Source of the DNA: Escherichia coli
GTDB taxonomy: Bacteria; Pseudomonadota; Gammaproteobacteria; Enterobacterales; Enterobacteriaceae
DNA length: 462 nucleotides
Reading direction: 5' to 3' (one strand)
Assembly (NCBI RefSeq): GCF_003334385.1
Contig: NZ_QOWN01000179.1
In this document: positions 1 to 462 of the stretch, piece after piece
How positions within the stretch are numbered: position 1 is the first letter of the stretch
Layout of the letters: every line of letters begins with the position of its first letter
Position numbers and translations under genes: made by a program
Notes under the pieces: model-generated
Told to the model about the DNA's origin: nothing
The model's input: only the letters and a program-made list of their open reading frames with translations
The model's database searches: none

Positions 1-16
1 TATTTTCCGAATGCAT
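1..16 (-). CDS. Possible 5-prime end of a leftward-transcribed gene (only the first 5 codons, M-H-S-E-N, are in the window); product unknown
   Basis: Minus-strand ATG (plus-strand CAT at 14..16) is preceded by a perfect AGGAGG Shine-Dalgarno (plus-strand CCTCCT 22..27) with a 5-nt spacer. The open frame runs off the left edge. Too little coding sequence to assess further. Confidence 0.3.
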
Positions 17-21
17 AATGA

Positions 22-27
22 CCTCCT
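22..27 (-). promoter_or_regulatory. Shine-Dalgarno / ribosome-binding site (AGGAGG) for the putative minus-strand start at 16..14
   Basis: Perfect AGGAGG on the minus strand, 5 nt upstream of ATG. The spacer is at the short end of the usual range. Confidence 0.3.
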
Positions 28-46
28 CTGGAATATCCCACCAATG

Positions 47-64
47 CTATAGTGAGTATATAAA
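47..64 (-). promoter_or_regulatory. Sequence resembling a single-subunit (T7/SP6-class) phage RNA polymerase promoter core; function speculative
   Basis: Minus strand reads TTTATATACTCACTATAG (plus 64..47). ACTCACTATAG matches positions -10 to +1 of the T7 class III consensus TAATACGACTCACTATAG exactly, and CACTATAG is the core shared by T7/SP6/K11-type promoters; the upstream block is AT-rich as in those promoters. Positions -11/-12 differ from T7 (T,A instead of G,C). It sits ~31 nt upstream of the SD-ATG on the same strand. Could be chance. Confidence 0.15.
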
Positions 65-79
65 GGTCATACCATCTAC

Positions 80-265
80 ATGTTCTTCGGCAACGATCAT
101 GGAGGCGAGCGCGGAGCTCTGCTGTACGGACTAATCGGGAGCTGTCGGTTGAACGGTATCGATCCAGAAGCGTATCTGCGCCATATCCTGAGCGTACTGC
201 CGGAATGGCCCTCCAACCGTGTTGACGAACTGCTGCCATGGAACGTAGTTTTCACCGATAAATAA
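80..265 (+). pseudogene. IS66-family transposase (TnpC-type DDE transposase), C-terminal fragment only; 3-prime remnant of a gene normally ~500 codons
   Basis: ORF 80..265 translates to MFFGNDHGGERGALLYGLIGSCRLNGIDPEAYLRHILSVLPEWPSNRVDELLPWNVVFTDK. The pattern LF-x-x-x-x-GGER-x-A-x-x-Y-x-LI-x-x-x-(K/R)-LNG-x-DP-x-AYL-x-x-(I/V)L-...-P-x-NR-(V/I)-x-ELLPWN is what I recognise from memory as the conserved C-terminal tail of IS66-family transposases (no search run). The frame is open back to 56 but closed by in-frame TAG (50..52) and TGA (53..55), so the N-terminal ~85% of the protein is absent in this frame. Stop TAA at 263..265. The ATG at 80 is probably an internal Met, not a real start. Confidence 0.8.
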
Positions 266-295
266 GTGTCAATACGGCGCTCTGTTGACGCTTAC
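266..295 (+). repeat. Candidate right terminal inverted repeat (IRR) of the IS66-family element
   Basis: Reverse complement of 266..295 is GTAAGCGTCAACAGAGCGCCGTATTGACAC. It begins with GTAAGCGT, identical to 386..393 on the + strand, and aligns imperfectly with 386..415 beyond that (shared ACAG after a 2-bp indel, shared CCGT further in). IR length is not determinable from this window. Confidence 0.4.
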
Positions 296-296
296 C

Positions 297-389
297 GATA
301 AATATCAGTTCACCTATGACGATGAAAAAATGCTGTCGCTGGCAAAAGAGATGAAAAGCGTGGTTGACAACACATCGAAATATCCGTAA
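297..389 (+). CDS. Candidate 3-prime end of an ORF in the spacer between the two IS-like termini (DKYQFTYDDEKMLSLAKEMKSVVDNTSKYP-stop); product unknown, possibly the tail of an IS-interrupted host gene
   Basis: One + frame is open across the whole 90-bp spacer and terminates at TAA 387..389, which lies inside the GTAAGCG motif. Codon choices (CTG, GAA, AAA, GCA) look like enterobacterial coding sequence, and the overlapping minus-strand ORF has the F/L/I-rich look of an antisense frame. An open frame of this length is not statistically significant alone. Confidence 0.15.
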   Translation, partial: DKYQFTYDDEKMLSLAKEMKSVVDNTSKYP

Positions 390-415
390 GCGTACAGCCT
401 GAACCGTCTGGTCAG
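386..415 (+). repeat. Candidate left terminal inverted repeat (IRL) of a second IS66-like element extending rightward off the window
   Basis: GTAAGCGTACAGCCTGAACCGTCTGGTCAG starts with the same 8-mer as the reverse complement of the putative IRR at 288..295. Orientation is that expected for a left end with the element body to the right. No coding evidence is visible in the remaining 70 bp, so this rests on the terminal motif alone. Confidence 0.25.
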
Positions 416-462
416 AATCTGACGAATTAGACAAAGTGGTGTCCACCAAATAAGTAGTGGGA

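Follow-up and report, generated by a model that had tools for sequence, protein, structure and literature searches.

Genes on genomic islands can be scarred by insertion sequences (ISs). In such scars a short gene remnant is left between IS tips, the target duplications are gone, and the neighbouring genes are deleted from the exact tip of an IS. The elements to be considered here are of described kinds as well. IS682 and ISEc8 belong to the IS66 family, in which tnpA, tnpB and tnpC follow each other in this order and insertion duplicates 8 bp of the target; ISEc8 has a length of 2,442 bp. ISEc45 belongs to the IS110 family, which is of the RNA-guided recombinase type and is recognized by an IS110-type transposase and by the lack of a long duplication. 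The terminal motif given for other members of the IS66 family is GTAAGCG (PMC12888890).

In this study, a 462-bp stretch of Escherichia coli DNA (hereafter called the window) was analysed. It holds the facing ends of two different IS66-family elements, which stand head to tail around a remnant of hsdR and belong to already known kinds: an IS682-like element (element A) on the left and an ISEc8-type element (element B) on the right. Nothing at the locus is novel in kind, since IS682-like and ISEc8-type elements, ISEc45 and remnants of type I restriction genes have all been described. The likeness to the IS-scarred genes of other islands extends to the lost duplications and to the deletion of neighbours from an exact tip. 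Compared with the usual scars, the less common point is that the 90-bp remnant is bounded by different members of the IS66 family. The names IS682 and ISEc8 are used here as they stand in the RefSeq product labels of related copies, not as matches to the ISfinder reference.

Organization of the window

Three E. coli chromosomes are 100% identical to the window, for example that of strain SCU-104 (record L001), and the features recognized by annotation and comparison are listed in Table 1. The 8-mer GTAAGCGT is found once on each strand, at 386–393 (+) and, as its reverse complement ACGCTTAC, at 288–295 (−), so that the positions and the 90-bp spacing given in a preliminary description of this DNA were verified. 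Two occurrences compare with 0.02 expected, and none of 200 dinucleotide shuffles of the window reached two. Read from tip to tip, the window runs ...GTGTCAATACGGCGCTCTGTTGACGCTTAC/CGATAAAT...AAATATCC/GTAAGCGTACAGCC..., in which the slashes mark the IS tips. The left flank (296–303) is CGATAAAT, as had been read before. The right flank (378–385) is AAATATCC; the earlier reading AATATCCG is the sequence of 379–386 and takes in the G with which the IS begins. With either reading the two flanks differ, and the conclusions are unchanged.

Table 1. Coordinates of the features in the 462-bp window
Feature	Position	Strand	Basis
Left (5') end of ISEc45 (IS110 family), inside tnpC of element A	1–76	−	L001 annotation; L001 compared with L002
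First codons of the ISEc45 transposase gene	1–16	−	Annotation of a 100%-identical record
Remainder of element A (3' end of tnpC and right inverted repeat), its last 219 bp	77–295	+	L001 and L002 annotation
3' end of tnpC of element A, DDE transposase; stop codon 263–265	77–265	+	ORF 80–265; NF033517
Right inverted repeat of element A (IS682-like, 2,536 bp); tip at 295	272–295	+	Match to left repeat; independent copies
Most likely meaningless chimeric ORF of 34 aa	285–389	+	ORF list; frame check
In-frame internal hsdR fragment coding DKYQFTYDDEKMLSLAKEMKSVVDNTSKY	296–385	+	100% identity to L004 5001–5090
Left inverted repeat of element B (ISEc8-type, 2,442 bp); tip at 386	386–410	+	Match to right repeat; plasmid copies
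Leader of element B upstream of tnpA	411–462	+	Annotated features in L001 and L002

Some smaller features can be dealt with here. The inverted repeat of the two tips extends into the spacer (13 nt, 92% complementary, 288–300 and 381–393), and we take the part in the spacer as chance. The chimeric ORF takes a TTG start from the inverted repeat of A, keeps the hsdR frame throughout the fragment and borrows a TAA stop from the tip of B. The start of tnpA in element B is annotated at the window equivalent of 457 in one genome and of 478 in another. Promoter-like or terminator-like sites were not found in the window.

Two different IS66-family elements

First, the left element is well defined by a sister genome (L002), in which A is intact over 2,536 bp (3684–6219) with tnpA-tnpB-tnpC. 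The preliminary description had placed a transposase fragment left of 295 and had let an IS66 element end there with its body to the left, and both points were confirmed. The 61-aa ORF at 80–265 aligns with positions 348–385 of the 387 in the NF033517 profile, the C-terminus of the IS66 transposase, and is continuous with the intact 537-aa TnpC in L002; tnpA, tnpB and tnpC of A all lie to the left of the tip. The right inverted repeat matches the left one at 20 of 24 positions. The A-type copies in L009, L010, L011, L014 and L027 end at the same base as 295 and are flanked by perfect 8-bp duplications (ATTTAGCA, TCTTTCTC in two cases, GCTCATTT and ACATTTCT), the two copies with TCTTTCTC probably representing one lineage.

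Copies labelled as IS682 family in RefSeq are 95.7% identical to A over the full length and share its order of genes, its tips and the 8-bp duplications. A exceeds these copies by 3 bp and diverges from them most in the last ~340 bp; at this locus, unlike the IS682 copies, it lacks a duplication, and in the source genome ISEc45 interrupts it. A nearer relative is a 2,533-bp variant without a name in L027, with 98.3% identity. At an identity of at least 99.9% the sequence of A was found at this locus only, and the next copies (98.3%) differ from it at positions that are spread and do not form one block. The divergence of the last 340 bp from IS682 raised the idea that A is a local recombination hybrid. 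This idea was rejected because a free-standing, duplication-flanked copy (L027) shares the 3' end of A, and the positions at which this copy differs from A are scattered over its length. Matches that reach window positions 299–310 at other loci were considered as a shared flank, and they turned out to be chance extensions into unrelated DNA, which reads CATTCATT at the his locus and, in L028, CGATGTCA. Rfam gave nothing but a sub-threshold match: the left repeat and leader of A (L001 2305–2395, −) reached 46.9 bits with the AfaR sRNA model (RF02515), for which the gathering score is 100, and this model may include IS66-like sequence.

The right element is equally well defined. Intact B occupies 2,442 bp of L002 (6310–8751) with tnpA-tnpB-tnpC, and its left inverted repeat matches the right one at 21 of 25 positions. 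Unrelated plasmid copies in L006, L007 and L008 have the same start and end bases and perfect 8-bp duplications (ACCTGTAA, AAATGTCA and GTATGTGC), and from 386 onward the locus is 99.7% identical to widespread 2,442-bp plasmid copies. Copies labelled 'IS66-like element ISEc8 family transposase' in RefSeq are 94.5% identical to B. The length of 2,442 bp, the order tnpA-tnpB-tnpC, tips of the form GTAAGCGT... and the 8-bp duplications made by independent copies are all ISEc8-type features of B, which, unlike ISEc8, has no target duplication at this locus. An IS66 element starting at 386 with its body to the right had been predicted, and tnpA and tnpB do follow directly on the right in SCU-104. 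The complete set of tnpA-tnpB-tnpC that was sought there is present in 12 sister genomes, where it ends 2,442 bp on with ...ACGCTTAC.

The source genome retains 864 bp of B, namely the left inverted repeat, tnpA and tnpB. In SCU-104, the similarity to a complete copy ends 864 bp into the element, just before tnpC, and a DUF987 gene comes next. The junction (L001 7249/7250) joins truncated B to a DUF987/cbeA-cbtA toxin-antitoxin module, and SCU-104 is without the zinc-ribbon/Gp2/hha genes that are present in L002.

Could the second 8-mer be a chance match, with the left IS66 element alone present? A lone 8-mer is weak evidence, and the mismatched flanks would be in line with this option, which the preliminary description had left standing. 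However, 0.02 matches are expected, tnpA and tnpB of IS66 type directly follow 386, and the sequence from there on is that of the 2,442-bp element whose independent copies have their 8-bp duplications at the base of 386. The option of chance can thus be set aside with practical certainty.

Membership of both elements in the IS66 family was judged by the curated cutoffs of NCBIfam, among other features. The TnpC proteins of the two elements score 437 and 464 bits on NF033517 (cutoff 180). For B, TnpB reaches 120 bits on NF033819 (cutoff 50) and TnpA 94.6 bits on NF047595 (cutoff 74). Both have the gene order tnpA, tnpB, tnpC in the annotation of L002, and in the source genome tnpC of A is split and that of B is deleted. 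The repeats of both begin with GTAAGCGT and show the GTAAGCG terminal inverted repeats of the family. Independent copies of both types make 8-bp target duplications, and because these are perfect and lie at the same tips, 295 and 386 are true transposition tips. At the locus itself no matching duplications are seen: A lies between GATACATG and CGATAAAT, and B between AAATATCC and CCTTCTGT.

The tandem array offered earlier as another option holds in part, in that two IS66 elements do stand head to tail. They are different IS species, with 65–68% nucleotide identity in the alignable parts only, and their inverted repeats differ after the first 8 bases. With so low an identity the pair is not a tandem array of one IS. 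A related explanation is that a single IS66 element was duplicated in tandem or formed an IS dimer, so that the 90 bp would be the joint; such a structure might be a reactive transposition intermediate. The head-to-tail order, the same orientation and the tips that both begin with GTAAGCGT are what such a dimer would show, but the two elements differ in length (2,536 and 2,442 bp) as well as in sequence. Moreover, the joint of active IS dimers, such as those of IS21, IS30 and IS911, consists of a few bases, whereas here it is 90 bp of a host gene. We regard a dimer as very improbable.

A remnant of hsdR between the tips

The spacer is identical at 90 of 90 nt to a part of an intact 3,255-bp hsdR (1,084 aa), which adjoins hsdM and hsdS in L004. 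It is in the hsdR frame, and its 29 translated residues correspond to about 1005–1033 of the protein. Across the site the intact gene reads ...CATATGCG/CGATAAAT...AAATATCC/TGACTGG.... Comparison with an uninterrupted target, which had been proposed earlier, thus places the breakpoints exactly at 295/296 and 385/386, that is, at the two IS tips. Since the spacer is a piece of hsdR that is broken at the tips, both elements inserted into hsdR, with a distance of 90 bp and a common orientation. Among the options named in the preliminary description, that of two independent insertions close together is right; the origin of the spacer from hsdR, the ISEc45 end at 1–76 and the loss of the outer flanks as the reason for the absent duplications had escaped it.

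Among 5,426 complete E. coli genomes, 16 carry the module of A, 90 bp and B, which was also found in three metagenome contigs. Both elements are intact in 12 sister genomes (L002 and 11 others), and ISEc45 is inside A in four of the 16. The neighbourhood is constant in distinct strains, with genes for N-acetylneuraminate lyase and kinase on the left and zinc-ribbon/Gp2/hha genes on the right. The recurrence of the module in the same context in 16 genomes, and its presence in three contigs, means that it is not an assembly artefact; it is one inherited event. A pseudogene left of A was tried as a further IS66 relative and gave no match in tblastn. A tRNA gene would be expected at the edge of an island, and none was found in L001.

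Loss of the outer flanks

On both outer sides of the module, left of A and right of B, the flanking DNA is not hsdR. In the island of M217 the order is hsdR, mcrC, mcrB, a DUF7828/zinc-ribbon gene, a second zinc ribbon gene, Gp2 and hha. In L002 the DNA right of B starts inside the M217-type DUF7828 gene and continues in the same gene order. About 4.8 kb (4,845 bp in the coordinates of M217) is absent from exactly the right tip of B, comprising the 3' end of hsdR, mcrC, mcrB and part of the zinc-ribbon/DUF7828 gene. The DNA left of A lacks hsdM, hsdS and the first ~3 kb of hsdR. The lack of a matching duplication at A or B is explained by this loss of the outer parts of hsdR.

Very probably, the locus arose by two independent IS66 insertions in hsdR whose outer flanks were lost later, with the insertion of ISEc45 and the deletion in B coming afterwards. 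The 3' part of hsdR would have received A and B in two independent transposition events, with one orientation and a distance of 90 bp, and each event would have generated an 8-bp duplication, expected to be CGATAAAT in the case of A and AAATATCC in that of B. Of each duplication, the outer copy would later have been lost together with the rest of hsdR, either by IS-promoted adjacent deletion or by recombination with a second copy of the same IS. Later still, ISEc45 would have inserted site-specifically into tnpC of A, and in the source genome a further deletion would have taken tnpC and the right end of B. The structure in the source genome is an inert scar that marks a destroyed restriction system, and neither A nor B is mobile alone.

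A loss that starts exactly at an IS tip has two usual causes, transposase-promoted adjacent deletion and recombination between IS copies, and it is by the latter that IS copies with unmatched flanks ordinarily arise. Here, homologous recombination would have to occur twice, once within a pair of A copies and once within a pair of B copies. Elements of both types are multicopy in E. coli, which speaks for this route. However, the 5,426 genomes yielded neither a partner copy nor a reciprocal junction, and the restriction of the exact A sequence (at least 99.9% identity) to this locus, with next copies at 98.3% and spread differences, also speaks against it. We give recombination rather than adjacent deletion slightly less than an even chance.

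The junctions and single-insertion intermediates that these routes would involve were searched for in the same 5,426 complete E. coli genomes. For the left part of hsdR joined to the left repeat of A (hsdR...CGATAAAT/GTAAGCGTAAAC), the search found only an unrelated IS682 downstream of hsdR in NCTC9113. There was no case of the right repeat of B joined to the right part of hsdR (...ACGCTTAC/AAATATCCTGACTGG), of the left part of hsdR followed by the spacer and B, of the left part of the DUF7828 gene joined to the left repeat of B (...CCTTCTGT/GTAAGCGTACAGCC), or of hsdR interrupted by A or by B with both duplications. A scan of one genome per species likewise gave no hsdR/B junction. As these intermediates are absent from the 5,426 genomes, we infer the route by which the duplications were lost.

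A second IS682-group variant at the same site

The history or the target choice is more complicated than two random hits, because a different IS682 variant lies at the same position of hsdR in other genomes. The right tip of this second IS682-group variant was found at the same site and in the same orientation in 23 genomes and six metagenome contigs. It has 5 mismatches in the last 60 bases, and the adjoining 90 bp of hsdR have none. Of the variant the last 60 bp remain (L015/L016 7001–7060; also L018, L020, L022 and L023), because an inverted ISEc8 lies inside the element and precedes them, and hsdR in these genomes runs on normally past the 90 bp toward the lut genes. An IS end is hard to replace by homologous recombination to within 9 bp of the tip, so two independent insertions at one hot spot in hsdR would be the simplest reading of these sequences.

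It is therefore worth asking whether A and B were independent random hits at all, or whether IS66 elements choose their targets, which would explain why the tips are 90 bp apart and why the CGATAAAT site was used again. One hsdR position was used in one orientation by two IS682-group variants. Other IS66-family insertions also lie within about 60–115 bp of an IS66 tip: an ISEc8 is found 60 bp inside A in L015/L016, and in NCTC9113 an independent IS682 (L014 8434–10968, with the duplication GCTCATTT), just downstream of an intact hsdR, is 113 bp from the tip of an inverted IS682 remnant. In addition, the 11-mer ACCGATAAATA occurs inside A (254–264) and across the A/hsdR junction (294–304), with p of about 0.02–0.04 in randomised windows, and GCGATAAATAT, which has 11 nt in common with the hsdR target, flanks the ISEc8 end in L016 (4546–4558), which abuts GGGGCGATAAATATA in an outer-membrane-protein pseudogene. 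Against this, no consensus emerges from the duplications of eight independent copies, so that strict specificity is disfavoured. Clustering is expected anyway in dead DNA, and the sample is small and was picked after the fact. On balance, target choice in place of independent random insertion seems rather unlikely. A more specific proposal, which we consider unlikely, is that IS682-group elements have a strong sequence-dependent hot spot ...GCG/CGATAAAT... in hsdR that two variants hit independently and in one orientation, that they may be guided by the likeness of this site to their own subterminal motif ACC(G/A)ATAAATA, and that IS66 elements may land within ~100 bp of resident IS66 ends.

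Further IS66-type traces lie nearby. An inverted 58-bp remnant of an IS682-type left end is located ~200 bp downstream of hsdR (L004 5388–5445, L012 5388–5445 and L016 7448–7505), and the similarity between the lut locus and the M217 island ends exactly at the tip of this remnant, which suggests that the hsdMSR module may have been moved by an IS66-type end. A variant with another small deletion is seen in the metagenome contigs L021 and L025, where ~34 bp of hsdR follow the A/hsdR junction before the sequence passes (...GATGAAAAAA/GTAACCGGCTCATTTAAAC...) into DNA near the downstream IS remnant.

ISEc45 inside element A

Comparison of L001 with L002 identifies ISEc45 as a 1,445-bp insertion (L001 4632–6076) with a 1-nt overlap at the junction. 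Its transposase gene (L001 4883–6016, minus strand) yields a product that scores 278 bits on NF033542 (cutoff 140). The element at window 1–76 thus has an IS110-type transposase and no long duplication, as is usual in the IS110 family, and like ISEc45 it appears to use one fixed site.

The target at the junction 76/77 lies in the 3' part of an IS66-family tnpC and can be written as AAGAATT/(T)ACATGTTCTTCGG or, alternatively, AAGAATT(T)ACATGTTC. All 915 of the E. coli records with the ISEc45 end of the window have tnpC sequence adjoining it, and in 29 of 30 evenly sampled ISEc45 ends the match runs on into the same target for 14 nt or more. Identity of the IS66 hosts to A ranges from 79 to 100%, and ISEc45 appears to insert at one fixed sequence in IS66-family tnpC. 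Two IS66 copies with ISEc45 (L003 1316–5295 and L028 2544–4795) are 88% and 79% identical to A in the part upstream of ISEc45, and the 219 bp downstream of it, equivalent to window 77–295, are 99–100% identical to A. These copies resemble hybrids, which recombination between copies of ISEc45 may have produced.

Implications

For annotation, the 90 bp between the tips should be labelled as an hsdR remnant, not as intergenic DNA or a small ORF. The single question raised by the locus is that of the target preferences of the IS66 family, given that two variants are found at one site of hsdR. For E. coli, the locus is a clear example of how a pile-up of ISs in a genomic island destroys a restriction-modification system, here hsdMSR with the adjoining mcrBC, and of how IS copies without target duplications signal later deletions.

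Follow-up and report, generated by a model that had tools for sequence, protein, structure and literature searches.

The -35-like TTGACG hexamer at the right end of an ISEc23-like IS66-family element is very probably a coincidental likeness within its terminal inverted repeat

The hexamer TTGACG at positions 285-290 (+ strand) of the window, the whole 462-base stretch of Escherichia coli DNA analysed here, is a segment of the right inverted repeat (IRR) of a known IS66-family insertion sequence (IS). Judging from sequence comparison, it is very probable that its likeness to a sigma-70 -35 element is coincidental and that no transcription starts from it at this locus. The hexamer has no -10 partner here and is not conserved among relatives of the element, which argues for a chance resemblance to a promoter element; moreover, -10-like hexamers are not enriched at the required spacing in natural insertions. 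A sequence-only reading of the window had described TTGACG as an outward-facing hexamer that lies 5 bp from an IS terminus at 295 and reads into a spacer, had seen no good -10 (AGTTCA / GTTCAC), and had cautioned that any promoter activity would be weak. All of this is borne out by our data, and the caveat was fitting. Its further suggestion, that the hexamer could serve as the -35 of hybrid promoters, found no support. What lies at these coordinates is a known feature, an IS66-family IRR, and nothing supports reading it as a promoter.

Results

The window is a mosaic of IS ends around an hsdR relic

The whole 462-base window has a 100% identical counterpart on the minus strand of the E. coli SCU-104 chromosome (NZ_CP053284.1, 768116-768577), and two further strains match it equally well. 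Its parts were assigned from the RefSeq annotation of the SCU-104 locus and from a relative that lacks the extra ISEc45 insertion (L002). The practical gain is that a confusing mosaic is now annotated as the end of ISEc45, the tnpC tail and IRR of one IS66-family element (#1), a relic of hsdR, and the left inverted repeat (IRL) of a second IS66-family element (#2) (Table 1). The junction between ISEc45 and tnpC at 76/77 (GAAT/TACATG; here and below, a slash within a sequence marks a junction or insertion point) was placed by comparison with uninterrupted tnpC, and a conserved subterminal motif extends beyond the IRR of element #1 to about 267.

Table 1. Features of the 462-base window and the basis of each assignment.
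Feature	Position	Strand	Basis or detail
ISEc45 (IS110-family) end, inserted in IS66 tnpC	1..76	-	RefSeq annotation of the SCU-104 locus
ISEc45 recombinase gene	start ~16, leftwards out of the window	-	RefSeq annotation
tnpC 3' part (DDE transposase), IS66-family element #1	77..265	+	ORF 80..265, stop codon 263-265
Non-coding right end of element #1	266-295	+	
IRR of IS66-family element #1	272..295	+	Reverse complement GTAAGCGTCAACAGAGCGCCGTAT; 21/24 versus IRL of the intact copy
TTGACG hexamer, inverted-repeat positions 11 to 6 read outward	285..290	+	
Internal hsdR relic of ~90 bp (type I restriction R-subunit), sense strand, between two IS66 insertions	296..386	+	
Left end of second IS66-family element (#2)	387..462	+	IRL GTAAGCGTACAGCCTGAACCGT...; tnpA starts just past the window

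Element #1 is a known IS66-family insertion sequence, ISEc23-like, about 2.53 kb long and organised as tnpA-tnpB-tnpC. Its intact copy (L002, 3684..6219; 2,536 bp) encodes TnpA, TnpB and TnpC in three consecutive genes, each matching its NCBIfam family above the cut-off (TnpA, NF047595, 80.2 versus 74; TnpB, NF033819, 119.8 versus 50; TnpC, NF033517, 437 bits versus 180), and the RefSeq annotation agrees with these matches. The tnpC tail in the window is identical to the end of the 537-aa TnpC of that intact copy. The IS66 family is defined by terminal inverted repeats of 20-30 bp that start with GTAAGCG (PMC11946415). In element #1, the IRL (GTAAGCGTAAACTGACCGCCGTAT) and the reverse complement of the IRR (GTAAGCGTCAACAGAGCGCCGTAT) match at 21 of 24 positions, and both begin GTAAGCGT. 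Like the ends of IS66, IS679, ISEc8, ISEc23 and other IS66-family members, its inverted repeats start 5'-GTAAGCG and are about 24-28 bp long; as in these elements, they flank a tnpA-tnpB-tnpC operon, and 8-bp target duplications occur in its clade. Nothing essential sets element #1 apart from the family. Particular to the window copy are the loss of the target duplication, the interruption by ISEc45, and the head-to-tail arrangement with a second IS66 element across the 91-bp hsdR relic.

Three independent lines of evidence confirm 295 as the IS end: the IRL/IRR pairing, the start of hsdR homology and natural insertion flanks. Homology to intact copies of hsdR begins exactly at 296; about 1000 E. 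coli genomes have an intact hsdR with 98-100% identity to positions 296-385. When metagenomes were scanned with the last 20 bases of the IS as the query, 122 right ends with 98 distinct flanks were recovered, and these 98 flanks diverge directly after ...CGCTTAC. Perfect 8-bp target duplications flank 13 of the 28 complete clade copies in metagenome contigs; the window copy of element #1 has none (GATACATG versus CGATAAAT). Intact hsdR reads GCTCATATG/CGATAAAT...AAATATCC/TGACTGG across both insertion points. The two IS66 elements, the second of which is 2,442 bp long in full (L002, 6310..8751) with an IRL/IRR pair of its own, inserted in hsdR 91 bp apart; later deletions took away the remainder of hsdR, and this explains why neither element retains its 8-bp duplication.

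The repeats within the window are explained by the same layout. The direct repeat ACCGATAAATA (254-264 and 294-304) and an inverted repeat (288-300 and 381-393) arise from the tnpC stop region, the hsdR target and the two facing IS66 termini. The inverted repeat is 13 nt long and 92% complementary, and comprises the facing termini together with their similar flanks (CGATA and TATCC); the similarity of the flanks at both termini may reflect a weak target preference. An ORF at 285..389 (34 aa) that would start with the TTG of the hexamer was rejected as a gene, as it is the IS end fused in frame with the hsdR relic, and no Shine-Dalgarno-like sequence was seen upstream of it. An Rfam scan of the window at E<=1 gave no match.

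The hexamer spans invariant and variable positions of the inverted repeat

TTGACG matches the -35 consensus TTGACA at 5 of 6 positions. CTTAC (5 bp) separates it from the IS end. It reads outward from 296 into the spacer between the two IS66 ends (296-386), and occupies positions 6-11 of the inverted repeat 5'-GTAAGCGTCAAC...-3'. Its variation was followed in 80 IS66-family loci (TnpC 49-100% identical) drawn from about 100,000 species genomes, from which 46 IRL/IRR pairs were recovered. Among these 46 pairs, positions 1-8 (GTAAGCGT) and 19-22 (CCGT) of the inverted repeat are essentially invariant, whereas the IRR varies at positions 9 (C in 29/46), 10 (A in 13/46) and 11 (A in 20/46). The ACG of the hexamer is the family-invariant C6-G7-T8, and its TTG corresponds to the variable positions 9-11, which read CAA in this clade.

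As a consequence of three invariant and three freely varying bases, the outward hexamer matches TTGACA at 5 or more positions in only 7/46 IRRs; this is also the case for 4/46 IRLs, and the most frequent match is 3/6. Even relatives with 71-93% TnpC identity carry a range of outward hexamers (TTGACG, TTTACG, TGGACG, AGTACG, TTATCG, TGATCG and TTAACG); the left end of element #1 has TTTACG, and the ends of element #2 have TGCACG and TGTACG. The conservation among related IS that is expected of a maintained hybrid-promoter -35 was thus not found, as close relatives differ precisely at the TTG. There is also no IRR-specific bias towards CAA at positions 9-11 in the 46 pairs (full CAA in 7 IRRs versus 4 IRLs), and C at position 9 is as common in the IRL (28/46) as in the IRR (29/46), which argues against a right-end-specific pressure towards a -35 element. 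By analogy with DDE transposons in general, the inverted repeat would be the sequence recognised and cut by the transposase TnpC, a role that would explain the presence of the sequence; TnpC would then be expected to contact the bases of the hexamer.

Another -35-like sequence lies in this right end in the opposite orientation. On the minus strand, positions 272..267 (IRR positions 24-29) read as an inward-facing TTGAC(A/G), which is far better conserved in IS66 right ends than the outward hexamer (T24 in 40/46, T25 in 43/46, G26 in 41/46, A27 in 39/46); left ends of the family have CTGGAC or CTGTAC instead. This sequence is probably the inner part of a predicted transposase-binding site (CCGTNTKGAC). 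Read as a -35 element, it finds only a poor partner, TACGTT at 19 bp, and the pair scores 10.05 bits on the scale described below, which is at chance level.

TTGACG has no -10 partner at this locus

Downstream of TTGACG, hexamers at spacings of 14-20 bp match TATAAT at only 1-2 of 6 positions and lack A2 and T6, and the TG of an extended -10 is absent. At the 16-18 bp required for sigma-70, the hexamers are AGTTCA, GTTCAC and TTCACC, each with 1-2/6. The -35 at 285 was scored with a simple position-weight model derived from classical consensus-base frequencies, which is an approximation: it reached 2.9 bits in the best case (19-bp spacer) and 0.2 bits with spacers of 16-18. On the same scale, shuffled copies of the window peaked at 9.3 +/- 1.7 bits, and wild-type lac scores about 9.2 bits and a perfect consensus 17.1 bits. 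In the window, a consensus promoter scan returned 0 promoter-like sites and a terminator scan 0 terminator-like sites.

The occurrence of TTGACG itself is not above chance: the two strands of the window hold 8 hexamers that match TTGACA at 5 or more positions (two of them perfect), versus 4.6 +/- 2.2 expected by chance. With no -10 at a usable distance, TTGACG would form no promoter at this locus, and transcription is not expected to initiate from it. Beyond the IS end, the hexamer faces a dead 91-bp piece of hsdR followed by the second IS66 element, so that there is nothing downstream for it to drive.

One of the better -35 matches, a perfect TTGACA at 364-369 (+), is located in the hsdR relic, and the tip of element #2 follows 17-18 bp downstream. 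At this distance the -10 position falls on the invariant start of the IRL (TAAGCG or AAGCGT), and the combination scores 5.9-7.8 bits, which is not promoter-like.

Natural insertions of the clade show no excess of hybrid promoters

Hybrid promoters were predicted for the 98 distinct clade flanks by pairing TTGACG with the flank hexamer at 16-18 bp, and other offsets in the same flanks served as controls. Predicted hybrids of at least 9.2 bits were obtained for 8/98 natural flanks versus 69/490 control offsets (Fisher p=0.14), and natural flanks did not score higher than controls (Mann-Whitney test for greater score, p=0.99; mean 3.7 versus 4.6 bits). Across the 98 flanks, -10-like hexamers are therefore not enriched at the required spacing. 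Good hybrids do arise, for instance TTGACG-16-TAAAAT (13.8 bits), and ...TTGACGCTTAC/CGATGTCATCCTAAAATC exemplifies a natural junction that provides a good -10. Their frequency is nevertheless that of chance: 8/98 does not exceed 69/490, and is what one would expect from a -35-like hexamer of any kind. By predicted hybrid score, this window's own flank comes 89th among the 98.

Discussion

IS1, IS2 and IS26/IS257-type elements carry an outward -35 in their terminal repeat that forms hybrid promoters (see the reviews cited in PMC9208149). Element #1 resembles them in having a 5/6 -35-like hexamer that faces outward a few bp from its tip, and in that a minority of the insertion sites of its clade place a -10 at 16-18 bp. 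This is the main counterpoint to our reading: a 5/6 -35 located 5 bp from the tip has the geometry of well-known hybrid-promoter elements, and about 8% of natural clade insertions are predicted by our scoring to make a hybrid of lac strength. TTGACG might accordingly be silent here yet turn on an adjacent gene at every insertion point that has a -10-like hexamer 11-13 bp downstream. We consider this quite unlikely, because the predicted hybrids do not exceed those at control offsets and this locus itself offers no -10, and because the hexamer is conserved neither in the family nor among close relatives and is no more a feature of the IRR than of the IRL, which distinguishes it from the terminal -35 of IS1, IS2 and IS26/IS257. 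The published record points the same way. A promoter-trap study in Paracoccus did catch IS66-family elements, with general traps, but the outward or hybrid promoters found there were ascribed to members of the IS5, IS3, IS21 and IS256 families and not to IS66 (PMC3281130), and a 2022 review of gene activation mediated by transposable elements never mentions IS66 (PMC9330008). In the full-text literature that we searched, no report of an outward or hybrid promoter in an IS66-family element was found, and none of experimental gene activation by IS66 members, again unlike IS1, IS2 and IS26/IS257. Nor did this literature yield anything relevant on how IS66 elements transpose.

A second way in which the hexamer could act is across abutted IS ends. 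Circle-junction promoters (Pjunc) are known for IS911, IS30 and IS256. In circles or head-to-tail dimers of IS66, the -35-like hexamer of the IRR might pair with TAAACT at IRL positions 8-13 and drive tnpA-C. In this respect element #1 is like the copy-out/paste-in IS that have a Pjunc (IS911, IS30, IS256, the IS110 family), with an outward -35-like hexamer in its IRR and a weak -10-like hexamer in its IRL: the clade IRL reads GTAAGCGTAAACT, in which TAAACT matches the -10 consensus at 4/6, A2 and T6 included; a gap of 4-6 bp between the abutted ends would set it 16-18 bp from the -35. Only such a putative junction spacer of 4-6 bp fits; the spacing becomes 20 bp with a spacer of 8 bp, the size of the target duplication, and 12 bp with 0 bp. 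Furthermore, T6 is lost in one related element (TAAACC in L004), and most family members lack both hexamers. Unlike in the Pjunc systems, no circle or tandem junction of IS66 was found, as an IRL follows 0 of the 122 metagenome right ends (an absence that weighs little, since transient circles would rarely be assembled), and the searchable literature yielded no report of an IS66 circle. A junction promoter of this kind appears extremely unlikely. Transcription might also leave the IS from elsewhere, either by read-through of tnpABC or from the pair TTGACG(222-227)-18-TAGTTT(246-251) in the 3' end of tnpC. This would be compatible with a coincidental -35 likeness at 285-290, and it is unlikely although somewhat less so than the preceding two. 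Terminator-like sites are absent from the window, including the stretch between the tnpC stop and the IS end, and the 222/246 pair is the best on the + strand with 10.05 bits; however, windows of this size reach about 10 bits at their best by chance (9.3 +/- 1.7), and the pair lies inside conserved coding sequence, so that its conservation says nothing. Read-through from the IS66 promoter is unlikely because tnpC of this copy is interrupted by the 1.45-kb ISEc45 in the opposite orientation.

We therefore retain the reading of TTGACG as an IRR segment with a coincidental -35 likeness. That the hexamer of the ISEc23-like IRR is a working -35, whether through a 4-6 bp junction with the IRL that boosts tnpABC or as a hybrid donor at about 8% of sites, seems to us very unlikely. 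If it were, insertions of IS66-family elements could occasionally activate neighbouring genes, and there would be a hint of a junction promoter for the poorly understood transposition pathway of IS66; pairing with the TAAACT of the IRL would for the first time give evidence of the use of such a promoter by IS66 elements. The locus also serves as a worked example: before a -35 look-alike at an IS terminus is called a promoter, its conservation and its flanks should both be tested.

The recurrence of ISEc45 in tnpC is more interesting than the hexamer. ISEc45, a member of the IS110 family of about 1,446 bp (L001, 4631-6076), is found at one fixed site in IS66-family tnpC, GGGAAAAAGAAT/TACATGTTCTTCGG, and this target site encodes the conserved motif GKKNYMFFG. 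With 92-100% identity, the same ISEc45/tnpC junction recurs on chromosomes and plasmids in 889 records (among 5,426 complete E. coli genomes, 862 have it), and 10 of the 86 metagenome ends show it too. Such recurrence suggests that one IS family targets another in a sequence-specific way, with ISEc45 directed to a conserved tnpC motif. IS110-family elements choose their targets by RNA guidance. In the literature searched, ISEc45 appears only in mobilome inventories. On the recombinase strand, TTGACA occurs without mismatch at the far end of ISEc45 (L001, 4631-4665), 12 nt from the tip. Circularisation of ISEc45 would bring it to 17 bp from TATGAC, a -10 that lacks T6, in the end that lies in the window (60-76); the two hexamers are a possible IS110-type junction promoter.

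Nested IS events were also seen in metagenome contigs (L119, L201 and one right-end flank, ATTTGGTGGACACCACTTTGTCTAATTCGT). One metagenome copy of element #1, 3,978 bp long with ISEc45 inside it, has kept a perfect 8-bp target duplication. A metagenome copy of element #1 is inserted, in inverse orientation, in the left-end region of a #2-like element, and its flank is the reverse complement of window positions 421-450.

Follow-up and report, generated by a model that had tools for sequence, protein, structure and literature searches.

A 90-bp hsdR segment between two IS66-family elements in an Escherichia coli island

The window analyzed here, a stretch of 462 nucleotides of Escherichia coli DNA, includes 90 bp (positions 296..385) that are identical, in the native reading frame, to the interior of the type I restriction gene hsdR and that are bounded on each side by an end of an IS66-family element. 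These 90 bp are very probably a non-functional relic of hsdR that was left between the two elements by IS insertions and subsequent deletion or recombination.

Layout of the window and origin of the 90-bp segment

The window is a mosaic of four pieces, which were assigned using the RefSeq annotation of the identical stretch in SCU-104, an inverted-repeat search and a comparison with EC2, where this locus is free of ISEc45 and has complete copies of both IS66-family elements. The first piece (1..76/77, minus strand) is the left end of ISEc45, a member of the IS110 family; its transposase gene, annotated in SCU-104 (L001 6883..8016), starts with the ATG at 16..14 on the minus strand, and the boundary with the target, placed by comparison with EC2, carries a one-base (T) ambiguity at 76/77. 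The other three pieces lie on the plus strand. The left IS66-family element, which is IS682-like, is represented by its last 219 bp (77..295), comprising a 3′ fragment of tnpC (77..265; ORF 80..265, stop codon TAA at 263..265), annotated as a "transposase domain-containing protein" in SCU-104 and intact in EC2, and the inverted repeat IRR (272..295); the inverted repeat I1 detected in SCU-104 pairs L001 4313-4337 with 8272-8296 (88% complementary). The IRR ends with CGCTTAC at 289..295, rather than at 290..296, and accordingly the DNA that does not belong to either element spans 296..385. The remainder of the window (386..462) is the IRL (GTAAGCGTACAGCC…) and leader of a second, ISEc8-like, IS66-family element, the tnpA gene of which starts 16 bp past the window end.

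When positions 297..385 were used as the query against 5,426 complete E. coli genomes, matches were found in 1,078, nearly all of them under genes annotated as "type I restriction endonuclease subunit R"; the parent hsdR, of 1084 codons, is carried by about 1,000 of these genomes. The 90 bp are identical at 90 of 90 positions, in the native frame, to L002 6000..6089, inside the coding sequence 2989..6243, and likewise to codons 1005-1034 of the genes for WP_047659047.1 and WP_000058875.1. Given that (6001-2989)/3 = 1004, codon 1005 begins at position 297, and the frame is the one initially assigned: the start chosen there, 297, coincides with the first complete native codon (GAT, Asp1005), preceded by the last base of codon 1004, and the segment runs through codon 1034, the third base of which is supplied by the second IS. 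The exact segment is contained in the uninterrupted, 1084-codon hsdR genes of TBE6 and KOr019, where hsdR closes an hsdM-hsdS-hsdR operon adjoining lutCBA.

In the parent protein, residues 1005-1034 fall inside the C-terminal T1RH-like_C domain (Pfam PF11867, residues 748-1080), and the nuclease (HSDR_N) and SWI2/SNF2 motor domains occupy residues 5-527; no HSDR_N or SWI2/SNF2 motor sequence was found at the double-IS locus in SCU-104 and EC2, the two genomes examined in this respect. The parent shares the HSDR_N, SWI2/SNF2 motor, domain-3 and T1RH-like_C architecture and the hsdM-hsdS-hsdR operon with the HsdR of EcoR124I (PDB 2W00). It is, however, a distant rather than a close relative of that protein (E about 1e-24, with the best stretch over the motor region), and the only relatives of the parent with solved structures are such distant EcoR124I-type HsdR chains. 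With 30 of the 1084 residues left in the window, the segment is, as judged from its sequence, a relic and not a functional member of the HsdR family.

The frame in question is one of six ORFs of at least 20 aa in the window. As delimited mechanically, it is a chimeric IS/hsdR/IS ORF of 34 codons (285..389, plus strand) with a TTG start inside the IRR and a TAA stop, and it translates to LTLTDKYQFTYDDEKMLSLAKEMKSVVDNTSKYP followed by the stop. The initial annotation located this stop, TAA at 387..389, inside an IS terminus, and GTAAGCG indeed occupies 386..392. At the base level, the native …TATCC/TGACTGG… is replaced in the window by …TATCC/GTAAGCG…, with the switch at 385/386; because the ISEc8-like terminus is divided as G/TAA/GCG and the insertion is in codon phase 2, the G completes a proline codon (CCT to CCG) and the TAA closes the frame. 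In TBE6 and KOr019, the intact gene reads …SKYP/DWSKRDD… at the breakpoint and continues for 50 codons beyond 385 (native protein …FFDILAHMRDKYQFTYDDEKMLSLAKEMKSVVDNTSKYPDWSKRDDIKAKL…NHMS and stop; continuation …SKYPDWSKRDDIKAKL…HMS and stop). This excludes the TAA as the native stop codon; it was supplied by the IS66-family terminus, as had been proposed. The two findings that would have spoken against this proposal, a native stop at 387..389 and the absence of the segment from uninterrupted genes, are contradicted by the alleles examined.

By itself, the ORF means little: in one of the three possible insertion phases, any GTAA terminus puts a TAA in frame, and the remaining two frames meet stops at 400 and 428 regardless. 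It rises above chance because its 90 bases match the interior of an annotated hsdR, 90 of 90 and in frame. The initial annotation also pointed to the extension of the frame leftward across the IRR as a sign of host coding sequence. This extension is real (the frame is open from 249), but the DNA concerned is the tnpC tail and the IRR and is no evidence of host coding. The term "premature stop" carries no functional meaning here, since the locus has neither the promoter and start codon of hsdR nor its first 1004 codons.

The flanking elements and the history of the locus

Elements of the IS66 family are characterized by inverted repeats of 20-30 bp that start with GTAAGCG and by 8-bp direct repeats (PMC11946415). 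Both flanking elements have the appropriate termini (CGCTTAC at 289..295 and GTAAGCG at 386..392), with IRL/IRR pairs in both complete elements, and in EC2 both complete copies encode tnpA, tnpB and tnpC, the DDE transposase, according to the RefSeq annotation. The left element, 2536 bp in EC2, shares 95.5% identity with an NCTC9113 copy that has a transposase annotated as "IS66-like element IS682 family"; the right element, 2442 bp in EC2, is 99.2% identical to an annotated "ISEc8 family" element over the first 760 bp and 92.5% identical over the remainder. The two elements are in direct orientation around the spacer and are about 65-68% identical to each other, that is, they are different IS species. 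In terminal inverted repeats, gene content and length, both are thus like ISEc8 and IS682. They differ from the family in that neither copy at the double-IS locus retains an 8-bp target-site duplication: the flanks of the left element are GATACATG and CGATAAAT, and those of the complete right element in EC2 are AAATATCC and CCTTCTGT. The IS682-family copy in NCTC9113, which served as a positive control, has a clean 8-bp duplication, GCTCATTT, on both sides; given that this relative duplicates 8 bp, the missing duplications are attributable to later rearrangement of the flanks and not to a different kind of element. In SCU-104, the elements have decayed further, with the left tnpC split by ISEc45 and the right element deprived of tnpC by an additional deletion (it breaks off immediately past tnpB, where it adjoins a DUF987/cbeA/cbtA toxin-antitoxin cluster, L001 9203..9256), whereas in EC2 and others the ISEc8-like element is kept complete.

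The early reading of the spacer as a short island of host coding sequence between two insertions thus stands, inasmuch as an hsdR segment has an IS66-family end on each side. One correction concerns the insertions themselves: with mismatched 8-bp flanks, neither of them is now a simple one. The most plausible scenario involves two transpositions into hsdR, that of an IS682-like element at the boundary of codons 1004 and 1005 and that of an ISEc8-like element 90 bp further downstream, where it split codon 1034 behind its second base. IS-mediated deletions or homologous recombination between IS copies would then have removed the 5′ 3 kb of hsdR upstream of the first element and, downstream of the second, the 3′ 154 bp of hsdR together with neighboring genes. 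That the outer parts of hsdR were removed after insertion, by deletion or recombination, is indicated by the mismatched 8-bp flanks.

The present surroundings are compatible with such losses. The region to the left of the IS682-like element contains a further transposase fragment, beyond which are the nan genes, and the feature tables of SCU-104 and EC2 contain no hsdR, hsdS or hsdM on that side. To the right of the ISEc8-like element, EC2 is 91.7% identical to M217, with the match beginning at position 10935 of the latter. In M217, the genes mcrC and mcrB, two zinc-ribbon genes and a Gp2-like gene come after a remnant of hsdR whose 3′ end is the same; compared with this order, about 4.8 kb is absent from EC2, namely the 3′-terminal 154 bp of hsdR, mcrCB and a portion of a zinc-ribbon gene.

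An intermediate was sought with a chimeric query that joined the right end of the IS682-like element to hsdR up to its native stop. In 23 genomes, the match to this query takes in the terminal 60 bp of the IS end and the whole 244-bp hsdR part; the IRR/CGATAAAT junction is identical, and hsdR continues unbroken across the position equivalent to 385/386 to its own stop. The next gene is lutC, which also comes after hsdR where hsdMSR is intact. These genomes thus have the left insertion but not the right one. The opposite state, an ISEc8-like insertion alone with the upstream part of hsdR intact, was not found in any genome. Neither of the reciprocal junctions, ISEc8-IRR + AAATATCC + downstream hsdR and upstream hsdR + CGATAAAT + IS682-IRL, is present among the 5,426 genomes, and accordingly it is the canonical termini, not target duplications, from which we infer both transpositions. 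The sole full-coverage match for the combination of hsdR, CGATAAAT and IS682-IRL, in NCTC9113, was rejected as a separate insertion downstream of an intact hsdR with a duplication of its own. Matches H17-H21, which align with window positions 1..310, were also discarded as potential sharers of the left junction: the flank in KSC64 differs (CATTCATTCAGTT), and the match is an extension of the alignment only.

Between the window and the intermediates, the 60 bp of the IS end show five differences, next to 90 bp of hsdR that are identical. A single ancestral left insertion fits these differences only if the IS copies later exchanged sequence. Copies of IS66-family elements are mosaic, as illustrated by the KSC64 copy, with 88.5% identity over 2.3 kb and 99.1% over the last 219 bp, and the five differences are attributed to such exchange. 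The alternative is that the left junction arose more than once, CGATAAAT being a preferred IS66-family target within a hot spot. One junction with two variants of the IS end would be accounted for in this way, and IS66-family insertions do recur in the neighborhood of hsdR: in addition to the two elements described here, these are a solo 64-bp IRL relic and the NCTC9113 copy. The 9-mer CGATAAATA, which occurs at 296..304 as the hsdR target beside the IS, is also found inside the IS end at 257..265, in the tnpC stop region. This repeat is probably a coincidence, given a rough estimate of about 0.4 such repeats by chance in 462 bp, and the other IS66-family insertions in this region are at unrelated targets (GCTCATTT and AAATATCC). 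Furthermore, the mosaic structure of the KSC64 copy and of the right element means that exchange after a single insertion is sufficient to explain the differences. Repeated insertion at this site appears unlikely, although not negligibly so; if it did occur, it would imply target selectivity in the IS66 family, the elements of which are generally considered to show little of it, and repeated IS-driven knock-out of a defense gene.

The solo 64-bp relic of an IS682-like left end (L002 and L004, 6381..6444; L007, 7442..7505) is located approximately 138 bp past the stop codon of hsdR, including in strains whose hsdMSR is intact, and the DNA past its tip varies between genomes, being either lutC or mcrC, which suggests that the tip is an old IS-bounded recombination point. 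In NCTC9113 (L012 4491..7025), a complete IS682-family element with the duplication GCTCATTT lies between intact hsdR and lutC, and this is a further, independent IS66-family hit in this neighborhood.

Distribution and genomic context

The full window is present in 4 genomes and its ISEc45-free version in 12 more, so that the double-IS locus is found in 16 of the complete genomes searched, with 99.7-100% conservation; no copy of the full structure was detected among the PLSDB plasmids. All five copies of the double-IS locus that were inspected reside in one island context, with the nan genes on one side and zinc-ribbon, Gp2 and hha genes on the other (replaced in SCU-104 by the further deletion). 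The possibility that the 90 bp are a passenger inside a composite IS66-IS66 unit, mobile as one piece, in which case the location would be uninformative on a local hsdR, is raised by the direct orientation of the two elements and by the different context, beside lutCBA, of intact hsdMSR in TBE6 and KOr019. This explanation is nevertheless highly improbable: the elements belong to different IS species, with identity of about 65-68%, the outer flanks lack an 8-bp duplication, all five inspected copies share the same context, and the right flank matches the genes downstream of hsdR-mcrCB in M217, in agreement with local decay of hsdR.

This hsdR has been cut at several independent points and is found in at least three genomic contexts. 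In strain S87, the same allele persists as a different remnant, the 3′ 210 bp (L011 3001..3210), between yjiA and symE, in the classical immigration control region.

The ISEc45 insertion at the left edge of the window interrupts the IS66-family tnpC at 76/77, between …GAATT and ACATG…. A 96-bp query spanning this ISEc45/tnpC junction is covered over at least 80% of its length in 740 of the 5,426 complete E. coli genomes, with as many as 8 sites per genome, located on both chromosomes and plasmids, and with 89.6-100% identity. The presence of the junction in diverged IS66-family copies in 740 genomes indicates that ISEc45 hits the same site repeatedly. Elements of the IS110 family are site-specific, and repeated hits at the same site are expected.

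The open reading frame and the meaning of the relic

The ORF at 285..389 is a chimeric frame and a pseudogene relic, not a gene, and it does nothing. The notion that it is a real small gene for a chimeric micro-protein, expressed by read-out transcription from the left IS, can be practically dismissed: the frame is open for 46 codons (249..386), with a possible TTG start, and the locus is 99.7-100% conserved in 16 genomes, but the frame contains no ATG, its TTG is part of the IRR and has no Shine-Dalgarno-like sequence upstream, a scan of the window reveals no sigma-70-like promoter, no CDS is annotated at this position in four RefSeq records (SCU-104, EC2, UPEC-245U and S1-KEN-03-A), and the conservation does not exceed that of the flanking IS DNA and is therefore uninformative on selection. 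Thus, none of the features by which an expressed small ORF would be recognized, namely a start with a ribosome-binding site, a promoter, annotation, and conservation beyond that of the flanks, is found here. The same scan detected no promoter-like or terminator-like site in the window, and a search of the window against Rfam with a permissive threshold produced no match. Nor is the ORF an extension of TnpC, given that its frame differs from that of tnpC (80..265). On the minus strand, an ORF of 65 aa (252..449) was considered and taken as a chance ORF; it spans the IS ends and antisense hsdR.

The segment closely resembles other IS-disrupted pseudogene relics in E. coli islands: it is a fragment without a start, has canonical IS termini and a frame closed by an IS, and has lost the target duplications by rearrangement. 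Like such islands, the one that contains the window is crowded with elements of the IS66, IS110, IS3, IS30 and IS21 families. There is no difference of substance from these relics, although this one is unusually short, at 90 bp, and its intermediate survives elsewhere.

For annotation, the 90 bp are to be read as an hsdR pseudogene fragment and neither as a gene nor as intergenic DNA. This is a known kind of genome scar, the biology of which is routine and carries little weight beyond annotation. The relic probably testifies to the complete disappearance of a type I restriction system from the island through the activity of IS66-family elements, and thanks to the surviving intermediate, by which the order of events can be partly reconstructed, it provides a tidy example of the IS-driven decay of a defense locus.

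Follow-up and report, generated by a model that had tools for sequence, protein, structure and literature searches.

Does a perfect sigma-70 −35 hexamer lying just upstream of an insertion sequence (IS) end drive transcription into that element, or is its likeness to a promoter an accident of where the element came to rest? This question is raised by a stretch of 462 nucleotides of Escherichia coli DNA (contig NZ_QOWN01000179.1 of assembly GCF_003334385.1; hereafter the window), in which a first-pass annotation had pointed out TTGACA at positions 364-369 of the plus strand, close to a GTAAGCG terminus. The hexamer is indeed there and is perfect, but our analysis suggests that it is a coding by-product of an hsdR remnant, most likely without function, and that it forms no meaningful promoter (a reading to which we assign a probability of roughly 0.88). 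The outcome is negative and matters little: a coding origin explains the hexamer, and the promoter candidate can be dropped.

Composition of the window

Three E. coli chromosomes contain the window at 100% identity, and a fourth matches it at 99.6%. The window opens with the left (5') end of ISEc45, an IS110-family element on the minus strand (1-76), which was identified from the RefSeq annotation under the match and delimited by comparing locus L001 with an uninterrupted copy in locus L002. A 3' fragment of the transposase gene tnpC of an IS66-family element (element #1) follows at 77-265 on the plus strand; its open reading frame covers 80-265, is continuous with an intact tnpC of 1,614 nt (L002 4576-6189) and closes with the stop codon TAA at 263-265. 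The right terminal inverted repeat of the same element (266-295, plus strand) ends in CGCTTAC at 289-295. Beyond it lie an in-frame remnant of hsdR of 90 bp (296-385, plus strand) and then another IS66-family element (element #2), represented by its left end (386-462, plus strand); its tnpA starts at 478, past the end of the window. The hexamer is thus located between two facing IS66-type termini, CGCTTAC of element #1 and GTAAGCG (386-392) of element #2.

GTAAGCG had been taken for an IS end in the first-pass annotation, and it turns out to be the left terminus of an ISEc8-like element: the hsdR homology stops at 385, directly before it, and tnpA lies shortly behind. When complete, element #2 has a length of 2,442 bp (L002 6310-8751) and ends with CGCTTAC, and its assignment as ISEc8-like follows PGAP, by which a near-identical copy in strain cM8a is annotated with an ISEc8-family transposase. 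Its tnpA, tnpB and tnpC are annotated in L002 as well as in L011-L013, and all three are present in strains EC2, NMBU-W12E19, UPEC-245U and DETEC-S792. Element #1 spans L002 3684-6219, is bounded by GTAAGCG and CGCTTAC and is ISEc23-like by the PGAP labels of its relatives. Both elements resemble the IS66 family in these termini, in the order tnpA-tnpB-tnpC and in their size of about 2.4-2.5 kb. They differ from it in that neither copy at the window locus has an 8-bp target duplication (the flanks of element #2 are AAATATCC and CTTCTGTT), whereas a simple ISEc8 insertion elsewhere in hsdR is flanked by ATACATTC. This difference indicates a later rearrangement and does not speak against membership in the IS66 family.

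In strain SCU-104, element #2 ends just before the tnpC start codon (L001 7249/7250, about 1.25 kb to the right of the window), and the truncated element is joined to the toxin-antitoxin genes DUF987-cbeA-cbtA in the same orientation. The general claim that element #2 lacks its transposase in the genome of the window was considered and rejected, as it is true for SCU-104 only and the other two window-identical genomes keep the gene. The spacer is also spanned by an inverted repeat of 13 nt with 92% complementarity (288-300 and 381-393; ACGCTTACCGATA and TATCCGTAAGCGT), which amounts to the facing termini of the two IS66 elements with a few additional bases that match by chance, and is no separate element. 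An Rfam scan of the window and of the 12.4-kb locus around it gave zero matches.

Origin of the spacer and of its hexamer

The first-pass annotation had correctly placed the hexamer in a spacer, the identity of which was not known to it. This spacer (296-385) is identical at 90 of 90 positions to the intact hsdR of strain TBE6 (L003 4001-4090 within the coding sequence 990-4244), and the homology ends precisely at both IS termini. Relative to a gene with a product of 1,084 amino acids, its first letter is the third base of codon 1004 and its final letter the second base of codon 1034, so that codons 1005-1033 and the partial codons at either side are kept and the translated frame, DKYQFTYDDEKMLSLAKEMKSVVDNTSKYP, is the hsdR frame. 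The region falls into the C-terminal T1RH-like_C domain (Pfam PF11867, amino acids 748-1080 of the parent protein). Compared with the T1RH-like_C / DUF3387 region of HsdR as we know it, the spacer is therefore fully identical and in frame, but it retains only 30 of about 1,084 codons and is a remnant rather than a gene. The same 90-bp stretch is present in 1,078 of 5,426 complete E. coli genomes, nearly always under the annotation type I restriction endonuclease subunit R.

Within the remnant, the hexamer is read as gTT GAC Aac and corresponds to Val1027-Asp1028-Asn1029 of hsdR. We find TTGACA unchanged across four hsdR variants, all of them close relatives, of which one is clearly diverged just upstream and none is adjoined by an IS end. 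Since the hexamer is invariant in these IS-free genes, it is older than the IS junction. In all four, the sequence 17 nt downstream of TTGACA reads GACTGG. Judging from these alignments, the presence of the hexamer is explained by the coding of Val-Asp-Asn in the hsdR remnant. The earlier view, based on the weak −10, that the resemblance to a promoter is probably coincidental has thus held up and, through the identification of the spacer as hsdR, gains a positive explanation: the codons are invariant where no IS is near, and the promoter scores reported below are at background level.

The invariance of the hexamer could alternatively reflect a DNA-level role within hsdR, as an internal promoter or a protein-binding site, which the remnant would merely have carried along. 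This idea draws on the variant 6EVA, in which TTGACA and about 20 following bases are identical even though the sequence farther upstream differs. However, a mosaic or recombinant gene would explain the identity of 6EVA equally well, the number and close kinship of the variants compared limit what it can tell, and intact hsdR shows no resemblance to a −10 element 16-18 nt downstream, around GACTGG. The distance from the hexamer to the hsdR stop codon is moreover about 180 nt, and the next gene downstream in TBE6 is on the opposite strand. We regard such a role as highly improbable and favor the reading of TTGACA as ordinary hsdR coding sequence.

In strain M217, the same 3' region of hsdR persists as a pseudogene beside IS3 fragments and a group II intron reverse transcriptase (L004 1125-2633, near another hsdR fragment). 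The region in which this hsdR gene family is located has been struck repeatedly by mobile elements.

Promoter quality of the TTGACA/TAAGCG pair

TTGACA (364-369) and GTAAGCG (386-392) are separated by 16 nt (370-385), with G386 as the 17th base past the hexamer. The distance of 17 bp that had been given between the hexamer and GTAAGCG is therefore one too many, whereas the 17-nt spacing to the would-be −10 hexamer TAAGCG (387-392, plus strand), which is part of the invariant terminus of IS66-family elements, stands. TAAGCG had been called a poor match to TATAAT and agrees with it at only two of six positions, with G instead of T at position 6. A spacer of 18 nt leads to AAGCGT (388-393), which has A at position 2 and T at position 6 and likewise matches two of six positions; with 16 nt, the −10 would be GTAAGC (one of six), and spacers of 15, 16 and 19 nt all score below 17 or 18 nt as partners for TTGACA. 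The −35 half is thus the perfect consensus of a sigma-70 promoter, but no hexamer at a spacing of 16-18 nt comes near TATAAT while keeping A at position 2 and T at position 6. An extended −10 (TG at −15/−14) is absent, with CC at 384-385. The pair shares with sigma-70 promoters the consensus −35 and, 17 nt away, a hexamer that starts with TA; it lacks their defining −10 feature, and we do not class it as a promoter.

We further scored the pair with a sigma-70 position weight matrix (PWM) built on consensus frequencies that are reportedly those of Harley and Reynolds from 1987, with the leftover bases shared equally. By this matrix, which is a rough yardstick only, the pair reaches 7.5 bits and the consensus 17.6 bits. 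A pair at least as good is found in 97.6% of shuffled windows, and the surrounding 12.4 kb hold 77 pairs as good on both strands (about 3 per kb per strand), so that the score does not rise above background. Perfect TTGACA hexamers are expected 0.28 times per window when both strands are counted. A promoter scan returned 0 sites in the window or in the surrounding 1 kb, and it listed no terminator-like sites in either.

Despite these scores, the junction might act as an accidental weak hybrid promoter, in which TTGACA from hsdR serves as −35 and the IS66 terminus as −10 and from which low-level transcription enters tnpA-tnpB(-tnpC) of the ISEc8-like element. A perfect −35 at the optimal spacer of 17 nt would suit this idea, and TTGACA/TAAGCG is the top-scoring sigma-70-like pair within 266-500, with no better candidate by PWM upstream of tnpA inside the ISEc8-like left end. 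Between the pair and tnpA there is no terminator-like site, and most of the carriers examined have the downstream ISEc8-like element in complete form. Yet the −10 remains at two of six positions with either spacing and without an extended −10, the score is that of background, and no UP element is evident by eye upstream of the −35, where the sequence is A-rich without a consensus-like AT-tract. The hexamer is, furthermore, fully accounted for by coding, and the junction appears to be one inherited event found in 16 of 5,426 genomes (see below). We therefore consider a hybrid promoter unlikely.

If the hexamer fired, the transcript would enter the IS operon in most carriers, and even a feeble start at the pair could be relatively noticeable because the left end of the element offers no better internal candidate. 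A functional read-in promoter, weak but sufficient to raise the expression of the ISEc8-like tnpA-tnpB-tnpC at this locus, and perhaps also driving DUF987-cbeA-cbtA in SCU-104, seems less likely still, and improbable overall. If true, it would be a further case of an accidental promoter that stems from flanking DNA and reads into an IS, at a locus found in 0.3% of complete E. coli genomes.

The reading of the hexamer as a coding by-product, which we prefer, would instead run as follows. What was left of hsdR came to be flanked by two IS66-family ends, the right end of one element and the left end of another, ISEc8-like one. TTGACA was already present in hsdR before the ISEc8-like end came to adjoin it, and it was probably mere chance that the invariant terminus (G)TAAGCG of this IS then stood at the spacing of a promoter. 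The −10 half of the resulting pair is probably too poor for sigma-70 promoter activity to be expected, so the hexamer most likely does nothing. We infer that no transcript starts there.

In documented hybrid promoters, the IS end usually gives an outward −35 and the flank gives the −10. The junction studied here is like them in that its two halves come from different DNAs, a flank and an IS end, but this likeness is only superficial: here the −35 belongs to DNA outside any IS and is directed into the element, and the −10 is formed by the invariant IS66 terminus with its two matches. Alternatively, a single element contributes both promoter halves, one from each end, when its ends combine in a circle or tandem junction; this is shown for circles of ISEc11 and ISEc21 (PMC11187229). 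This arrangement, with the −35 in one end and the −10 in the other end of the same element, is not found in the window either, where the −35 is part of DNA derived from hsdR and lies 69 nt away from the closest terminus of the other IS, and the two IS elements differ. In the literature we found no promoter mapping of ISEc8 or IS66 ends and only passing mentions of promoters or targets of IS66, IS679, ISEc8 and ISEc45.

Distribution and history of the junction

The junction of the hsdR relic with element #2, searched for with a probe of 112 bp, is fully covered in 16 of the 5,426 complete E. coli genomes, in each case at 100% identity. These 16 genomes match the window at ≥99.7% from the 3' end of the element #1 tnpC onward. 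Taken by itself, the left end of element #2 is found at thousands of sites, next to different flanking DNA. The identity of all 16 junctions together with their common left-hand context points to a single inherited event, and there is no sign among the 5,426 genomes that the junction recurred or was selected.

The reciprocal junctions expected from simple insertions into hsdR, which would join the ISEc8 right end via AAATATCC to downstream hsdR, or upstream hsdR via CGATAAAT to the left end of element #1, are found in no complete E. coli genome. Taken together with the missing target duplications, this absence indicates that the rest of hsdR was lost through later rearrangement. Two candidate matches were rejected. 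A 95% match to a reciprocal junction in NCTC9113 consists of two pieces about 330 bp apart. In strain cM8a, a partial match within annotated hsdR, beginning 11 nt ahead of the IS end, had the appearance of the ancestral insertion. Here ISEc8 has instead inserted independently into another hsdR site, some 120 nt farther upstream, with the normal 8-bp duplication ATACATTC and a flank without TTGACA.

Other promoter-like motifs in the window

An extended −10-like motif, TGcTATAGT (TGn plus five of the six bases of TATAAT), lies at 45-53 on the plus strand and faces out of the ISEc45 end toward the tnpC fragment, the hsdR remnant and element #2. We estimate that chance alone would yield about 0.2 motifs of this kind per window. 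On sequence alone, rightward transcription would more plausibly come from this motif than from the TTGACA at 364-369.

The right inverted repeat of element #1 holds two more −35-like hexamers, an inward TTGACA (267-272, minus strand) and an outward TTGACG (285-290, plus strand) at 5 nt from the terminus. Combined with TACGTT at 19 nt, the inward TTGACA gives the highest PWM score of all pairs in the window; at 9.1 bits, it too is at background level. The inward hexamer sits in the block CCGTATTGAC, and this block is also found in the right end of element #2, equally far from the terminus, so that the hexamer probably belongs to the conserved end sequence.

ISEc45 and its target

The greater interest of the window lies in its nested mobile elements, with an IS110-family element sitting, site-specifically as it appears, within an IS66 transposase gene, although this kind of pattern is already published. 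ISEc45 has a length of 1,445 bp (L001 4632-6076) and is inserted in the tnpC of element #1 between window positions 76 and 77, as seen by comparison with the uninterrupted copy. Its transposase start codon lies on the minus strand at 16..14 (CAT on the plus strand). The layout of the element is of the IS1111 type with subterminal inverted repeats TATGACCTTT/AAAGGTCATA, the latter at 62-71 of the window.

Three diverged tnpC genes of the IS66 family, each from a different locus, carry ISEc45 at the identical point: one in the window and the others on the plasmids FORC_029p and p35A2a (L009 and L010, each around 1801-1880). The target point is the conserved sequence ...GGGAAAAAGAATT|ACATGTTCTTCGG near the 3' end of tnpC. 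From these insertion points, this looks like site-specific targeting of the transposase gene of one IS family by another IS. A published precedent is ISEc21, which targets transposase genes of the IS3 family (PMC11187229); no paper describing the target of ISEc45 was found in the literature.

As a further part of the IS1111-type layout, on the 3' side of its transposase gene and outside the window, ISEc45 has a non-coding region of 251 bp (L001 4632-4882, with the minus strand as the orientation of ISEc45), for which Rfam gave no match. It holds AAAAGAATT, an exact match of 9 nt to the target flank that abuts the insertion point, as well as the shorter matches TCTTTTT and GTTCTT to both flanks. 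These features would fit a choice of target by an RNA guide (seekRNA or bridge RNA).
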